This document shows positions 1 through 64,000 of a DNA stretch of 64,000 bases, piece by piece. The position numbers and the translations under genes are program-made. This stretch comes from Myxococcota bacterium (GTDB taxonomy: Bacteria > Myxococcota_A > UBA796 > UBA2385), in the NCBI GenBank assembly GCA_044344255.1, contig JBIJDH010000017.1, forward strand, positions 32,001 through 96,000, written 5' to 3'. The notes under the pieces were generated by a model. That model had not been told where the DNA came from. It saw only the letters and a program-made list of their open reading frames with translations, and did not search any database. Within the stretch, counting starts at the first letter, position 1. Each line of letters begins with the position of its first letter.

Positions 1-637
1 CGGCTTCGGCACCGTGCACACGCTGGCCAGCGTCCCCTGGCGGCGCCTCGACGAGCGGCCCATCATCGGCTTCTCGGACGCGACCGCGCTGTTCTCGGCG
101 GGCCAGCGCCGGGGCCGCGGGCGCTTCGTCCACGGGCCGGTGCTGCACTCCCTCGCCGACACGCCGGACGCGGAGAGCGTGGAGGCCCTGCGCGCGCTGC
201 TCTTCGAGGGGGCGCCCGCCCGGCTCGTCGGCCGCCACCTCTGCGGGCCCGCCGCGCCGGTAGAGGGCCCCGTGGTGGGTGGCAACCTCTGCGTGCTGGC
301 CAGCCTCGCCGGCACCCGCTGGGCAGCCCGCAACGAGGGCCGTATCCTCCTCCTCGAAGACCTCGGCGAGCCCGCCTACAAGCTCGACCGCCTGCTCACC
401 CAGCTCCAGCTCTCCGGCGCCCTCCGGGGGGTGGTCGGCGTCGCCCTCGGCGACTTCCTCCACGCCGATCCGCCCGCTGACGCCGGCTGGACGCTCGACG
501 AGCTCTTCATCGATCGGCTCGGCCCCCTCGGCGTCCCCGTCCTCGCCGGCCTCCCCGTCGGCCACGCGTCCCGCAACCACGCCTGGATGGTCGGCGCCCG
601 GGGCCGCCTCGCAGGGGGGGTGCTCCGTGTCGGCTGA
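1..637 (+). CDS. LD-carboxypeptidase (S66 family), 5'-truncated by the window edge
   Basis: GFSD (catalytic Ser), LLEDLGE (Glu), GGNL and VGH (His) motifs typical of LdcA/MccF peptidases; the frame is open to the window start. Confidence 0.85.
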   Translation, partial: GFGTVHTLASVPWRRLDERPIIGFSDATALFSAGQRRGRGRFVHGPVLHSLADTPDAESVEALRALLFEGAPARLVGRHLCGPAAPVEGPVVGGNLCVLASLAGTRWAARNEGRILLLEDLGEPAYKLDRLLTQLQLSGALRGVVGVALGDFLHADPPADAGWTLDELFIDRLGPLGVPVLAGLPVGHASRNHAWMVGARGRLAGGVLRVG

Positions 638-1757
638 TCGGGTGTCACCCGACCCCGAGTGGGCCGACGTCCGGGCCCTCCTCCAGACCGCCCACCAGCG
701 CGGGGCCTTCGCCGGTTGCTCCCTCGCCGTCCGCGCCCGAGGCGGCCTCGCGGTGGACCTCGACCTCGGCGACGCCGAGCTCATCCCCCGCCGCCGCCCC
801 GCCCTGCCCGGCCAGCCCTGGGACCTGGCCAGCCTCACGAAGGTGCTGGCCACCACCGGCGTCGCCCTCGGCCTTCACCAGGCCGGCCGCCTCGACCTCG
901 ACGCGCCGTTGTCCCAGTGGCTCCCCGACGCGCCCCTGGGGGTCACCGCCGCCCACTGTCTGTCGCACGCGAGCGGCCTCCCCGCCTGGAACCGGCTCTA
1001 CGACGCCGTCGTCCAGGCCGGCCTTCCCTGGGGCGGCGCCGAGGCCCGCGCCCTGGTCTATCGGCTCGCGCGCACCACCCCAGTGGTCGCCGCGCCGGGC
1101 GAGCGCCACCTCTACTCCGACCTCGGCTTCCTCCTCCTCGGCGCGGCCTGCGAGGCCGCGGGCGGCGATCGGTTCGACCGCCTCTATGAGCGCCTCGTGC
1201 GCGCCCCCTCCGGCGCCGACCTGCGCTGGGGCTGGCCGAACGCCGCCTCGACCGAGCACTGCCCCCTGCGGGGCGCCGTCATCACCGGCACCGTGCACGA
1301 CCTCAACGCCGCCGTGATGGGCGGCCTCGCCCCCCATGCCGGCCTCTTCGGCAGCGCCGCCGAGGTGGCCGCCCAGGGCCTCTGGTGGCTGCGCGCCTTC
1401 GAGGGGGACCCGACCACCGGCCTCGATCCTGCCCTCGTCCGCCGCGCCTTCACGGCGGTGGGCCCGGGCAGCCACCATCTCGGCTGGGACGGCGTCACCC
1501 CCGGCGCCGCCTCGGCGGGCGCGGCCTGGCCACAGGACGGCGTGGGCCACCTCGGCTTCACCGGCTGCAGCCTCTGGATGGCGCCGCGACAGGGCCTCGT
1601 GGTCTGCCTGCTGTCCAATCGGGTGCACCCCGTGGTCGAGGGCGGGAGCGTGCCCGGCGCGCCGATCTCCGCTCGTTATGAGCTGCTCCGCGCCCTGCGG
1701 CCGGCCCTCCACACCGCCGTGCTGCAGGTGCCCACGGTGGCGCGCTACTTCAAGTAG
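627..1757 (+). CDS. Serine hydrolase, beta-lactamase/class C PBP-like family
   Basis: DLASLTK (SxxK), YSD (YxN-like), LSHASGL, GHLGFTG; GTG at 627 overlapping the upstream stop preferred over the 279 ORF start. Confidence 0.85.
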   Translation: MSADRVSPDPEWADVRALLQTAHQRGAFAGCSLAVRARGGLAVDLDLGDAELIPRRRPALPGQPWDLASLTKVLATTGVALGLHQAGRLDLDAPLSQWLPDAPLGVTAAHCLSHASGLPAWNRLYDAVVQAGLPWGGAEARALVYRLARTTPVVAAPGERHLYSDLGFLLLGAACEAAGGDRFDRLYERLVRAPSGADLRWGWPNAASTEHCPLRGAVITGTVHDLNAAVMGGLAPHAGLFGSAAEVAAQGLWWLRAFEGDPTTGLDPALVRRAFTAVGPGSHHLGWDGVTPGAASAGAAWPQDGVGHLGFTGCSLWMAPRQGLVVCLLSNRVHPVVEGGSVPGAPISARYELLRALRPALHTAVLQVPTVARYFK

Positions 1758-2200
1758 GAGAATCCGCCGCGCGGCATCGCGGAGACCGCGGAGAAGACGA
1801 GCCAGAGCGCGCAGGGCACCGCCGCGGCGACCCCAAAGACAAGGGCGCCGCTCACGAGGGGCCCGAGCAGCATCAGCGTGTCGAACAGCAGGTGCGCGAA
1901 CAGGCGGCCGCGCCCGATGCGATCACGCCGCCGCTGGAACAGCCGGGCCACGATCTTCGCCTGTCCGCCGCAGTGCCAGGTGTCAAAGTGCTGGCAGCGC
2001 CGACAGACCGTGAGGCTCGACTCCAGCCACCACAGCGCGCCGAGCGCCAGATAGGCGACGAGATAGCCGACACCGAGCTGATAGAGGGAGACGACGCCCA
2101 CCGACAGGTAGAGCGGCGTGGTGATCAGGGCGAGGCGAAAGCTCGTGGGCGACATCCAACGATCGAGTCCGAGGCGGAGGATGCCCGGGCGGTCACTCAT
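1745..2200 (-). CDS. Hypothetical multi-pass membrane protein with a CxxC-x6-C cluster
   Basis: About four hydrophobic segments; VCRRCQHFDTWHC; overlaps the upstream gene end (2193-2200). Confidence 0.65.
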   Translation of the reverse strand: MSDRPGILRLGLDRWMSPTSFRLALITTPLYLSVGVVSLYQLGVGYLVAYLALGALWWLESSLTVCRRCQHFDTWHCGGQAKIVARLFQRRRDRIGRGRLFAHLLFDTLMLLGPLVSGALVFGVAAAVPCALWLVFSAVSAMPRGGFSYLK

Positions 2201-2723
2201 AATAGACGAGCTCCCAGGTGGCGCCCTGATAGGCGATCAACACCGGCCCCACGCCCGCGGCGTAGACCGCCTCCCCGGCCCAGTCGCCGCCCTCCACCGA
2301 GACCGTGAGGGTGTCCGGGAAGGTGCCATACCAGGTCGTCGCCTCGCCCTCGGCGACCACCTCGCAGCCCTCACCCGCGCCGCCCACGTTCTGGTTCTCG
2401 GGGATGAGCTGGTCGTCGTTGAGCCAGAGTCCATCGTCTGTCGCGTACAGATAGGAGGCGACCGGGGCGGCGTCGGCCCAGCGCTCGCCGAGGCGCAGGG
2501 TCCAGGTACCCTCCTCCATGCGGAGCGACAGGGGAGGCTCATCGGGGAGGCCCAGGGGGGCGAATTCGATGCGGCGGCCCTCGGCGCCCCAATAGGCCTG
2601 GGCGCTCACCGGCTCGCGGGGCGCAGCGGCGCAGCCCGCGGCGAGGAGGGCGGCCGACAGGGTAGCCGACAGGGTAGCCGACAGGGCGGCGCCGAGGCCA
2701 GGCGGCCGCCAGACGGGGGTCAC
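2193..2723 (-). CDS. Hypothetical lipoprotein
   Basis: Hydrophobic leader ending LAAGC (lipobox); beta-rich body ending YAAGVGPV; 4-bp overlap with the upstream CDS. Confidence 0.7.
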   Translation of the reverse strand: MTPVWRPPGLGAALSATLSATLSAALLAAGCAAAPREPVSAQAYWGAEGRRIEFAPLGLPDEPPLSLRMEEGTWTLRLGERWADAAPVASYLYATDDGLWLNDDQLIPENQNVGGAGEGCEVVAEGEATTWYGTFPDTLTVSVEGGDWAGEAVYAAGVGPVLIAYQGATWELVYYE

Positions 2724-4423
2724 TCTTCCGCCCAGACGGGGATGTGGTTGTTCTGCGCTGGGTCCTGGTTGGGCAGCCAGAAGGCGGGGAAGCTCGGGTC
2801 AGCCCCCGCCTCGGCGCGGGCGGGATCGAAGGCTGCCACCCACACCTGCGGGATGCCGACGATGACGCCCCCATAGGCGCGCTTCGAGGAGAAGGCGAGC
2901 CAGAGGATGTCATCGTCGGGGAGCGGCCCCCACTTGGGCCAGGAATTGGTGATGCCCCCCACCTGATTGGCGGCTTCGAGGGGGATCATCACCGCGCCGT
3001 CGGCGGAGAGCACGTGGAGGGCCGCGTCTTCGTCGTCATAGGTGTCGCCGGTGGAGGTGTTGAAGGCGATCCAGGCCCCATCGGGCGACCAGGCCGGGTA
3101 ATAGGCGTTCATCCCCGCGGGCGGGGTGTAGAGGGTGACCGGCGCGCCGAACTGGTCGTCGCCCAGGTAGTCCATCACCGCGATGCGGTCGCCGGTGGAG
3201 CTCCAGTCGAGGGCGTGCTCGGTGGTGAGCGTCAGGGCGACGGCCCCGCCGTCGGGTGACCAGTCGACGTGCGTGGCGGTGCCGCCGGTGGCCACCTCGG
3301 AGATGAGCGCGCCTGTGAGCCCATCGTAGAGGAGCAGCGCCCCGTTGTACGTGGTGAGCAGCCGGCTCCCGTCGGGCGAGAAGGCCTTGAAGTTGCCGAG
3401 CACACCGGCGTCGTGGCCGACCACCGTGGCCCCGCTGTCCATGTCGTAGAGGCCGAGGGGGCCGTTGCCGCCGTCGTAGGTGAAGGCCATGCGGCCCTGG
3501 CTCGAGACCACATGACAGGCGACACAGTAGCCGCTCGTGGCCGAGGTGTAATAGTCCTCGGCGAGGCCGCCGTACGGGAGCCGCTTGACGCCGGCCGCAG
3601 ACGAGCTCCAGTAGTAGATGCTGCCCCGGCCGTCCATCCGGTTGATGTGGATCGTGCGCTGCGGCCCGCCCCAGACCCCGGTGTCGGTGGCGGCGAAGAG
3701 CCCCACCTTCACGGTGCCCCCGGCGTTGGTGCTCGCGATCTCCTGCCAGGTGGCCTCGTCGGCGATCCAGGAGGTGCCGGTGGTGTAGACGCGGAGGTCC
3801 ATCGTCTCGGATTGGAAGCGGAGGTACCAGGCCACCACGGGCTCGACGAGGTTGGCGCCGGTCCACTGGAACTCGATGCTCGGCGTGTTGCGGGGGAGGT
3901 TGACCCCGTCCTCCGGATAGAGCCAGAGGGAGGCGTCCTGGGGCTCTCCCTGGAAGAGGCTCGGGTCTGTCCCGGGCTCGACCCACTCCTCCTCGTACTT
4001 CACCGTGAGGGTCGACTCCCCCTCCACGTTGTTCAGGCGGGCCCGCACATACGTTACACCGCCGTTCTCCACAGAGGGAACAAAATAGCCTGTCTCGTCA
4101 ATCGAGCCGGTGGAGTTGTTGGACAGGGTCCACTCGGCGACATCGAGGCGGAGGATGGAGCCGTCGTCGAGGGTGGCCTTGGCCTCGAACTGGACGGGCG
4201 CGCCGCCGTCGGGGCCGGTGCTGGCGGCGGCCGTGCCAGGCTCGACGTGGATCGAGATCAGCGCCCGCTGGCTGTCCTGGGCGGGGAACTCCTCCGAGCA
4301 GCCAGCCCACAGCGCAGCGCCGAGCAGCCCGACCCCCGCGGGGGCGCCCAGACGGCGCACCGGGAGGGTGGTGAGGCGATCGTGTGTTTCACCGGCGGGG
4401 CGACCGGGGAGGAGAGCGGGCAT
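2720..4423 (-). CDS. TolB/PD40-type beta-propeller lipoprotein with an Ig-like N-terminal domain and a CxxCH motif
   Basis: LWAGC lipobox; repeated FSPDG/WSPDG propeller motifs; YCVACH; true start may be slightly downstream. Confidence 0.8.
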   Translation of the reverse strand: MPALLPGRPAGETHDRLTTLPVRRLGAPAGVGLLGAALWAGCSEEFPAQDSQRALISIHVEPGTAAASTGPDGGAPVQFEAKATLDDGSILRLDVAEWTLSNNSTGSIDETGYFVPSVENGGVTYVRARLNNVEGESTLTVKYEEEWVEPGTDPSLFQGEPQDASLWLYPEDGVNLPRNTPSIEFQWTGANLVEPVVAWYLRFQSETMDLRVYTTGTSWIADEATWQEIASTNAGGTVKVGLFAATDTGVWGGPQRTIHINRMDGRGSIYYWSSSAAGVKRLPYGGLAEDYYTSATSGYCVACHVVSSQGRMAFTYDGGNGPLGLYDMDSGATVVGHDAGVLGNFKAFSPDGSRLLTTYNGALLLYDGLTGALISEVATGGTATHVDWSPDGGAVALTLTTEHALDWSSTGDRIAVMDYLGDDQFGAPVTLYTPPAGMNAYYPAWSPDGAWIAFNTSTGDTYDDEDAALHVLSADGAVMIPLEAANQVGGITNSWPKWGPLPDDDILWLAFSSKRAYGGVIVGIPQVWVAAFDPARAEAGADPSFPAFWLPNQDPAQNNHIPVWAEE

Positions 4424-4461
4424 GGCTTCCCGGGGGTGGCCCCGCAGTCTATCATCCGGCC

Positions 4462-5466
4462 ATGGCCCCGTCCGACTCCCGCGCCCGCCCCCTTGCCCGC
4501 CGCCGTTCGGGCCGCGCCCGCCCCCTCGCGGTGGGGTTGCTCGGCCTGCACGCGGGCTGCTCGGACTACGAGGTCAAGGAGGTCGGCTTCGGCGACGAGT
4601 TCCACCAGGCCGGGGAGGTGGTCCCCGCCGACATCCTCTTCGTGGTCGACGACTCCGCCTCGATGGTCGAGGAGCAGGCCCGCCTCGCCGAGAACTTCCT
4701 CTCCTTCGTGGCCGTGATCAGCGACACCACGGTCGACTTCCAGCTCGGAGTCACCACCACCGACGCCACCGCCGCGCCCGGGCTGCTCGGCCCCGTGCTG
4801 AGCCCCGAGACGCCCGACATCGAGGCCGCCTTCCTCGACCAGGTCACCGTCGGCACCCGCGGCAGCCGCGACGAGCAGGGCCTCCAGGCGGCGCTCGGCA
4901 CGCTCAACCCCACGGTCACCCCGGGCTTCATCCGCCCCGACGCGAAGCTCGGCATCGTCGTCTTCTCCGACGAGGACGATCACAGCGCGGAGGCGGCCTC
5001 CTTCTACGTCACCGAGCTCCGCTCGCTCGCCGGCAGCTCGGGGGTCGCCATCCACTCCATCGTCGGCGACGTGCCGGACGGCTGCGTCAACGGGGTCTCC
5101 GCGGCTGACCCCGGCGCTCGCTACCTCGAGGCCACGGCGCTCTCCGAGGGGCTGTCCTGGTCGATCTGCGATGACGCCTACGCCACGATCCTCACCCGGG
5201 TGGCCTTCGAGATCTCTGGCTGGACCGACACCTTCCACCTCTCCGACCTGCCCGAAGAGGAGAGCATCGTGGTCACCGTCGACGACGTCGAGATCCCGGG
5301 CCGCGACGAGGACGGCTGGACCTACTCCCTCGGCGACAACGCCATCGTCTTCCACGGCCGCGCCGTGCCCCGCCCGGGGATGATCATCCGCGTGGACTAC
5401 GAGATCGCCGAGGGCACCCTGTCGGGCTCGGGCTCGGGCTCGGGCTCGGCATCGGAGGCGCCCTGA
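4462..5466 (+). CDS. vWA-domain lipoprotein
   Basis: LHAGC lipobox; DILFVVDDSASM (MIDAS DxSxS), GVTTTD, VFSDEDD; ATG at 4462. Confidence 0.8.
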   Translation: MAPSDSRARPLARRRSGRARPLAVGLLGLHAGCSDYEVKEVGFGDEFHQAGEVVPADILFVVDDSASMVEEQARLAENFLSFVAVISDTTVDFQLGVTTTDATAAPGLLGPVLSPETPDIEAAFLDQVTVGTRGSRDEQGLQAALGTLNPTVTPGFIRPDAKLGIVVFSDEDDHSAEAASFYVTELRSLAGSSGVAIHSIVGDVPDGCVNGVSAADPGARYLEATALSEGLSWSICDDAYATILTRVAFEISGWTDTFHLSDLPEEESIVVTVDDVEIPGRDEDGWTYSLGDNAIVFHGRAVPRPGMIIRVDYEIAEGTLSGSGSGSGSASEAP

Positions 5467-5511
5467 GGGCGCTCTTCCGGGTATAGAAGGGGCCTTGATC
5501 GAGAGGTCCCC

Positions 5512-8088
5512 TTGACGCGTCCCCAGATCCTCCTGTCCCGCTCGGCTACCCCGACGTCGGCCCTCCTGATCGGGGCGCTCCTCCTCGCGGCCGCCTGCCG
5601 GTCGGCGAGCACCGGAAAGGACTCCGGTGCGCCCGAGGGCGAGCTCGCCGAAGACGGCGACGGTGACGGCGTCCCCGCCTCCGAGGACTGCGACGACGCC
5701 GACGCCTCGATCTCCCCCGGCGCGACCGAGATCTGCGACGGTGTCGACAATGACTGCGACGGCGCCGTGGACGAAGCCGTGACGGGCACCTGGTACGTCG
5801 ACGCCGACGAGGACGGCTTCGGGGACGAGGCGGTGCCGGTCGAGGCCTGCGAGGCGCCGCCCGGCAGCGTCTCCAACCACACCGACTGCGACGACGAAGA
5901 CGAGCTCGTCTATCCCGGCGCCTTCGACTTCTGCGACGAGAAGGACAACGACTGCGACGAGGAGATCGACGAGGACGAACCGCTCACCTGGTACGCCGAC
6001 GCCGACGCCGACGGCTGGGGGGACGCCGACGCGCGCGTCCTCTCTTGCAGCCAGCCCGAGGGCTACACCGCCGACGATGGCGACTGCGACGACACGAGCG
6101 ACGCCGCCTTCCCCGGCCACGCCGAGCTCTGCGACGAGATCGACAACAACTGTGACGGCGACGTCGACGAGGGGGTGCGCCAGACCTTCTACGAAGACCG
6201 CGACACCGATGGATATGGTCGCCTCGACGCCACAACCGAGGCCTGCGTCTCCCCCGAGGGCTACGCCGCCCTGTCCGGGGACTGCGATGATGACGACCCC
6301 GCCTACAACCCCGGGGCCGCCGAGGCCGACTGCGCCGATCCGAATGACTACAACTGTGACGGGAGCGTGGGCTACGCCGACGCCGACGCCGACGGCTGGG
6401 CCGCCTGCGTGGAGTGTGACGACGCCGACGAGGCCGTCCACCCCGCCGCCACGGAGGTCTGCGACGGCAAGGACGACGACTGCGACGGCCTCAGCGACGA
6501 CCTCGACCCCAGCCTCGACCTCGCCACCGCCCTCTCCTGGTACGCCGACACCGACAGCGACACCTATGGCGATCCGTCCGCCCTCACCGTCTCTTGTTTG
6601 GCCCCCGCCGGCGCCGTGGCCGACGACCGCGACTGCGACGACGCGCAGGCCAGCGTGAACCCGGCCGGCGTCGAGCTCTGTAACGAACAGGACGACGACT
6701 GCGACACGCTCATTGACGAGGGGGTCGGCACGACCTTCTGGCTCGACGCCGACGCCGATTCCTACGGCGACGCCGCGGCCCCCACGGTCGAGTGTACGCT
6801 GCCCACCGGCCACTCCACCAACGACGACGACTGTGACGACAGCGACCCCCTCGTCTACCCCGGGGCCCCGGAGCGGGCAGACGGCGAAGACGACGACTGC
6901 GACGGCACCATCGACGACCACACCTGGATTGGCACCGGCGTCGACGGCGCCCTCTCGGTGACCGGGGTGACCGTCCTGTCCGATGCCTGGCCGGTCCTGG
7001 CGCTCGGCGCCGACACCGTCACGCTGGCCAGCAGCCCCGGCCTCTCGGTCGGCGACGAGGTGCTGCTCATCAACATGCACGGCTCCGACGCCGCCCACAG
7101 CCACGTCGGCGTGTACGAATTCGCCTTCGTGGGCGCGGTGTCCGGAGACACCGTCACCCTCGACGCGCCGCTCTCCGGGATCTACGGTGAGGCCACCAAC
7201 AGCGACCTCTCGGGTCAGGCGCTGCAGCTCGTCCGGGTCGGACAATACACAGACGTCACCGTGGCGGCGACCGGCCTCCTCACCGCCGAGGCCTGGGACG
7301 GCAGCACGGGCGGCGTGCTCGCCCTCCGCGCCACCGGCACGGTCTCCGTGCTCACCGGCGGCGCCATCTCGGTCGACGAGCTCGGCTACGCCGGCGGCGC
7401 GACGGGGACCTGCTCGGGCTGCGACGCCTTCCAAGGGGAGTCTTACGCCGGGTCTGGGGACGGCAACCTCCCCTCGATCGCCGGCTATTACGGAAACTAT
7501 GCCGCGGGTTACTACCTGAACAATTACGGTGGCGGCGGGGCGATGATCACGGGCGCGGGCGGCGAGCACGGCGGCGGCGCTACCGACGGCGGCTCCTGGT
7601 ACCCAGGTATCTACCCCGCCCCCGAGAGCGGGCAGCCCTACGGCACCGCCAGCCTGTCGACCCTCTTTTTTGGCTCTGGCGGCGCGGGCGTCTGGAACGG
7701 CAGCTCATCGCCGGGATCGGGCGGAGACGGGGCGGGCATCGTCTACGTGGCAGCCCAGGACGTCGTGCTCGCCGGGAGCGCCGCCCTCTCCGCGATCGGC
7801 GGCACCACCACCGCATGGGCCACCGGGAGCTGGACCTACGGCGCAGGCGGCGGGGCGGGCGGCTCCGTCTGGCTGATCGGCGACACGCTGACACTCTCCA
7901 CCGGCTCCGTGGAGGCCAGCGGCGGCTTCGGGGAGTCCACCCACATCCGCGTCGGTGGGGACGGCGGCGTGGGGCGGGTGCGCGTGCAGTACAGCAGCCT
8001 CAACGGGGCGGCTTACGGCACGACCGCCGACACCGTCGAGCAGCAGGCCGCCTGTACGCCCGACGCGGGCTCGGTGGCCGCGCCCTGA
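5512..8088 (+). CDS. Secreted/lipoprotein with seven Cys/Asp-rich putative metal-binding (MopE-like) repeats and a C-terminal glycine-rich domain
   Basis: LAAAC lipobox; seven DCDD..PG/PA..(C)D..DxxCD units separated by WYxDxDxDG(Y/F/W)G calcium-type motifs; GGGG-rich C-terminus. Confidence 0.85.
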   Translation: MTRPQILLSRSATPTSALLIGALLLAAACRSASTGKDSGAPEGELAEDGDGDGVPASEDCDDADASISPGATEICDGVDNDCDGAVDEAVTGTWYVDADEDGFGDEAVPVEACEAPPGSVSNHTDCDDEDELVYPGAFDFCDEKDNDCDEEIDEDEPLTWYADADADGWGDADARVLSCSQPEGYTADDGDCDDTSDAAFPGHAELCDEIDNNCDGDVDEGVRQTFYEDRDTDGYGRLDATTEACVSPEGYAALSGDCDDDDPAYNPGAAEADCADPNDYNCDGSVGYADADADGWAACVECDDADEAVHPAATEVCDGKDDDCDGLSDDLDPSLDLATALSWYADTDSDTYGDPSALTVSCLAPAGAVADDRDCDDAQASVNPAGVELCNEQDDDCDTLIDEGVGTTFWLDADADSYGDAAAPTVECTLPTGHSTNDDDCDDSDPLVYPGAPERADGEDDDCDGTIDDHTWIGTGVDGALSVTGVTVLSDAWPVLALGADTVTLASSPGLSVGDEVLLINMHGSDAAHSHVGVYEFAFVGAVSGDTVTLDAPLSGIYGEATNSDLSGQALQLVRVGQYTDVTVAATGLLTAEAWDGSTGGVLALRATGTVSVLTGGAISVDELGYAGGATGTCSGCDAFQGESYAGSGDGNLPSIAGYYGNYAAGYYLNNYGGGGAMITGAGGEHGGGATDGGSWYPGIYPAPESGQPYGTASLSTLFFGSGGAGVWNGSSSPGSGGDGAGIVYVAAQDVVLAGSAALSAIGGTTTAWATGSWTYGAGGGAGGSVWLIGDTLTLSTGSVEASGGFGESTHIRVGGDGGVGRVRVQYSSLNGAAYGTTADTVEQQAACTPDAGSVAAP

Positions 8089-8127
8089 GCGGCGCCCCCT
8101 CCGGGCTCCACCGCGGTTGCCCCCCGC

Positions 8128-8736
8128 TCACCGGGCCAGCAGCCACCGGACGAGCGTGACGAGCGCCCAGAGGCCGAAGGCAGCCGCGAGCAGCTGGACC
8201 ACCGCCGAGCCTACCATCAGCCGGAGCGGCACCGGCCGGGCCAACGTGGGCGGCGGCGGCGCACGGGTCCAGGTGCGAGACTCGGCAGGGGGCGGCGGCG
8301 GCGCGTCGAGGGGCAGGCGGGCGCCTCGGCGCTGGAAGAGCAAGCGGCGGAGGGCGTCGGCGCGGTCCGCCTCGGTGTCGAACGAGATCGAGGGAGCCCC
8401 CTCGAGGCCCTCGGGGAGCTGAGCGGCCTCCCCGACGCGCAGCAAGAAGATCCCGACGTCTCCTCGGCGCAGCATGGCGGCGATCAGCGCGGCCTCCCAG
8501 GTCCCGGAGGCGTCGTCGGGCTCCCTCTCTCCGGCCGGCAGCACGAGGCGGAGGATCCCCTCACAGCGGGTCATGGCGAGGAGGCGCTCGCCGGCCGAGC
8601 CGTCGACGGGGGGCTCACACCAGCGATCGAGCCAGACCTCGACGCCCCCCTCGCGGAGCTGCGCCGCGAGGCCGAGCGCGACCTCGGCGGCCCCGGCCGG
8701 GTAGCTGAGCCAGACGGTAGGCGTGGGGAGGCGCAT
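8128..8736 (-). CDS. SEFIR/TIR-like domain protein with a C-terminal transmembrane helix
   Basis: VWLSY...LAAQLREGGVEVWLDRW and GTWEAALI motifs; Pro-rich linker; hydrophobic C-terminus. Confidence 0.6.
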   Translation of the reverse strand: MRLPTPTVWLSYPAGAAEVALGLAAQLREGGVEVWLDRWCEPPVDGSAGERLLAMTRCEGILRLVLPAGEREPDDASGTWEAALIAAMLRRGDVGIFLLRVGEAAQLPEGLEGAPSISFDTEADRADALRRLLFQRRGARLPLDAPPPPPAESRTWTRAPPPPTLARPVPLRLMVGSAVVQLLAAAFGLWALVTLVRWLLAR

Positions 8737-8767
8737 CCCGGCGCTCTAACCGCGGCTCGGACGGAGA

Positions 8768-11218
8768 TCAGCGGATCCAGACCCGCCCGCGCCCGCCGTC
8801 GACGGTCACGGTCTGCCCGTCGCTCAGCAGGCGGGTGGCGCCGGAGACGTTGACCACCGCGGGGCGCCCATACTCCCGGGCGACCACGGCGCCGTGGCTC
8901 AACATGCCGCCGAGCTCCATCACGAGGCCCCCCGCGACCAGGAAGAGCGGGGTCCAGCCGGGATCGGTGGCCCGGGTGACGAGGATCTCACCGGGCTTGA
9001 GCGAGGCGGCCTCGGAGGGGGAGCGGATCACGCGCACGGTGCCCGTGACCACGCCGGCCGACACCCCCATCCCCGTGAGGCCGGCCTCGTGGGGGGCCTC
9101 GGCGACGGCCTCATCGCCGACGAGGAAGTCAGGAGGCTCGTCTCCACGCTGCCGGCGGGCCTCCTCCTCCTGGTGCGCGGCCTCTCGTCGCTCGATGAGC
9201 TCGAGGGCGCGCCCGCGGCTGAGATCGTCGTCGAGCAGGGCCTCCGCCTCGCGGAGCTCGAGGAATCGCAGGCGGAGGCCGGCCGCGGCCTCGAGGTGGA
9301 GCCAGGCCTCCTTCCAGCGCCAGAGGATGCGGTCGAAGTGGGCGCGCTGGTCTTCCCGGAGCTGGAGGTAGCGTCGGGTGAGGCGCACGACCCTGCGGGC
9401 GAGGGGCCCGAGCGCGTCGAGGGCAGCCTCCCCGTGGTCGCCCTCCGTCAGCGGCGGCGCGGAGGCTGCGGCGCGGGCGAGCGCCCAGGCCCGAGCCGGC
9501 TCCTCGCTCCAGCGGGGACTAAAGAGCTCCCACGAGCTGGTCGCCCGGTGGCCGAACTCAGCGGAGAAGGAGTCCCAGTCGAGCTCTCCGCGGCCGAGGC
9601 GCCCGAGGGCGGCGTTGGTGCGCGCGGTCGAGGTGGAGGCCGGCGCCACGAGCAAGGTGGGGATCAGGGCCTCGTGCCCCTCAGCGACGAGCAGGGCGGA
9701 GGCCGCCTCGTAGCCGATGTTGGCGAAGAGCAGGCTGCAGATGTGGACGCCGACGTAGCGCCCCGCGAGATCCCGGCACCCTTGGATGCGGGCCCGCGCC
9801 TCGGCCACACTGTGGAGGGGCGTCGAGAGCGGGCCGAGCGCCGGCCCCAGCCCGCGCTCGAACTCCTCCCAGGCCCGCCAATTCGTGAGCGGATTCCAAC
9901 GGAAGCGCCGCCAGCGCGCCTCGGCGAAGGTCTCGCTCAGGATCGAGCGGTAGACCGCCAGATCGGGGAGCTCGGCCCGGCGCCGCATCCAGCTCGACTC
10001 CTCCACCGGCGGGAGGAGCTCCACCATGAAGCGGGGCGGGGCGGCGCCCGGCGCCTTGAAGGCGAGGTGCCGGAACACCGTGACGTTGAAGTAGGGGGCG
10101 AAGCGGAAGAGGCGGGCCGGCTCCTCGCCGCCGAGCAGGCGCCGGCTCGTGATCGGGTAGGCGATGAAGGGCTCGAGCAGCGCCCGAATTTCAGACCAGC
10201 CGAGGGGGGTGGCGGGCTCCGTCCAGCGCTCGCCGATGAAGCGCCGCGTCCAGATCACCCGCCCCGTCGGCCGCACGTCGCGGGCCGTGGTGACCGGGCG
10301 GGCCTGGAGCAGGGTGAAACGACCCGCCTCGTCTTGGGCCCACTCGATGTCTTGGGGTCCGCCGAGGGCCGACTCCACCTTCAGCCCGAGCCGGCAGAGG
10401 GCGAGGAGGTCCGCCTCGTTGAGCTTACGGGACACGCGTCGGGCGGCGGGGACGGCTCTCTCGACCTGTCCGCCGCCGGGCGAGCCGATCGGCGCGGGGT
10501 GGGCGGCGGTCTCCTGGCGGGCCACCGACACCTCGGCCACCCGCAGCCGGACGCGGGCCAGCACCCGCTGGAGCGGCCCCGGCGCCCGCCTCGGGCGGCT
10601 CACCTTGTAGAAGTCGGGCTGGATCCGCCCGCCCACCACGGCCTCGCCGAGGCCCCAGGCCGCCTCCACGGTCATCTCGCGCCAGGAGCCCGAGTGGGGG
10701 TTGATCGTGAAGAGGACGCCGGCGCAGCGGGGATCGACGAGGGTCTGCACCAAGACGGCCATCTCGGGGAGGGCGGCCGAAGCTCGGTAGGCGCGGGCGG
10801 TGGCCGAGAAGGCGCTGGCCCAAACCTGGAGGATCGCGCGCTCCAAGGGCTCCCCGGCAGTCACCCCGATCACGCTCTCATACTGTCCGGCGAAGCTCGA
10901 CTCGCCGCCGTCTTCGTCCGCCGCGGAGCTGCGGACGGCGAGCAGGGGCCCGAGGTCGCGGACGGCCCGCTGCACCGACGCCGAGAGGCGAGAAGGGAAG
11001 CGGGAGGCGCGGAGCTCGGCCCCGAGGGAGGGGTCGGCCGCCTGCGCCCGGTGTGACCAGCCGCGATCGAGCAGGAAGGCCTGGAAGAGCTCGACTGGCA
11101 GCACCACGGCGGCGGGAACCGGCGCGCCTGCCGCGAAGAGGCGGTGCAGGCCCCAGGCCTTCCCGCCCACGCGCGCGCGGTCTTCCGGTCTGAGGTCTTC
11201 GACGCGCGGCATCCGCAT
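8768..11218 (-). CDS. PEP-utilising enzyme of rifampin-phosphotransferase/PigC-like architecture (ATP-grasp, substrate domain, C-terminal swivel His domain)
   Basis: GGKAWGL, AVRSSAADED..SFAGQY, GLGEAVV, DIEWA, LQARPVT; C-terminal TDPGWTPLF and SHGAVVAREYG. Confidence 0.85.
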   Translation of the reverse strand: MRMPRVEDLRPEDRARVGGKAWGLHRLFAAGAPVPAAVVLPVELFQAFLLDRGWSHRAQAADPSLGAELRASRFPSRLSASVQRAVRDLGPLLAVRSSAADEDGGESSFAGQYESVIGVTAGEPLERAILQVWASAFSATARAYRASAALPEMAVLVQTLVDPRCAGVLFTINPHSGSWREMTVEAAWGLGEAVVGGRIQPDFYKVSRPRRAPGPLQRVLARVRLRVAEVSVARQETAAHPAPIGSPGGGQVERAVPAARRVSRKLNEADLLALCRLGLKVESALGGPQDIEWAQDEAGRFTLLQARPVTTARDVRPTGRVIWTRRFIGERWTEPATPLGWSEIRALLEPFIAYPITSRRLLGGEEPARLFRFAPYFNVTVFRHLAFKAPGAAPPRFMVELLPPVEESSWMRRRAELPDLAVYRSILSETFAEARWRRFRWNPLTNWRAWEEFERGLGPALGPLSTPLHSVAEARARIQGCRDLAGRYVGVHICSLLFANIGYEAASALLVAEGHEALIPTLLVAPASTSTARTNAALGRLGRGELDWDSFSAEFGHRATSSWELFSPRWSEEPARAWALARAAASAPPLTEGDHGEAALDALGPLARRVVRLTRRYLQLREDQRAHFDRILWRWKEAWLHLEAAAGLRLRFLELREAEALLDDDLSRGRALELIERREAAHQEEEARRQRGDEPPDFLVGDEAVAEAPHEAGLTGMGVSAGVVTGTVRVIRSPSEAASLKPGEILVTRATDPGWTPLFLVAGGLVMELGGMLSHGAVVAREYGRPAVVNVSGATRLLSDGQTVTVDGGRGRVWIR

Positions 11219-11327
11219 CGCCCCCCCGTAATCCGGTGGCCCCCCCGGCACGGGGCGCTCTCCCGTCGGCCGCGGGCGCGGGGGCCCCCGTCGGGGTTAG
11301 GCCTGCCCATCCGCGATCGGAGCGCCC

Positions 11328-12956
<1,629 letters not shown>

Positions 12957-12981
12957 GCGTGCCGCCGGCGACCGGTTCACC

Positions 12982-13010
12982 TTGACACCTGTAGGCGCGT
13001 CGTTAAGGAT
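12982..13010 (+). promoter_or_regulatory. Candidate sigma70-type promoter for the XPB operon leader
   Basis: TTGACA at 12982-12987, 17-bp spacer, AAGGAT at 13005-13010 (weak -10). Confidence 0.4.
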
Positions 13011-13112
13011 AGGCTCCTGGAAGGGTTGAAGAGCAATCGCTCCTGCCCTCAGGCCCTCTCCGCATTTCGGCTCTCCCCTGCCCTCAGCTCCCGACCCTCA
13101 GAATTCTGAGAC

Positions 13113-13297
13113 GGGCCCCTGAACCGGGTGCCAGAACGGCGGATGGCCTGGGAACGTCAAACGGCGTTCGAACGGCACAACCACCAGGCGTCGCGACCTC
13201 GTCCCTCTCGGGCGTCCCCGAATCGGACTGGCTTGTTTGGATAGGTCGCGTGGGTCCGCCTCGTGCGGCCTCGCCGCGCGCGCGGCCCCGGTTGCCC
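13113..13297 (+). ncRNA. Candidate structured RNA or 5' leader of unknown family
   Basis: Nested complementary segments found by eye (e.g. 13122-13132/13284-13293, 13192-13199/13243-13250) within a ~495-bp intergenic region; no known family motif confirmed. Confidence 0.25.
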
Positions 13298-13451
13298 CGC
13301 CCTCCCTCCCGGCGTCGATGACGACCGTGATGGGGCGTGTCTCCTGGCGGAGCCCCACCTGCGCATTGTTCGATTTCACCCACGATGGCTCCACCCCGGA
13401 GGCCCCCGATGCCCGATGCAAGACCGCCGACCCCAGCGCGGCTGATGTCCG

Positions 13452-15143
13452 ATGCATATACGGCCTGAAAACCCGATGATCGTCCAGGGGGACGGAAAGG
13501 TCCTCCTGGAGACCCGTCACCCTCGGTACGAAGAGGCGCGTGACTTCCTCGGCCGCTTCGCAGAGCTCGAGGCCTCCCCCGAGCTCCTGCACACGTACCG
13601 GATCGGTCCCCTCTCCCTGTGGAACGCCGCCTCAGCCGGCATGACCCTCGAAGAGATCACCGATGGGCTCCGGACCTGGTCGAAGTTCGACGTCCCTGCG
13701 GAGGTGATCACCACCACCAAGGAGACGCTCGAGCGTTACGGCCTCGTCAAGCTGATCCCCCACCCCGAGCAGCCCGGCAAGCTGCTGCGGCTCATCTTCA
13801 CCACGGGCTACATCGCCAAGCTGGTCGCCAAGGAGCCCATGCTGCGAGAGCTGCTCGTCGAAGACGGGCGGCGCCACTGGGCGATCCAGGGCGGGCACCG
13901 AGGGATCTTCAAGCAGCGCGCGCTCCAGGCAGGCTGGCCCGTCGAAGACCTCGCCGGCTTCATCCCCGGCGAGCCGCTGCCCTTGGCCCTCCGCACCACC
14001 ACGGTCAGCGGCCGTCCCTTCATCGTCCGGCCCTATCAGGCGGAGGCCGCCCGACGCTGGTGGCACGAGGGCAAGCCCTCGGGCGGCTGCGGCGTGGTCG
14101 TGCTCGCTTGCGGCGCCGGCAAGACGATCGTGGCGATGGCGGCGATGAACCTCGCCCAGACCAAGACCCTCATCCTCGCGACCAACCAGGCCGCGGTGAG
14201 CCAGTGGAAGCGGGAGCTGCTCGACAAGACCACGCTCACGGAAGACGAGGTGGGCATGTACACGGGCGACACCAAGGTGATCCGCCCGGTGACCGTGGCC
14301 ACCTACCAGATCCTCACGTGGCGCCGCCAGAAGGATGAGGCGTTCGAGCACCTTCACCTCTTCGAGGACGAAGACTGGGGGCTGATCATCTACGATGAGG
14401 TCCACCTGCTCCCGGCCCCGGTCTTCGGCGCGACGGCCACGTTGCAGGGCCGCCGGCGGCTTGGCCTCACCGCGACCCTCGTCCGCGAAGATGGCCGCGA
14501 GGGCGACGTCTTCGCGCTGGTCGGCCCCAAGCGATATGACCTCCCCTGGCAGGTGCTGCAGCAAGCCGGCTTCATCGCCGACACCCGCTGCTACGAGGTG
14601 CGCGTCCCCTTCCGGCCCCTCGACGCCGGGCGCTACGAGCGGGCCGAGGAGAACGAGAAGTTCCGCATGGCCAGCGCGAACCCGGTCAAGATGGACATCA
14701 TCCGCGAGCTGCTCCTCAAGCACCGCGAGGACAATGTGCTGATCATCGGCACCTACCTCGACCAGCTCGAAGAGATCGCGAAGCGATTCAAGGCCGCGCT
14801 CATCACCGGCTCCACACACCACGCCGAGCGAGAGCGGCTCTTCGCCGCCTTCCGATCTGGGAAGCTCAAGCTGCTCGTGGTGAGCAAAGTGGCGAACTTC
14901 TCGATCGACCTCCCCGACGCCAACGTGGCCATTCAGGTGTCGGGCACCTTCGGCAGCCGTCAGGAAGAGGCCCAGCGGCTCGGCCGCATCCTCCGCCCCA
15001 AGGCCAAGCCCGCCATCTTCTACACGGTGGTGACGGGCGCGACGAAGGAGCAGGAATTCGCCATGAAGCGGCAGCTCTTCCTCACGGAGCAGGGCTACCG
15101 CTACCACATCGACGACCGCGCCGCGATGAAGGCGAGCGCATAG
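13452..15143 (+). CDS. XPB/Ssl2/Rad25-family DNA repair helicase
   Basis: N-terminal FAELEASPELLHTYRIGPLSLWNA; VLACGAGKT; DEVH; GLTAT; GSRQEEAQRLGRILRPK. Confidence 0.93.
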   Translation: MHIRPENPMIVQGDGKVLLETRHPRYEEARDFLGRFAELEASPELLHTYRIGPLSLWNAASAGMTLEEITDGLRTWSKFDVPAEVITTTKETLERYGLVKLIPHPEQPGKLLRLIFTTGYIAKLVAKEPMLRELLVEDGRRHWAIQGGHRGIFKQRALQAGWPVEDLAGFIPGEPLPLALRTTTVSGRPFIVRPYQAEAARRWWHEGKPSGGCGVVVLACGAGKTIVAMAAMNLAQTKTLILATNQAAVSQWKRELLDKTTLTEDEVGMYTGDTKVIRPVTVATYQILTWRRQKDEAFEHLHLFEDEDWGLIIYDEVHLLPAPVFGATATLQGRRRLGLTATLVREDGREGDVFALVGPKRYDLPWQVLQQAGFIADTRCYEVRVPFRPLDAGRYERAEENEKFRMASANPVKMDIIRELLLKHREDNVLIIGTYLDQLEEIAKRFKAALITGSTHHAERERLFAAFRSGKLKLLVVSKVANFSIDLPDANVAIQVSGTFGSRQEEAQRLGRILRPKAKPAIFYTVVTGATKEQEFAMKRQLFLTEQGYRYHIDDRAAMKASA

Positions 15144-15189
15144 CTGGCAACCCGCCCCGGGCCTGGCGCCCGGACGAGGACAGGCGACC

Positions 15190-17532
15190 ATGGGTGCAGA
15201 CGAATTTGAGCAGGGCGGCGAGGGCGGTGGAGAAGGCGCAGGGCGGCGACGTCGCAGGCGTCGGCGGCGGGGGCGCGGCAATGAGGGCGGCGGCGACCAC
15301 GCCCCCCACAGCCACCCCGAGCCCAACAACCGGCGCGGCCCCCCGAGCCGGAACGCCCACCGCGGCGCCGCTTGGGAGGAGGAGAGCCCGCCGGTGAGCC
15401 TGCCCCGCTCGGGCCGGATGCCACGCCACCGCTCGGCCCTCCACCCGCACCGCGGCTCGGTGGCGAGCGGCCTCGCCCGCCGCCGCCGCATGTCACGCGG
15501 GGAGCTCGACGGCCTCGCCGACTACATGGCCCAGATGCCCGACGCGCTGGTCGCCGCCCTGTACTCGGGGATGGGCGGACAGCCCGGCCGGGTGGCGGGC
15601 GCTGACCGCATGATCCAGCTCGCCGTCAAGGCCATCGCCCAGGGCAACCGCCTCGGCAGCCTCGTCAAGTCGCTGCACCAGCGCGACCGCCAGGCCCTTG
15701 CCGTGCTCGTGCAGTGCGGCGGCATCGGTCACCACGAGGAGCTCAAGCAAGAGCTCATCCTCTCTCTCGGTGGCCACGAGCGGGAGTGGAAGAAGGTGCT
15801 CTCCACGCTCGGCGATCGCGGTCTGATCGCCGCGACCGAGGAGCGGGAGGGGGAGTTCTTCTACCTCATCCCCGAACCCCTCATGGACGCGCTGATCGAG
15901 CAGCTCCACGAAGACCTCGTGCTGCCGAGCTTCGAGCACGAGGAGGTCCGGGTCATCGACCCCCGCCCCTTCTGCCCGCCGCTCGACTTCAGTCTCGTCA
16001 CGCTGGCCACCTACATCGACCAGCACCCGCCGCGGCTCACCCAGCGGCACGACATCTTCAAGGTCCACAAAGACGAGATGGACCAGTTCTTCACGCAGCT
16101 CTGGACGCCGGACAGCGAGCTGTTCAGCTTCCACATCCAGTTCTTGATGGTCCACGGCATGGTGGAGCTCAAGGGCGACCGGCTGAGCGTGAACCGCGCC
16201 GTGGTGGACGAGTGGCTTCAGCTCGACGCTGAAGACCAGCGCGACCTCATCTACGCCCAGCTCGAGAAGGTCTTCCCCCAGGCCGAGTGGGTGCTCTGCG
16301 CCATCGAAGACGTGGGCGGCGCCTGGGTCCCCGAGCGGCCGCTGCAGGCCGTCTACCGCCGCTGGCGGCGAGGAGAGGATTGGCGCGAGCGCTTCCACAA
16401 GGGCCAGTGGGCGCCCCCCAAGACGGCCGCGCGGGAGAGCTACACTTTCGCCGGCCTCATCAACACCGGCATGGTCGAGCTCGGGCAGTGGGGGCAGGAG
16501 AAGTTCTACCGCCTCACGCCGAGGGCCAAGCGCCTGCTCCAGCCGCCGGTAGACGAAGGCTTCACCCAGTTCTACCTGACGCCCAGCTTCGAGATCATGG
16601 CGCCCGCCGGCATGGCGCCCATCCTCTTCTTCCGCATCGGCGAGCTGGCCGAGCTCACCGCCTGCGATCGCGCCAACACCTACAAGGTGACCGAAGTCGC
16701 GATCGAGCAGGCGCTGGAGAAGGGCTGGCGTCGTGACGACGTCATCGAATTCCTCCGGGAGAACAGCCAGATCGGCCTCCCCGAGAACGTCGAGTCCACG
16801 CTCCGCGGCTGGATGGGCCACCACGGCGACGTCGAATTCCACGACGTCGTGCTCCTCACGGTGCACCGCAGCCAGATCCGCCGCTTGGAGAGCCACCGCA
16901 AGCTCAAGCCCTACCTGCTCCACCGCTTCGTGCCGGGGATGTACGCGGTCGATCGGTCTCGGCTGGCGGAGATCCACGCCGCCCTGCGCGAAGTGGGCTT
17001 CAGCCCCGGTAATCAGCTCCGCAAATACCCCGATGATCCGCAGCAGGTCGACGCCCGCGAGCGGCTGCTCGAGCTCGTGTCGAACGCCCGGGAGATCCGG
17101 GAGGACATCCTTGGGCGCGCCCACGCGGCCGACACCCGCCCCGACACCCTCCACCCCATCCCCGGCTCGGGCGCGCACCAGAAGGCCCAGGGCGGCGGCG
17201 GGAAGAAGAAGAAGCGGGACGACCTCCCGCCGCGTCGGAGCCCGCGCGAGGTCAAGGAGATCTGCGAGAAGGCCATCTCCTTGAAGCAGCAGCTCGACAT
17301 GCTCTACGTGACCCGCGACGACACCCGCAAGCTCGTGCGCGTCGCCCCAGAGCGGATCGCGGTCAACCAGCAGGGCCAGCAGGTGCTGGTGGCCACCGAT
17401 CTCGCCAAGAACGAGCGGCTGTCCTACCAGCTCATCCAGATAGAGCGGCTCGCCGCCCTCGAAGGGCCCCCGGAGAAGTCCGAGAAGGGGCGGCCTGAGG
17501 GGCGTTCGGGCTCGGGCCAGGGGGGCGGATGA
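15190..17532 (+). CDS. XPB-associated (Helicase_C_3-type) protein with a C-terminal WYL-like domain
   Basis: FYLTPSFEIM...YKVTEVAIEQALEKG...LPENVESTLRGW resembles the XPB N-terminal domain; C-terminal AISLKQQLDMLY...VAPERI...SYQLIQIERL is WYL-like. Confidence 0.75.
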   Translation: MGADEFEQGGEGGGEGAGRRRRRRRRRGRGNEGGGDHAPHSHPEPNNRRGPPSRNAHRGAAWEEESPPVSLPRSGRMPRHRSALHPHRGSVASGLARRRRMSRGELDGLADYMAQMPDALVAALYSGMGGQPGRVAGADRMIQLAVKAIAQGNRLGSLVKSLHQRDRQALAVLVQCGGIGHHEELKQELILSLGGHEREWKKVLSTLGDRGLIAATEEREGEFFYLIPEPLMDALIEQLHEDLVLPSFEHEEVRVIDPRPFCPPLDFSLVTLATYIDQHPPRLTQRHDIFKVHKDEMDQFFTQLWTPDSELFSFHIQFLMVHGMVELKGDRLSVNRAVVDEWLQLDAEDQRDLIYAQLEKVFPQAEWVLCAIEDVGGAWVPERPLQAVYRRWRRGEDWRERFHKGQWAPPKTAARESYTFAGLINTGMVELGQWGQEKFYRLTPRAKRLLQPPVDEGFTQFYLTPSFEIMAPAGMAPILFFRIGELAELTACDRANTYKVTEVAIEQALEKGWRRDDVIEFLRENSQIGLPENVESTLRGWMGHHGDVEFHDVVLLTVHRSQIRRLESHRKLKPYLLHRFVPGMYAVDRSRLAEIHAALREVGFSPGNQLRKYPDDPQQVDARERLLELVSNAREIREDILGRAHAADTRPDTLHPIPGSGAHQKAQGGGGKKKKRDDLPPRRSPREVKEICEKAISLKQQLDMLYVTRDDTRKLVRVAPERIAVNQQGQQVLVATDLAKNERLSYQLIQIERLAALEGPPEKSEKGRPEGRSGSGQGGG

Positions 17533-17546
17533 CGATGGGAGCCGAG

Positions 17547-17777
17547 ATGACACGCAACCGCAGCTTCGAGGCGGCCCTCGCCGAGCTCGAGGATCGGGTC
17601 CGCAAGCTGGACGCTGGCGATCTCCCTCTTGAGGAGGCGCTCCGCCTCTTCGAGGAGGGAGTGGCTCTGCAGCAGGAGTGCCAAGACCTGCTGGAGGCGA
17701 CCGAGCAGCGGATCTTGGAGCTCGTGGACGGGCCCGGCGGCCCCACCGAGCGCGACCACAGCGGTGGGCGAGGTTGA
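17547..17777 (+). CDS. xseB: Exodeoxyribonuclease VII small subunit
   Basis: SFEAALAELEDRVRKLDAGDLPLEEALRLFEEGV; alternative starts at 17529 and 17535. Confidence 0.9.
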   Translation: MTRNRSFEAALAELEDRVRKLDAGDLPLEEALRLFEEGVALQQECQDLLEATEQRILELVDGPGGPTERDHSGGRG

Positions 17778-17929
17778 TTCTTCGCGGATCGCGTCAAGGT
17801 GGTGCAAGCGACGGCACCGCCGACCGTCTGTCAGTTACTATCCGCGGCGGCGCCGGATGTCCGTGACCCTGCGGTTCAGGCCTCGGGCGTAGCCCCCCGA
17901 GGGGACCCTCCCAAGAGGAGCAGAATTCG

Positions 17930-18685
17930 ATGTTCGACACGGTCGGACGAACCAAGAAGCAGGACCCTGTGCGTCAGGCGAGCGCGGCTGTCATGTCGCT
18001 CTTGCTGTACGCCGGTGGGATCGGCGCCGCGGTGGGCCTCTACATGGCGGGCAAGACCGTCGTGGACGTGGTCACCGAGGGCGACAAGCCCATCGAGGTC
18101 TTCGTCGACTCGGCGCCCCCCCCGCCACCCCCCCCGCCCCCGCCCGCAGGCGGGAGCAAGCCCAAGACCGAGAAGAAGAAGCCCGATGAGGTCAAGCCCG
18201 ACCCGGTCCAGGTCGAGCCCGATCCTACCCCGCTCTCGGTCGAGACCCCTCCCGAGGAGGAGGTCGCCTCGGCGGACGGTGGGGTCGAGGGCGGAGTGGA
18301 GGGCGGCGTCGAAGGCGGCGTGGTCGGCGGTGTCGTCGGCGGTGTGGTCGGCGGCGTGATCGGCGGCCAGCTCGGCGGCACGGGCACCGCCATCCGCTCG
18401 GTGCACTGGTCGCAGGTCAAGGTCAAGAAGCAGGTGCGCCCCGAGTTCCCCGAGGCGGCGAAGTCCCTCGGCATGACCGGCGAGCAGCGCTGCATCGCCC
18501 ACTTCACGATCGACGCCAAGGGCGAGCCGAAGGAGGTGCAGATCAAGAACTGCCCCGAGGTCTTCGAGAAGCCCGTCCGCGAAGCCGCGCTGCAGTGGCG
18601 GTTCTTCCCCGCGAAGGACGAATCGACCGGCAAGGCCTTTGAGCAGCAATTCGACCTCGCGATCACCTTCAAGCTCAAGGGCTGA
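17930..18685 (+). CDS. tonB: Energy transducer TonB
   Basis: N-terminal TM, poly-Pro tract, GGVE/GGVV repeats, C-terminal PEFPEAAK...FTIDAKG...ALQWRFFPA; GAGGAG RBS. Confidence 0.85.
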   Translation: MFDTVGRTKKQDPVRQASAAVMSLLLYAGGIGAAVGLYMAGKTVVDVVTEGDKPIEVFVDSAPPPPPPPPPPAGGSKPKTEKKKPDEVKPDPVQVEPDPTPLSVETPPEEEVASADGGVEGGVEGGVEGGVVGGVVGGVVGGVIGGQLGGTGTAIRSVHWSQVKVKKQVRPEFPEAAKSLGMTGEQRCIAHFTIDAKGEPKEVQIKNCPEVFEKPVREAALQWRFFPAKDESTGKAFEQQFDLAITFKLKG

Positions 18686-18730
18686 CAAGCTCAAGGGCTG
18701 ACAAGCTCACGGACTGACAAGCTCACGGAC
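18670..18730 (+). repeat. 16-bp tandem repeat (about 3.8 copies) duplicating the tonB stop region
   Basis: CAAGCTCAAGGGCTGA x2, then CAAGCTCACGGACTGA and a partial CAAGCTCACGGAC. Confidence 0.9.
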
Positions 18731-18844
18731 CGCGCGCGCCGGCCTGCCGGTTGAGCCCCGCCCCCTGAACCCCGCCTTCGGACCGAACCACCCCGAACCG
18801 CCATACATCGCCCGCCGAACTCGGAGTCGGCCGCAGAGGAGACC

Positions 18845-19528
18845 ATGGAGCTCAGCTTCTCACATGTCATTTCGCAGATCAGCGTGCCGGTCTGGTGCGT
18901 CATCGTCACCCTCGCGGTGATGGTGCTGTGGTCACTCTATGTGCTGGTGGAGCGGATCCTCGCCCTGAGCAAGGCCGGCAAGCAGTCGCGCGCGCTGGCC
19001 GAGGCCATCGGGAAGCCCCTCGCCGCCGGTGACGCAGCAGGCGCCCTCGCCATCGCCAAGAAGGCTGAGTTCGAGGCGAGCTACCTCGGGCACATGCTCA
19101 TCGCCGGCCTCACCGAGTTCGTAGGGCGCCCCGACCGCCACGGCATCGACTCCGTCGGCCGCGCCCTCGAGCGCACCTCGATCAACGAGGGCCAGGATCT
19201 GCGGCGCGGCATCGCGATCCTCGCCACCACCGGCTCCACCGCCCCCTTCGTTGGTCTCGTCGGCACCATCTTCGGCATCATCAACGCCTTCGGCGGCATG
19301 GCCGAAACAGGCGGAGGCGGTATCGCGGGCGTGTCGGCGGGCATCGCCGAGGCTCTCGTGACGACGGCCATCGGCATCGTGATCGCGATCATCGGCGTCT
19401 GGTGCTACAACTTCTTCAACGGCTGGATCGAGCGCATCACGAACGACATGACCGTCTCTTCCCAGGAGCTGATCGACTGGGCCGAGAAGCAGGTCTTGCC
19501 GCCTTTCGACGCCTCCGCGAAGCACTAA
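18845..19528 (+). CDS. exbB: MotA/TolQ/ExbB proton channel protein
   Basis: LATTGSTAPFVGLVGTIFGII and IAEALVTTAIG; GAGGAG RBS. Confidence 0.9.
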   Translation: MELSFSHVISQISVPVWCVIVTLAVMVLWSLYVLVERILALSKAGKQSRALAEAIGKPLAAGDAAGALAIAKKAEFEASYLGHMLIAGLTEFVGRPDRHGIDSVGRALERTSINEGQDLRRGIAILATTGSTAPFVGLVGTIFGIINAFGGMAETGGGGIAGVSAGIAEALVTTAIGIVIAIIGVWCYNFFNGWIERITNDMTVSSQELIDWAEKQVLPPFDASAKH

Positions 19529-19543
19529 TCGGGGTCGACGCCC

Positions 19544-19999
19544 ATGGGCATGCAGGTCGGTGGCAAAAAGGGCGGCCCGATGGCCGACATCAACGTGACC
19601 CCGCTGGTCGACGTCGTGCTCGTGCTGCTCATCATCTTCATGGTGGTCACCCCGATGCTGTCGTCTGGCGTGGACGTCTTCCTGCCCGAGTCAAAGACGG
19701 CGGAAGAGGCGGCAGATAACGGGCATCACCTCGTGGTGTCGATCAAGCAGGACGAGTCGGTCTACGTCGAGACCACGCGGACCTCCAAGGAGACCCTCAT
19801 CGAGGATCTCAACGCGGAGTGGAAGAAGAAGGCCGATCGCGCCCTGCTCATCAAGGGAGATCGACGGTTGACTTGGCGACAGGTCCACGGGGTGCTCTCG
19901 GTGGTGCAGGAGAACGGGCTGACCACGATGTTGCTGGCGACCGAGGGCAAGAAGGGCGCTGAAGGTGCCGCGGCTCCCGCGGCTGGCGGTGCGCCTTGA
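19544..19999 (+). CDS. exbD: ExbD/TolR family protein (first copy)
   Basis: [25 protein letters not shown]. Confidence 0.9.
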
Positions 20000-20502
20000 G
20001 CGCCAAGAAGAAGGGGCTCAACCTCAAGCTCTCTGATGGCCAAGGCGCGGTCTCGGACATCAACGTCACGCCGCTCATCGACGTCGTGCTGGTGCTGCTG
20101 ATCATCTTCATGGTGATCACGCCCATCATGCTGCACCAGATGGCGATCAACCTCCCCGAGAAGACAGAGGCCGTGCCGGAAGAGAACGTCCCCCAAGACC
20201 AGCTCGTGGTCGCGGCCTGTAAAGACGGGACGGTCTCCCTGAACCGCACCATCTTCAAGACCCTGCCGGAGCTGCACGACGAGGTGGCGAGGCGGATCCG
20301 CAGCAAGTCGGAGAAGGTCGTCTTCGTAGACTCCGATCCGGACGCCGCCTACGAGGCGGTCGTGGCCCTCATGGACAGCGTCCGCGACGCCGGTGTGACG
20401 CGCATCGGCATCGCCTCGCTGAAGGAGGGGGAGGACTTCATCGCCTGCACTCCCGTGGCCGCTGCTCCGCCCCCCGCTCCCGCAGCGCCCGCTGCCCCCT
20501 GA
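19996..20502 (+). CDS. exbD: ExbD/TolR family protein (second copy)
   Basis: [23 protein letters not shown] start overlapping the upstream TGA. Confidence 0.9.
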
Positions 20503-20526
20503 GCCGCTCCCCCGCGGAGGTGCTGC

Positions 20527-21270
20527 TCAGGGCACGATGAGCTCGCCCCCCTCCTGGGGCGGGCCTTCGTCGATCCAGCGCGCATACTGATCGTGGAGGG
20601 TCGATGCCTCGGCGCGTGCGCCCTCGGCCGTCCACCCGCGGGGATCAATCTCCGGCTGGATCACCAGCACCACCTCCCCCGGGACCACCACGGGAGCGCC
20701 GGGGCGGATGAGCCTGAACGCGCCGTGGCAGACCACCGGCAGCATCGGCGCGCCGGTCTCGCGGGCGAGGTGAAAGGCGCCGAGCTTGAAGGGCTGGAGT
20801 TGCCCCGTCCGGCTGCGGGTGCCCTCCGGGAACACACACGCGGTGCGCGGCCGCTCCCGGAGGAGCTCCCCGATGCGCCGCACCCCCTCTCGGGCCTTCA
20901 CGGGGTCCTTGCGGTCGATGAAGACCATGCCCAGGAGCCAAAAAACGAGGCCGATGAGCGGCATGTAGAGGAACTCCCGCTTCACGAGCCCGGTGAAGCC
21001 TGGGGGGTTCAACGCCGCGATCACGATGAAGTCGAGGGTGCTCGTGTGGTTCATCACGAAGATGCGGCTGCGCCCCTCCATCACCCGCTCCCGCCCGATG
21101 ACCCGCAAGCGCACACCGCCGATGCGGAGCACGGTGCGGGCCCAGACCGGCGCCCAGCGGTTGATGAAGCGGGCGCCGAGCAGCCCCCCCGACAGGATCA
21201 CCACCGCCGAGAGGAAGCTGAAGTAGACCGCGGTCCACAGGACCGCGAGGGCTGTGCGAAGGGGGGCCAT
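20527..21270 (-). CDS. plsC: 1-acyl-sn-glycerol-3-phosphate acyltransferase
   Basis: NHTSTLD (HxxxxD), FIDR, FPEGTRS, FKLGAF; ATG at 21270. Confidence 0.85.
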   Translation of the reverse strand: MAPLRTALAVLWTAVYFSFLSAVVILSGGLLGARFINRWAPVWARTVLRIGGVRLRVIGRERVMEGRSRIFVMNHTSTLDFIVIAALNPPGFTGLVKREFLYMPLIGLVFWLLGMVFIDRKDPVKAREGVRRIGELLRERPRTACVFPEGTRSRTGQLQPFKLGAFHLARETGAPMLPVVCHGAFRLIRPGAPVVVPGEVVLVIQPEIDPRGWTAEGARAEASTLHDQYARWIDEGPPQEGGELIVP

Positions 21271-21339
21271 CTCGCCTTTGTACCGCGGATCGGGGCGCGC
21301 CGACGTCGCTGCGATAGAGGCGCCCGCGAGGTGCCTGCG

Positions 21340-22191
21340 ATGGATCCCTGGCTCGCCCTTTGGACCGCCCCCCGCCGTGAGCGGCTGGACGCATGGATGA
21401 CCGCTCGGTTCCGCGAGACGTCGCCTGCCCGCTTCGGCGAAGCCTGCCGGTACCCCATCGAGACCGGGGGGAAGCGCTTTCGCCCGCTGCTCACGCTGGC
21501 CGCCGCCGAGTCCCTCGGGGCGCCCTTCGTCGAGGCGGAGCTCATCGCGGTCGGGGCCGCCGTCGAGCTCGTCCACACCTACTCGCTCGTCCACGACGAC
21601 TTACCGGCGATGGACGACGACGACACCCGACGGGGGCGCCCCACCGCGCACAAGGTCTATGGCGAGGCGCCCGCGATCCTCGTCGGAGACGCCCTGCTCA
21701 CCGAGGCCTTCGCCGTCCTCGCCGGTCGTGCCCTCCCGCCCACGGTGGTGATCTCACTCGTGGCCGAGCTCGCCGCCGCCGCAGGACCGGACGGCATGGT
21801 CGGCGGGCAGGCCTTTGACATCGGCATGGGCGGCCCGATCACCACGGTCGACGGCCTCTTGCGCCTCCACGCCGGTAAGACCGGCGCCCTGATCCGCGGC
21901 GCCGTCCGCCTCGGCGCCCTCGCCGCGGAGGCCGACCCCGAGGCCCTCGCCCGGCTCTCCACCTACGGCAGCGCCATCGGCCTCGCCTTCCAGATGGCGG
22001 ACGACGTGCTCGACGCAGAGCAGGACGCCGGCGAGGACGGCCCCCCCTCCTACGTGAAGCTGCTCGGCGTCGAGGGCACCCGCTCCCGCGCCGCCGAGCT
22101 CCTCGAAGAGGCCCTCGCGGCCATCGCCCCCCTGCCCGAACCCCACGCCCTCGCGGCGCTGGCCCACCATGCGGTCGAGCGCAGCGTTTGA
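21340..22191 (+). CDS. ispA: Polyprenyl (farnesyl/geranylgeranyl) diphosphate synthase
   Basis: GGKRFRP, HDDLPAMDDDDTRRGRPT, GDAL, GMVGGQAFD, KTGAL, FQMADDVLD; ATG at 21340. Confidence 0.88.
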   Translation: MDPWLALWTAPRRERLDAWMTARFRETSPARFGEACRYPIETGGKRFRPLLTLAAAESLGAPFVEAELIAVGAAVELVHTYSLVHDDLPAMDDDDTRRGRPTAHKVYGEAPAILVGDALLTEAFAVLAGRALPPTVVISLVAELAAAAGPDGMVGGQAFDIGMGGPITTVDGLLRLHAGKTGALIRGAVRLGALAAEADPEALARLSTYGSAIGLAFQMADDVLDAEQDAGEDGPPSYVKLLGVEGTRSRAAELLEEALAAIAPLPEPHALAALAHHAVERSV

Positions 22192-22930
22192 GGCCGATCG
22201 CCTCGACCGCGTGCTCGTGGCGCGCGGGCTGGCCCCGTCCGTGGAGCGAGCCGCCGCCTTGATCCTCGCCGGGGAGGTGCTGGTCAACGACGCGCCCGCT
22301 GACAAGGCCGGCTCCAAGGTGCCAAAGGGGGCCGTGCTCCGGCTCCGGAGCGCCCCCTCGCGCTACGTCGGCCGCGGCGGGCTGAAGCTCGAGGCGGCCC
22401 TCGACGGCTTCCCCTTTGATCCCGCCGGCCTCGTCGCCGCCGATCTGGGCGCCAGCACGGGCGGCTTCACCGACTGCCTGCTCCAGCGCGGGGCCCGACG
22501 GGTCTACGCGATCGACGTCGGCTACGGTCAGCTCGACTGGCGGCTCCGAAAGCACCCCGATGTGGTGGTGATGGAGCGCACCAACGCCCGCACGATGGCC
22601 GCCTTGCCCGAGCCCATCGACCTCGTCGTGGGCGACCTCTCCTTCATCTCCCTCCGCCTGCTCCTACCGGCCATCTGCCGCCTCGGCCGCCCGGGCGGGG
22701 CCGGGATCTTCCTCGTGAAACCTCAGTTCGAGCTGCCACGGGGCGCGCTCGGCCCCGGGGGCAAGGTCGAGGACCCCGCGAGGCGACAGGAGGCCATCCA
22801 AGGCATCCAGGCCGAATTCCGGGAGGCCGGCTTCACGGTGCGGGGCTCGCTCCCCTCCCCCATCGCCGGCGTCAAGGCAGGCAACGTCGAGGAGCTCGTG
22901 TGGGTGCGGCTCCCGGAGGTGTCACCCTGA
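22169..22930 (+). CDS. tlyA: TlyA-family rRNA 2'-O-methyltransferase
   Basis: S4-like RLDRVLV, YVGRGGLKL, DLGASTGGFTD, DVGYGQL, DLSFISL, VKPQFE, SPIAG..GNVE. Confidence 0.92.
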   Translation: MRSSAAFEADRLDRVLVARGLAPSVERAAALILAGEVLVNDAPADKAGSKVPKGAVLRLRSAPSRYVGRGGLKLEAALDGFPFDPAGLVAADLGASTGGFTDCLLQRGARRVYAIDVGYGQLDWRLRKHPDVVVMERTNARTMAALPEPIDLVVGDLSFISLRLLLPAICRLGRPGGAGIFLVKPQFELPRGALGPGGKVEDPARRQEAIQGIQAEFREAGFTVRGSLPSPIAGVKAGNVEELVWVRLPEVSP

Positions 22931-23304
22931 GCTGGCTCCTGCTCCTGCTCCTGGCCTGCGCCACCGAGCCGCCGCCCGCCCCCCTGCCGCCCTCGGCCCT
23001 CGAGGTGGCCGCCCCGATCGGCCGCATGGCCCGCCTGGGCGACCTCGAGGGCTACATCGCACGACCAGCCGACGATGATCCGCACCCCGCCTTGCTCCTC
23101 TGGGTCGGTGACCTCGAGGGCCCCACGCGCGAGCGGGCGATGACCGAGGCGAGGTCTGGCCAGATCGTGCTCGCCGCGCCCCCGCTGGCCGACGCCGCCC
23201 GCAGCCGCGCCTGGCTCCAGGGCATGCGCGGCGCCACCACCGTCGCGGAGCGCTGCCTCCGACCGAGCTGTCCTGATGCGCCGCCGACTCCAGCAGGCCC
23301 GTGA
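22927..23304 (+). CDS. Hypothetical lipoprotein resembling a degenerate dienelactone-hydrolase N-terminus
   Basis: WLLLLLLAC lipobox; LEGYIARP...HPALL; start uncertain (GTG 22900 or CTG 22927 after GGAGGT). Confidence 0.5.
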   Translation: MSWLLLLLLACATEPPPAPLPPSALEVAAPIGRMARLGDLEGYIARPADDDPHPALLLWVGDLEGPTRERAMTEARSGQIVLAAPPLADAARSRAWLQGMRGATTVAERCLRPSCPDAPPTPAGP

Positions 23305-24175
23305 CGCCTGGACCTTCGTGCGCGGCGTCTCCCGGGGCGTGCGCAAGGGAGACCTCTTCCCCGCCGCCGGTCGTCGCGGCCCGGCGGCGGCGCCCGGGGG
23401 CACGACCGAGCCCGAGACCCACGGCGGCCCCTGGCGACGGCTGCGGGAGGAGGTGGGCTGGTTCGTCCAGAGTGAGCACCGGATCGAGCTCCCCGGCCTG
23501 ACGGCCCCCCTCCGCGTGCTGCACCTGACCGACGTCCACCTGCGCGCCGAGGGCCCCTGGCTCGACGCCCTCTGCGCCCGCCTCGCGGCGCTCCCCGCCC
23601 CCGACCTCGTCCTCCTCACCGGCGACGTTGTCACCCGCGGCTGGACGGAGGCGGCCGTGCTGCGCTTCCTCGGCGCTCTCCCTGCGGCCCGCCTCGGCCG
23701 CTTCGCCATCCTCGGCAACTGGGAGTGGTGGGCCGGCGCGCCGCCCATCCGCTGGCGGCCCTTGCTCGAGGGCGCGGGCGTTCGACTGCTCGTCAACGAG
23801 GTGGTCGACCTCGGGGCCCTCATCCTCGGCGGCACCGACGACCACCTCGCCGGAAAGGTCGACCTGCCCGCCTTCCGCGCCGACCTCCCCGTGGGTCGGC
23901 CCACGGTCGTGATGTCCCACAGCCCCGCCGCCTTCGCCGCGCTGGCTGGCCCGCCCGTCCACCTCGTCCTCGCAGGCCACTCGCACGCAGGTCAGCTCCG
24001 CCTGCCGATCCTCGGGGCGATGTGGGTGCCGAAGGGCACCGACCAGTGGATCGCCGGCTGGTACGAGGCGGAGGGGAGCCACCTCTACGTGGGCCGGGGC
24101 CTCGGCTGGTCGATCGCCCCGGTCCGCCTCCGCTGCCCGCCCGAGCTGGCGCTGATTCACCTCCTCCCTGGCTGA
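23276..24175 (+). CDS. Metallophosphoesterase (YkuE/YaeI-like)
   Basis: LTDVH, TGD, LGNWE, MSHSP, GHSHAGQ, GRGLG...RLRCPPE. Confidence 0.88.
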   Translation: MRRRLQQARDAWTFVRGVSRGVRKGDLFPAAGRRGPAAAPGGTTEPETHGGPWRRLREEVGWFVQSEHRIELPGLTAPLRVLHLTDVHLRAEGPWLDALCARLAALPAPDLVLLTGDVVTRGWTEAAVLRFLGALPAARLGRFAILGNWEWWAGAPPIRWRPLLEGAGVRLLVNEVVDLGALILGGTDDHLAGKVDLPAFRADLPVGRPTVVMSHSPAAFAALAGPPVHLVLAGHSHAGQLRLPILGAMWVPKGTDQWIAGWYEAEGSHLYVGRGLGWSIAPVRLRCPPELALIHLLPG

Positions 24176-24193
24176 TCAGCGCGCCGCAGGGGC

Positions 24194-24625
24194 TCAGGCG
24201 AAGGCGGCCTGCATCGCCGCCGTGTCACTGTACTCGTGATAACCGTACACGAGCCCGTCACGAACGGTCGCCAGCGCCGCGTACTCGTTCTCGCAGATCC
24301 GCCCCGTCGCCCGCACCCGAAAGCGCTCCCGGGCGCGTAAAAAGACGTGATCCCCCGAGGGCCAGAAGCCGAGCACTCGGATCTCGAGGTAGTCCGTGTG
24401 GTCGATGATGTGGTCGATGAAGCGGCGGATCTCCCGCCCCCGATACGGCCCCGCCCATGGGATGACCCGCGGGTCTCCCGGGAAGCTCCACGTGCAGTCT
24501 GGGTGGGTGAGGGCCTCTATACCCTCCCGATCGGCGAGGAGATAGCAGGCAAATGCCGCCTTGACGACATCGATCGGCGAGGCCGCGATGGCAGGATCAC
24601 TTGGAGCGGACGATGCGGAATTCAC
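24194..24625 (-). CDS. SnoaL/NTF2-like fold protein
   Basis: IPWAGPYRG...RFRVRATGR...VRDGLVYGYHEYSDTAA pattern; overlaps the upstream gene by 29 bp. Confidence 0.8.
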   Translation of the reverse strand: MNSASSAPSDPAIAASPIDVVKAAFACYLLADREGIEALTHPDCTWSFPGDPRVIPWAGPYRGREIRRFIDHIIDHTDYLEIRVLGFWPSGDHVFLRARERFRVRATGRICENEYAALATVRDGLVYGYHEYSDTAAMQAAFA

Positions 24626-27600
24626 GTCGGACCTCCGGGTTGCGCACCTTGCGGGTCACCTCGAAGGAGGCGGTCTGTCGGCCGACCCGACTGTCCATCT
24701 TCCACCATCGGCCGCCCTCCTTCCGCTCGATGTCCACCTCGATGTCGCCGTTGTAGGTGATGTGCGTGTACAGGAACTCGTCATCCGGCAGGGGGTGGAC
24801 GATGAGGATCTGATCCTCGGGCTTGGCGGCGACCCGGACGACGAAGCGGAGGTCGCCCCGCTCGGCCTGGAAGCTCCAGGTGGTCAGGTCGGCGTGGTGC
24901 TCTCGGTTGAAGTAGAAGGCCTCGACCAGGTTGCTGCGATAGACCTCTCCCCGGTAGACGAAGGTGGCCCAAGTAGTGGCCTGAGACCAGTCGTTGAAAC
25001 GGGCGCCGATCGCCTCCATCATGAACTCGGGGTCGCCCTCGAACTCGCCACAGTGGGCCCACGACCAGGCCTTCAGGTGCCGGGTGTTCCAGTAGTGGCC
25101 GTCGCTGGCGAGCTGATCGGTGATCGTGTAAGGCTCTCCGTTCACGACCACGGTTCCGGAGAGGCGGTGCCGCACCGCGTTCGACTGGAAGTGGGGGTAG
25201 AGCTCGAAGGCGTCCATCCCCGTCACCCGCTCGACGCCGATGGCGTCCCGCTTGTCGAGCTGGAGGTCCCAGTCCACCGTGCCCTCGGGCCCCTTCACGC
25301 GGCCCCAGGTGCGACTGTCGCTGTAGCCCGAGGGGCCGATCCGCAGCAGGATCTGCTCGTCGTTGATGACCTCGGCCCGCCCCACCGGGTATCGCTGGCG
25401 CACCGCCACGTCATTCGTGGGGTTACGGCGATCGCGGAACCAGCACCAGACCTCGGCGATGCGCGCCTCCTCGATCGGACCGTTGTGGAGCACGTACCGA
25501 ATGACCATCGACCGTTCGAGGACAGGGTCAGTCCAGAGGATGTAATAGGCCTCGGTGGCGTTCACCGTGGACAGATCGAAGCGGACCCGGTCGTCCACCC
25601 GATCGCCGACGATCGGGGCCTTCGCGACCCGCTGGTGGAGGCCGGAGAGCGAGGGGGGCCGGCTGGTCCCCTTCATCGTGTGGGAGCGGCGGCTCTGCGG
25701 GCCGCTCGGCAGGTTCTCGTAGAAGGCGTTGTCGACGAAGTAACGGGTGTATCGGCCGAGCAGCTCGAGGGGCGGCACGAGCTCGTGGTCCAGATCGGCG
25801 ATGGCCTCCATGAAGGCCGTCTTCTCGGTCGGCGGGAAGTAGATCTGCTCCTCGGACAGGGCGCGGATGAAGTCCACGAAGGGGAAGAGCGCGTTCTTTC
25901 GGAGCCGCTCGGTGCCGAGGTTCAAGAACTCGCGCTTCCAGACGTCCCAGGGCAGGCCGCGGAGCTGGTAGCCCTGGGCGCGATGCCACTCGATGTAGTC
26001 CACCACGGGCTTGCTGTCGGGGTGGAGCACGAACCAGGCCCGGTTCAGGTTGGCCTTCCGCTTCGCGATGTGGACGATCGCCTTGGAGACAAAGTCGATC
26101 GGCGCCATCTCCCACAGGGTGTCGAGCAGCGGCCAGCTCCCGAGCTGGAGGCAGCCCTTCAACATCTGGGGCAGGAACTCGTCGAGCTTCGGGTATCGGC
26201 CGTCGGAGGGGCCGCCCACCATCCCCGGGCGATAGACCCCACCGGGGATGCCCCGCTCGCGAAAGGCGGTCCACACCATCTTGTCGCTGGCGTACTTGGT
26301 CTGCTCATACCCGTTGAGCAGGTCGTCGGCGTAGAGCAGCGGGTCGGCCTCGCGGATGAGGGTGCTCCGACCGTATCCGGTCGACATGATCACGCCGAGG
26401 GTGGAGACGAAGTGCACCTGGATGGGGTTCGGCAGGTCGGCGATGGCGAGCCGGAGCACCGTCTCGGTTGAGTCGACGTTGGTCGGCTTGAGGTGCTGAT
26501 AGGGATAGACAAAGTTCACCCAGGCCGCGGAGTGGACGATGGTGTCGATCCGGGCCGCGAGGCCCTTGAACTCCGCCTCGGAGTGCCCGAGGCGGGGCTC
26601 GAGCAGGTCGCCCAGCACCACCTCGACGCGGCTCAGGTCCACCCGGTCGAGCAGCTCGTAGCGACGCAGGTTGGCGATGATCCGCAGCAGGCCGTCTTCG
26701 GGGGTGGCCGAGCGCACGAGGCAGAGCACCCGGGCGCTCGTCTGCTCGAGCAGCTCGACGAGCAGGTAGATGCCGATGTAGCCGGTGACCCCGGTGAGCA
26801 GCACCGAGCGCATCGGCCGGTCATAGGTGGAGACGTCGAAGCCGGGGTGACAGATGTCGGGGGCGAGCTGCCCCTCCTCGGCGAGGGAGAGCTGGTCGGA
26901 GAGCAGGGTGGGGGCGCGACCGGCCTTCACCTCCTCGATGGCGTGGGCGAGGCCGGCCACCGTAGGCTCGGGGATGGTCTGCAGCGAGATGCTGTCCGGG
27001 ACGCCCTGATCCCACATGCGGGCGAAGGTCTCGGCCGCCTTCAGGCTGTCGCCGCCGAGCTCGAAGAAGTTGTCGTAGATGCCCACCCGGTCGATGCGGA
27101 GCACGTCTCTCCAGATGGCGGCGATCTTCTTCTCCCAGGCCGAGCGCGGGGTGACATATTCGGTGGCGAGGCTCGGGCGGTGGATGCGGGAGGAGGCCTC
27201 GACCGCGGCCTGGAGGGCCTGGAGGTCGTGCCCATAAGCGGCGATGCGGGCATACCCCTCCGCCGCGGCGGTGCGGGGGGTGGTGTCAGTCCCGCCCTCG
27301 ACGGCCGGCTCCTCGGCCGGCGCGGCCGCCGCGAGCAGGGCCTCGGCCTCCGCGGCGTGGAAGCGGACCCGCCCCTGTCCGGCGGCCGTCTCCTCCAAGC
27401 CCAGCCCCGCGTAGAAGCCGCGGGCGACCGCGTTTCGGGGGGCGGCCTCAAAGCGCAGGTGGACGGTGGACAGTCCGGCGGCGACGGCGGCGGCGGTGAT
27501 GTGGCGCACCATCTCGTGCTCGACCCGGCGCCCGAGCACCCGGCAGCTCAGGAGGAAGAGATCGGCCTCCATCACCGGCTCACCCTCCGTGCCCACGCAT

Positions 27601-29252
27601 CCGACCGGGCGGGCCGAGAAGAGTCCGACCATGCCGTAGTCGCCGAACCGATCGGCCACGCGCACCCGGGAGAGGACCCGCCCCGGCTCCGCGGCGAAGA
27701 CCCGCAGCTCACCCTCACCCATCGGGCGGCGGGCGGCGTTGAACTGGTTGGTGCGGTGGGTGAGCTGGGCGGCGCGCGCCCACTCGTCCGGGGCAAGCGG
27801 GCCGATGTCCAGGCGCAGCTCCAGCCGGGCCAAGAAGTCCTCGAAGGTGGAGGCCACCGCCGCCACCGCCGCCCGCGCCTGGCCCTGCTGGTATTGGGCC
27901 GTGCGCCCCCGGTCCTCCTCGGTGACCACCGCGCTGTCGAAGGCCCAGTGGTGCGCGACGAAGTCCGTCAGCCGCGCGGGATCGCCGGGGAGCTCGATCG
28001 CGAGCACCCCGGGCAGCGCCTCCCGGACGAGCGCACACTCCATCGGGCTGTCGTCGAGGAAGAGGAAGCTGTCGAGGCCGAGGTTGAGCTCGCGGGCGAG
28101 GCCGCGGAGGTTGTCGGACTTCGGCTCCCAGTTGATGCGCCAGCCGACGAGGTGCTCACGTTGGAGCGGCATCTCGGGGTGTGCGTCGAAGACCCGCCAC
28201 ACGAGCGCCTCGTCGTTCTTGCTGGCGAGGCAGAGCAGCTTGCCGGACGCCTGCTGGGCCACGAGGAAGCGCTGCAGGGCCGCGTACGGCCCGCTGACAT
28301 CGACCCCCTCCGGGCCCTCCTCCCCCACGACGCCGCCCCAGATCGTGTTGTCGCAGTCCACCACGATCACCTTCGCCGGGCTCGTGTGGAGCGCGGCGAC
28401 GGCGCGGGCGATCTCCGCCCCGATCGCCGCGCAGGCCGGCGGGGTGAAGGGGATGTGGCCGAGGCGGTCACGGGCCTCATCCCACATCCGCGCGATCGGG
28501 AAGCGGTCGTCGACGTGCCGCAGGTCCAGCAGGTGAGCGCCGGGGGCGGCGGACACCGCCTCGATGATGCGCTGGTTCAGTCGGCCGAGCTCGGTGGACA
28601 GCCCGAGCCGGCGGACGGCCCCGGGCGAGCTCGGCGCCAGCGCCACGATCATCGGCGGTCGGCCGCGCCGCTGGAAGGCGTCGAGGGCCCGACAGAGATC
28701 GTCCACCGTGCGCTCCACCTCACCGAGCTCCACCGCGGCTCCGTATCGGAACCAGTCCTCGATCCGCAGCAGCAGCACGCTCACGCCGGACTGGGCGGCG
28801 GAGAATGTGCTGGCGGGGCTCATCAACTCCTGGAACACCTGATTGTAACGAGAGAAGATCACCTCCGGCTCGAAGCGCAGGAGGCCGAGCAGGTGCCGGA
28901 GGGCCTCCTCGATGGGCTCGGCGGTGAAGGTGGCGGCGATGCGAACCGGCAGGCGCGCGGCGGCAGAGGCGGCCCTGGCCGCTCGGTTCTCGCGCATCCG
29001 GAGCAAGGTCTCGACCATGTCGTCGAGGGTGGGGAACTCATAGAGGAGAGTGGGCTCGAGCTCGATCTCGAGCACCTTCTCCAGCTCTCCGGTGAGGCGG
29101 ACCACGTGGACCGAGCTGATGCCGAGCTCGGAGAGGGCCATGGTGAAGTCAATCCGAGTGTAACCGAGGTCGGAGGACTTGGAGAGCTCGTGGTGGAGCC
29201 AGTCGCGGAAGCCCTGGACGCTGCTGCGGGCGGTGGAGAGGAGGGTGCTCAT
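24597..29252 (-). CDS. Multidomain enzyme: ACP, FkbH (HAD-IIIC glyceryl transferase), carrier protein, thioester reductase, tocopherol-cyclase/AttH-like domain
   Basis: LGISSV (ACP); VDCDNTIWGG, ASKND, INWEPKS, FLDD, RTNQFN, DRFGDYG, LSCRVLGR (FkbH); FFELGGDSL (carrier); LTGVTGYIG and YEQTK (reductase); EAYY, DGHYWN, WSWAHC (C-terminal beta domain, least certain). Confidence 0.85.
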   Translation of the reverse strand: MSTLLSTARSSVQGFRDWLHHELSKSSDLGYTRIDFTMALSELGISSVHVVRLTGELEKVLEIELEPTLLYEFPTLDDMVETLLRMRENRAARAASAAARLPVRIAATFTAEPIEEALRHLLGLLRFEPEVIFSRYNQVFQELMSPASTFSAAQSGVSVLLLRIEDWFRYGAAVELGEVERTVDDLCRALDAFQRRGRPPMIVALAPSSPGAVRRLGLSTELGRLNQRIIEAVSAAPGAHLLDLRHVDDRFPIARMWDEARDRLGHIPFTPPACAAIGAEIARAVAALHTSPAKVIVVDCDNTIWGGVVGEEGPEGVDVSGPYAALQRFLVAQQASGKLLCLASKNDEALVWRVFDAHPEMPLQREHLVGWRINWEPKSDNLRGLARELNLGLDSFLFLDDSPMECALVREALPGVLAIELPGDPARLTDFVAHHWAFDSAVVTEEDRGRTAQYQQGQARAAVAAVASTFEDFLARLELRLDIGPLAPDEWARAAQLTHRTNQFNAARRPMGEGELRVFAAEPGRVLSRVRVADRFGDYGMVGLFSARPVGCVGTEGEPVMEADLFLLSCRVLGRRVEHEMVRHITAAAVAAGLSTVHLRFEAAPRNAVARGFYAGLGLEETAAGQGRVRFHAAEAEALLAAAAPAEEPAVEGGTDTTPRTAAAEGYARIAAYGHDLQALQAAVEASSRIHRPSLATEYVTPRSAWEKKIAAIWRDVLRIDRVGIYDNFFELGGDSLKAAETFARMWDQGVPDSISLQTIPEPTVAGLAHAIEEVKAGRAPTLLSDQLSLAEEGQLAPDICHPGFDVSTYDRPMRSVLLTGVTGYIGIYLLVELLEQTSARVLCLVRSATPEDGLLRIIANLRRYELLDRVDLSRVEVVLGDLLEPRLGHSEAEFKGLAARIDTIVHSAAWVNFVYPYQHLKPTNVDSTETVLRLAIADLPNPIQVHFVSTLGVIMSTGYGRSTLIREADPLLYADDLLNGYEQTKYASDKMVWTAFRERGIPGGVYRPGMVGGPSDGRYPKLDEFLPQMLKGCLQLGSWPLLDTLWEMAPIDFVSKAIVHIAKRKANLNRAWFVLHPDSKPVVDYIEWHRAQGYQLRGLPWDVWKREFLNLGTERLRKNALFPFVDFIRALSEEQIYFPPTEKTAFMEAIADLDHELVPPLELLGRYTRYFVDNAFYENLPSGPQSRRSHTMKGTSRPPSLSGLHQRVAKAPIVGDRVDDRVRFDLSTVNATEAYYILWTDPVLERSMVIRYVLHNGPIEEARIAEVWCWFRDRRNPTNDVAVRQRYPVGRAEVINDEQILLRIGPSGYSDSRTWGRVKGPEGTVDWDLQLDKRDAIGVERVTGMDAFELYPHFQSNAVRHRLSGTVVVNGEPYTITDQLASDGHYWNTRHLKAWSWAHCGEFEGDPEFMMEAIGARFNDWSQATTWATFVYRGEVYRSNLVEAFYFNREHHADLTTWSFQAERGDLRFVVRVAAKPEDQILIVHPLPDDEFLYTHITYNGDIEVDIERKEGGRWWKMDSRVGRQTASFEVTRKVRNPEVRREFRIVRSK

Positions 29253-29256
29253 CGGT

Positions 29257-32200
29257 TCACTCGACGGGGAGGAGAGGGTGGAAGGCGTGGAGGAGCCAGC
29301 GCGCCAGGACGCCGAGCTCGGGCGGTGGACAGGGCTCGGCGAGGCCCGGAGCGACCCGCAGCGGGAGCCCGTCGAAGAGCTCGAGCAGCGTCTCGGTCGC
29401 CCCGCTCGGCCGCTCGAGCAGGAAGGTGTGGACGGGGAACAAGGGGTTGTCGAGCGGGAGGCCGGCGCGCAGGCGGTCGAGCCAGCGCGGCAGCGCCTCC
29501 GGGGAGAGGCGGGCGCCCTCGGCCTCGAGCGCCGCCATCAGCTCGGACAGGCGAGTCGGGCGGGCGGTGGTCCAGTGATAGTAGTCTATCGTCTCGATCG
29601 GGCGGCCGATTGAGGCGGCGATGCCCTCTGCCACGTCGTCCACCGCCACCAGATCGAGCTCGATCTCGGCGTCCGGCCAGCGGCCGAGCGCCGCGCAGCC
29701 GAGCAGGAAGCGGCTCAGGAAGTCATCGAGGTGCCCGACCCCCGTCTCGCGCGCCCCGACGATCAAGCCCGGGCGATGGATGACGAGAGGGATGGCGCAG
29801 TGCCCGGCCACGCGCAGGAGAGACTCGGCCACCCACTTGGTGCGCGCGTATCCCGAATAGAGAAACTCCGGCTCCAGGACCCGGTCTGTCGCGAGCACGA
29901 GGCGCTGCTCCCGCCGGTTGCGGGTGTTGAACACCGCCGTCGTAGACACGAAGTGGAGAGGCCGCGCCGCGCCCCCCGACAGGGCGAGCGACACGAGCAC
30001 CGGGATCGGCCCCACGTTTACGGGGGCGAGAGCGGAATAGGGCGCCACGAAATTCACGTCGGCCGCGTTGTGAAGCAGTCCGCCGAGCTCCTCCCCCTGT
30101 CGGGCCCACTCCGCGCTGGACAGGCCGAGGCCGGGCGCCCGGAGGTCTCCCGGCAGGGCGACGACGCGCCCCGGGAGGCCCAAGGCCTGGAGACGGTCAT
30201 TCAGGCCCCCCGTCGCCGCGGCGTCGGCCTGTCCGTCCAGCCCAGGCAGCGGGCCGTGGGCGAGGGCCCGGAGGAGCCTCCCCTCCGCCTCAACGGCGTC
30301 GGCCGCCCGGACGAGGCAGCGCACCTCCCCGCCGCGGCGCAGCAGCGCGGCGAGGGTGTGCGCGCCGAGGAAGCCGGTCGCACCCGTGAAGAGCAGGGGG
30401 CCCTCCGTCGCCCGCTCCGGCGGTCGCTGGTGGGGGAGGGCCCGGGTGAGGTCGCGCACGGCCTCCCGCCAGCCCGGGACGGCGTCGAGCTCGACCTGGC
30501 GCGCGCGGCCCGCGCCTCGCATCGCCTCCGCGAGCGCCACGGCCACCGCGCCGAGCGAGCTGCCGTCAAAGAAGGCGCGGAGGGGCGGCTCGACGCCGAG
30601 CAGGCCGCGGAGGGCGGTGATGAGGGTGGCGAGATCGAGCGAGGAGAGGCCGAGCTCGAGGGGCGGGCGCTCGAGGGCCTCGGGGCCTGCGCCGAGGCGC
30701 TGGAGCAGAACAGCGGCGATCGCGTCGACCAGGAGGGGGCCCTCGAGCCCGACCAGCGAGGGAGCGGGGCCCGCGGCGGGGGCCGACCCGCGACCGAGGT
30801 CCGCGCGCTCCCCCCAGGTGCCGGCGTGGGCCAGGGCGGCACAGGCGGCGCGGGCGAGCTTCTGGGTGGGGGTGCGCGGGATCGCGCCCGGCGGCAAGAG
30901 GTAGAGGGCGGCGATGGCGAGCCCGTGGCGCTCCGAGACCGCTCGCCGCGCCGCGCGGCGCAGCGCCCGAGCGCCCGCCTCGCCGTCCTCGGCCGGGGGC
31001 TCCGTCGCCCGGCGCTCCATCGCCAGCCCGAGGGCCTCTTCACCCTCTTGGAGCACGGCGAAGGCGGCCACCTCCACGAGGCCGTGCTCGTCGCAGGCGA
31101 CGCGCAGGGTGGCCTCGACATCGACCGGGTCGTGGTTCTTACCCCGGACGATGATGAGCTCCTTCAGCCTCCCGGTGACATAGAGCTCCCCCACCTCCCC
31201 CACCTCCCCCACCTCCCCCACCTCCCCCGCTGCTCCGCGCTCCACGACGCCGAGGTCGCCGGTGCGAAACCACTCCCCCTCCGCGCCCTCGAGGGTGGCG
31301 GCGCAGCGGGCCCGAGAGTCCTCGGCGGGGCCGGTGTAGCGGCGGATGACGCCGGGCCCCTGGGTCCAGAGCTCACCCACCCGCCCGGGGGGCAAGGCGA
31401 CGCGGCGCTCGGGGTCGACGGCGATCACGCGGGTGTCGGGGCCGAGCGGCGGGCCGTTGCTGATCAGCCAGCGCGTGTCGGCGGTGTCGAGGGGGGCCTG
31501 GAGCCTCCCCGAGGCCAGCCCCGCGCGGCTCACACTGAGTCGGGCGGGCGGGCGACCCTGGGGGATGCTGGTGCAGAGCGTCTCAGTCAGGCCGTAGTAG
31601 GGGTGGAGCGCGGCCGGGCGCAGGCCGGCGGGGGCGAGGCGGCCGAAGAAGGCGTCCACCGTCGCCGGGCGCACCACCTCGCCGCCCGAAACGGCCATGT
31701 CCAAGGCGGAGAGGTCGAGCGCGGCGATCGCGTCGTCGGTGAGCAGCTTCGTGACGAGGGCGTAGGCGAAGTCCGGGGCCGCGGTGACGGTGGCGCGGGC
31801 GCGAGACAGCACCTCGAGCCAGAGGGGGGGCCGCTGTAAGAAGGCCTGGGGCGAGAGGATCACCCCCTCGGCGCCAAGGAAGACGGGCAGCAGCCGCGTG
31901 TAGAGGCCGGCGACGTGGGCCCAGGGCAGCCAGGTGCAGACCACGTCCGCGGGGCCTCGCCCGCAGCACCGCGCCAGGGCGGCGAGGTTGTGCGTGAGGG
32001 CGCCGTGGCGGAGGACCGCCCCCTTCGGCGAGCCGGTCGAGCCCGAGGTGTAGAGGAGGACGGCGGTGGCCTCGGGATCATCGGGCAGGGGCCGCGCGTC
32101 TCCGGGGGTCTCGGCCTCGGGCTCCACCCTCAGCTCCACCCAGCGCAGCGGCCGCCCGTCGGCGCGCAGCAGGGGGAGCAGGGGCTCGGCCAGGGCCCGC

Positions 32201-32577
32201 GGGGCGAGGAGCAAGCGGGCATCGGCGTCCTCAGCCACCCGGAGCAGTGCGGCCCGGCCCGCCTCATCGGTCGGGGGATAGAGCGGCACGGCCACCGCAC
32301 CCGACACCGCACAGGCGAAGAGGCCGACCGGCTGCTCGACCCCCGGGCCGGTGACGAGCAGGACCGCGGCCCCTTGGACCGCGCTCTGGCCGTCTGAGAG
32401 GGCCTCCGACAGGGCCGCCGAGAGGGTCGCCCCGAGGGCGCGGGCGGCGCGGGACAGGCCGCGCGCGCCGAGTCGGGCGGCGGGCTCCCCGTGCAGATCG
32501 AGGAAGGTGTAGAGCGGGCGGTCGGGCGCGGCCGGATCGGCGAGCAGCGCGGCGAGGCTCCGCGGTCGCGCGGTCAT
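29257..32577 (-). CDS. Fatty acyl-AMP ligase, ACP, thioester reductase fusion
   Basis: YTSGSTGSPKG, WLP, YYGLTE, RTGDLG, GRLKELIIVRGKNHDPVDVE; LGLSSL (ACP); FTGATGFLG, HNAADVN, GYARTKW; ATG at 32577 overlaps the upstream TGA. Confidence 0.85.
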   Translation of the reverse strand: MTARPRSLAALLADPAAPDRPLYTFLDLHGEPAARLGARGLSRAARALGATLSAALSEALSDGQSAVQGAAVLLVTGPGVEQPVGLFACAVSGAVAVPLYPPTDEAGRAALLRVAEDADARLLLAPRALAEPLLPLLRADGRPLRWVELRVEPEAETPGDARPLPDDPEATAVLLYTSGSTGSPKGAVLRHGALTHNLAALARCCGRGPADVVCTWLPWAHVAGLYTRLLPVFLGAEGVILSPQAFLQRPPLWLEVLSRARATVTAAPDFAYALVTKLLTDDAIAALDLSALDMAVSGGEVVRPATVDAFFGRLAPAGLRPAALHPYYGLTETLCTSIPQGRPPARLSVSRAGLASGRLQAPLDTADTRWLISNGPPLGPDTRVIAVDPERRVALPPGRVGELWTQGPGVIRRYTGPAEDSRARCAATLEGAEGEWFRTGDLGVVERGAAGEVGEVGEVGEVGELYVTGRLKELIIVRGKNHDPVDVEATLRVACDEHGLVEVAAFAVLQEGEEALGLAMERRATEPPAEDGEAGARALRRAARRAVSERHGLAIAALYLLPPGAIPRTPTQKLARAACAALAHAGTWGERADLGRGSAPAAGPAPSLVGLEGPLLVDAIAAVLLQRLGAGPEALERPPLELGLSSLDLATLITALRGLLGVEPPLRAFFDGSSLGAVAVALAEAMRGAGRARQVELDAVPGWREAVRDLTRALPHQRPPERATEGPLLFTGATGFLGAHTLAALLRRGGEVRCLVRAADAVEAEGRLLRALAHGPLPGLDGQADAAATGGLNDRLQALGLPGRVVALPGDLRAPGLGLSSAEWARQGEELGGLLHNAADVNFVAPYSALAPVNVGPIPVLVSLALSGGAARPLHFVSTTAVFNTRNRREQRLVLATDRVLEPEFLYSGYARTKWVAESLLRVAGHCAIPLVIHRPGLIVGARETGVGHLDDFLSRFLLGCAALGRWPDAEIELDLVAVDDVAEGIAASIGRPIETIDYYHWTTARPTRLSELMAALEAEGARLSPEALPRWLDRLRAGLPLDNPLFPVHTFLLERPSGATETLLELFDGLPLRVAPGLAEPCPPPELGVLARWLLHAFHPLLPVE
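31186..31228 (-). repeat. In-frame 9-bp tandem repeat encoding (GEV)4-GE
   Basis: CTCCCCCAC x4 plus CTCCCCC on the + strand. Confidence 0.9.
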
Positions 32578-34301
32578 TCGGCCGCCTCGAGCGCGCCGCC
32601 CGACCAGCGCTCCCGACAGAGGCGCCGCTGCACCTTGCCGCTCGTGGTCTTCGGCACCTGTCCGGCGCGGACCAGCCGGATGTCGACGATGGGCAGCTCG
32701 TGGCGCTCGCCGAGGGTCCGGCCGATGTGCCGACAGAGGGCGACCCGCTCGGGCGCCGACAAGGGGCTCCGAAGCTCCGCCACGACGACCACCCCTTCTC
32801 GCTCGCCTTGATCGACCCCAAAGGCGGCGACAAAATTGCGCCGGATGGCGGGGTGGGCGTCCTCGACGCTGAGCTCGATGTCTTGGGGATAGTGGTTCTT
32901 GCCGGCGACGATGATGACGTCCTTGTCCCGTCCGGTGATGAAGAGCTCGCCGTCTGTGTCGACGAAGCCGAGGTCTCCCGTGCGGAGGAAGCGCCTCGGG
33001 TCTCCCTCGAAGCGGGCCCCGAAGACGTCGGCGTCGGGCCGGCCCCAATAGGTCTCGGGGAACCAGGCCGCCGTCGAGCAGATCTCCCCCACCCGCCGCG
33101 GGGGGAGGGCGAGCCCGGTCTCCGTGTCCCGGATCTTCACCGACACACCCCCGAGCGGCTGGCCCGCCGACACGATGGCCCGCGCACCGGGCCCCTCCGA
33201 GGCCTGGACCCGCCCGAGGCTGAGGGCGGAGGGATCGAGGTTCAGCCGGCGGTGCGCCCGACCTCGCGGGGTGCTGGACACCGCGAGGGTGGCCTCGGCG
33301 AGCCCGTAGCCGGGCTGCATCACCTCGGCCCGAAAGCCATAGGGGCCGAATTTCGCCTGAAAGCGGTCGATCGTGGCCGCCCGCACCGGCTCGGCGGCGT
33401 TGAGGCTCATCGCCAAGCCAGAGAGGTCGAGGCCTGGGATAGAGCTGGGATCGACGTCATCGACGCAGAGGTCATAGGCGAAGTTGGGCGCCAGGGTGAA
33501 GGTCACCCTGTGTCGCGAGAGGGCGGCCAGCCACTCGCCGGGCGCCTTTACGAAGGCGGTCGGCCGGGCCAGCAGCAGGGGATAGCCCGTATAGAGCGCC
33601 TGGAGGGCGCCGAGCACGAGGCCAAGGTCGTGAAAGAGGGGGATCCAGCACAGCGCGCGGTCTGTCGCGCGGAGCGAGAAGCTGTGTTCGAGCGCCTCTC
33701 CCTGAAAGATGAGATCGCCGTGGCGCACGACGACGCCCTTGGGCGCGGAGGTCGAGCCCGACGTGTACTGGAGGAAGGCCACCTCCTCCGCCTGGGGATA
33801 ATGGTCGTCCCAGTCCTCACAGCGGCTGTCCGGCACCGCCTCGACCGCGATGCCCTGGATCCGGTCGAGCGCCGACGACAGGCCCGCCTCGGACCTCATC
33901 CGGGCGAGCAGGGGGGCGTCGGAGAGGGCGAAGGTCGCTCCGCAGTCCTCGATCACCCGCGAGAGGCGCAGGGCGTGTCGGGCGTGGGCGAGCGGGGGCA
34001 TCGGCACCGCCACCGCGCCCGCGTAGGCGCAGGCGAGGAATGACATGAGATAGTCGGGGTCATTCTCCAGGAGGATGAGCACCCGCTGGCCGGCCGCGCC
34101 GGTAGCCTGGAGGGTCGCGGCGAGGGCGCGCACCCGCCGGTCCAAGGCGGCCCAGGTGTAGGGGCGTCCGGGCTCTGTCCAGCGGGGGAGCCCGGTCAGG
34201 ATCACCCGCTCGGGCTGAGACTCGGCGCGGGTGCGCACGAGGTCGACGTAGCTGGTCCAGGGCAGACGTGAGAGGTCCGCCCGCGTGGCGCTGTGCACCA
34301 T
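32574..34301 (-). CDS. Stand-alone fatty acyl-AMP ligase (FAAL)
   Basis: AFLQYTSGSTSAPKGV, WIPLFHDLGL, APNFAYDLC, AEPV, YGLAEATL, RTGDLG, GKNHYPQDIE, PKTTSGKVQR. Confidence 0.9.
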   Translation of the reverse strand: MVHSATRADLSRLPWTSYVDLVRTRAESQPERVILTGLPRWTEPGRPYTWAALDRRVRALAATLQATGAAGQRVLILLENDPDYLMSFLACAYAGAVAVPMPPLAHARHALRLSRVIEDCGATFALSDAPLLARMRSEAGLSSALDRIQGIAVEAVPDSRCEDWDDHYPQAEEVAFLQYTSGSTSAPKGVVVRHGDLIFQGEALEHSFSLRATDRALCWIPLFHDLGLVLGALQALYTGYPLLLARPTAFVKAPGEWLAALSRHRVTFTLAPNFAYDLCVDDVDPSSIPGLDLSGLAMSLNAAEPVRAATIDRFQAKFGPYGFRAEVMQPGYGLAEATLAVSSTPRGRAHRRLNLDPSALSLGRVQASEGPGARAIVSAGQPLGGVSVKIRDTETGLALPPRRVGEICSTAAWFPETYWGRPDADVFGARFEGDPRRFLRTGDLGFVDTDGELFITGRDKDVIIVAGKNHYPQDIELSVEDAHPAIRRNFVAAFGVDQGEREGVVVVAELRSPLSAPERVALCRHIGRTLGERHELPIVDIRLVRAGQVPKTTSGKVQRRLCRERWSGGALEAAE

Positions 34302-34380
34302 CGGTCACTCCGTGTTGGGTGACGAGGGTGTAGTGCGCCCTGCCCGCGGCTGTGGATTTACATTGGAAAAACTCGCGGCG

Positions 34381-37221
34381 CTATCGCCGCGCGGGCCCCT
34401 CATCGCCGGCCAGCGCGGCGAGGACCTGCCCCCGCACAGCGCGCTCGTCCAGGGCCCGCGCCGCCGCCCGCTGCTCCGGCGAGGGCGGCGTCGACCGCGG
34501 GTCTGACGCCGTCTCCCGGTCGATCTGGTCACAGAGCTCCAGAACCTCGTAGACCGGCGCGGCCTGCCGGAACCAGTCGAGGAGGGCGAGGAGCTCCGGC
34601 TGCGGGCGGAGGCGGAGGGCCCGCTGGAGCAGGGCGAGGGCGCCGAGGCGGGAGGACACCAGCAGCGAGGGCTCGGCCGCCCAGGCCAGGGGCTCCGCCG
34701 GCCCTGCCTCATCGGATGCCCACCACGACAGCGCCCCCATGAGCAGGCCCTGGTCAGGCACCCGGGCGAGCCCCCGCTCCGCCCACGCCCGCTCGATGTG
34801 GGGCCTGGCGAGGGCGCGGGGGAGGCGGAGCCAGGCGATGACCGCCCGGTTGGCGCTGGGGAGGAAGCGCGCGCCCTCATCGCCGAGCTCACGGCCGAGG
34901 GCCTCGGCATCGTCCAGCATGCGGAAGGCCCGATCGAGCTCCCCTTCGAGCCCGAGCACCATGCCGACGCCGAGCAGCGCTCCGTGCTCCGCGCGCCGGT
35001 GGCCCTCGTGGCGGCTCAGGCGGAGCCCCTCCTCGAGCCCCTGGCGCGCCTCGGCGAGGTGACCCGCCGCCCGCTCGACCAGGCTGAGGTTGTTGAGGAT
35101 CACGCAGGTAGACTCCGTCGTCCCGACCCGACGGCTGAGGGTGAGGCACTCCCGATAGAAGCGGGACGCCGTGTCGGAGTCACCGCGCAGCCGGGCGATG
35201 TTGCCGAGACCGTTGAGCGCGGGGAGGGCCACCGACGGGTTCTCGATGCGGTCGGCGAGGCGCACCGACTCGGCGTAGAGGCGGCGCGCCTCCTCGAGCT
35301 GGTTCTGCTCGTAGAGCGCGGTGCCCCACGACATCAGCAGGCTCACCACATATCCAGGGGCGCGGGCCGCCCGCGCCACCTCGATGAGCTCCGGCAAGCG
35401 CGCCAGGATGCCGGCGGGATCGCATCGCCAGCCGCTCTCGCTGAGCTGGTGGACGATCCGCGCCCGGTGGTACGGATCGACCTCGTGGCGGAGGGCCTCG
35501 TCGAGCTCGCTCATCGCGTCGGCGGCCCGACCGCGGTCCATCGCGGTTCGGCCGAGGGCGAGGGCGCGCTCCGTTCGGAGACCGGGGGCCGTGGCGCCCG
35601 GAGCCTGGCCGAGGACCTGCAGCCGCTCCCAGTCCGCGGCGGCGCCGTCGGGGCGCGGGGGGTTCTGGAGAGCGATGTACTCCCAGCGCAGGGCCTCCGG
35701 GCGGCCGAAGGTGGCGGCGGCCTGGGCGGCGGCGAGCAGGGCGCGGCGCACGAGGGCCGACTCCGCGCGGGCCCAGGCCCACGCAGCGAAGCCGGTCGTG
35801 GCGCGGGAGAGCAGCGCCCAGTCGCCCTCCAGCACCGCGTCGTCCCAGGCGGCGAGCAGATCGGCGCGGAGGGGGGCCATGGCGCGGACGGCGGCCCGCT
35901 GATCGGGGCCGACAAAGCTCGCCTGGAGCTCGATGAGGCGCCCGAGGAACCAGCGGCGGTGCCGCTCCTGGACCGCGGGCCTGCCCTCGAGGCGGGCGGC
36001 GAGCTGTGTCCGCAGCATGGGGTGGAGAGACCAGCGGCCGCCCTCTCCGCAGCTCAGGAGCGAGCGGCCGCCGAGGGTGTCGAGCTCGGCGGCGCTGAGG
36101 CCTGCGACCTCGGCGGCGGCCTCCTCATCGAAGGTGCCCCGCAGCACGGACAGCGCGGCGGCCGGCGCCCGGAGGCCCACGGGGAGGCTGGCCCAGGTGC
36201 GCCCGAAGGACCCTGCGAATCCTCGCTGCTCTCCCACGCCGTCGATCACGGCGCGAAGGCCCTGGTCCTGGGCGACCGCCGCCGCGAGCGCGATGCCGAG
36301 CGGGAGCCCCCCGAGGCGCTCCGCGAGCTCGGCGATGGCCATCTCCTCTTCGACGTCGGGGATCCATGCGGGGCGCCCGTGGCAAAGGCGCTGCCGGAGC
36401 AGGGAGGCCGCCGCCGCGGGCTCCAAGGGGCCGAGGCGCAGGAGGAGCTCGCCGGGGAAGTCGAGGCTGGCCCGCGAGGTCATCACGACGCCGAGGCCCG
36501 GATCGCGGGCGCAGAGCCGCTGAAAGACCGCGCCCAGGCCGAGGACGCTCTCGAGGTTGTCGAGGATGACGAGCAGCCGCCGTTCGAAGAGGATCCGCCC
36601 GAGCAGGGCCTCGGCGCCCCGCTGCGAGGAGGGGACGCTGCCGAGGGCCTGCAGGACGGTGAGCAGCGCCTCCTCCTCCTCCCGTTGGGCGCTGAGGTCG
36701 ACCCAGAGGACCCCCGAGAAGCGCGGCGCCTGCTCCGCTCGCCGCGCGAGGGCCCGCGCAAGGGCGGTCTTGCCGACCCCGCCGATGCCGACGACGCTCA
36801 GCCAGGGCTCATTGCCCGCCAGCCAGCGGTCGAGGAAGGCCAGCGCCTCCCCGCGGCCGAAGAGCTCGGCGTCCGGCGTGGGGGCCGGGAGCAGCGCCTC
36901 CTCGCGCACCCCGGTGAGCCGGTAGCCTTGGGCGCGGATGGACTGCAAGCAGGCGCCCGCTGGCTCGAGCTTGCGGCGGAGGTTGGACAGCGTGACATCG
37001 ACCACCCGCGTCCGGGTGGAGGGCGAGTATTGCCAGACCTCGACGAGCAGCTCGTCGCGGCTCACGTCCTCGTCGCGGCGCCGGGCGAGGTGGCGCAGCG
37101 CCTGGAGCTCCTTCGGGCGGAGGAGCTCCGCCTTGGCGGCCCCGCCGACCAGCCCGCTGTCGAGGTCGACGGTCACGGTGAGGGCGGCGCTGGAGCCGAT
37201 GTCGAGGCGGAGGATGGCCAT
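34381..37221 (-). CDS. Winged-helix, STAND (NB-ARC-like) ATPase, TPR transcriptional regulator
   Basis: SRDELLVEVW...VDVTLSNLRRKLE...GYRL (OmpR-type wHTH); FGR, GIGGVGKT, ILDNLE, GGLPLGI; C-terminal TPR-like helices. Confidence 0.85.
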   Translation of the reverse strand: MAILRLDIGSSAALTVTVDLDSGLVGGAAKAELLRPKELQALRHLARRRDEDVSRDELLVEVWQYSPSTRTRVVDVTLSNLRRKLEPAGACLQSIRAQGYRLTGVREEALLPAPTPDAELFGRGEALAFLDRWLAGNEPWLSVVGIGGVGKTALARALARRAEQAPRFSGVLWVDLSAQREEEEALLTVLQALGSVPSSQRGAEALLGRILFERRLLVILDNLESVLGLGAVFQRLCARDPGLGVVMTSRASLDFPGELLLRLGPLEPAAAASLLRQRLCHGRPAWIPDVEEEMAIAELAERLGGLPLGIALAAAVAQDQGLRAVIDGVGEQRGFAGSFGRTWASLPVGLRAPAAALSVLRGTFDEEAAAEVAGLSAAELDTLGGRSLLSCGEGGRWSLHPMLRTQLAARLEGRPAVQERHRRWFLGRLIELQASFVGPDQRAAVRAMAPLRADLLAAWDDAVLEGDWALLSRATTGFAAWAWARAESALVRRALLAAAQAAATFGRPEALRWEYIALQNPPRPDGAAADWERLQVLGQAPGATAPGLRTERALALGRTAMDRGRAADAMSELDEALRHEVDPYHRARIVHQLSESGWRCDPAGILARLPELIEVARAARAPGYVVSLLMSWGTALYEQNQLEEARRLYAESVRLADRIENPSVALPALNGLGNIARLRGDSDTASRFYRECLTLSRRVGTTESTCVILNNLSLVERAAGHLAEARQGLEEGLRLSRHEGHRRAEHGALLGVGMVLGLEGELDRAFRMLDDAEALGRELGDEGARFLPSANRAVIAWLRLPRALARPHIERAWAERGLARVPDQGLLMGALSWWASDEAGPAEPLAWAAEPSLLVSSRLGALALLQRALRLRPQPELLALLDWFRQAAPVYEVLELCDQIDRETASDPRSTPPSPEQRAAARALDERAVRGQVLAALAGDEGPARR

Positions 37222-37267
37222 GGCGGGGTGGCGCCTAACGCGCCGCGGTCTCGAGGGCGCCGAGCTG

Positions 37268-37283
37268 AAGTTGTATACAACTT
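37268..37283. promoter_or_regulatory. Perfect 16-bp palindrome, putative operator
   Basis: AAGTTGTATACAACTT is its own reverse complement; AT-rich patch in the divergent intergenic gap 37222-37383. Confidence 0.65.
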
Positions 37284-37383
37284 GTGAACGGCCCGGGCTG
37301 GACCGCCGCAGTACGGAGCGCCATCAAAAGCGGCCCCATAATCCCTCCCACCACCCCGGCAGACCCGCGGGGCTGGAGCACCT

Positions 37384-39531
37384 ATGTCTCCGTTCATCTT
37401 GCTCGCGCTGCTCCCTGCCCAAGCTGCAGAGGAGGTCATCTTCAGCAACTCCGCAGGGTGTACGCTGGTGGCCGATGGCACTCGACTGATCGTACGCGGG
37501 TGCAATCTTGAGGTACAGAACGGCTCGGGCTCGACGACCACCAGCAATGGGCTCGGCAACGTCATCGTCGGATACAACACCTCCGACGCCGCTGACCTCC
37601 GTACGGGCTCTCACAATGTCGTGGTGGGCGATCTCAACGACTACCAGAGCACCGCCGGAATCGTCGCTGGCTACGACAATACGCTCAAGGGCACTCACTC
37701 CGTGCTCGCAGGCGGCTCGAAGAACAAGGTCTACACGAGCTACAGCGCGACCCTCGGCGGCCGCCAGAACACGGTGAGCACCCAGACCTACGCGGTGGCA
37801 GTGGGCGGCCGACTGAACACGGTGAGCGGCCAGTTCGCCACGGTCATGGGCGGCGATACAAACTCCGTGACGGGGAAGTGGGGCACGGCGGTGGGCGGGA
37901 TGTCCACCGCGATGAGCACCGTCTCCGGCACGCAGCTCGGCGGCATCACCACCACGGAGCTGGACGACACCGCGTTGGACCTCGCCGTGCTCGACAGCTC
38001 GGTGTCGGCGCTGGAGCTCAATGACCTCGACCAGGACAGCACCCTCGCCGATCACGAGACCCGCCTTGGCCTCGCCGAGGCCTGGCTCGCCGCGCTCGAC
38101 GCCACCACATCCACTCTCGGCGAGTCCTTCTCCGGAGTGACCGCCTCAGTCTCAGCGCTGACCACTGACCTCTCCTCCCTGGCCGGCGTCGTCGGGCAGG
38201 TGTCCACCGACCTCTCGGCCCTCAGCTTGTCTGTCGGTGACGCCCTCCTCGACATCGTCACGCTCCAGTCTTCCGTCGCCGCGCTCGAGAGCGACCTCGC
38301 GGCGACAGACCTCTCCGGGATCAACGAGCTGCTCGCCTTCGTCCGCGTTGACACCGCCGGAGACGTGGTCTTCGAGGGCACCAACCTTCGTGTCGAGAGC
38401 GGGACCGGCAACACCTGGTCGGCTCCGAATGGGAAGGGGAACCTCATCATCGGCTACGACGAGGACAGCACCCTCGGCGACTGTGCGGGCTACGGCGTCG
38501 ACAAGACCGGCTCCCACAACCTCGTGATGGGGGCATGCAACGAGTATGCCGGCTACGCCGGCCTCGTCGGGGGAGCATTCAACCGGATCAGCGATGGATA
38601 TTCGGCGGTGGTCACCGGCAACTACAACGACGCCACCGGAGCTTATAGCGCCGTCCTGACCGGCAACGCCAATGACGCCACAGGGGCCTTTGGCGCGATC
38701 GTCTCCGGCTCGGCGAACACCGCATCCTCTACCGGAGGCGCCGTCCTCTCGGGCTACGGCAACGACGCGACCTACGGGATCTACAACGCGGTGCTGGGCG
38801 GACAGAACAACACAGCCTCGGGCAACTACGCCTCGGTCGGGGGCGGGATGGACAACATCGCCTCCGGGACCGCCGCGGCGATCGGCGCGGGCTGGGCCAA
38901 CACCGCCTCCAACCACACCTCCTCGGTCACGGGAGGGGCAGGCAACCTCGCGAGCGGGGTGACCTCCGTGGTGGCATCCGGCTCTGGTAACCAGTCAGAC
39001 TGTGGGCAGTGTGCGGTGCTCGGCGGCTATGAGAACGACACGACAGGTGGATTCTACGCCACCGCCGCCGTGGTCGTGGGCGGTCGCTCCAACACCGCGG
39101 ACGGATACTACGCGGTCGCGCTGGGCGGCTATTTGAACAAGGCAGACTGGACCTACTCTACGGCGGTCGGAGGGACCGAGAACCTCGCGACCGGCCAATA
39201 CAGCGTCGCGGTGGGCGGCGAGGAGAACGACGCCAACGGTGACTACACCGTGGCGGTGGGTGGCTTCAACAACACCGCCTGGGGAGCCTACGCATCCACC
39301 CTTACAGGTATCTCGAATGACGCGTCCGGCGCGTACTCCGCGGTCCTCGGGGGGAGCCAGAACGACGCGATCGGCAACTACGCGCTCGTGGGCGCCGGCT
39401 TCAGCAATCAAGCCTGGGCAGAGTACTCGGCGGTCCTCAATGGAGGTTCCAACATCTCCAACGGATATGCCGCCACGATCCTCGGTGGAAGCGGGGTCAG
39501 CACCACCACCTCCTACGCCGTCACCCCCTGA
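37384..39531 (+). CDS. Secreted adhesin-like protein with YadA-head-like repeats and a coiled-coil stalk
   Basis: Signal peptide (MSPFILLALLPAQA); many GGxxNxAxGxxSxV repeats; heptad-like central segment; no C-terminal beta-barrel. Confidence 0.75.
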   Translation: MSPFILLALLPAQAAEEVIFSNSAGCTLVADGTRLIVRGCNLEVQNGSGSTTTSNGLGNVIVGYNTSDAADLRTGSHNVVVGDLNDYQSTAGIVAGYDNTLKGTHSVLAGGSKNKVYTSYSATLGGRQNTVSTQTYAVAVGGRLNTVSGQFATVMGGDTNSVTGKWGTAVGGMSTAMSTVSGTQLGGITTTELDDTALDLAVLDSSVSALELNDLDQDSTLADHETRLGLAEAWLAALDATTSTLGESFSGVTASVSALTTDLSSLAGVVGQVSTDLSALSLSVGDALLDIVTLQSSVAALESDLAATDLSGINELLAFVRVDTAGDVVFEGTNLRVESGTGNTWSAPNGKGNLIIGYDEDSTLGDCAGYGVDKTGSHNLVMGACNEYAGYAGLVGGAFNRISDGYSAVVTGNYNDATGAYSAVLTGNANDATGAFGAIVSGSANTASSTGGAVLSGYGNDATYGIYNAVLGGQNNTASGNYASVGGGMDNIASGTAAAIGAGWANTASNHTSSVTGGAGNLASGVTSVVASGSGNQSDCGQCAVLGGYENDTTGGFYATAAVVVGGRSNTADGYYAVALGGYLNKADWTYSTAVGGTENLATGQYSVAVGGEENDANGDYTVAVGGFNNTAWGAYASTLTGISNDASGAYSAVLGGSQNDAIGNYALVGAGFSNQAWAEYSAVLNGGSNISNGYAATILGGSGVSTTTSYAVTP

Positions 39532-39591
39532 TCGCGGAGACGGTGCCGCACGGTGCCGCGGACGCTGATAGCTCGGCACCTGCGGCCGCGC

Positions 39592-42500
39592 TCAGCGGAG
39601 CGAGCCGTAGACCCCTACGCGGCCCCGATTGGGAGAGACGTCCGGGGAGGCCGCCAAGCGTGCCCGGGCGAGCGCGAGGATGCGTTCTGGAGCGAGCTCC
39701 GTGACCGTGACGGCAGCGTCGTCTGACCAGGCGAGGAGGCGCTGGCCGTCGGGGCTCCAGGCGAGGGCGTACACCAAACCGGGGGTCCGTTCGAGGGTCT
39801 CCTGCCGCGCCCCGCCGAGGTCAAAGCGCTCGAGACGGTTGTTCCCCGTCGCCAGCACGAGGGAGCGACCGTCGGGCGTGAAGCGCGCGGCGGTCACAAG
39901 CCCCCCGACGATCTCGTACCGAGCGATCTCCTCTCCGTCGAGTCCCCACAGGCGGGCCACGCCCTCATGCCCGGCGGTGAGCACGTGGGCGCCGTCGGGC
40001 GACCGCTGCACATCGACCAGCGCGCCCTCATGCCCGACGAGCCTCGCGGAGACAGTGCCATCGGGGCGCCACAGCTCCGCCTCGCCCGTCGGCCCGCTGA
40101 CGAGGAGCAGCCCCCGGTCGGACAGGGCGAGCGAGGCCGGCCTCACGCTCACGCCGTCCTGCGCCCGAATCAAGCGCCCCCCGAGACCGAGGAGGCGAAG
40201 GCTGTGCGCCGCAGTGACGAAGGCGCCCTCACCGAAGCCACCGATGGCACCGACAGGCTCGCCCGTCGGCGGCGACGCCCAGGCCGGCACACCGCTGGGG
40301 GTCCAGGATCGGACTGATCCGTCCTCGTGACCCGTCCAGAGCTCGCCCGCCCCGCTCCGCCCGATCGCGCCGATCGCGGCGGCCGAGGCCGCGGTCCAGC
40401 GGGGTGCCCCCTCGGCGTCATAGGCGTGGAGCCGACCGTCCCCAGCGCCGACGAAGAGCCCCCCGTCGGCGTCGAAGAAGAGCCGGCGGGCCTCGGGGAC
40501 CAGGGTCGCGCCGAGGCTCCGACCCTCCTCCGTCCAGCGCTCGATCCGCCCGTCCGCGGAGGCGGTGACGAAGACCGGCCCCCCCGGCCCAACGGCGGCG
40601 TCCCGAAAGGGCCCTCCATTGCTCACCAGCGTCGCCACGAGCGCTCCCTGCTCCGTGTCCCAGATTCGAGCGAATCGGTCGCCGGACAGGGTGAGGGCCC
40701 GGCGACCGTCGGGGGTGACCAGGACACGGTCGACGATACGCTCCGTCGGATAGGAAAATCCGAGCGTGGTCCCGTTCGGGGACCACATCTCTTCGCGTCG
40801 CCGATCCACCTCGAGCGAGGGGCGGACGCCTTCACCGGGGAGGTATCGGCCGAGCGCCACCTCAACCCGACGATCTTTCAACCTCACCAAACTCGCCTCG
40901 TCGAGGCGCCACCTCCGGAGCACCCCGTCCTGCCCGGCCGTGAAGATGCTCTCCCCATCGGATGACCAGACAACCTGGGACACCCACCCCACATGACCGG
41001 CCAGCGTCGAGAGGAGGTCGCCGGAGAGGGTCCACAGGCGCACCCGGGCGTCGTCCGAGGCGGTCACCAACGCGTGCCCGTCCGGAGAGAAGGCCGCGTC
41101 CGTGATGCGGCCGAGGTGATCGCCGAGCGCAGTGGTGGCCACGCCATCCTGCCAGATCCGCGCGGTGCGGTCATAGGCCCCAGTGACGAAGGTCCGACCG
41201 CCCGGGGCGAAGCGGAGCAGGGTCACGGGCCCAGTGTGCCCCGCGAGCAGGCCCATCGCCCGCCCCTCGGGGCTCCATCGGTGAACGAAACCTTCCATTC
41301 GACCGAATGTATACAGGCTCTTCGAGTCAGAGGAAAACTCAAGATCGACCACGAAGCGGGGAGCGGCCTGAATCCGCCCGATCACCGAACCTCCCCGCCC
41401 GAAGACCGTGACCCTGCCTCCGTCGTCGCTGAGCGCGATGAGCTGCTGATCGGGGCTGACCTCCACCACTCTCCCTCCAGGGCGGTGCACAAGCACCGGA
41501 CCGCCGACGAGCGAGATCTCCGCCCAGGCCGACTCTGTCACCGCGAAGACGGAGGCGCCTCCGGGCATCATCGAGAGCCGCAACACGTAGCTTGGAGACG
41601 CCCACAGCACCGCCGAAGAACCGTCCCCGATTGTCCACAGACGCACGGTTCCGTCCGCCCCATTCGACACCAAACGCCGTCCATCTGAGGTGTAAGCGAC
41701 CTCGAAGACCGCGCCCGCGTGCCCGCGCAAGACCGCGACCGAGCTGCCCGCCTCTGTCCACACCCGGATGGTCCCGTCCATCCCCCAGGTCGCGAGCTCC
41801 CCCCCGCCGGGGCGCATGGCCACTCCATTGATCAGCCCCTCATGGCCGACCATCGCCCGATCCACCCACGGCACGGCCATGGACTCTCGGAGCGCGGTCA
41901 GGCTCGCGGGGGAGCGGTCGGCCTCCACCGCGGCGAGGGCGAGGGCGAGGGCCTCCCGGTTGTCCCAAGCGAGGGCACCCGAGGACTCGAGGGCGAGGGC
42001 CCGGGCGGTGGTCTCCCTCCGCGCGGACTCGGCCGCGGCGGCGGCCAGCTCGGCCTCCTCGGTGCGGGCCCGATAGGCGATCATGCCGACGGTCGTCAGC
42101 GCGGCGAGCAGGAGGGCCCCTGCGATGACGCCCAGCCGAACGCGGCGGCGACGGAGCCCGGCTCGCTCGGTCAGGGCCTGCCCCGCGGTGATGAAGGCCA
42201 CCAGCAGTGGATCGGCGCCGCGCGCGCGGGAGGTGCTGGCCGCGACATGCAGGGCCTCATCCCGCCACAGCAGCCCGTCGGGTCGCCCTTGGTCATCCCA
42301 GTGGCGGGCCGCAGCGGCGATCCGCTCCCGAATGACCTGTTGGTCCCGATCCTGATCGATCCACGAGACCAGCCGACCCCAGACCCGGACGAGGGCCTCA
42401 TGGGAGAGCTCGACGTAGGCCCGACCCTCGACCCGACGCGCCACCAACAGCCGCCCAGCCACGAGCTGATCGAGGACCCTCCCCGCGGAGTCGGGTGACC

Positions 42501-44334
42501 CGCTCGCCTCCAGCAGCCGAGCCCGGTCAACCTGCCGTCGGGTGCGGTCCGACGTCAACAGGGCACGGAAGAGCTCTCGGGCCAACGCCTCATCTCCAGG
42601 CTCGGGCAGCGCGGCGATGACCTCATCGGCGTGAGCGGCGAGGATGCCGGGTACGCCGCCCATGGCGTCCAGCGCCGCGCGGGGGAGCAGCCTTCGCCCG
42701 GCGTCCCGCCCCTCCCAGAGCTGGCTGGCGGCGAACTGGAGGAGCGGGAGCGGCGCCGCCTCGCTGGCGACAGACTCCACCATCTCGAGGGCGAGCCCCT
42801 CCTCGAAGTGGAAGCCCACTCGCGCCGCCGGGCCGGTGAGGGCCTCGACCAGCGCCGACTGTTCCGGCGGCGGCAGCACGAAGATCCCCGTCCCGCCTTC
42901 GCCTTCGGCGTCGAGCAGCGCCGCCATGCGAGACAGATAGTCCTCTCGCACCGTGAAGAGCAGGCGGATCGGCCCCTCTCGTGTGTCAGCGGCACCGCGC
43001 AGGGCGGTGATGAAGAGCGGCGCCTCGGCCGTGGCGTCGGCCTGGGTGAAGAGCTCCTCCGCCGCGTCCACCACGATGAGCTGCTGGTATCCGCCCTCCC
43101 GAGCGAGGCGACGGAGGCCCCGACCCAGGCGCCCCGGCGCCCGACCGAGGTCATCGGCCTCCGCGCCCGCCAGCGCAACCTGGAGGGCCTCGAGCGGTCC
43201 GCGCCCCGGCCGGAGGATCACGACCTTCCACGGCCCCTCTTGACGCAGCCGCGGGATGAGCCCAGCACCGACGAGGGAGGTCTTGCCGGCGCCCGACGGG
43301 CCGACCAGGAGGCAGCAGGGGTGGTCGAGGACGAGAGAGCGGAGGCGGGAGACCTCCCGGTCTCGGCCGTAAAAATCCAGCCGGTCCGCCTCCCGAAAGG
43401 GCTCGAGCCAGCGGTAGGGAGAGCCCTCGGGGGCCTCGGCGCCTCGCAGCCGGGCCAAGGCCCTCGACAGGAGCTCGAGGGCAGAGGCGGCCGTCGGTCG
43501 GCGGTCTCGCTCGATCTGCAAGGCTCCGTCAATGATCTCAACGAGCGGCGGCGGGAGGTCCGGGCGCCCGATCGTGACGGAGGGCAAGGGTGCCCAGGCG
43601 TCCGGGCCAAGCGTCGAGTCGGGAGCGGCCTCCGGGCGACGGGGCAGCGCCCCGGTGAGCATCCAGTACAGGGTGACGCCGAGCGCATAGACGTCCGTGC
43701 GACCGTCCTCCGTGCCACCGCTCCGCTGCTCGGGGGCCATGAAGCCGGGCGTGCCCGCGGCGCCGCTCCGGACCCCCGCCGCCGTGCGGGCGAGGCCGAA
43801 GTCGATGACCTTCACCCGCCCATCGTTCAGGCACCAGATGTTGGATGGTTTGAGGTCACGGTGGAGCACACCCGCGGCGTGGGCGGCCACGAGCGCCGCG
43901 CCGACCTTCAGGCCGACGTCGACCACCTCCTCCAGCGAAGGGGGAGCGCGCTCGGCGAGGGTCTGCCCGTTGAGGAGCTCCATCACGAGGTAGGGCCGAC
44001 CCCGCCAGTCGCCAGCGCGGAAGACCGTGACCACGTTCGGGTGGTCGATCTGCGCGGTGGCTTGCGCCTCCTGAGCGAAAGACTCCGCCCAGCCCTCGAC
44101 ATCGGTGATCTCGGGGGCCACCAGCTTCACCGCGACCATCCGCCCGAGGCGCAGATCGCGGACCCTGTAGACCCTCGCCATCCCGCCGCGGCCGATCGGG
44201 CCGACCACCTCGAGGTCTTCGGCGAGCAGCTCTCCGGCCGCGGGGAGGCCGGCCCCCGGCGAGACCGGCGGGGCGCCCCAACGCGGCGCCCGATCTGCCG
44301 GGTTGGGGAGGGTGGGGCTGTCGCCTGTCGCCAT
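39592..44334 (-). CDS. Ser/Thr kinase, nSTAND1 NTPase, TM, WD40-repeat protein
   Basis: GRGGMA, AVK, HRDLKPSN, DFG, GTPGFMAPEQ; PYRWLEPF...FYGR, GPSGAGKTS, VDAAEELFT, LPLLQFA, HEAL; one TM; many GH...DG..R.W repeats. Confidence 0.9.
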   Translation of the reverse strand: MATGDSPTLPNPADRAPRWGAPPVSPGAGLPAAGELLAEDLEVVGPIGRGGMARVYRVRDLRLGRMVAVKLVAPEITDVEGWAESFAQEAQATAQIDHPNVVTVFRAGDWRGRPYLVMELLNGQTLAERAPPSLEEVVDVGLKVGAALVAAHAAGVLHRDLKPSNIWCLNDGRVKVIDFGLARTAAGVRSGAAGTPGFMAPEQRSGGTEDGRTDVYALGVTLYWMLTGALPRRPEAAPDSTLGPDAWAPLPSVTIGRPDLPPPLVEIIDGALQIERDRRPTAASALELLSRALARLRGAEAPEGSPYRWLEPFREADRLDFYGRDREVSRLRSLVLDHPCCLLVGPSGAGKTSLVGAGLIPRLRQEGPWKVVILRPGRGPLEALQVALAGAEADDLGRAPGRLGRGLRRLAREGGYQQLIVVDAAEELFTQADATAEAPLFITALRGAADTREGPIRLLFTVREDYLSRMAALLDAEGEGGTGIFVLPPPEQSALVEALTGPAARVGFHFEEGLALEMVESVASEAAPLPLLQFAASQLWEGRDAGRRLLPRAALDAMGGVPGILAAHADEVIAALPEPGDEALARELFRALLTSDRTRRQVDRARLLEASGSPDSAGRVLDQLVAGRLLVARRVEGRAYVELSHEALVRVWGRLVSWIDQDRDQQVIRERIAAAARHWDDQGRPDGLLWRDEALHVAASTSRARGADPLLVAFITAGQALTERAGLRRRRVRLGVIAGALLLAALTTVGMIAYRARTEEAELAAAAAESARRETTARALALESSGALAWDNREALALALAAVEADRSPASLTALRESMAVPWVDRAMVGHEGLINGVAMRPGGGELATWGMDGTIRVWTEAGSSVAVLRGHAGAVFEVAYTSDGRRLVSNGADGTVRLWTIGDGSSAVLWASPSYVLRLSMMPGGASVFAVTESAWAEISLVGGPVLVHRPGGRVVEVSPDQQLIALSDDGGRVTVFGRGGSVIGRIQAAPRFVVDLEFSSDSKSLYTFGRMEGFVHRWSPEGRAMGLLAGHTGPVTLLRFAPGGRTFVTGAYDRTARIWQDGVATTALGDHLGRITDAAFSPDGHALVTASDDARVRLWTLSGDLLSTLAGHVGWVSQVVWSSDGESIFTAGQDGVLRRWRLDEASLVRLKDRRVEVALGRYLPGEGVRPSLEVDRRREEMWSPNGTTLGFSYPTERIVDRVLVTPDGRRALTLSGDRFARIWDTEQGALVATLVSNGGPFRDAAVGPGGPVFVTASADGRIERWTEEGRSLGATLVPEARRLFFDADGGLFVGAGDGRLHAYDAEGAPRWTAASAAAIGAIGRSGAGELWTGHEDGSVRSWTPSGVPAWASPPTGEPVGAIGGFGEGAFVTAAHSLRLLGLGGRLIRAQDGVSVRPASLALSDRGLLLVSGPTGEAELWRPDGTVSARLVGHEGALVDVQRSPDGAHVLTAGHEGVARLWGLDGEEIARYEIVGGLVTAARFTPDGRSLVLATGNNRLERFDLGGARQETLERTPGLVYALAWSPDGQRLLAWSDDAAVTVTELAPERILALARARLAASPDVSPNRGRVGVYGSLR

Positions 44335-44369
44335 CCCTGCGGTCGTATCCCATCGGCTATGGTGAGGCC

Positions 44370-45305
44370 GTGGGCGCCATTCGACCCCTCCCCGACTCCC
44401 TGCCCTTCTCGCTGCCCGGCGGGCCGCCTTTGTCGGGGCGTGTCCCGCTGCCTCGCCGCCTCCGGATCGGTCGCGCGGCGGACAGCGGCCTCGTCATCTC
44501 CCACAGCTCGGTCTCCCGCGATCACGCCCTGCTCGGCTGGACCGGCCTCGCCTGGGAGCTCCGAGACCTCGGCAGCCAGAACGGCACCACCGTCGACGGC
44601 CAGCAGCTCCCCGGCGGGGGGCGCGCAGAGCTCGGCCTGGGGAGCCTCGTCCAGCTCGGCGGGGTCGCCGCCTTCGAGCTCGTGGACACCCTCGGCCCCG
44701 CGCCCTTCGCTCGGAGCGCCGACGGCCGTGTCATCGAGGGCAGCCTCGACCTGCTGTGCCTCGGGGCCGAGGAGGCCAGCCAGGGGGAGGAGCCCGAGGC
44801 CGAGCGGTCCGTCTGGTTCAGCGCCAGCGGCGACTGGATCCTCGAAGAGCGCGGGCGCGTGCGCCCCATCGGAGACGGAGAGCGCCTCCACCACCAGGGG
44901 GCGCTCTGGACGCTGTCCCTACCCCCGCCCCAAGCGCTGGACGCGACCGATCGGGCTCCCGGCACCCTCCGGCCGCGCCTGCGCCTCCGGCTGGAGACCG
45001 GCACCCTCGACGTCGAGGGGCGGATCTTTCAGCGGGAGCAGGGTGGTGAGACCCAGGCCTGTCCGCTCACCCCCACCGAGGCGAGGCTGCTGCTCTACCT
45101 CTCCGAGCACCCGGGGCGCACGATCTCGCACCGCGAGCTGCTCTCAGCGGTGTGGGGTTACCGAGAGTCCATGGAGAGCCGAACCGTCTATGTCACCGTG
45201 AATCGGCTCCGACAGAAGGTCGAGCAGGACCCTGCTGCCCCTCGCCACTTGCTCGCGGTGGCCGGACAGGGCTATCGATTTGTCCCGCTCCCCCCGTCCA
45301 GCTGA
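44370..45305 (+). CDS. FHA domain plus OmpR-type winged-helix transcriptional regulator (no receiver domain)
   Basis: IGR...VSRDHA...DLGSQNGT (FHA); LTPTEARLL...SHRELLSAVWG...TVNRLRQKVE...GQGYRF. Confidence 0.85.
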   Translation: MGAIRPLPDSLPFSLPGGPPLSGRVPLPRRLRIGRAADSGLVISHSSVSRDHALLGWTGLAWELRDLGSQNGTTVDGQQLPGGGRAELGLGSLVQLGGVAAFELVDTLGPAPFARSADGRVIEGSLDLLCLGAEEASQGEEPEAERSVWFSASGDWILEERGRVRPIGDGERLHHQGALWTLSLPPPQALDATDRAPGTLRPRLRLRLETGTLDVEGRIFQREQGGETQACPLTPTEARLLLYLSEHPGRTISHRELLSAVWGYRESMESRTVYVTVNRLRQKVEQDPAAPRHLLAVAGQGYRFVPLPPSS

Positions 45306-45333
45306 AACTCTGTCTACCGGTGGCCCACTCCTT

Positions 45334-48300
45334 TCAGAAGCGCCAGCGCCAATAGAGGGAGGCGTCCGACACGCCGGCGTCCCCGGTCACCATCTCCGCA
45401 TAGAGCCGGCGGGTGATCAGCCACTGGAGGTTCACCGAGAAACGGTTCTCCTCGGTGGTGGAGGTGGTCTCGGCGCTGGCCCGCCACTCGGCGCCGAGGA
45501 AGAGGCGATCGGCGCCCGGCACCGGCCAGCCCGCCTTGAAGGTGCCCTCATCGAACTCGAACTGACCGCCGCGCAGCGAGCTGCCGACCACGCGAGAGAG
45601 CTGGTTGCCCGCGAGCGAGAAGAGGGTGGTGAGCCCCACCTGGCTCTCGTTCTCGGTGAGGTCGGACAGGGGTTTGCCGAGGATGAGGATGGAGAGGATG
45701 TCGGCCTGCTCGAGGCCCTGGTCGCTGGTGAAGGAGAGGATGGGCTCGGCGTCCCCCGAGCTCCCCTGCATGCCGGCGCTCGTCAAATCGCCGAGGTACC
45801 CCTTCACCTGGGCTGAGATGTCGCCGTACTCGCCGGTGTGCCGCACCGCCGAGAAGTCGAAGGTGGCCTCATCCATGTCGTCGCCCACGAAGGACATCGA
45901 GCCGCCGCCCACCTCGAAGGCGCGGTTGAGGATGTTCATGTCGCCGCGACGCACCTCGACAGTGCCGTTGAGGCCGAAGTTGCCGTCCCGCAGCCAGACG
46001 TCGAGGGGCTCGGGGCTGTCCAGATCAACCTCGGCGGACACGGTTGAGACCTTGGCGAGCTGCCCCCCTTGGAGGGGGACGGTGACGTTGAAGTGCAGGG
46101 ACTGCTGCAGATCGACCTTGATCTCGACGTCGATGCCCGTCAGGCTGTCGGTCGGCGCGGGGGCTCGGTCGCCCACCTCCTCGCCGCCCTTCACGCGATG
46201 GATGCGGAGGGCGGGATCGACGCCGAGGGTCTGGTCGGCGAGGAAGAGGTCTTCGCCGAGGATGACCTTGCCCTGGACGAGATCGACGTCGCCCCGCAGG
46301 CGGAGCTCAGGGAGGTCGCCCGAGATCACGAGCTTGCTGTCGACCTGGATCTTCATGTCGTCGGTGTGCGTGAGCCAGAAGTCGTCGAGCTCGAGGTTGA
46401 CCTGGAGGCGCTTGGGATCGAGCTCGTCGAAGGTGAGGTCACCCGAGCCCTCGAGCGAGCCCTTCCCGGCGCCGAGCGCGCCGCCGTACATCGGGCCGTC
46501 TTGGATGAACAGGCGATGGAGCAGCAGGCGCTCCCCGGCGAGGCTGAGGTCGAGGTCGATGTCCTGGTAGCGGGTGCCGAGGGGGGCGTAGGAGAGCGCG
46601 CCGTCGCGCAGCTCGAGCTTGAGGGTGGGCGTGGGCTTCTGGAGCGAGCCCCGGAGGTTCCCCGCCACCTTGAGCCGGCCCTGGGTGTCGCTCACCCCAG
46701 GCACGAGGCCCTCGAGCAAGCGGAGCGGCAAGCCCCCACCGTGGAGCTCGAGGGCGAGGCCGGGGGTGGCCAGCATCGCCTCGGTGCTGAGGTCGGGGCG
46801 CAGATCGAAGGGGACGTGGCCGCTGACGGAGATGTCGCCCTGCTTCTTGAAGCCGAGCCGGAGGTCGAGCTCATAGCCGCCCGGCACGGGGCTGACGCCG
46901 AGCACGCCGAGGTCGATCGGCACGGTGCCCACGCTGCCGTCGAGCAGCATGAAGCCCCCCTCCAGCACCGGCGACTCGGCGCTGCCCTGCACGACCACGC
47001 CGCCTGCGAGGTGGCCCGACAGGCCCGAAGGGAGGTCGAGCCAGCGGGCGAGCTCCTCGACGGCGATGCCCTCGTTGACCGTGCTCATGCGCAGATCGAG
47101 GGAGGAGAGCCAGGTGGAGGGGGCGTCGAGCGGGGGCTCAGGAGCGCCGGCGAGGGCCCAGGCGAAGACCTGCCCGAGCCGGGTCTCGGCCTCCCCGGTG
47201 AGGGCGAAGCGGCGATTCCAGCGCTGCTCCACCGAGGCGTCGAGGTGCAGGTCCCCGCCGCGGCGGTTCACGCGGGCGTCCACCCGCACCCGGTCGCGGC
47301 CGTCGTCAAAGGGGAGCCGGGCCGCGGAGACGAGCTCGACGTCGGGGTCGCAGGCGGGGCCGGTGAGGTGGAGCTCCGCGCTCGCCTCCCCTTCGAGCTC
47401 AGGCAGCACGAGGAGGTGACGGTGCAGCCGCCCGAGCTCGCCGGGCGCGAGGAGCAGGCGCAGGTCGACCGCCTCCCCGCAGGCGAGCCCGGGAGCCTCG
47501 AGGTCGAGCGGCAGCCGCCCTTCGCCGACGAAGAGCAGCCCCTCCTCCGCCGAGACGCGGATCCCGAGCGTGGGCGACTCCACCGGTCCCTCGATCTCCA
47601 CGGCCACGTCGATGCCCTCGGCCACCTCGGGATAGCGGAGGCCGACCAAGGCGCCCGAGGCCTGGAGGGACCAGGCCCCTGCGGCGTCGGCGAGGAGGGT
47701 GGCGTCGATGTGGGTGAGGCCGTCGAGGCCGTCGATGGGCCCGGCCTCCCCCTCCTTCGGCGGCGCGATGAAGAACGGCGCCAGGCCCGCGACGAGGCCG
47801 AGGTCGAGCTCGTCCACGACGAGGTGGAGATCGGTGCCGGGGCGACCCCGGGGGAAGAGGGAGCCCTGCACGGAGAGGGCGCCGAGCGGGCCGGCGAGCC
47901 CGATCTCGATGTCCTGCACCCCTCCGTCGGCGAGGCGGAAGCGCCCCGGGCCGGGCGAGCGCATCGGCTGGGCGGGATCGAGGCCGAGCACGAGCCCGTC
48001 CACCTGCCAGGCGCCGCTGCCGAGGTCTCCGGTCACCGCGCCCTGGAGCACCGGCAGGCCGAGCCGCTGCAGATCGGCCTCGACGGCGATCTGGTCACCG
48101 TGCACGGAGGCGATGACCGGCCCGCCGTCCACCCGATAGCCGGTGGGGGTGTAGGTGATGCCGCGCACCCAGATGGGCTCGCTGTCGACCCTCAGCGCGC
48201 CCTGGGGGTCCAGGTTGGCGGCGACCACGCCCTCGACCGACTCGACCTCGACCACCCCGCCGCCGAGCCGCAGGCCGTCGGCGCGGAGGCTGAGCTGCCC

Positions 48301-49911
48301 CTCGCCGGCCCCGGAGCCCTGGGTCCAGCGCCCCTCAAAGCCGAGGTCAGCCTTCGTGACCTCGACCTGGTCGCCGTGCACCCCCTCGACGTCGAGGCGG
48401 ACGGCGCCGCTGACCCCGCGCGCGTCATAGCGGGCCTGGAGGGGGCCGGAGAGGCGGTCGACCCGGTAGCCGGAGTGGCCAACCCCTGCGCCGCTGAGCC
48501 GGCCCTCCACCTCCACCACCGGCGCCGATGCCCAGTCCGCCCCCACCAGCCCGGAGAAGTGGGCGCGCCCCTCCGCCCCGGTGAGGCCATAGGCCGACAG
48601 GGCGCCGAGGCGGGGGACATCAACGGCGGCCTGCACCGACGCCCGGCTGCGCTGGAGGTCGATGTCACCGCTGGCCTCCAGGTGGCCGAGGGGGTGCTCC
48701 GCTGCGATCCGCCGCACCTTGACCTGACCGGCCGCGAGCTCGGCCTCCACCTGGAGCCCCCGCAGCGCCTCCCCCGCGAAGCGCTGCTCACCGCCCTCCA
48801 CCGCCACCCGCGCGGTGATGCCCCCGGGCCAGTCGGTGCCCTCTCCCTCCACCGCGTATCGACCGGCGAGGTGGATGAGGGCGGGGCTCATCGGGCTCAG
48901 GCGCTCGACGTCGAGGCCCGGGCTGTCGAGCGCGAAGCGCCAGGCGAGGGGGCTCGCGGTGGTGTCGAGCCAGCCCTCGAGGTGAGCGCGGCCCGCCGCG
49001 TCGTCGAGGTCGAGCGCGAGCGACAGATCGGAGAGGCGGCCGCTCACCGTCCCGGTCGCGGCGAGATCGTGGTCGAGCACGGTCTCCCCGGCGAGGCGGT
49101 TGACGTCGGCTGCGGAGACCCGGTCGAAGCGGGCGCGGAGGTCGAGGGCGAGCTCGCGCTCCACCCCCGCTACCGAGCCCGAGAGCGAGGCGCGGGTCTC
49201 GTCTGCGGCGAGATCGAGGCGGCGGACCGTGAGGTCGCCCCCCTCATAGAGCAGATCGCCGTCGATGGAGAGGTCAAGGGCCTCCGGCGCCGCCATCGCA
49301 CCCTCCACGCGCAGCCGGGGCAGGTCGATCCGGGTCCCCTCCACCTCCCCGTTGGCCGCGAGCGCGAGGCCCAGCAGGTCAACCCGACTGCCATCCGCCT
49401 CGACGATGTGCAGCGCCCCGCCCTGCAGACGCAGCTCATCGACGAGGACGTGGAGCGGCAGGCCCGCCCAGGGGCCGGCGGCGGGATCGGGGGGCGTGGC
49501 GGGGCCGAAGAGGGCCACGAGATCGTAGCGCCCGTCGGCGCCAGCGCGCAGGTTCACGGTGGGCCGATCGACAAACAGCCCGGTGACCCGGACTCGCCGC
49601 TCGAGGAGGCCGTCGAGGTCCCAGCCGAGCTCGACGGCCTCGATGGTGACCAGCTCCTCTCCGCTGGCGCCGCGCAGGCGCAGGCCCCGGAGGGTGAGGC
49701 CGTGCAGGAGGTCGGTCTCGAGGCCCTGGAGCTCCACCACCCCGTCCGGCACGAGGATGGCAGCCTGCTTCAGAGCCTGCTGGCGGATGAACTCGTTCCC
49801 ACGCTCGGTACGGAGCCAGGCCACGAAGGCGACCCCACCGAGCAGGCCGGCGAGCCCCAAGCCCAGACCGCCGAGCCCGAGGCCCAGGAGCCAGCGGCGG
49901 GCCCGAGTCAA
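45334..49911 (-). CDS. tamB: Translocation and assembly module TamB
   Basis: N-terminal TM anchor, long beta-rich AsmA-like body, C-terminal DUF490-like LEQADILSILILG...YWRWRF; coupled to an Omp85 gene. Confidence 0.82.
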   Translation of the reverse strand: MTRARRWLLGLGLGGLGLGLAGLLGGVAFVAWLRTERGNEFIRQQALKQAAILVPDGVVELQGLETDLLHGLTLRGLRLRGASGEELVTIEAVELGWDLDGLLERRVRVTGLFVDRPTVNLRAGADGRYDLVALFGPATPPDPAAGPWAGLPLHVLVDELRLQGGALHIVEADGSRVDLLGLALAANGEVEGTRIDLPRLRVEGAMAAPEALDLSIDGDLLYEGGDLTVRRLDLAADETRASLSGSVAGVERELALDLRARFDRVSAADVNRLAGETVLDHDLAATGTVSGRLSDLSLALDLDDAAGRAHLEGWLDTTASPLAWRFALDSPGLDVERLSPMSPALIHLAGRYAVEGEGTDWPGGITARVAVEGGEQRFAGEALRGLQVEAELAAGQVKVRRIAAEHPLGHLEASGDIDLQRSRASVQAAVDVPRLGALSAYGLTGAEGRAHFSGLVGADWASAPVVEVEGRLSGAGVGHSGYRVDRLSGPLQARYDARGVSGAVRLDVEGVHGDQVEVTKADLGFEGRWTQGSGAGEGQLSLRADGLRLGGGVVEVESVEGVVAANLDPQGALRVDSEPIWVRGITYTPTGYRVDGGPVIASVHGDQIAVEADLQRLGLPVLQGAVTGDLGSGAWQVDGLVLGLDPAQPMRSPGPGRFRLADGGVQDIEIGLAGPLGALSVQGSLFPRGRPGTDLHLVVDELDLGLVAGLAPFFIAPPKEGEAGPIDGLDGLTHIDATLLADAAGAWSLQASGALVGLRYPEVAEGIDVAVEIEGPVESPTLGIRVSAEEGLLFVGEGRLPLDLEAPGLACGEAVDLRLLLAPGELGRLHRHLLVLPELEGEASAELHLTGPACDPDVELVSAARLPFDDGRDRVRVDARVNRRGGDLHLDASVEQRWNRRFALTGEAETRLGQVFAWALAGAPEPPLDAPSTWLSSLDLRMSTVNEGIAVEELARWLDLPSGLSGHLAGGVVVQGSAESPVLEGGFMLLDGSVGTVPIDLGVLGVSPVPGGYELDLRLGFKKQGDISVSGHVPFDLRPDLSTEAMLATPGLALELHGGGLPLRLLEGLVPGVSDTQGRLKVAGNLRGSLQKPTPTLKLELRDGALSYAPLGTRYQDIDLDLSLAGERLLLHRLFIQDGPMYGGALGAGKGSLEGSGDLTFDELDPKRLQVNLELDDFWLTHTDDMKIQVDSKLVISGDLPELRLRGDVDLVQGKVILGEDLFLADQTLGVDPALRIHRVKGGEEVGDRAPAPTDSLTGIDVEIKVDLQQSLHFNVTVPLQGGQLAKVSTVSAEVDLDSPEPLDVWLRDGNFGLNGTVEVRRGDMNILNRAFEVGGGSMSFVGDDMDEATFDFSAVRHTGEYGDISAQVKGYLGDLTSAGMQGSSGDAEPILSFTSDQGLEQADILSILILGKPLSDLTENESQVGLTTLFSLAGNQLSRVVGSSLRGGQFEFDEGTFKAGWPVPGADRLFLGAEWRASAETTSTTEENRFSVNLQWLITRRLYAEMVTGDAGVSDASLYWRWRF

Positions 49912-52148
49912 AAGGCCTCCGAGACAGAGAAGTGCACGCCGTACCGGGGCTCGAGGCTGAACATCGGCTCGTCGTCGAGGCGACGGGCGAGGTCGAGGCG
50001 CACCGGGCCGATCGGGCTCTTGTATCGGAGGCCCGCCCCCACGGAGGGGAGGAGCACGGGGGGCCAGGCGGCGGCGAGGTCTTCCCAGGCCATGCCCGCG
50101 TCGACGAAGAGGGCCCCCCCGAAGCCGCCCGCCCCGTAGAGCCGGAGCTCCGCGCTCGTGAAGAGCGAGGCGAGGCCGCCGATCGGCTGGATCTCCTCGG
50201 TGGGCTGCTCGGAGCCGAGGCGGCCGGGCGGGCAGGACTCGAGCGTGTAGGGCGATCCCTCCGGCAGGCCCACCTCTTCGAGGGCCGTGAGGTCGCAGAT
50301 GTAGGGCCCGAGGTGATCCTGGCGCCAGCCGCGCACGGTGGTCGAGCCGCCGAGGCGGAGGCGCTCTGCCACCGGCGCCGCCGCCGAGGCTCCTTCGCCG
50401 TAGGGCCGGAGCAGGCCGCCCCCGAGGCGGAAGGCGAGCGCGCCGCGGGAGGCGTTGAGCAGCCGGTTCAGGCCGGGGATTCGCACGAGGCTGAAGTAGA
50501 CCCGTTGATCGGCCCGAAAGCGAACGTAGTCGTAGAAGCCGCCGAAGGGCCCGCCGGCCTCGGAGACGTCGTAGATGCCGTAGAGGCCCGAGCGCGGCGA
50601 GAGGATGTCGTCGCGGGTGTCGTACTGGACGGACTGTGTCAGGTACGACAGGAGGTATGGGTCTCGAAAGTTAAGGTCAAAACGGCGGAGCGCCTTGCTC
50701 GGATCGATCGTGAGGTCGATGTAATCAAAGTAGACGAGGTGGTACGAAGAGCCCACCGTCCAGTGTTCGCCCAGGCGGCCGCTCAAGCCAGGCGACCAGG
50801 CGGGCGTGGAGAAGCGGTAGCCCTCCTCGACGCCGAGCTCATAGGAGACGGTGTTCGAGACCTGCCAACGCTTCCAGGGGATCCGCGGCACCACGAGCTC
50901 GACGCTGCTCATCACGGTGGGGCCGTGGGTGCTCGACGCGGCGTCCGCGGCGGGCTCGCTCGTCGCCACCTCCTCGACCACGCTCGTCAGGTCGGACAGG
51001 GTGGAGAGCGAGGTGTAGCCCACCTCATTCGACAGGTTCAACCGTACGAGGTGGTTGCCGACGTTGGCGTGGTCGAAGTCGACGGAGCCGTGCACGTCGA
51101 GCTTGCCAGGCGCCACCTCGAAGCCTCCGCCGAGGCGGAGCTGGCGAGCGAGGCCCTCGACGAGCACCACGCGCACGGGCACGATCTGGTGCAACACCAC
51201 AGGGCTGCCGTCGGGGCCGGGCTTCTTGGCGAAGACGGGCGTGGCGTTCTCGAGATCGGGGATCACCCGCACCACCGAGAAGACCCCGAGGCCGAAGAGG
51301 CGACGCTGGGTGCGGGCGAGGGCGCTCGTCTGGAAGATCTCCCCCTCAGGGACGTCGAGCTGATCGGTGACCAGCGCGACCGGGAGCCCGATGTCGCCCT
51401 CGACGCGGGCGGGCCCGAAGCGGCAGAAGTCCCCCCGCGTGACCTCGATGTGCACGTAGGCGGCATGCTCCTCGGGGAAGGACTCTACCGAGGCCGAGAC
51501 CTTGGCGAAGGCATACCCTCGGTCTTGGAGGGCCTCGGTGACGAGGGCCACCGTGGCGTTGACCGACTCGAGCTCCAGCCGCTCGCCCTCCTGCACCGGG
51601 ATCTCCCGCTGGAGCAGGCGGAGGAAGGCCGAGCTGCTGCCCTCCTCGGGGACCTCGGCCCCCGACGCGTCGAGCCAGCTGAAGCGGAGGCTGCGCACCA
51701 GGGTGGCCGGGCCGACGTCGAGGTGGCCGATCACCTGCACCGAAGGACGGGAGCTCAGGCCCAGCGCCCGACGCCCGCGCCCGACCCCGACCACCTCCCA
51801 GCCGAGGAAGCGGGCGTCGAGGTAGCCGCGGTGGGCGAGCCAGGTCTCGATGCGCCAGGCGTCTGCTTCGAGCTTGTCCTGGTCGAGGCTCACCTTTCTG
51901 TGACGGGGCCGCACCCAGGCGAAGGCGGGGTTCTGGGTCTGCTCCATCGCGGTGCGAAGGTTCACGTCGCTCGTGTCGGAGAAGAGGCCGCCGTCGCCCT
52001 CGAAGCGGATCGCCTGCACGGCGGGGAGCTGCGAGGGCGCCGGACGCCGGGCCGCGCAGCCGATCACCCACAGCGCGAGCAGCCCGCCGAGGCGGAGGCG
52101 CGACGGGAGGGCGGGCGGCGGCAGGGATGGAGAGGGGCGCGGCGGCAT
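49908..52148 (-). CDS. tamA: Omp85 family outer-membrane assembly factor (TamA/TamL-like)
   Basis: POTRA-like RGYLDA/RGYAFA segments; GGSTTVRGW; FVDAG; GAGLRYKSPIGPVRLDLA; C-terminal EAF. Confidence 0.85.
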   Translation of the reverse strand: MPPRPSPSLPPPALPSRLRLGGLLALWVIGCAARRPAPSQLPAVQAIRFEGDGGLFSDTSDVNLRTAMEQTQNPAFAWVRPRHRKVSLDQDKLEADAWRIETWLAHRGYLDARFLGWEVVGVGRGRRALGLSSRPSVQVIGHLDVGPATLVRSLRFSWLDASGAEVPEEGSSSAFLRLLQREIPVQEGERLELESVNATVALVTEALQDRGYAFAKVSASVESFPEEHAAYVHIEVTRGDFCRFGPARVEGDIGLPVALVTDQLDVPEGEIFQTSALARTQRRLFGLGVFSVVRVIPDLENATPVFAKKPGPDGSPVVLHQIVPVRVVLVEGLARQLRLGGGFEVAPGKLDVHGSVDFDHANVGNHLVRLNLSNEVGYTSLSTLSDLTSVVEEVATSEPAADAASSTHGPTVMSSVELVVPRIPWKRWQVSNTVSYELGVEEGYRFSTPAWSPGLSGRLGEHWTVGSSYHLVYFDYIDLTIDPSKALRRFDLNFRDPYLLSYLTQSVQYDTRDDILSPRSGLYGIYDVSEAGGPFGGFYDYVRFRADQRVYFSLVRIPGLNRLLNASRGALAFRLGGGLLRPYGEGASAAAPVAERLRLGGSTTVRGWRQDHLGPYICDLTALEEVGLPEGSPYTLESCPPGRLGSEQPTEEIQPIGGLASLFTSAELRLYGAGGFGGALFVDAGMAWEDLAAAWPPVLLPSVGAGLRYKSPIGPVRLDLARRLDDEPMFSLEPRYGVHFSVSEAF

Positions 52149-52214
52149 TCGGTGCGAGCATGTATCGCCGATCTCACGCGGCGCCCTTGCCTCGACGTGT
52201 TCGGCTGCGGCGGC

Positions 52215-53711
52215 TCAGGGTGCCCCGCCGAAGGTCCAGGTGGTCGCGAGGCCCAGGCGGTGCTCGATCGGCAGGGTCGCGTCCATCGGCATCTCCATCT
52301 CGTAGGCGAGGCCGGGGAGCACGTCGCCGCCCGCGTCGACGGGGAGCGAGAGGCCGAGGCCGAGATCGAGCAGCAGCCAAGCGTCGGCGTCGGTGGTCTC
52401 GGCCTGGGGGTCAAAGTAGCCCCAGCGCCCTGAGAGGACGAGCGCGCCCATCGAGGCGGCCGGCAGCGGCAAGCGCGCCTCCGCCGCCGCCTGGCCGCCG
52501 ATGAAGGCGACCGCCGCGCCCTCGACCCCTGCGGCGCCGTACTGGATGAGCGGCCCGTAGCCGGGGGCCGCGTTGCCCCCGAGGTACTCGCCCAGCACCC
52601 TCACCTGCTCGCCCTCCCACTCCACCGCCGCCGACACGCCCACGGTGGGGGCCCGGTCGAGGGGCTGCGGGGCGAGCTCCCCGGAGGCCACGAGCTTGAG
52701 CTTCGTGCCATAGACGAGGCGGGCCGACGCCGCGAGGGGGAAGGCGCCCGTGTCGAGCACCGGCCCGGCCTGCCCGTTGCCGAGGAGGACCGTCAGCGCG
52801 AGGCCCTTCCCCACCGCGCTCGCCGAGAGGCCGAGCTCCCGGTGAGGGGCCAACCCGGCCAGCTCCGCCACCGACTGACCGCGCACCGCGAGGGGCAGGT
52901 AGGCCCCGTCGGAGACGCTCGCGAAGTGGCCGACCAGGCCGAAGACCGGGTCCTGTACACCGAGGCGGAGCGAGGCCCCCGCCTCCCCCATCGAGCCGGG
53001 CTCGCCGTGGAGGTCGATCCAGGCGTCGTGGAAGAGGGCCGCCTCTCCCGGATCGAGCTCAGGGCTCCGGCCGTCGGGCGCGCTGAGATCAACCCCGGGG
53101 GCCGCGCTCAGCCGGAGCCGGGCGCGGGCGTGGTCGCCGAGCCGAGCCTCCCCGCCGAAGAGGGCGCGCGGCAGGCGGAAGGAGAGCCCTGGCGAGCTGT
53201 CTCCTTCGTGTTCGAGGTCGAAGACGAGGTCGGCCTGCAGCTCGGCCTGGACCGCGACACGCCCGAGGGGCGCCGGCTGGGCCAAGGCGGGCGGCGGGGC
53301 GGCGGCGGGCAGAGGGGCGGTGACGGGCAGCGGGGCGGCGGCGGGCGGCGGGGCGGCGGCGGGCGGCGGGGCGGCGGGCGGCGGCGGGTCCTGCGCGCCG
53401 CCTTCGCCAATCCAACCGCCGGCCCTGCGGATCACGCCCTCGGCCCAGTAGACGTCTGTCTTGGCCCCTCCCTCGTGTACGACGGTCCAGCGGCCGGTGG
53501 GGTCCGTCGCGACCGCCTCCCGCACGGCCGGTCGGCCCCCCACCGCGCCGTCCACGACGAAGACCCCGTCGGGCTTCACGAGCAGCTCATGCTCCGCGGC
53601 CCAGGCCCGGCCCGGGAGGCCCGCGACCCCGAGGGCGAGGGCCAGCGCGAGGGGCACGTTGAGCAGGGGGGCACGTCTCATGCGGATTCCTTCGGCCTGG
53701 AGCGGGGCCAC
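52215..53711 (-). CDS. Hypothetical secreted/outer-membrane protein (porin-like C-terminal domain after a Pro/Ala linker)
   Basis: Signal peptide (RAWA), PPPAAA linker, amphipathic beta-strands; start may be at 53681. Confidence 0.6.
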   Translation of the reverse strand: MAPLQAEGIRMRRAPLLNVPLALALALGVAGLPGRAWAAEHELLVKPDGVFVVDGAVGGRPAVREAVATDPTGRWTVVHEGGAKTDVYWAEGVIRRAGGWIGEGGAQDPPPPAAPPPAAAPPPAAAPLPVTAPLPAAAPPPALAQPAPLGRVAVQAELQADLVFDLEHEGDSSPGLSFRLPRALFGGEARLGDHARARLRLSAAPGVDLSAPDGRSPELDPGEAALFHDAWIDLHGEPGSMGEAGASLRLGVQDPVFGLVGHFASVSDGAYLPLAVRGQSVAELAGLAPHRELGLSASAVGKGLALTVLLGNGQAGPVLDTGAFPLAASARLVYGTKLKLVASGELAPQPLDRAPTVGVSAAVEWEGEQVRVLGEYLGGNAAPGYGPLIQYGAAGVEGAAVAFIGGQAAAEARLPLPAASMGALVLSGRWGYFDPQAETTDADAWLLLDLGLGLSLPVDAGGDVLPGLAYEMEMPMDATLPIEHRLGLATTWTFGGAP

Positions 53712-53729
53712 ACGTTAGCCACCCGAGCC

Positions 53730-55886
53730 GTGACCATCAATGACGACCACTCGCCTGCCCTCGAGCCCCGCGTCTACCGCGGGCTCACCCTCGATCCCTT
53801 TCAAGCGCAGGCCATCGGCGCGCTGGAGGCCGGGCACAGCGTGCTCGTCTGCGCCCCCACCGGGACGGGCAAGACCGTCGTCGCCGACTGGATGGTGGAG
53901 AAGGTGCTCGCGCGCGGGCAGCAGGTGGTCTACACCGCGCCGATCAAGGCCCTGTCCAACCAGAAGTTCCGCGACTACTGCCGCATCTTCGGGGAAGACC
54001 GCGTCGGCCTCGTGACGGGTGACCTCGTCATTCGCCGAGACGCCCCCTGCCGGGTGATGACGACCGAGATCCTGCGCAACATGCTGCTCGTCGGGGATGA
54101 CCTCCCTGCGCTCGGCGCCGTCATCATCGACGAGATCCACTTCCTCGACGACCGCGAGCGCGGCACGACCTGGGAGGAGGTCCTCATCTACCTCCCGAAG
54201 AGCGTGCAGGTGGTGGGCCTCTCCGCCACGCTCAGCAACCTGCACGACTTCGCCGACTGGCTCGAGCACGTGCGCGGCAGCCGAGTCGAGGTGGTCGAGG
54301 AGTACCGCCGCGCCGTCCCCCTCGGCTTCCGGGTGGCCACCGCCGAGGGCGGCCTCCGCACCCCCGAGGACATGAGCCGCTTCTACAAGAGCTGGGTGCG
54401 AAAGAACGCCCACGCCTTGAAGAAGGCTGAGGTTGAGAACAAGGGCCGGCGCCGCGGCCGCGGCGAGCGCATCCGAGTCGGCCAGATGACCCGGCACAGC
54501 CAGGTCTTCCGCATGCTGTGGCCCGACGACGCGCCCTACATGTACTTCGTGTTCTCGCGCCGCGACGCCGAGGGCATGGCCCGCGCCCTCTCCCAGAAGC
54601 TGCCCGAGAGCTTGCTCACCGAGGCCGAGCACGACCAGGTCGTCGAGCGGCTCACCGCCTTCGCCGCCACCCCCGGCGCCGAGACGGCCCTCGAGCAGTC
54701 GCTCGGCGACATGTACCTCACGGGGGTCGCCTTCCACCACGCCGGCCTCCACGTGATGCTGAAGGCCCTGGTCGAGGAGCTCTACGAGAAGCGGCTGGTC
54801 AAGGTGCTCTACTGCACGAGCACCTTCGCCCTCGGCATCAACATGCCGGCCCGCACCGCGGTCTTTGACGGCCTGATGCGCTTCGACGGGCGGGAGATCA
54901 TCCCGCTCCCCTCCCGCGAGTTCATGCAGATGGCCGGCCGCGCCGGGCGCCGCGGCATGGACGAAGAGGGCCTCGTCGTGGTGCGCACCAACATGGAGGA
55001 GTGGGAGGAGCTCGAGCCGCGCCTCAAGGTCTACCTGCAGGGCAAGGTGGAGCCCGTCCGTAGCCGCTTCTCGCTCTCCTTCAACTCGGTGGTCAACCTC
55101 CTCGAGCGCCACCCCTCCGACCGCATCCGCGCCATCGTCGAGATGAGCTTCCTCGCCTTCCACCGGCGGCGACAGGCCGAGCGCGACCAAAAGCAGGCCG
55201 AAGACCGCCTCGCCGAGCTCCAGGCCGAGCCCCACGGGGAGCGGAGCCCGAAGGAGCGCGAGAAGGAGCTGCGCCGCCTGCGCGACAGCCTGAACCGCGC
55301 CGGCAGCACCGCGGACCGCACCTGGGACGAGCTCCAAGAGAAGGTCGCCTTCCTCAAGAACTACGCCTACATCGCCGAGGACGGGAGCTTCAACGCCGGC
55401 GCCCGCGTCCTGCGCCATATCCAGATCTCGGAGATCTTCGTCACCGAGCTGTTCCTGGACGGCATCCTCGACGAGCTCGACGCCAACACCCTCTTCGGCG
55501 TGCTCTGCGGCATCTGCGCCTCCCTGCCCCGCGGCGCCACGACGAACGCTGGCAAAACCACCCGCAGCCTCGGCAAGCGCATCGACCTCATCCGCTTCAG
55601 CGAGATCGTGGTCGGCGCCGAGGAGCTGACCAAGGTGCAGGTCACCTGGGACGCCGACATGATCGCCTTCGGCTGCTGGTGGGCCGAGGGGCGCAGCCTG
55701 GGCGAGCTGATGATGAACGTCCAGAGCACCACCGACATCTCGGGCGACCTCGTCGGCGCCTTCCGCCGCGCCAAGGACCTCGCCCAGCAGCTCAAGGGCC
55801 CCTGGGCCGAAGACCGCGCCCGCGTCTCGATGCTCGACGGGCTGATCCGCAAGGTGACCCGGGACGAGGTCGAGGTCGTCGATTGA
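53730..55886 (+). CDS. Ski2/HelY-like DEAD/DEAH-box RNA helicase
   Basis: LDPFQ, APTGTGKT, PIKALSNQK, DEIH, SAT, HHAGL, TFALGINMPA, QMAGRAGRRG; C-terminal GDLV..FRR (DSHCT-like); GTG at 53730. Confidence 0.9.
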   Translation: MTINDDHSPALEPRVYRGLTLDPFQAQAIGALEAGHSVLVCAPTGTGKTVVADWMVEKVLARGQQVVYTAPIKALSNQKFRDYCRIFGEDRVGLVTGDLVIRRDAPCRVMTTEILRNMLLVGDDLPALGAVIIDEIHFLDDRERGTTWEEVLIYLPKSVQVVGLSATLSNLHDFADWLEHVRGSRVEVVEEYRRAVPLGFRVATAEGGLRTPEDMSRFYKSWVRKNAHALKKAEVENKGRRRGRGERIRVGQMTRHSQVFRMLWPDDAPYMYFVFSRRDAEGMARALSQKLPESLLTEAEHDQVVERLTAFAATPGAETALEQSLGDMYLTGVAFHHAGLHVMLKALVEELYEKRLVKVLYCTSTFALGINMPARTAVFDGLMRFDGREIIPLPSREFMQMAGRAGRRGMDEEGLVVVRTNMEEWEELEPRLKVYLQGKVEPVRSRFSLSFNSVVNLLERHPSDRIRAIVEMSFLAFHRRRQAERDQKQAEDRLAELQAEPHGERSPKEREKELRRLRDSLNRAGSTADRTWDELQEKVAFLKNYAYIAEDGSFNAGARVLRHIQISEIFVTELFLDGILDELDANTLFGVLCGICASLPRGATTNAGKTTRSLGKRIDLIRFSEIVVGAEELTKVQVTWDADMIAFGCWWAEGRSLGELMMNVQSTTDISGDLVGAFRRAKDLAQQLKGPWAEDRARVSMLDGLIRKVTRDEVEVVD

Positions 55887-56611
55887 CCCCGCTCCTCGAC
55901 AGCGGGCTGCCCCCGGTAGAAGACGGCCCGCTGCCGGTCTTAGCGGAGGGGCCCGGTTGGCTCGTAGTGGACAAACCCTCGCGGGTCATCGTCCACTACA
56001 ACCCGCAGAATCGAAACGGCGAGCGGCCGGCCCTGCAGCGGGTGCGCGACCAGGTCGGCCGGCCGGTCTTCCTGATCCATCGCCTCGATCGCCAGGCCTC
56101 GGGCTGCCTCCTCTTCGCCACTCTCCCGGAGCTGGCGGGGCCGCTGTCGGCCTGCCTGAACGGACCGGATAGCGAGAAGGAGTACCTCGCCTTCGTGCGC
56201 GGGCGCTACAAGCTGCCGAGCCCCCAGGTGATCGAGACGCCGATGAAGGACTCCCGCGGCGTGCTGCGCGAGGCGCGCTCCGTCGTGCGGTGCCTCGGCG
56301 CCAGTGAGGCCCCGCGCTGCAGCCTGCTGCACGTCGCGCCCGAGACCGGGCGCTTCCACCAGGTGCGGCGCCACGTCCGCGACCTCGGGCACCCCATCCT
56401 CGGCGACGGCGAGCACGGCGACTCACGGGTCAACCGCGACTGGCGGGAGGGCTTCGGCCTCAACCGCCTCGGGCTGCACGCCCGCCGCCTCTCAATGCCC
56501 CTGCCCGAAGGGGGCCGCCTCGACGTGAGGGCCCCCCTCCCCGAGGACCTGCGCCACGTGCTGTGTCGCATGCCCTGGTGGGAAGATGTTCGGGAGGCGG
56601 TCGGCGGCTAA
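55883..56611 (+). CDS. RluA/TruC-family pseudouridine synthase
   Basis: VDKPS, HRLDRQASG, TGRFHQVRRH, GHPILGD, LHA; TTG at 55883 overlapping the helicase stop. Confidence 0.88.
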   Translation: MTPLLDSGLPPVEDGPLPVLAEGPGWLVVDKPSRVIVHYNPQNRNGERPALQRVRDQVGRPVFLIHRLDRQASGCLLFATLPELAGPLSACLNGPDSEKEYLAFVRGRYKLPSPQVIETPMKDSRGVLREARSVVRCLGASEAPRCSLLHVAPETGRFHQVRRHVRDLGHPILGDGEHGDSRVNRDWREGFGLNRLGLHARRLSMPLPEGGRLDVRAPLPEDLRHVLCRMPWWEDVREAVGG

Positions 56612-56743
56612 GAAGGGAGCCTACGGCAGAGCAGACTCACGCAGATCTGCACAGCGACGGGCAGCGCCGGCCGACGGAATGAGCAGGTTCGACGTGGGCA
56701 CACGGACGACGCCCGGTGATGTTGGGGGGGTGGAGGAATCACC

Positions 56744-58192
56744 ATGCGCCCCGCCCTGCCCCTCGGCCTCAACCTGCTCCTCACCCTCAGCCTCAGCCTC
56801 AGCCTCGGTGCCACCCTGCTCGCTCACCCGGCCGGCGCCTGTCCCACGATCGCCACCGGCACCACCTCGCAGCTCTCCTTCGACACCGCTCAGGTGGCCA
56901 TTACCCACGTAGACGGTCGGACCACCTTCAGCGTGTCGATCAACCCGCTCGGTGAGCCGCAAGACTTCGCCCTCGTCATGCCGGTCCCCACCCTCCTCCG
57001 CGAGAGTGACATCCGCACGCTCGACAGCGCGATCTTCGCCGAGCTCGACGGCTACACCGCGCCCCGCCACGTCGCAGACGCGGGCTGCGGGTACGTCGGC
57101 TACGTCCCCTGCAATGACGGCTCGATGAGCGGCTCGGACGGCTCAGGTGAGGGTGAGGGTGAGGGTGAGGGTGAGGCCTTCGAGGAGGAGGGCGGCGTCG
57201 ATGTCGAGGCCCACTACCTGATCGGCGGCTACTCCATCTCCATCCTCTCCGCCGAGGAGTCCGGCTCCCTCAGCCTCTGGCTCGACACCAACGGCTACCA
57301 CCTCCCCGAGGGCGCGGAGGAGCGGCTGGCCGAGTACATCGAGGCCGGCAGCTACTTCATGGTCGCCAAGGTCGACGACAGCGCCGCCACGGCCGACGGT
57401 AGCCCCCTCTCTCCCCTCCAGGTGGCCTACGACGCCGACATCTACGCCATCCCCATCCGCCTGGCCGCGCTGAGCGCGATCGAAGACCAGGACATGGTGA
57501 TCTACGCCTTGAGCGACGCGGAGCAAGGGCAGGTCGGCATCGCCACCTATGAACAGATCGAGGTCCCCGAGGTCTGCCTGTGGGGGGGTGACGGTGAGCG
57601 CGACTTCGCGGCCTACTACGACGACCTCTTCGAGCAGCAACACGCCGCCGTCGGGGGCGCCGCCTGGGCGGTCGAATTCTCCGACCTCGCGGGGAACTGC
57701 AGCCCCTGCACCGCCTACAACCCCTTCTTTGACCGCAAGGTGATGAAAGAGCTCGGCTTCTCGGATCACGCCGACGACGGCGGGCAGGAGTGGCCCTGGA
57801 TCACCCGCATCCACATGCGCTACTCCCGAGAGACCGCCGACGTCGACCTCATGCTCTACAATTCCGGCATCCAGTCGGCAGACGCGCTCACCTACGCCGA
57901 CGACGTCCTCTGGAACCGCGCCTGCGTCGACCACTACTGCGACGGCACACCCGCGGAGGCGCCCCCGGCCACCGTCTACGAGGACTGTGGCGAGGAGGGA
58001 GGCGGGAGTGAGGCGACCGACACCGACGCCGACGGCGTGCTCGGGGGCGGGGGCCGCGGCTGCTCCACCGGGAGCGCCAGCGATGAACGGACCAGCAGGC
58101 TCGGCCTCGGGCTGGTCCTCTCCGGCCTCGCCTACATCGTCACGGTGTCGGCCACGTCCTTGAAGGCGGCGATGCGGTCGAAGCTCATGTAG
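56744..58192 (+). CDS. DUF2330-like secreted protein
   Basis: Signal peptide (PAGAC), [26 protein letters not shown]-terminal GC plus hydrophobic segment; GGAGG RBS. Confidence 0.7.
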
Positions 58193-60717
58193 CGGTAGAT
58201 CTCCGCCGCCTTCTTGTTCACCACCTCCACCTGTGAGAGGTACTCCTCCACCGTGGGGATGCGGCCCAGCAAGGCGCAGACCGCCGCCAGCTCCGCCGAG
58301 GCGAGGTAGACCCGCGTGTCGAGGCCGAGGCGGTTCGGGAAGTTCCGCGTCGACGTCGAGACGGCGGTGGAGCCTCGCTTGATCTGCGCCTGGTTGCCCA
58401 TGCACAGAGAACAGCCGGGGAGCTCCAGCCGCGCGCCTGAGCGGCCGAGGACGCCGTAGTAGCCCTCCTCGGTGAGGATCATCGCGTCCATGCGGGTGGG
58501 CGGGGCCACCCAGAGGCGCACCGGCAGATCGGGCTTGCCGTCGAGCACCTTCCCGGCGGCGCGGAAGTGGCCGATGTTGGTCATGCAGGAGCCGATGAAG
58601 ACCTCGTCGATCTTGTCCCCGGTCACGGCCGAGAGCGGCTTGATGTCGTCGGGGTCGTTCGGGCAGGCGAGCAGGGGCTCACGGATGGTCTCGAGGTCGA
58701 TCTCGATCACCTCGGCGTACTGGGCGTCGGCGTCGGGGGCGAGGAGCTTCGGGTCCTGGATCCAGGCCTCCATCGCCTGGATGCGGCGGCGGATGGAGCG
58801 GGCGTCCTCGTAGCCGCAGCCGATCATCCACTTGAGGAGCGTGATGTTCGACCGCAGGTACTCGATGATCGGCTCTTTGTTCAAGCGCACCGTGCAGCCG
58901 GCGGCCGAGCGCTCGGCGCTGGCGTCGGAGAGCTCGAAGGCCTGCTCGATCTTGAGGTCAGGCAGGCCCTCAATCTCGAGGATGCGCCCGGAGAAGACGT
59001 TCTTCTTCCCCTTCTTCTCGACGGTGAGCAGCCCCCGCTGGATGGCGGCGTAGGGGATGGCGTTGACAAGGTCGCGCAGGGTGACCCCGGGCTGCATCTG
59101 CCCCTTGAAGCGCACCAGCACGGACTCCGGCATGTCGAGGGGCATCACGCCGGTCGCGGCGGCGAAGGCCACGAGGCCCGACCCGGCCGGGAACGAGATG
59201 CCGATGGGGAAGCGGGTGTGGGAGTCGCCGCCCGTGCCCACGGTGTCGGGCAGCAGCATGCGGTTCAACCAGGAGTGGATCACCCCGTCGCCCGCCCGGA
59301 GAGAGATGCCGCCGCGGCTCGTGATGAAGGCGGGGAGCTGCTTGTGCAGGGCCACATCGACGGGCTTGGGGTAGGCCGCGGTGTGGCAGAAGGACTGCAT
59401 CACGAGGTCGGCCGAGAAGCCGAGGCAAGCGAGGTCTTTCAGCTCATCGCGGGTCATCGGGCCCGTCGTGTCCTGGGAGCCGACGGAGGCCATCCGGGGC
59501 TCGCAGTAGGTACCGGGGCGTACGCCCTGGCCCTCGGGGAAGCCGCAGGCGCGGCCGACCATCTTCTGGGCGAGGGTGTAGCCCTTGCCGCTGTCCGCCG
59601 GCGTGACCGGCAGGCGGAAGAGGGTGGAGGGACCGAGGCCGAGGGCCTCGCGGGCCCGGCCGGTGAGCGCGCGCCCGATGATCAGGTTGATGCGGCCTCC
59701 GGCGCGCACCTCGTCAAGCAGCACGTCGGAGCGCAGAGAGAAGGTGGAGACCACCTGCCCGTCCTTCTCGATCCGGCCCGCGTAGGGGTAGATGTCGATG
59801 ACATCGCCCGTGTTCATCTGTGAGACGTCACACTCGATCGGGAAGGCGCCGGCGTCCTCCTGGGTGTTGAAGAAGATGGGCGCGATCTTCGAGCCCAGGC
59901 AGAAGCCGCCGAAGCGCTTGTTGGGGACATGGGGGATGTCGTCCCCGGTCCACCAGAGCACCGAGTTGGTGGCGGACTTGCGGGAGGAGCCCGTGCCCAC
60001 CACGTCGCCGACGTAGGCCACCGGGTGTCCCTTTTCGCCGAGGGCCTGGATCATCTTGATCGGCCCGCGTACGCCCGGCTCCTCGGGGACGATGCCCTCG
60101 CGCGCGTTCTTGAGCATCGCGAGGGCGTGGAGCGGGATGTCGGGGCGGCTCCAGGCGTCGGGAGCGGGGGAGAGGTCGTCGGTGTTGGTCTCGCCGGTCA
60201 CCTTGAAGACGGTGACGGTGGCCTTCTCGGGGAGGGCCGGGCGGGCGCTGAACCACTCGCCGTCGGCCCAGCTCTGGAGCACCGCCTGCGCGTGGGCGTT
60301 TCCGGCCTTGGCCTTCACCACGACGTCGTGGAAGGCGTCGAACATCAAGAGCGTGCCCTTGAGCGCGGTAGCGGCGACGGTGGCCACGGCCTCATCGTCG
60401 AGCAGCGCGACCAACGGGGCCACGTTGTAGCCGCCGACCATCGTGCCGAGGAGGGCCGTGGCCGCGGCGCGATCGATCAGCGGTGAGGCGGACTCTCCCC
60501 GCGCGAGCTCGAAGAGGAAGCCCGCCTTGACCTGCGCGGCCTCATCGACGCCCGCCGGGACGCGGTGCGTGAGGAGCTCGACCAGGACGGCGCCCTCGCC
60601 CTCTGGCGGGCTGCGCAGGAGCTCGACGAGTCCGGTCACCTGGGCGCGGTTGAGGGGGAGCGGGGGGATGCCGAGGGCGGCGCGCTCGGCGACATGGGCT
60701 CGGTAGGATGCGAGCAT
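58132..60717 (-). CDS. acnB: Aconitate hydratase B
   Basis: [83 protein letters not shown]. Confidence 0.96.
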
Positions 60718-60845
60718 GAAGGACCTCTCGTCAGGGGCCGGAGCCTATCCACGGCGCGGGGCCTCGGCACCCGTCGGGGACGCGGAGACGACTGGGCTAC
60801 ACTCGCGGCCGGGACGCCGGCCCTAGCGGGCCGCCGGGGGAGCCG

Positions 60846-62597
60846 ATGGACGAGCAAGGTGAGCGAGGGGGGCAGCGTCTCGCGTGGACCGATCATCTCG
60901 CGGAGACCCATCCCGGCGAGCAGGACGGCCTGCTCCGGGGGCCCACCTGGAAGGGCTGGTCCCTCCGCGCGGATCACGATGACCTCACGGCCCTCAAACG
61001 AGCCGTCCGCTCGGTGACCGGCCCCGCCACCGCCCGCGGGCGGCTGGCCGATCCCCGGCGGCTCCGACGCCGCGGGGGGCGCTTCGTCCTTCCGGTGGCG
61101 GTCGGCGCGCACCCCGATGATCGGTCGGCCTGGGCCCTCACCCACGCCCTGCGCGCCCTCCCCGGCGTGCTCGCCGCCGAGCCCCTCTTCGAGCTCGCGC
61201 TCGGTCCCGCCGAGGCCACCGCCCACCCCGACGCGCCGCCGGCCCCGACCGACCCCGAGTGGGCGCTCGACCGACTGCAGGTGCGGGCGGCCTGGCCCCT
61301 CAGCCGCGGCGCAGGGATCCGCATCGCCCATCCGGACAGCGGCTACCGCGCTCACCCTCAGCTCTGGACCGCCGAGAGCCCGAACCCGCGCATCGACACC
61401 GCGGCGGAAAAGAGCTTCTTCGCCTTCGATCGGCGGGTGGAGAACCACCAGGGAGACCACGGGCTCGGCACCGCCAGCGTGATGGTGAGCCCCCGCGAAG
61501 ACGGTCCCACCGCGGCGCGGGTCACCGGCGTGGCGCCGGAGGCCACCCTCATCCCCCTGCGGGTGACCAAGCCCCACGCGGTCGCCCCCGCGCCCGTGCT
61601 GCTGTGGAGCGGGACCGAGCGCCTGGTCTCCGCGATCGACTACGCCGTCCGCTCGGCGCGCGCGCACGTCCTCTCGGTGAGCCTCGGCTGGATCGGCACC
61701 GGCGAGCTCCACCGCGCGGTTCGCCGCGCCTATGAGGCCGACGTCATCGTCATCGCCGCCGCGGGCAACTATCTCCCCTTCTTCGTGGCCTGGCCGGCCG
61801 CCTACCCCGAGGTCGTCGGCGTCGCCGGCTCCACAGCGGGGGACGGCCCCTGGCCCTGGTCGGGGGTGGGCCCCGCGGTCGATGTGGCCGCCCCCGCCAG
61901 CGGGGTCTGGCGGGCCGTCATCGACCCGGAGGGGCGGCCCACCGTGCGGCCGGGAGACGGCACCTCCTTCTCCACCGCCCTCGTCTCCGGCCTCTGCGCC
62001 CTCTGGCTCGCCCACCACGGCCGCGCCGCGCTCATCGCCGCGCACACCGCGCCCGGGGAGGGTGTGCAGCTCACCGACGTCTTCCTGTCAGCGCTGTCCC
62101 GGACCTGCACGCCCCTCCGCCACCCCCTGCTGCCCAGCCCACCGCTCATCGAGGCGGGGGCAGAGGGCCCGCTCAAGGGCTTCGGGGCCGGCCTGCCAGA
62201 CGCCCGGCGCCTGCTGACCACGCCGATCCCGCCGCGCAGCACGCTGGTGGCCGAGGCCTCGGCTCGTCGCGCCGCCCACCCGAGCTCGATGATGGAGACC
62301 CTCAACCCCGCCGCCCGAACCCTCGTCCTCGAGGCCCTGGGGCTCGATCCCTCTGGCGAGGCCATCCGCGCCGAGCCCGGGCTCGACGAGGAGCTGGTGT
62401 TCCTGCTCCTCACCCGCCCGGCGCTGCGTCACGCGCTCCTCGCCACCCTCCCCGGCGCGCCGCCCGCCGCGGTCCCGCCGGCGCCGTCCTCGTCCCCCGC
62501 CGCAGGCGCCTTGGACCGCCTCCGAGCCGGCCTGACCAGCGCCGTCGCCGAGGCGGGCTCACCGGCCCTCCGCGCCGCGCTGCGCTCCCAGGTCTGA
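60846..62597 (+). CDS. S8 subtilisin-like serine peptidase
   Basis: AHPDSG (Asp), DHGLGTAS (His), AAAGN (oxyanion Asn), GDGTSFS (Ser). Confidence 0.85.
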   Translation: MDEQGERGGQRLAWTDHLAETHPGEQDGLLRGPTWKGWSLRADHDDLTALKRAVRSVTGPATARGRLADPRRLRRRGGRFVLPVAVGAHPDDRSAWALTHALRALPGVLAAEPLFELALGPAEATAHPDAPPAPTDPEWALDRLQVRAAWPLSRGAGIRIAHPDSGYRAHPQLWTAESPNPRIDTAAEKSFFAFDRRVENHQGDHGLGTASVMVSPREDGPTAARVTGVAPEATLIPLRVTKPHAVAPAPVLLWSGTERLVSAIDYAVRSARAHVLSVSLGWIGTGELHRAVRRAYEADVIVIAAAGNYLPFFVAWPAAYPEVVGVAGSTAGDGPWPWSGVGPAVDVAAPASGVWRAVIDPEGRPTVRPGDGTSFSTALVSGLCALWLAHHGRAALIAAHTAPGEGVQLTDVFLSALSRTCTPLRHPLLPSPPLIEAGAEGPLKGFGAGLPDARRLLTTPIPPRSTLVAEASARRAAHPSSMMETLNPAARTLVLEALGLDPSGEAIRAEPGLDEELVFLLLTRPALRHALLATLPGAPPAAVPPAPSSSPAAGALDRLRAGLTSAVAEAGSPALRAALRSQV

Positions 62598-62615
62598 GCG
62601 ACCCGCGGCCGACCG

Positions 62616-64000
62616 TCAGGCCCCGGCGAACTGCCGCTCGACGAGGCGCCGGTAGAGGCCGTCCACGGCGACAAGCTCATCGTGGGTGCCCTGCTGGACG
62701 GCCTTGCCCCCGTCGAGCACCACCACCCGATCGGCGTCCCGCACCGTGCTCAGCCGGTGCGCGATGACCACCGTCGTGCGGCCCTTCATCAGCCGATCGA
62801 GGGCGTCCTGGACGAGGTGCTCGCTCTCGGCGTCGAGCGCGCTCGTCGCCTCGTCGAGCACGAGCACCCGCGGGTCCTTGAGGAGGGCCCGCGCGATGGC
62901 CACCCGCTGCTTCTGTCCACCGGACAGCCGAACGCCTCGCTCGCCCACGAGGGTCTTGTAGCCCTCCGGGAAGGCCGAGATGAACTCGTGGGCGTTAGCG
63001 GCCCGCGCCGCGTCCATCACGTCGGCGTCGGTGGCCTCGGGGCGACCGTAGCGGATGTTGTCGCCGATCGTCGTCGCGAAGAGGATGGGCTCCTGGGAGA
63101 CCACGCCCACCTGCTGGCGCAGCCAGTCGGGATCGAGGCTCGGATAGGGGCGGCCGTCGAGGGAGATCTGCCCGCCGATCGGATCGTAGAAGCGCGACAG
63201 CAGCGCCGCGACCGTAGACTTTCCGCCGCCGCTGGGGCCCACCAGCGCCACGACCTCGCCCGGGTGGAGGCGGAGGTCGAAGCCCTGCAGCACGCGCACA
63301 TCGGCGCGGGTCGGGTAGACGAAGTTCACCTGGTCGAAGACGACCTCGCCGCGCACCTCGCCGCCTCGCTCGGTGCCACCGCCCACCTTCGGCACGCGGT
63401 CGACCAGCTCGAAGACGCGCTCCGAGGCGCCGAGCGCCTTGCCGAAGTCCTCGAAGAGCCCGGCGAGGGCGACGATCGAGCCGCCGAGCATCATCGTGTA
63501 GAGGATGAAGCCGGTCAGGTCCTCGACCGAGAGCTGCCCGCTCGCCCGGAGCTGCCCGCCGTACCAGAGCAAGGCCGCCACCGCCGAGTAGAGCCCGATG
63601 CTGAGCCCGCCCTGGAAGAAGGCCCCGAGGATCGCCCGCAGTCGCGCGACCGAGTAGGACTCGTTCACCGCCGCGGCGTACCGCTCCGTCTCTTCGTCTT
63701 CTCGCGCGAAGGCCCGCACGGTGCGCACGCCGGACAGCGTCTCTTCCGCGACGGACGAGGAGCGCGCGAGTGCGTCCTGCACCTGCCGGGAGACGCCGCG
63801 GAGCCGCTTTCCGTACAGCGAGGCCCCGATCGCGAAGACCGGCACCACGGCGATCATCAGCAGAGACAGCCGCCAAGAGGTGAAGAAGAGGATGGCGAGT
63901 GAGCCGATCGAGGAGATCGTGAAGCGCAGCGCCATCGAGATGTTGACGGTGACCGCGTTCTGGAGGACCGAGGTGTCGCTCGCGAGGCGGTTGGTGAGCT
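62616..64000 (-). CDS. ABC exporter, fused TMD-NBD (MsbA/ABCB type), 5'-truncated by the window edge
   Basis: GPSGGGKST, VSQEP, LSGGQKQR, LDEATSALD, IAHRLST; frame stays open past 63935 to the edge. Confidence 0.92.
   Translation of the reverse strand, partial: LTNRLASDTSVLQNAVTVNISMALRFTISSIGSLAILFFTSWRLSLLMIAVVPVFAIGASLYGKRLRGVSRQVQDALARSSSVAEETLSGVRTVRAFAREDEETERYAAAVNESYSVARLRAILGAFFQGGLSIGLYSAVAALLWYGGQLRASGQLSVEDLTGFILYTMMLGGSIVALAGLFEDFGKALGASERVFELVDRVPKVGGGTERGGEVRGEVVFDQVNFVYPTRADVRVLQGFDLRLHPGEVVALVGPSGGGKSTVAALLSRFYDPIGGQISLDGRPYPSLDPDWLRQQVGVVSQEPILFATTIGDNIRYGRPEATDADVMDAARAANAHEFISAFPEGYKTLVGERGVRLSGGQKQRVAIARALLKDPRVLVLDEATSALDAESEHLVQDALDRLMKGRTTVVIAHRLSTVRDADRVVVLDGGKAVQQGTHDELVAVDGLYRRLVERQFAGA

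Follow-up and report, generated by a model that had tools for sequence, protein, structure and literature searches.

A condensation-domain-free locus with FAAL, FkbH and thioester reductase domains in a Myxococcota bacterium: a candidate glycerol-lipid pathway

A carrier-protein locus of a Myxococcota bacterium raises the question of how a fatty chain and a glyceryl unit could be joined by a gene set that encodes no ketosynthase (KS), condensation (C) or thioesterase (TE) domain. The locus comprises four minus-strand genes, A to D, in the window, i.e. the whole stretch of 64,000 nucleotides analyzed here. The original prediction noted the lack of these three domains and assigned the joining to the cyclase-like and/or SnoaL proteins. 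The absence of KS, C and TE domains holds, with zero matches in A-D in our domain scans, but a ∼200-residue SGNH-fold domain in protein C had been overlooked.

Gene content and domain architecture

All four reading frames are open (Table 1), and their junctions are as first described: an ATGA overlap between A and B, a 4-bp gap (ACCG) between B and C, and a 29-bp overlap between C and D. Gene D starts with a GTG preceded by GGAGGT, and the GC3 of the genes is 0.80-0.93. The set is a genuine unit rather than a chance assembly, because its gene order recurs in other genomes. It is compact (four genes and a PPTase), without a membrane enzyme in the window. The regulator upstream ends 79 bp before gene A. 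A homologue adjoins the cluster in G421, the host genome (G000) contains about six paralogous loci of this regulator, and two-component genes occupy its slot in L019 and L107; it is possibly linked to the cluster, of which it is no conserved part.

Table 1. Coordinates of the genes and domains of the locus, as positions in the window.
Feature	Position	Strand	Support
Winged-helix/NB-ARC/TPR regulator, upstream of gene A	34381..37221	(-)	domain scan
Gene A, stand-alone fatty acyl-AMP ligase (FAAL)	32574..34301	(-)	575 aa; PF00501 E 3.6e-64
Gene B, FAAL-like adenylation domain + ACP + thioester reductase	29257..32577	(-)	1106 aa from ATG
Gene C, ACP-SGNH-FkbH-T-R-AttH/tocopherol-cyclase-like	24597..29252	(-)	1551 aa
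C, N-terminal acyl carrier domain, Ser47	28968..29222	(-)	PF00550; Ser47 50/50
C, SGNH-fold domain, residues 98-295, Thr108/Asp262/His266	28368..28961	(-)	model pLDDT 95 + fold matches
C, FkbH glyceryl transferase/phosphatase, D299-x-D301, Cys570	27393..28376	(-)	TIGR01686
C, second carrier (T) domain, Ser736	26922..27155	(-)	PF00550; Ser736 50/50
C, NAD(P)H thioester reductase (R)	25698..26804	(-)	TIGR01746
C, AttH/CrtC/tocopherol-cyclase-like double beta-barrel	24600..25622	(-)	model pLDDT 94.7; fold matches
Gene D, SnoaL/NTF2-like	24194..24625	(-)	143 aa; SnoaL_2 PF12680 E 4.5e-11

The predicted domain inventory was largely recovered: HMM scans identified two thioester reductases (in B and C) and one FkbH domain, and the set contains three PP-binding domains, each with its serine. 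The claim of two FAALs stands in part. Both A and B carry an AMP-binding domain with FAAL families as best NCBIfam matches, but all of these matches lie under the curated cut-offs and B is divergent. FAAL-type enzymes are marked by an insertion, beside the HDxG motif, and gene A keeps the latter as HDLGL. Its equivalent is fused directly before ACP-SGNH-FkbH-T-R in P0068 (Deinococcus yavapaiensis) and P0073, and we infer that the gene A product loads the N-terminal ACP of protein C.

The adenylation domain of protein B belongs to a divergent subtype, with H-x-A-G-L and SGGE motifs in contrast to the HDxGL and NxAE of A. The motifs of B are intact across 40 aligned homologues, and 35 close homologues (P0143-P0177) share its architecture. 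Its reductase scores just under the TIGR01746 cut-off (205.4 versus 213.35 bits) and over that of PF07993, and forms its own clade (14 rows, SH-aLRT 97). Protein B shares its A-T-R layout with carboxylic acid reductases and FAAL-ACP-R synthases of fatty aldehydes or alcohols, from which it differs in its adenylation subtype and in an R clade tied to the cluster; it is a putative member of the latter kind.

For gene C, 26 homologues (P0002-P0027) cover 89-100% of its length at 53-72% identity, and residue conservation was counted over 50 family rows (alignment A2). The FkbH domain scores 294.8 bits against a TIGR01686 cut-off of 146.65, with D299, D301 and C570 in 50/50 rows. In established chemistry, FkbH enzymes transfer glyceryl from 1,3-bisphosphoglycerate onto a carrier; tetronate clusters combine FkbH with an ACP and a FabH-like enzyme. 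The likeness to tetronate clusters ends with the FkbH-formed glyceryl-carrier, as release here would be reductive and a FabH-like gene was found neither in the cluster itself nor in 13/14 related loci. In L092, a fabH lies upstream of the cluster and is probably housekeeping. The reductase of C exceeds the cut-offs of TIGR01746 (243.3 versus 213.35 bits) and PF07993, and falls in a family clade of 72 rows (SH-aLRT 100). The GxxGxxG and S/T-Y-K motifs are intact in the R domains of both B and C, and the T-R pair behind FkbH is strongly conserved, T being 65-88% identical across loci. An ACP-T-R deletion form (L096, L097) nests inside the C family, which suggests that the R domain of C accepts a long-chain substrate.

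The SGNH-fold domain of protein C

The SGNH-fold domain stands between the first ACP and FkbH, starting within ∼15 residues of the ACP. A fold search returned 145 chains at Z ≥ 8, of which the top 50 rows are nearly all GDSL/SGNH proteins. Matches to the SGNH esterase/acyltransferase fold (Z 14-19) include the BF1531 N-domain (Z 18.8), GDSL esterases (Z 14-15) and 7e16 (Z 14.9, rmsd 3.1, 176 aligned). By sequence, S/T108, D262 and H266 occupy triad-matching positions, although their motifs are non-canonical (A-S/T-F-T and D-x-x-x-H). Residue 108 is Ser or Thr in 48/50 family rows, and His266 is present in all 50. Because this fold lies between the ACP and FkbH, the assembly line does have a candidate joining domain, which we predict to be an O-acyltransferase joining acyl to glyceryl. 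It is a better candidate for this step than the cyclase-like and SnoaL proteins, each of which is missing from some loci.

A comparison with the vioprolide VioA and corramycin ComK starter modules is informative: these are described as FAAL-ACP-C-FkbH(HAD)-T, with a fatty acyl-glycerate ester as expected intermediate (PMC8949500, PMC10099666). Protein C would share with both a FAAL-loaded ACP beside an FkbH-loaded glyceryl carrier. Only the ester-forming C domain is missing from the module (no PF00668 match in A-D), and the SGNH-fold domain is the sole candidate between ACP and FkbH. Unlike VioA and ComK, which lead into NRPS extension, the present system would release its unit through the R domain, and it adds protein B as a second acyl-reductase, together with an AttH-fold domain and a SnoaL protein.

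Nearly every locus with an FkbH of this type has the domain in front of it, which counts against the acyltransferase reading. The His of the domain is kept in 13/19 loci having an upstream C domain, versus 50/50 in the family, and in 33/38 loci where neither an ACP nor a C domain stands upstream; the comparison of the 33/38 with the 13/19 loci, whose kin are not independent, gives a Fisher p of 0.15. In L089, the sole locus with FAAL-PKS and C-FkbH-T-R, the SGNH motif is degenerate, and P0072 carries Arg in place of the His. The solved BF1531 is without the His, so this residue is unneeded for the fold. P0071 retains it despite an adjacent C domain, which counts against the acyltransferase reading. 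Given its generality before FkbH and the His kept in ACP/C-less loci, the domain may have a different function connected with FkbH.

AttH fold, SnoaL partner and genomic neighborhood

The C-terminal domain of protein C adopts the fold of the AttH/CrtC/tocopherol cyclase superfamily, which includes kievitone hydratase, Hgs, 25-phosphosteroid lyase and CghA/Fsa2. Conserved His and acidic residues are shared, at 6-14% identity, while the fusion behind a thioester reductase and Asp1384 set the domain apart. The fold is that of hydratases and a phospho-lyase (Z 20.9 for kievitone hydratase, 18.5 for 25-phosphosteroid lyase); NE1406 gives Z 22.0, and the matches overall span Z 18-23. The best scores, however, go to Diels-Alderases of the same fold (CghA 22.9, Fsa2 22.2), which counts against an ether-joining reading. 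PF14249 (tocopherol cyclase) matches weakly (22.4 and 26.2 bits, cut-off 26.6) and is found in 96/116 homologues of the domain. Conserved residues are E1234, R1252, D1384, H1386, E1413 and E1531; Asp1384 is cluster-specific (11/11 cluster-type rows), the position being Gln in 81 of all 116. The cyclase is a separate gene in L017, L092, L093 and L098, and no prenyltransferase gene occurs among the conserved neighbors. In CrtC-type enzymes an acidic residue is described as adding O to C=C (PMC6013536), and an AttH protein is reported to hydrate archaeal lipids (10.1101/2025.10.20.683597). Gene D has invariant D32, E100, E131 and D134 in an alignment of 10 cluster-linked homologues, and its PDB sequence matches include TerC (E 6e-05).

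Fused or split, the set recurs in the host's order (6/154 genomes), a Verrucomicrobiota genome, Uabimicrobium and metagenome contigs, so the four-gene set is conserved across phyla, with B, the cyclase and SnoaL each missing somewhere. Gene B is present in 9/9 related loci spanning its slot (L014, L016, L017, L019, L020, L091, L092, L093, L107), and gene A in 7/7 of these with enough flank. The Uabimicrobium genome retains A, B and C, but no cyclase was found in it, and SnoaL is absent from L016, L092, L098 and L114. Mycobacterium marinum also encodes the large protein C, and its R domain nests among the window's relatives in the R tree. The close matches to B include none from M. marinum; the likely locus there has two ligases and a small gene as neighbors, B apparently not being adjacent.

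Neighboring genes point to glycerolipid or ether chemistry. In L092, a YhhN-like gene (language-model atlas 0.91, TM 0.81) lies between C and the cyclase, the slot filled by SnoaL in L017 and L093; two YhhN-like genes follow the cyclase in L098 (atlas 0.90). These calls, limited to 2/14 related loci, rest on the atlas (TM to YhhN clusters 0.62-0.81), with no Pfam match, PF07947 included, at E ≤ 1, and the proteins of the two loci do not align with each other. YhhN enzymes (lysoplasmalogenase) are described as cleaving vinyl ethers. Phospholipid enzymes are encoded in the Uabimicrobium locus, namely CdsA and a CDP-alcohol phosphatidyltransferase, along with an FGGY kinase. In L016 and L094, C is followed by SDR genes, and a dedicated PPTase occurs in six related loci (L014, L019, L093, L113, L096, L097). 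The cluster is not the housekeeping ether route of the host, since G000 encodes separate ElbD/ElbE and the cluster occurs in so few genomes of the order.

Proposed pathway and alternatives

Read from the observed genes, folds, conserved residues and gene order, each reaction below is a prediction. FAAL A would load a fatty acid onto the N-terminal ACP of C, and FkbH D-glyceryl from 1,3-bisphosphoglycerate onto the T domain. The SGNH-fold domain would then move the acyl chain to a glyceryl hydroxyl, the role of the C domain in vioprolide and corramycin biosynthesis, and the R domain would free an O-acyl-glyceraldehyde or monoacylglycerol. We consider this part, an acyl-glyceryl made on a carrier and reductively released, probable. 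Protein B would produce a fatty alcohol or aldehyde, and the AttH-fold domain, assisted by SnoaL, would form a C-O bond. Most plausibly, the acyl group would be eliminated from the acyl-glyceraldehyde and the fatty alcohol added; alternatively, fatty aldehyde and free hydroxyl might be condensed to an enol ether or acetal. Our reasoning on stereochemistry is that sn-1 would derive from C3 of D-glycerate and a free sn-3 from its reduced C1, as in natural 1-O-alkyl-sn-glycerols. That A-D form a carrier-bound assembly line for a glycerol lipid, with an ether-type chain introduced via this joint, is a tentative reading. The full scheme, an oxygen- and flavin-independent route to 1-O-alkyl/alkenyl-sn-glycerol in which SGNH joins and an AttH lyase swaps acyl for alcohol or forms a vinyl ether, is unlikely though worth stating.

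In the eukaryotic and myxobacterial AGPS route (GNPAT, FAR, AGPS and a reductase), acyl is exchanged for alkyl. The proposed exchange would be its FAD-free counterpart, and the likeness is one of logic only (acylated C3 unit, fatty alcohol, acyl/alkyl exchange): A-D have no match to an FAD-linked or FAD-binding domain, unlike AGPS, and the C3 unit would come from 1,3-bisphosphoglycerate on a carrier. In the Myxococcus xanthus ElbB-ElbE operon, ElbD is described as a FAR-like R, acyl-CoA synthetase, ACP and acyltransferase (PMC9131029). The functional kit is common to both, with acyl activation, an ACP, a reductase and an acyltransferase, besides a HAD-family protein and another Rossmann reductase, whereas domain order and families differ, FkbH-type glyceryl loading and the SGNH and AttH folds being features of the present locus; A-D contain no PlsC-type acyltransferase (PF01553) and lack the one-chain layout of ElbD. 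Our literature search found no characterized cluster of matching architecture.

Other readings fit parts of these data. It is rather unlikely that A and C yield a monoacylglycerol or a derivative of acyl-glyceraldehyde and B, independently of them, a fatty alcohol or aldehyde, AttH and SnoaL tailoring one product (hydration, isomerization, an intramolecular cyclic ether) and no second chain being joined. The single proteins P0068 and P0073, which lack the rest of the set, the loci from which cyclase, SnoaL or B is missing, and the SDR genes after C would agree with it, but B is present wherever its slot can be seen and is translationally coupled here, and the YhhN-like neighbors suit ether better than ester chemistry. 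A C-C joining (aldol-type) of two released aldehydes, cyclized by AttH and SnoaL to a small O-heterocyclic lipid (furan, butenolide or pyran type) serving as signal or weapon, seems improbable: the patchy, apparently transferred distribution with M. marinum nested among the window's relatives, the pericyclases as top AttH fold matches, the resemblance of D to the terfestatin enzyme TerC and the dedicated PPTases favor it, whereas the loci conserve neither an exporter nor a resistance gene and lipid-metabolism neighbors occur in L016, L092 and L098.

The generality of SGNH in this FkbH type, the lack of its His in BF1531 and the ACP-T-R form, which suggests that R can work without FkbH, would also accommodate an SGNH domain that belongs to the FkbH structure or transfers glyceryl outward; glycerate would then end as the ester of a fatty alcohol, and the two R domains would simply reduce fatty acyl carriers. 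The position of R directly behind an FkbH-loaded T, the very conserved T-R pair and the invariant SGNH His in the family make this quite improbable. Finally, it is hardly credible that A-D supply the starter for an NRPS/PKS whose genes lie elsewhere. One C-domain locus was found in G000 (contig C17) and one in G417, but no condensation domain was found in 4/5 carrier genomes searched (completeness 90-92% for two, unstated for the other two), so the set does not depend on an NRPS acting in trans, and a terminal R domain frees its product and does not pass it on.

The formation of lipid ether bonds in bacteria is only partly known; even for ElbD, PMC9131029 gives the acyltransferase and reductase steps as not shown in vitro. 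The question is directly testable here, since the set is compact, includes no membrane enzyme in the window and is matched by a counterpart in M. marinum, which is cultured and tractable. Even the weaker reading would provide a condensation-domain-free acylation of carrier-bound glycerate and a proposed role for the SGNH domain of FkbH proteins, which is unstudied and left unannotated here by genome-mining tools. If the flavin-free route is true, the SGNH domain before many FkbH modules would be an overlooked catalyst, a new kind of thiotemplate chain-joining domain, and bacteria would have one more way, independent of oxygen and flavin, of making glycerol ether lipids.

Conservation of the four-gene cluster

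The four-gene cluster is real and conserved. It encodes a stand-alone FAAL (A), a FAAL-like-ACP-R protein (B), the 1551-residue ACP-SGNH-FkbH-T-R-AttH/cyclase-like protein C and a SnoaL/NTF2-like protein (D), with the lengths and junctions originally predicted, and the window is part of contig C24 of the host genome (G000; 8.2 Mb, 95% complete, 71% GC). Domain parsing with Pfam and NCBIfam also upheld the predicted lack of ketosynthase, condensation (C) and thioesterase (TE) domains. FAAL families are the top matches of the AMP-binding domains of A and B, and the same libraries identify three carrier domains (ACP or T), two thioester reductases (R), SnoaL, an FkbH match exceeding its cut-off and a weak tocopherol cyclase match. 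The catalytic residues of the cluster proteins are intact, and four acidic residues are invariant in the NTF2-like protein D. Complex prediction for the cyclase domain and SnoaL scored 0.06, and three metatranscriptomes yielded no more than short fragments belonging to other organisms. A scan for promoters and terminators was uninformative. Downstream in the window lie metallophosphoesterase, TlyA, IspA and PlsC-like genes; none was seen as a conserved neighbor, and they are not counted as part of the cluster.

Three related loci share the order A-B-C-D (L014, L019 and L107), with a PPTase between C and D in L014. Protein C has 26 near-full-length homologues (53-72% identity) and ∼35 shorter ones without the last domain (short C); a FAAL is fused ahead of the homologue in P0068 and P0073. 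Loci L017 (Verrucomicrobiota) and L093 hold A, B, short C, SnoaL and the cyclase as its own gene, L092 holds B, short C, a membrane protein, the cyclase and A, adjoining fabH, msbA and lpxK, and L016 (Uabimicrobium) holds short C, an SDR, A and B. B is present in all loci able to show it (9/9), as is A (7/7); four loci lack SnoaL, and a search of the Uabimicrobium genome did not find the cyclase. In a quick, midpoint-rooted tree with SH-aLRT support only, the R domains of protein C homologues form one clade (72 rows, SH-aLRT 100), with the cyclase-fused form as a subclade (29 rows, SH-aLRT 100); this clade is separate both from the R domain of B (14 rows, SH-aLRT 97) and from C-domain-containing FkbH-T-R proteins.

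The system is rare: it was found in 6 of 154 genomes of the host order and 3 of 401 genomes of the host phylum sample, and only in the seed genome in two other phylum samples (1/401 each) and an order sample (1/251). A plasmid tblastn search returned 59 records, all below 60% identity and none covering 80% of the query. A condensation domain was not found in four of five carrier genomes, in agreement with independence from an NRPS acting in trans; G000 has one such domain elsewhere, outside the cluster.

A full-length protein C homologue (56%) occurs in M. marinum, M. shottsii and M. pseudoshottsii. From annotation and accession order, we infer that the M. marinum gene is MMAR_0469. This gene lies after two acyl ligases and lacks an orthologue in M. 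tuberculosis; none of B's 35 close homologues is from M. marinum. In the portions of PMC10878075 covered (Tn-seq inoculum and amoeba data, supplements 7 and 8), MMAR_0466-0469 are non-essential (log2FC -0.16 to 0.3, q 0.9-1), giving no indication that they contribute to the infection of amoebae, and no mention of the MMAR_046x genes was found in the main texts of the literature searched. In the P0022 homologue cluster, one M. marinum strain has the gene recorded as separate parts of 573 and 976 aa, and for M. ulcerans the record is a 303-aa fragment. Since B has no M. marinum match among its close homologues and the cyclase and SnoaL are missing elsewhere, the core of the system is FAAL plus ACP-SGNH-FkbH-T-R, with a variable joining step.

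Coordinates of features in the window, the host genome and related loci
Feature	Position	Content
Helicase pair	window:13452-17532 (+)	XPB-like helicase, then Helicase_C_3/WYL partner protein
Secreted-looking protein	window:37384-39531 (+)	715 aa; coiled-coil, long Gly/Asn/Ala repeats, weak ice-binding beta-roll match
Kinase protein	window:39592-44334 (-)	1580-aa Ser/Thr kinase-nSTAND1-WD40 protein, adjoining FHA/winged-helix regulator
Host elb-type operon	L123:3599-10907 (G000:C52, ∼169.6-176.9 kb)	Lar_N protein, ElbD-type R-ligase-ACP-acyltransferase, epimerase
Host FAAL fusion	L119:3418-11383 (G000:C20)	2054-aa protein (flavin amine-oxidase, FAAL, ACP, thioesterase), then acyltransferase, fatty acid desaturase; a lipid cluster
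Uabimicrobium genes	L016:3450-6872	FAAL-ACP-cytochrome P450 fusion, truncated FAAL, three near-identical SDR genes
Acidobacterial locus	L089:19-13408	FAAL-ACP-KS-AT-DH-ER-KR-ACP, then C-SGNH(degenerate)-FkbH-T-R, with LolA-like/FtsX exporter
Derived cluster form	L096:2515-9486; L097:7296-17402	FAAL + ACP-T-R + PPTase, with fatty acid hydroxylase-family genes

The SGNH and cyclase-like domains of protein C

The domains listed in the original prediction were all recovered, but an SGNH domain at residues 98-295 of protein C had been overlooked. This region has no Pfam match, and PDB sequence searches with its profile gave nothing useful. For its model (64 homologous rows, pLDDT 95), the top structural match is the N-terminal domain of BF1531, an FkbH protein (Z 18.8, rmsd 3.0, 192 aligned), followed by GDSL/SGNH esterases and O-acyltransferases (Z 12-15). 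An A-[S/T]-F-T motif behind the first strand is the putative GDSL nucleophile position, and D-x-x-G-H-x-P stands near the end of the domain. Within a family alignment of 50 rows, position 108 is occupied by Ser (30), Thr (18) or Asn (2), and His266 is invariant. Across 63 genomic FkbH loci among the matches listed (13 of at least 77 were omitted as the domain was not near-complete or open), this His is kept in 6/6 family loci, 13/19 with an upstream C domain and 33/38 others, with no significant difference between the loci that have a C domain and the others outside the family; among the matches listed, the scan mostly captured generic FkbH genes, undercounting the family and missing M. marinum. 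BF1531 lacks the His, and the motif is degenerate in L089, an acidobacterial locus in which a FAAL-PKS feeds a C-FkbH-T-R protein. Judged by its domains, L089 would be a C-domain-using counterpart, releasing a reduced acyl-glycerate.

The vioprolide and corramycin lines have FAAL-ACP-C-HAD-T modules, in which the C domain performs acyl-to-glyceryl transfer (PMC8949500, PMC10099666). Fold, motifs, His conservation and the degenerate L089 motif make the SGNH domain a natural candidate for this transfer in place of a C domain. The evidence is modest, because FkbH proteins of this type generally have the domain and the difference noted above lacks significance. Separately, loci L021-L090 and proteins P0078-P0120 include many stand-alone SGNH-FkbH-T-TE proteins of ∼1000 aa that keep the S/T and His.

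The C-terminal domain model (116 rows) has a pLDDT of 94.7. Only six PDB clusters match it above Z 8, the matches being CghA (22.9), Fsa2 (22.2), AttH NE1406 (22.0), a further pericyclase (21.9), kievitone hydratase (20.9) and a 25-phosphosteroid lyase (18.5); PDB sequence searches with the domain gave nothing useful. Glu1234, Arg1252, His1386, Glu1413 and Glu1531 are conserved across the wider family of this domain, and Asp1384 in the 11 cluster-type rows. CrtC-type members reportedly use an acidic residue to donate a proton to a C=C bond (PMC6013536), and one AttH/CrtC-fold member hydrates archaeal lipids (10.1101/2025.10.20.683597). The modeled AttH-type fold supports acid-base C-O chemistry, while not fixing the reaction. 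Stand-alone tocopherol-cyclase-like proteins of ∼340 aa (P0263-P0409; 428 representatives at E <= 0.001) are apparently unstudied.

Candidate products and place in the host

Several loci offer hints to the product. Two proteins resemble YhhN lysoplasmalogenases in language-model features and in predicted structure: the L092 membrane protein (feature score 0.91) and the first member of a paralogous pair in the related locus L098 (0.90). The YhhN-like proteins of these loci have no Pfam match; the L098 paralogues are 58% identical to each other, and the absence of pairwise similarity between the L092 and L098 proteins suggests two separate recruitments. According to published abstracts, YhhN enzymes hydrolyze vinyl ethers; M. 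tuberculosis owes protection from lysoplasmalogens to one such enzyme. Genes for CdsA, a CDP-alcohol phosphatidyltransferase and an FGGY kinase lie in L016. In L096 and L097, SGNH-FkbH is deleted and FAAL plus ACP-T-R is left, which suggests that the R domain of protein C accepts a lipid substrate; on gene content, this form could be a fatty aldehyde/alcohol or hydrocarbon pathway. By our own stereochemical reasoning, C3 substitution and C1 reduction of D-glycerate would give an sn-glycerol that carries a 1-O-substituent and has its sn-3 hydroxyl free.

As the original prediction of a new pathway implied, no characterized cluster of the same architecture was found in the papers searched, and no report of FkbH with SGNH, or of FkbH with thioester reductase and FAAL, in a search largely confined to literature outside subscription. 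By analogy, the cluster would act as a free-standing version of the vioprolide-type acyl-glycerate starter, its product being released by reduction; the logic is similar, yet the cluster does not show a tested defining feature of that family. The same holds for ElbD, the myxobacterial ether lipid synthase, and for tetronate clusters. Our best reading is an acyl-glyceryl built on a carrier and released reductively, then possibly ether-joined to a fatty alcohol or aldehyde from B. The acyl-glyceryl core is probable, a two-component product with an ether-type joint is a tentative proposal with somewhat less than even chances, and an ether-lipid route that is strictly new is unlikely. This best reading is weakened by loci in which the cyclase, SnoaL or B is missing, and by the host's own ElbD-type gene; less probable alternatives are a C-C-linked heterocycle and two separate products.

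That host gene encodes a 1570-aa protein with R, ligase, ACP and acyltransferase domains and has ElbC- and ElbE-like neighbors. Because G000 already possesses it, the four-gene cluster is an accessory pathway in this organism.
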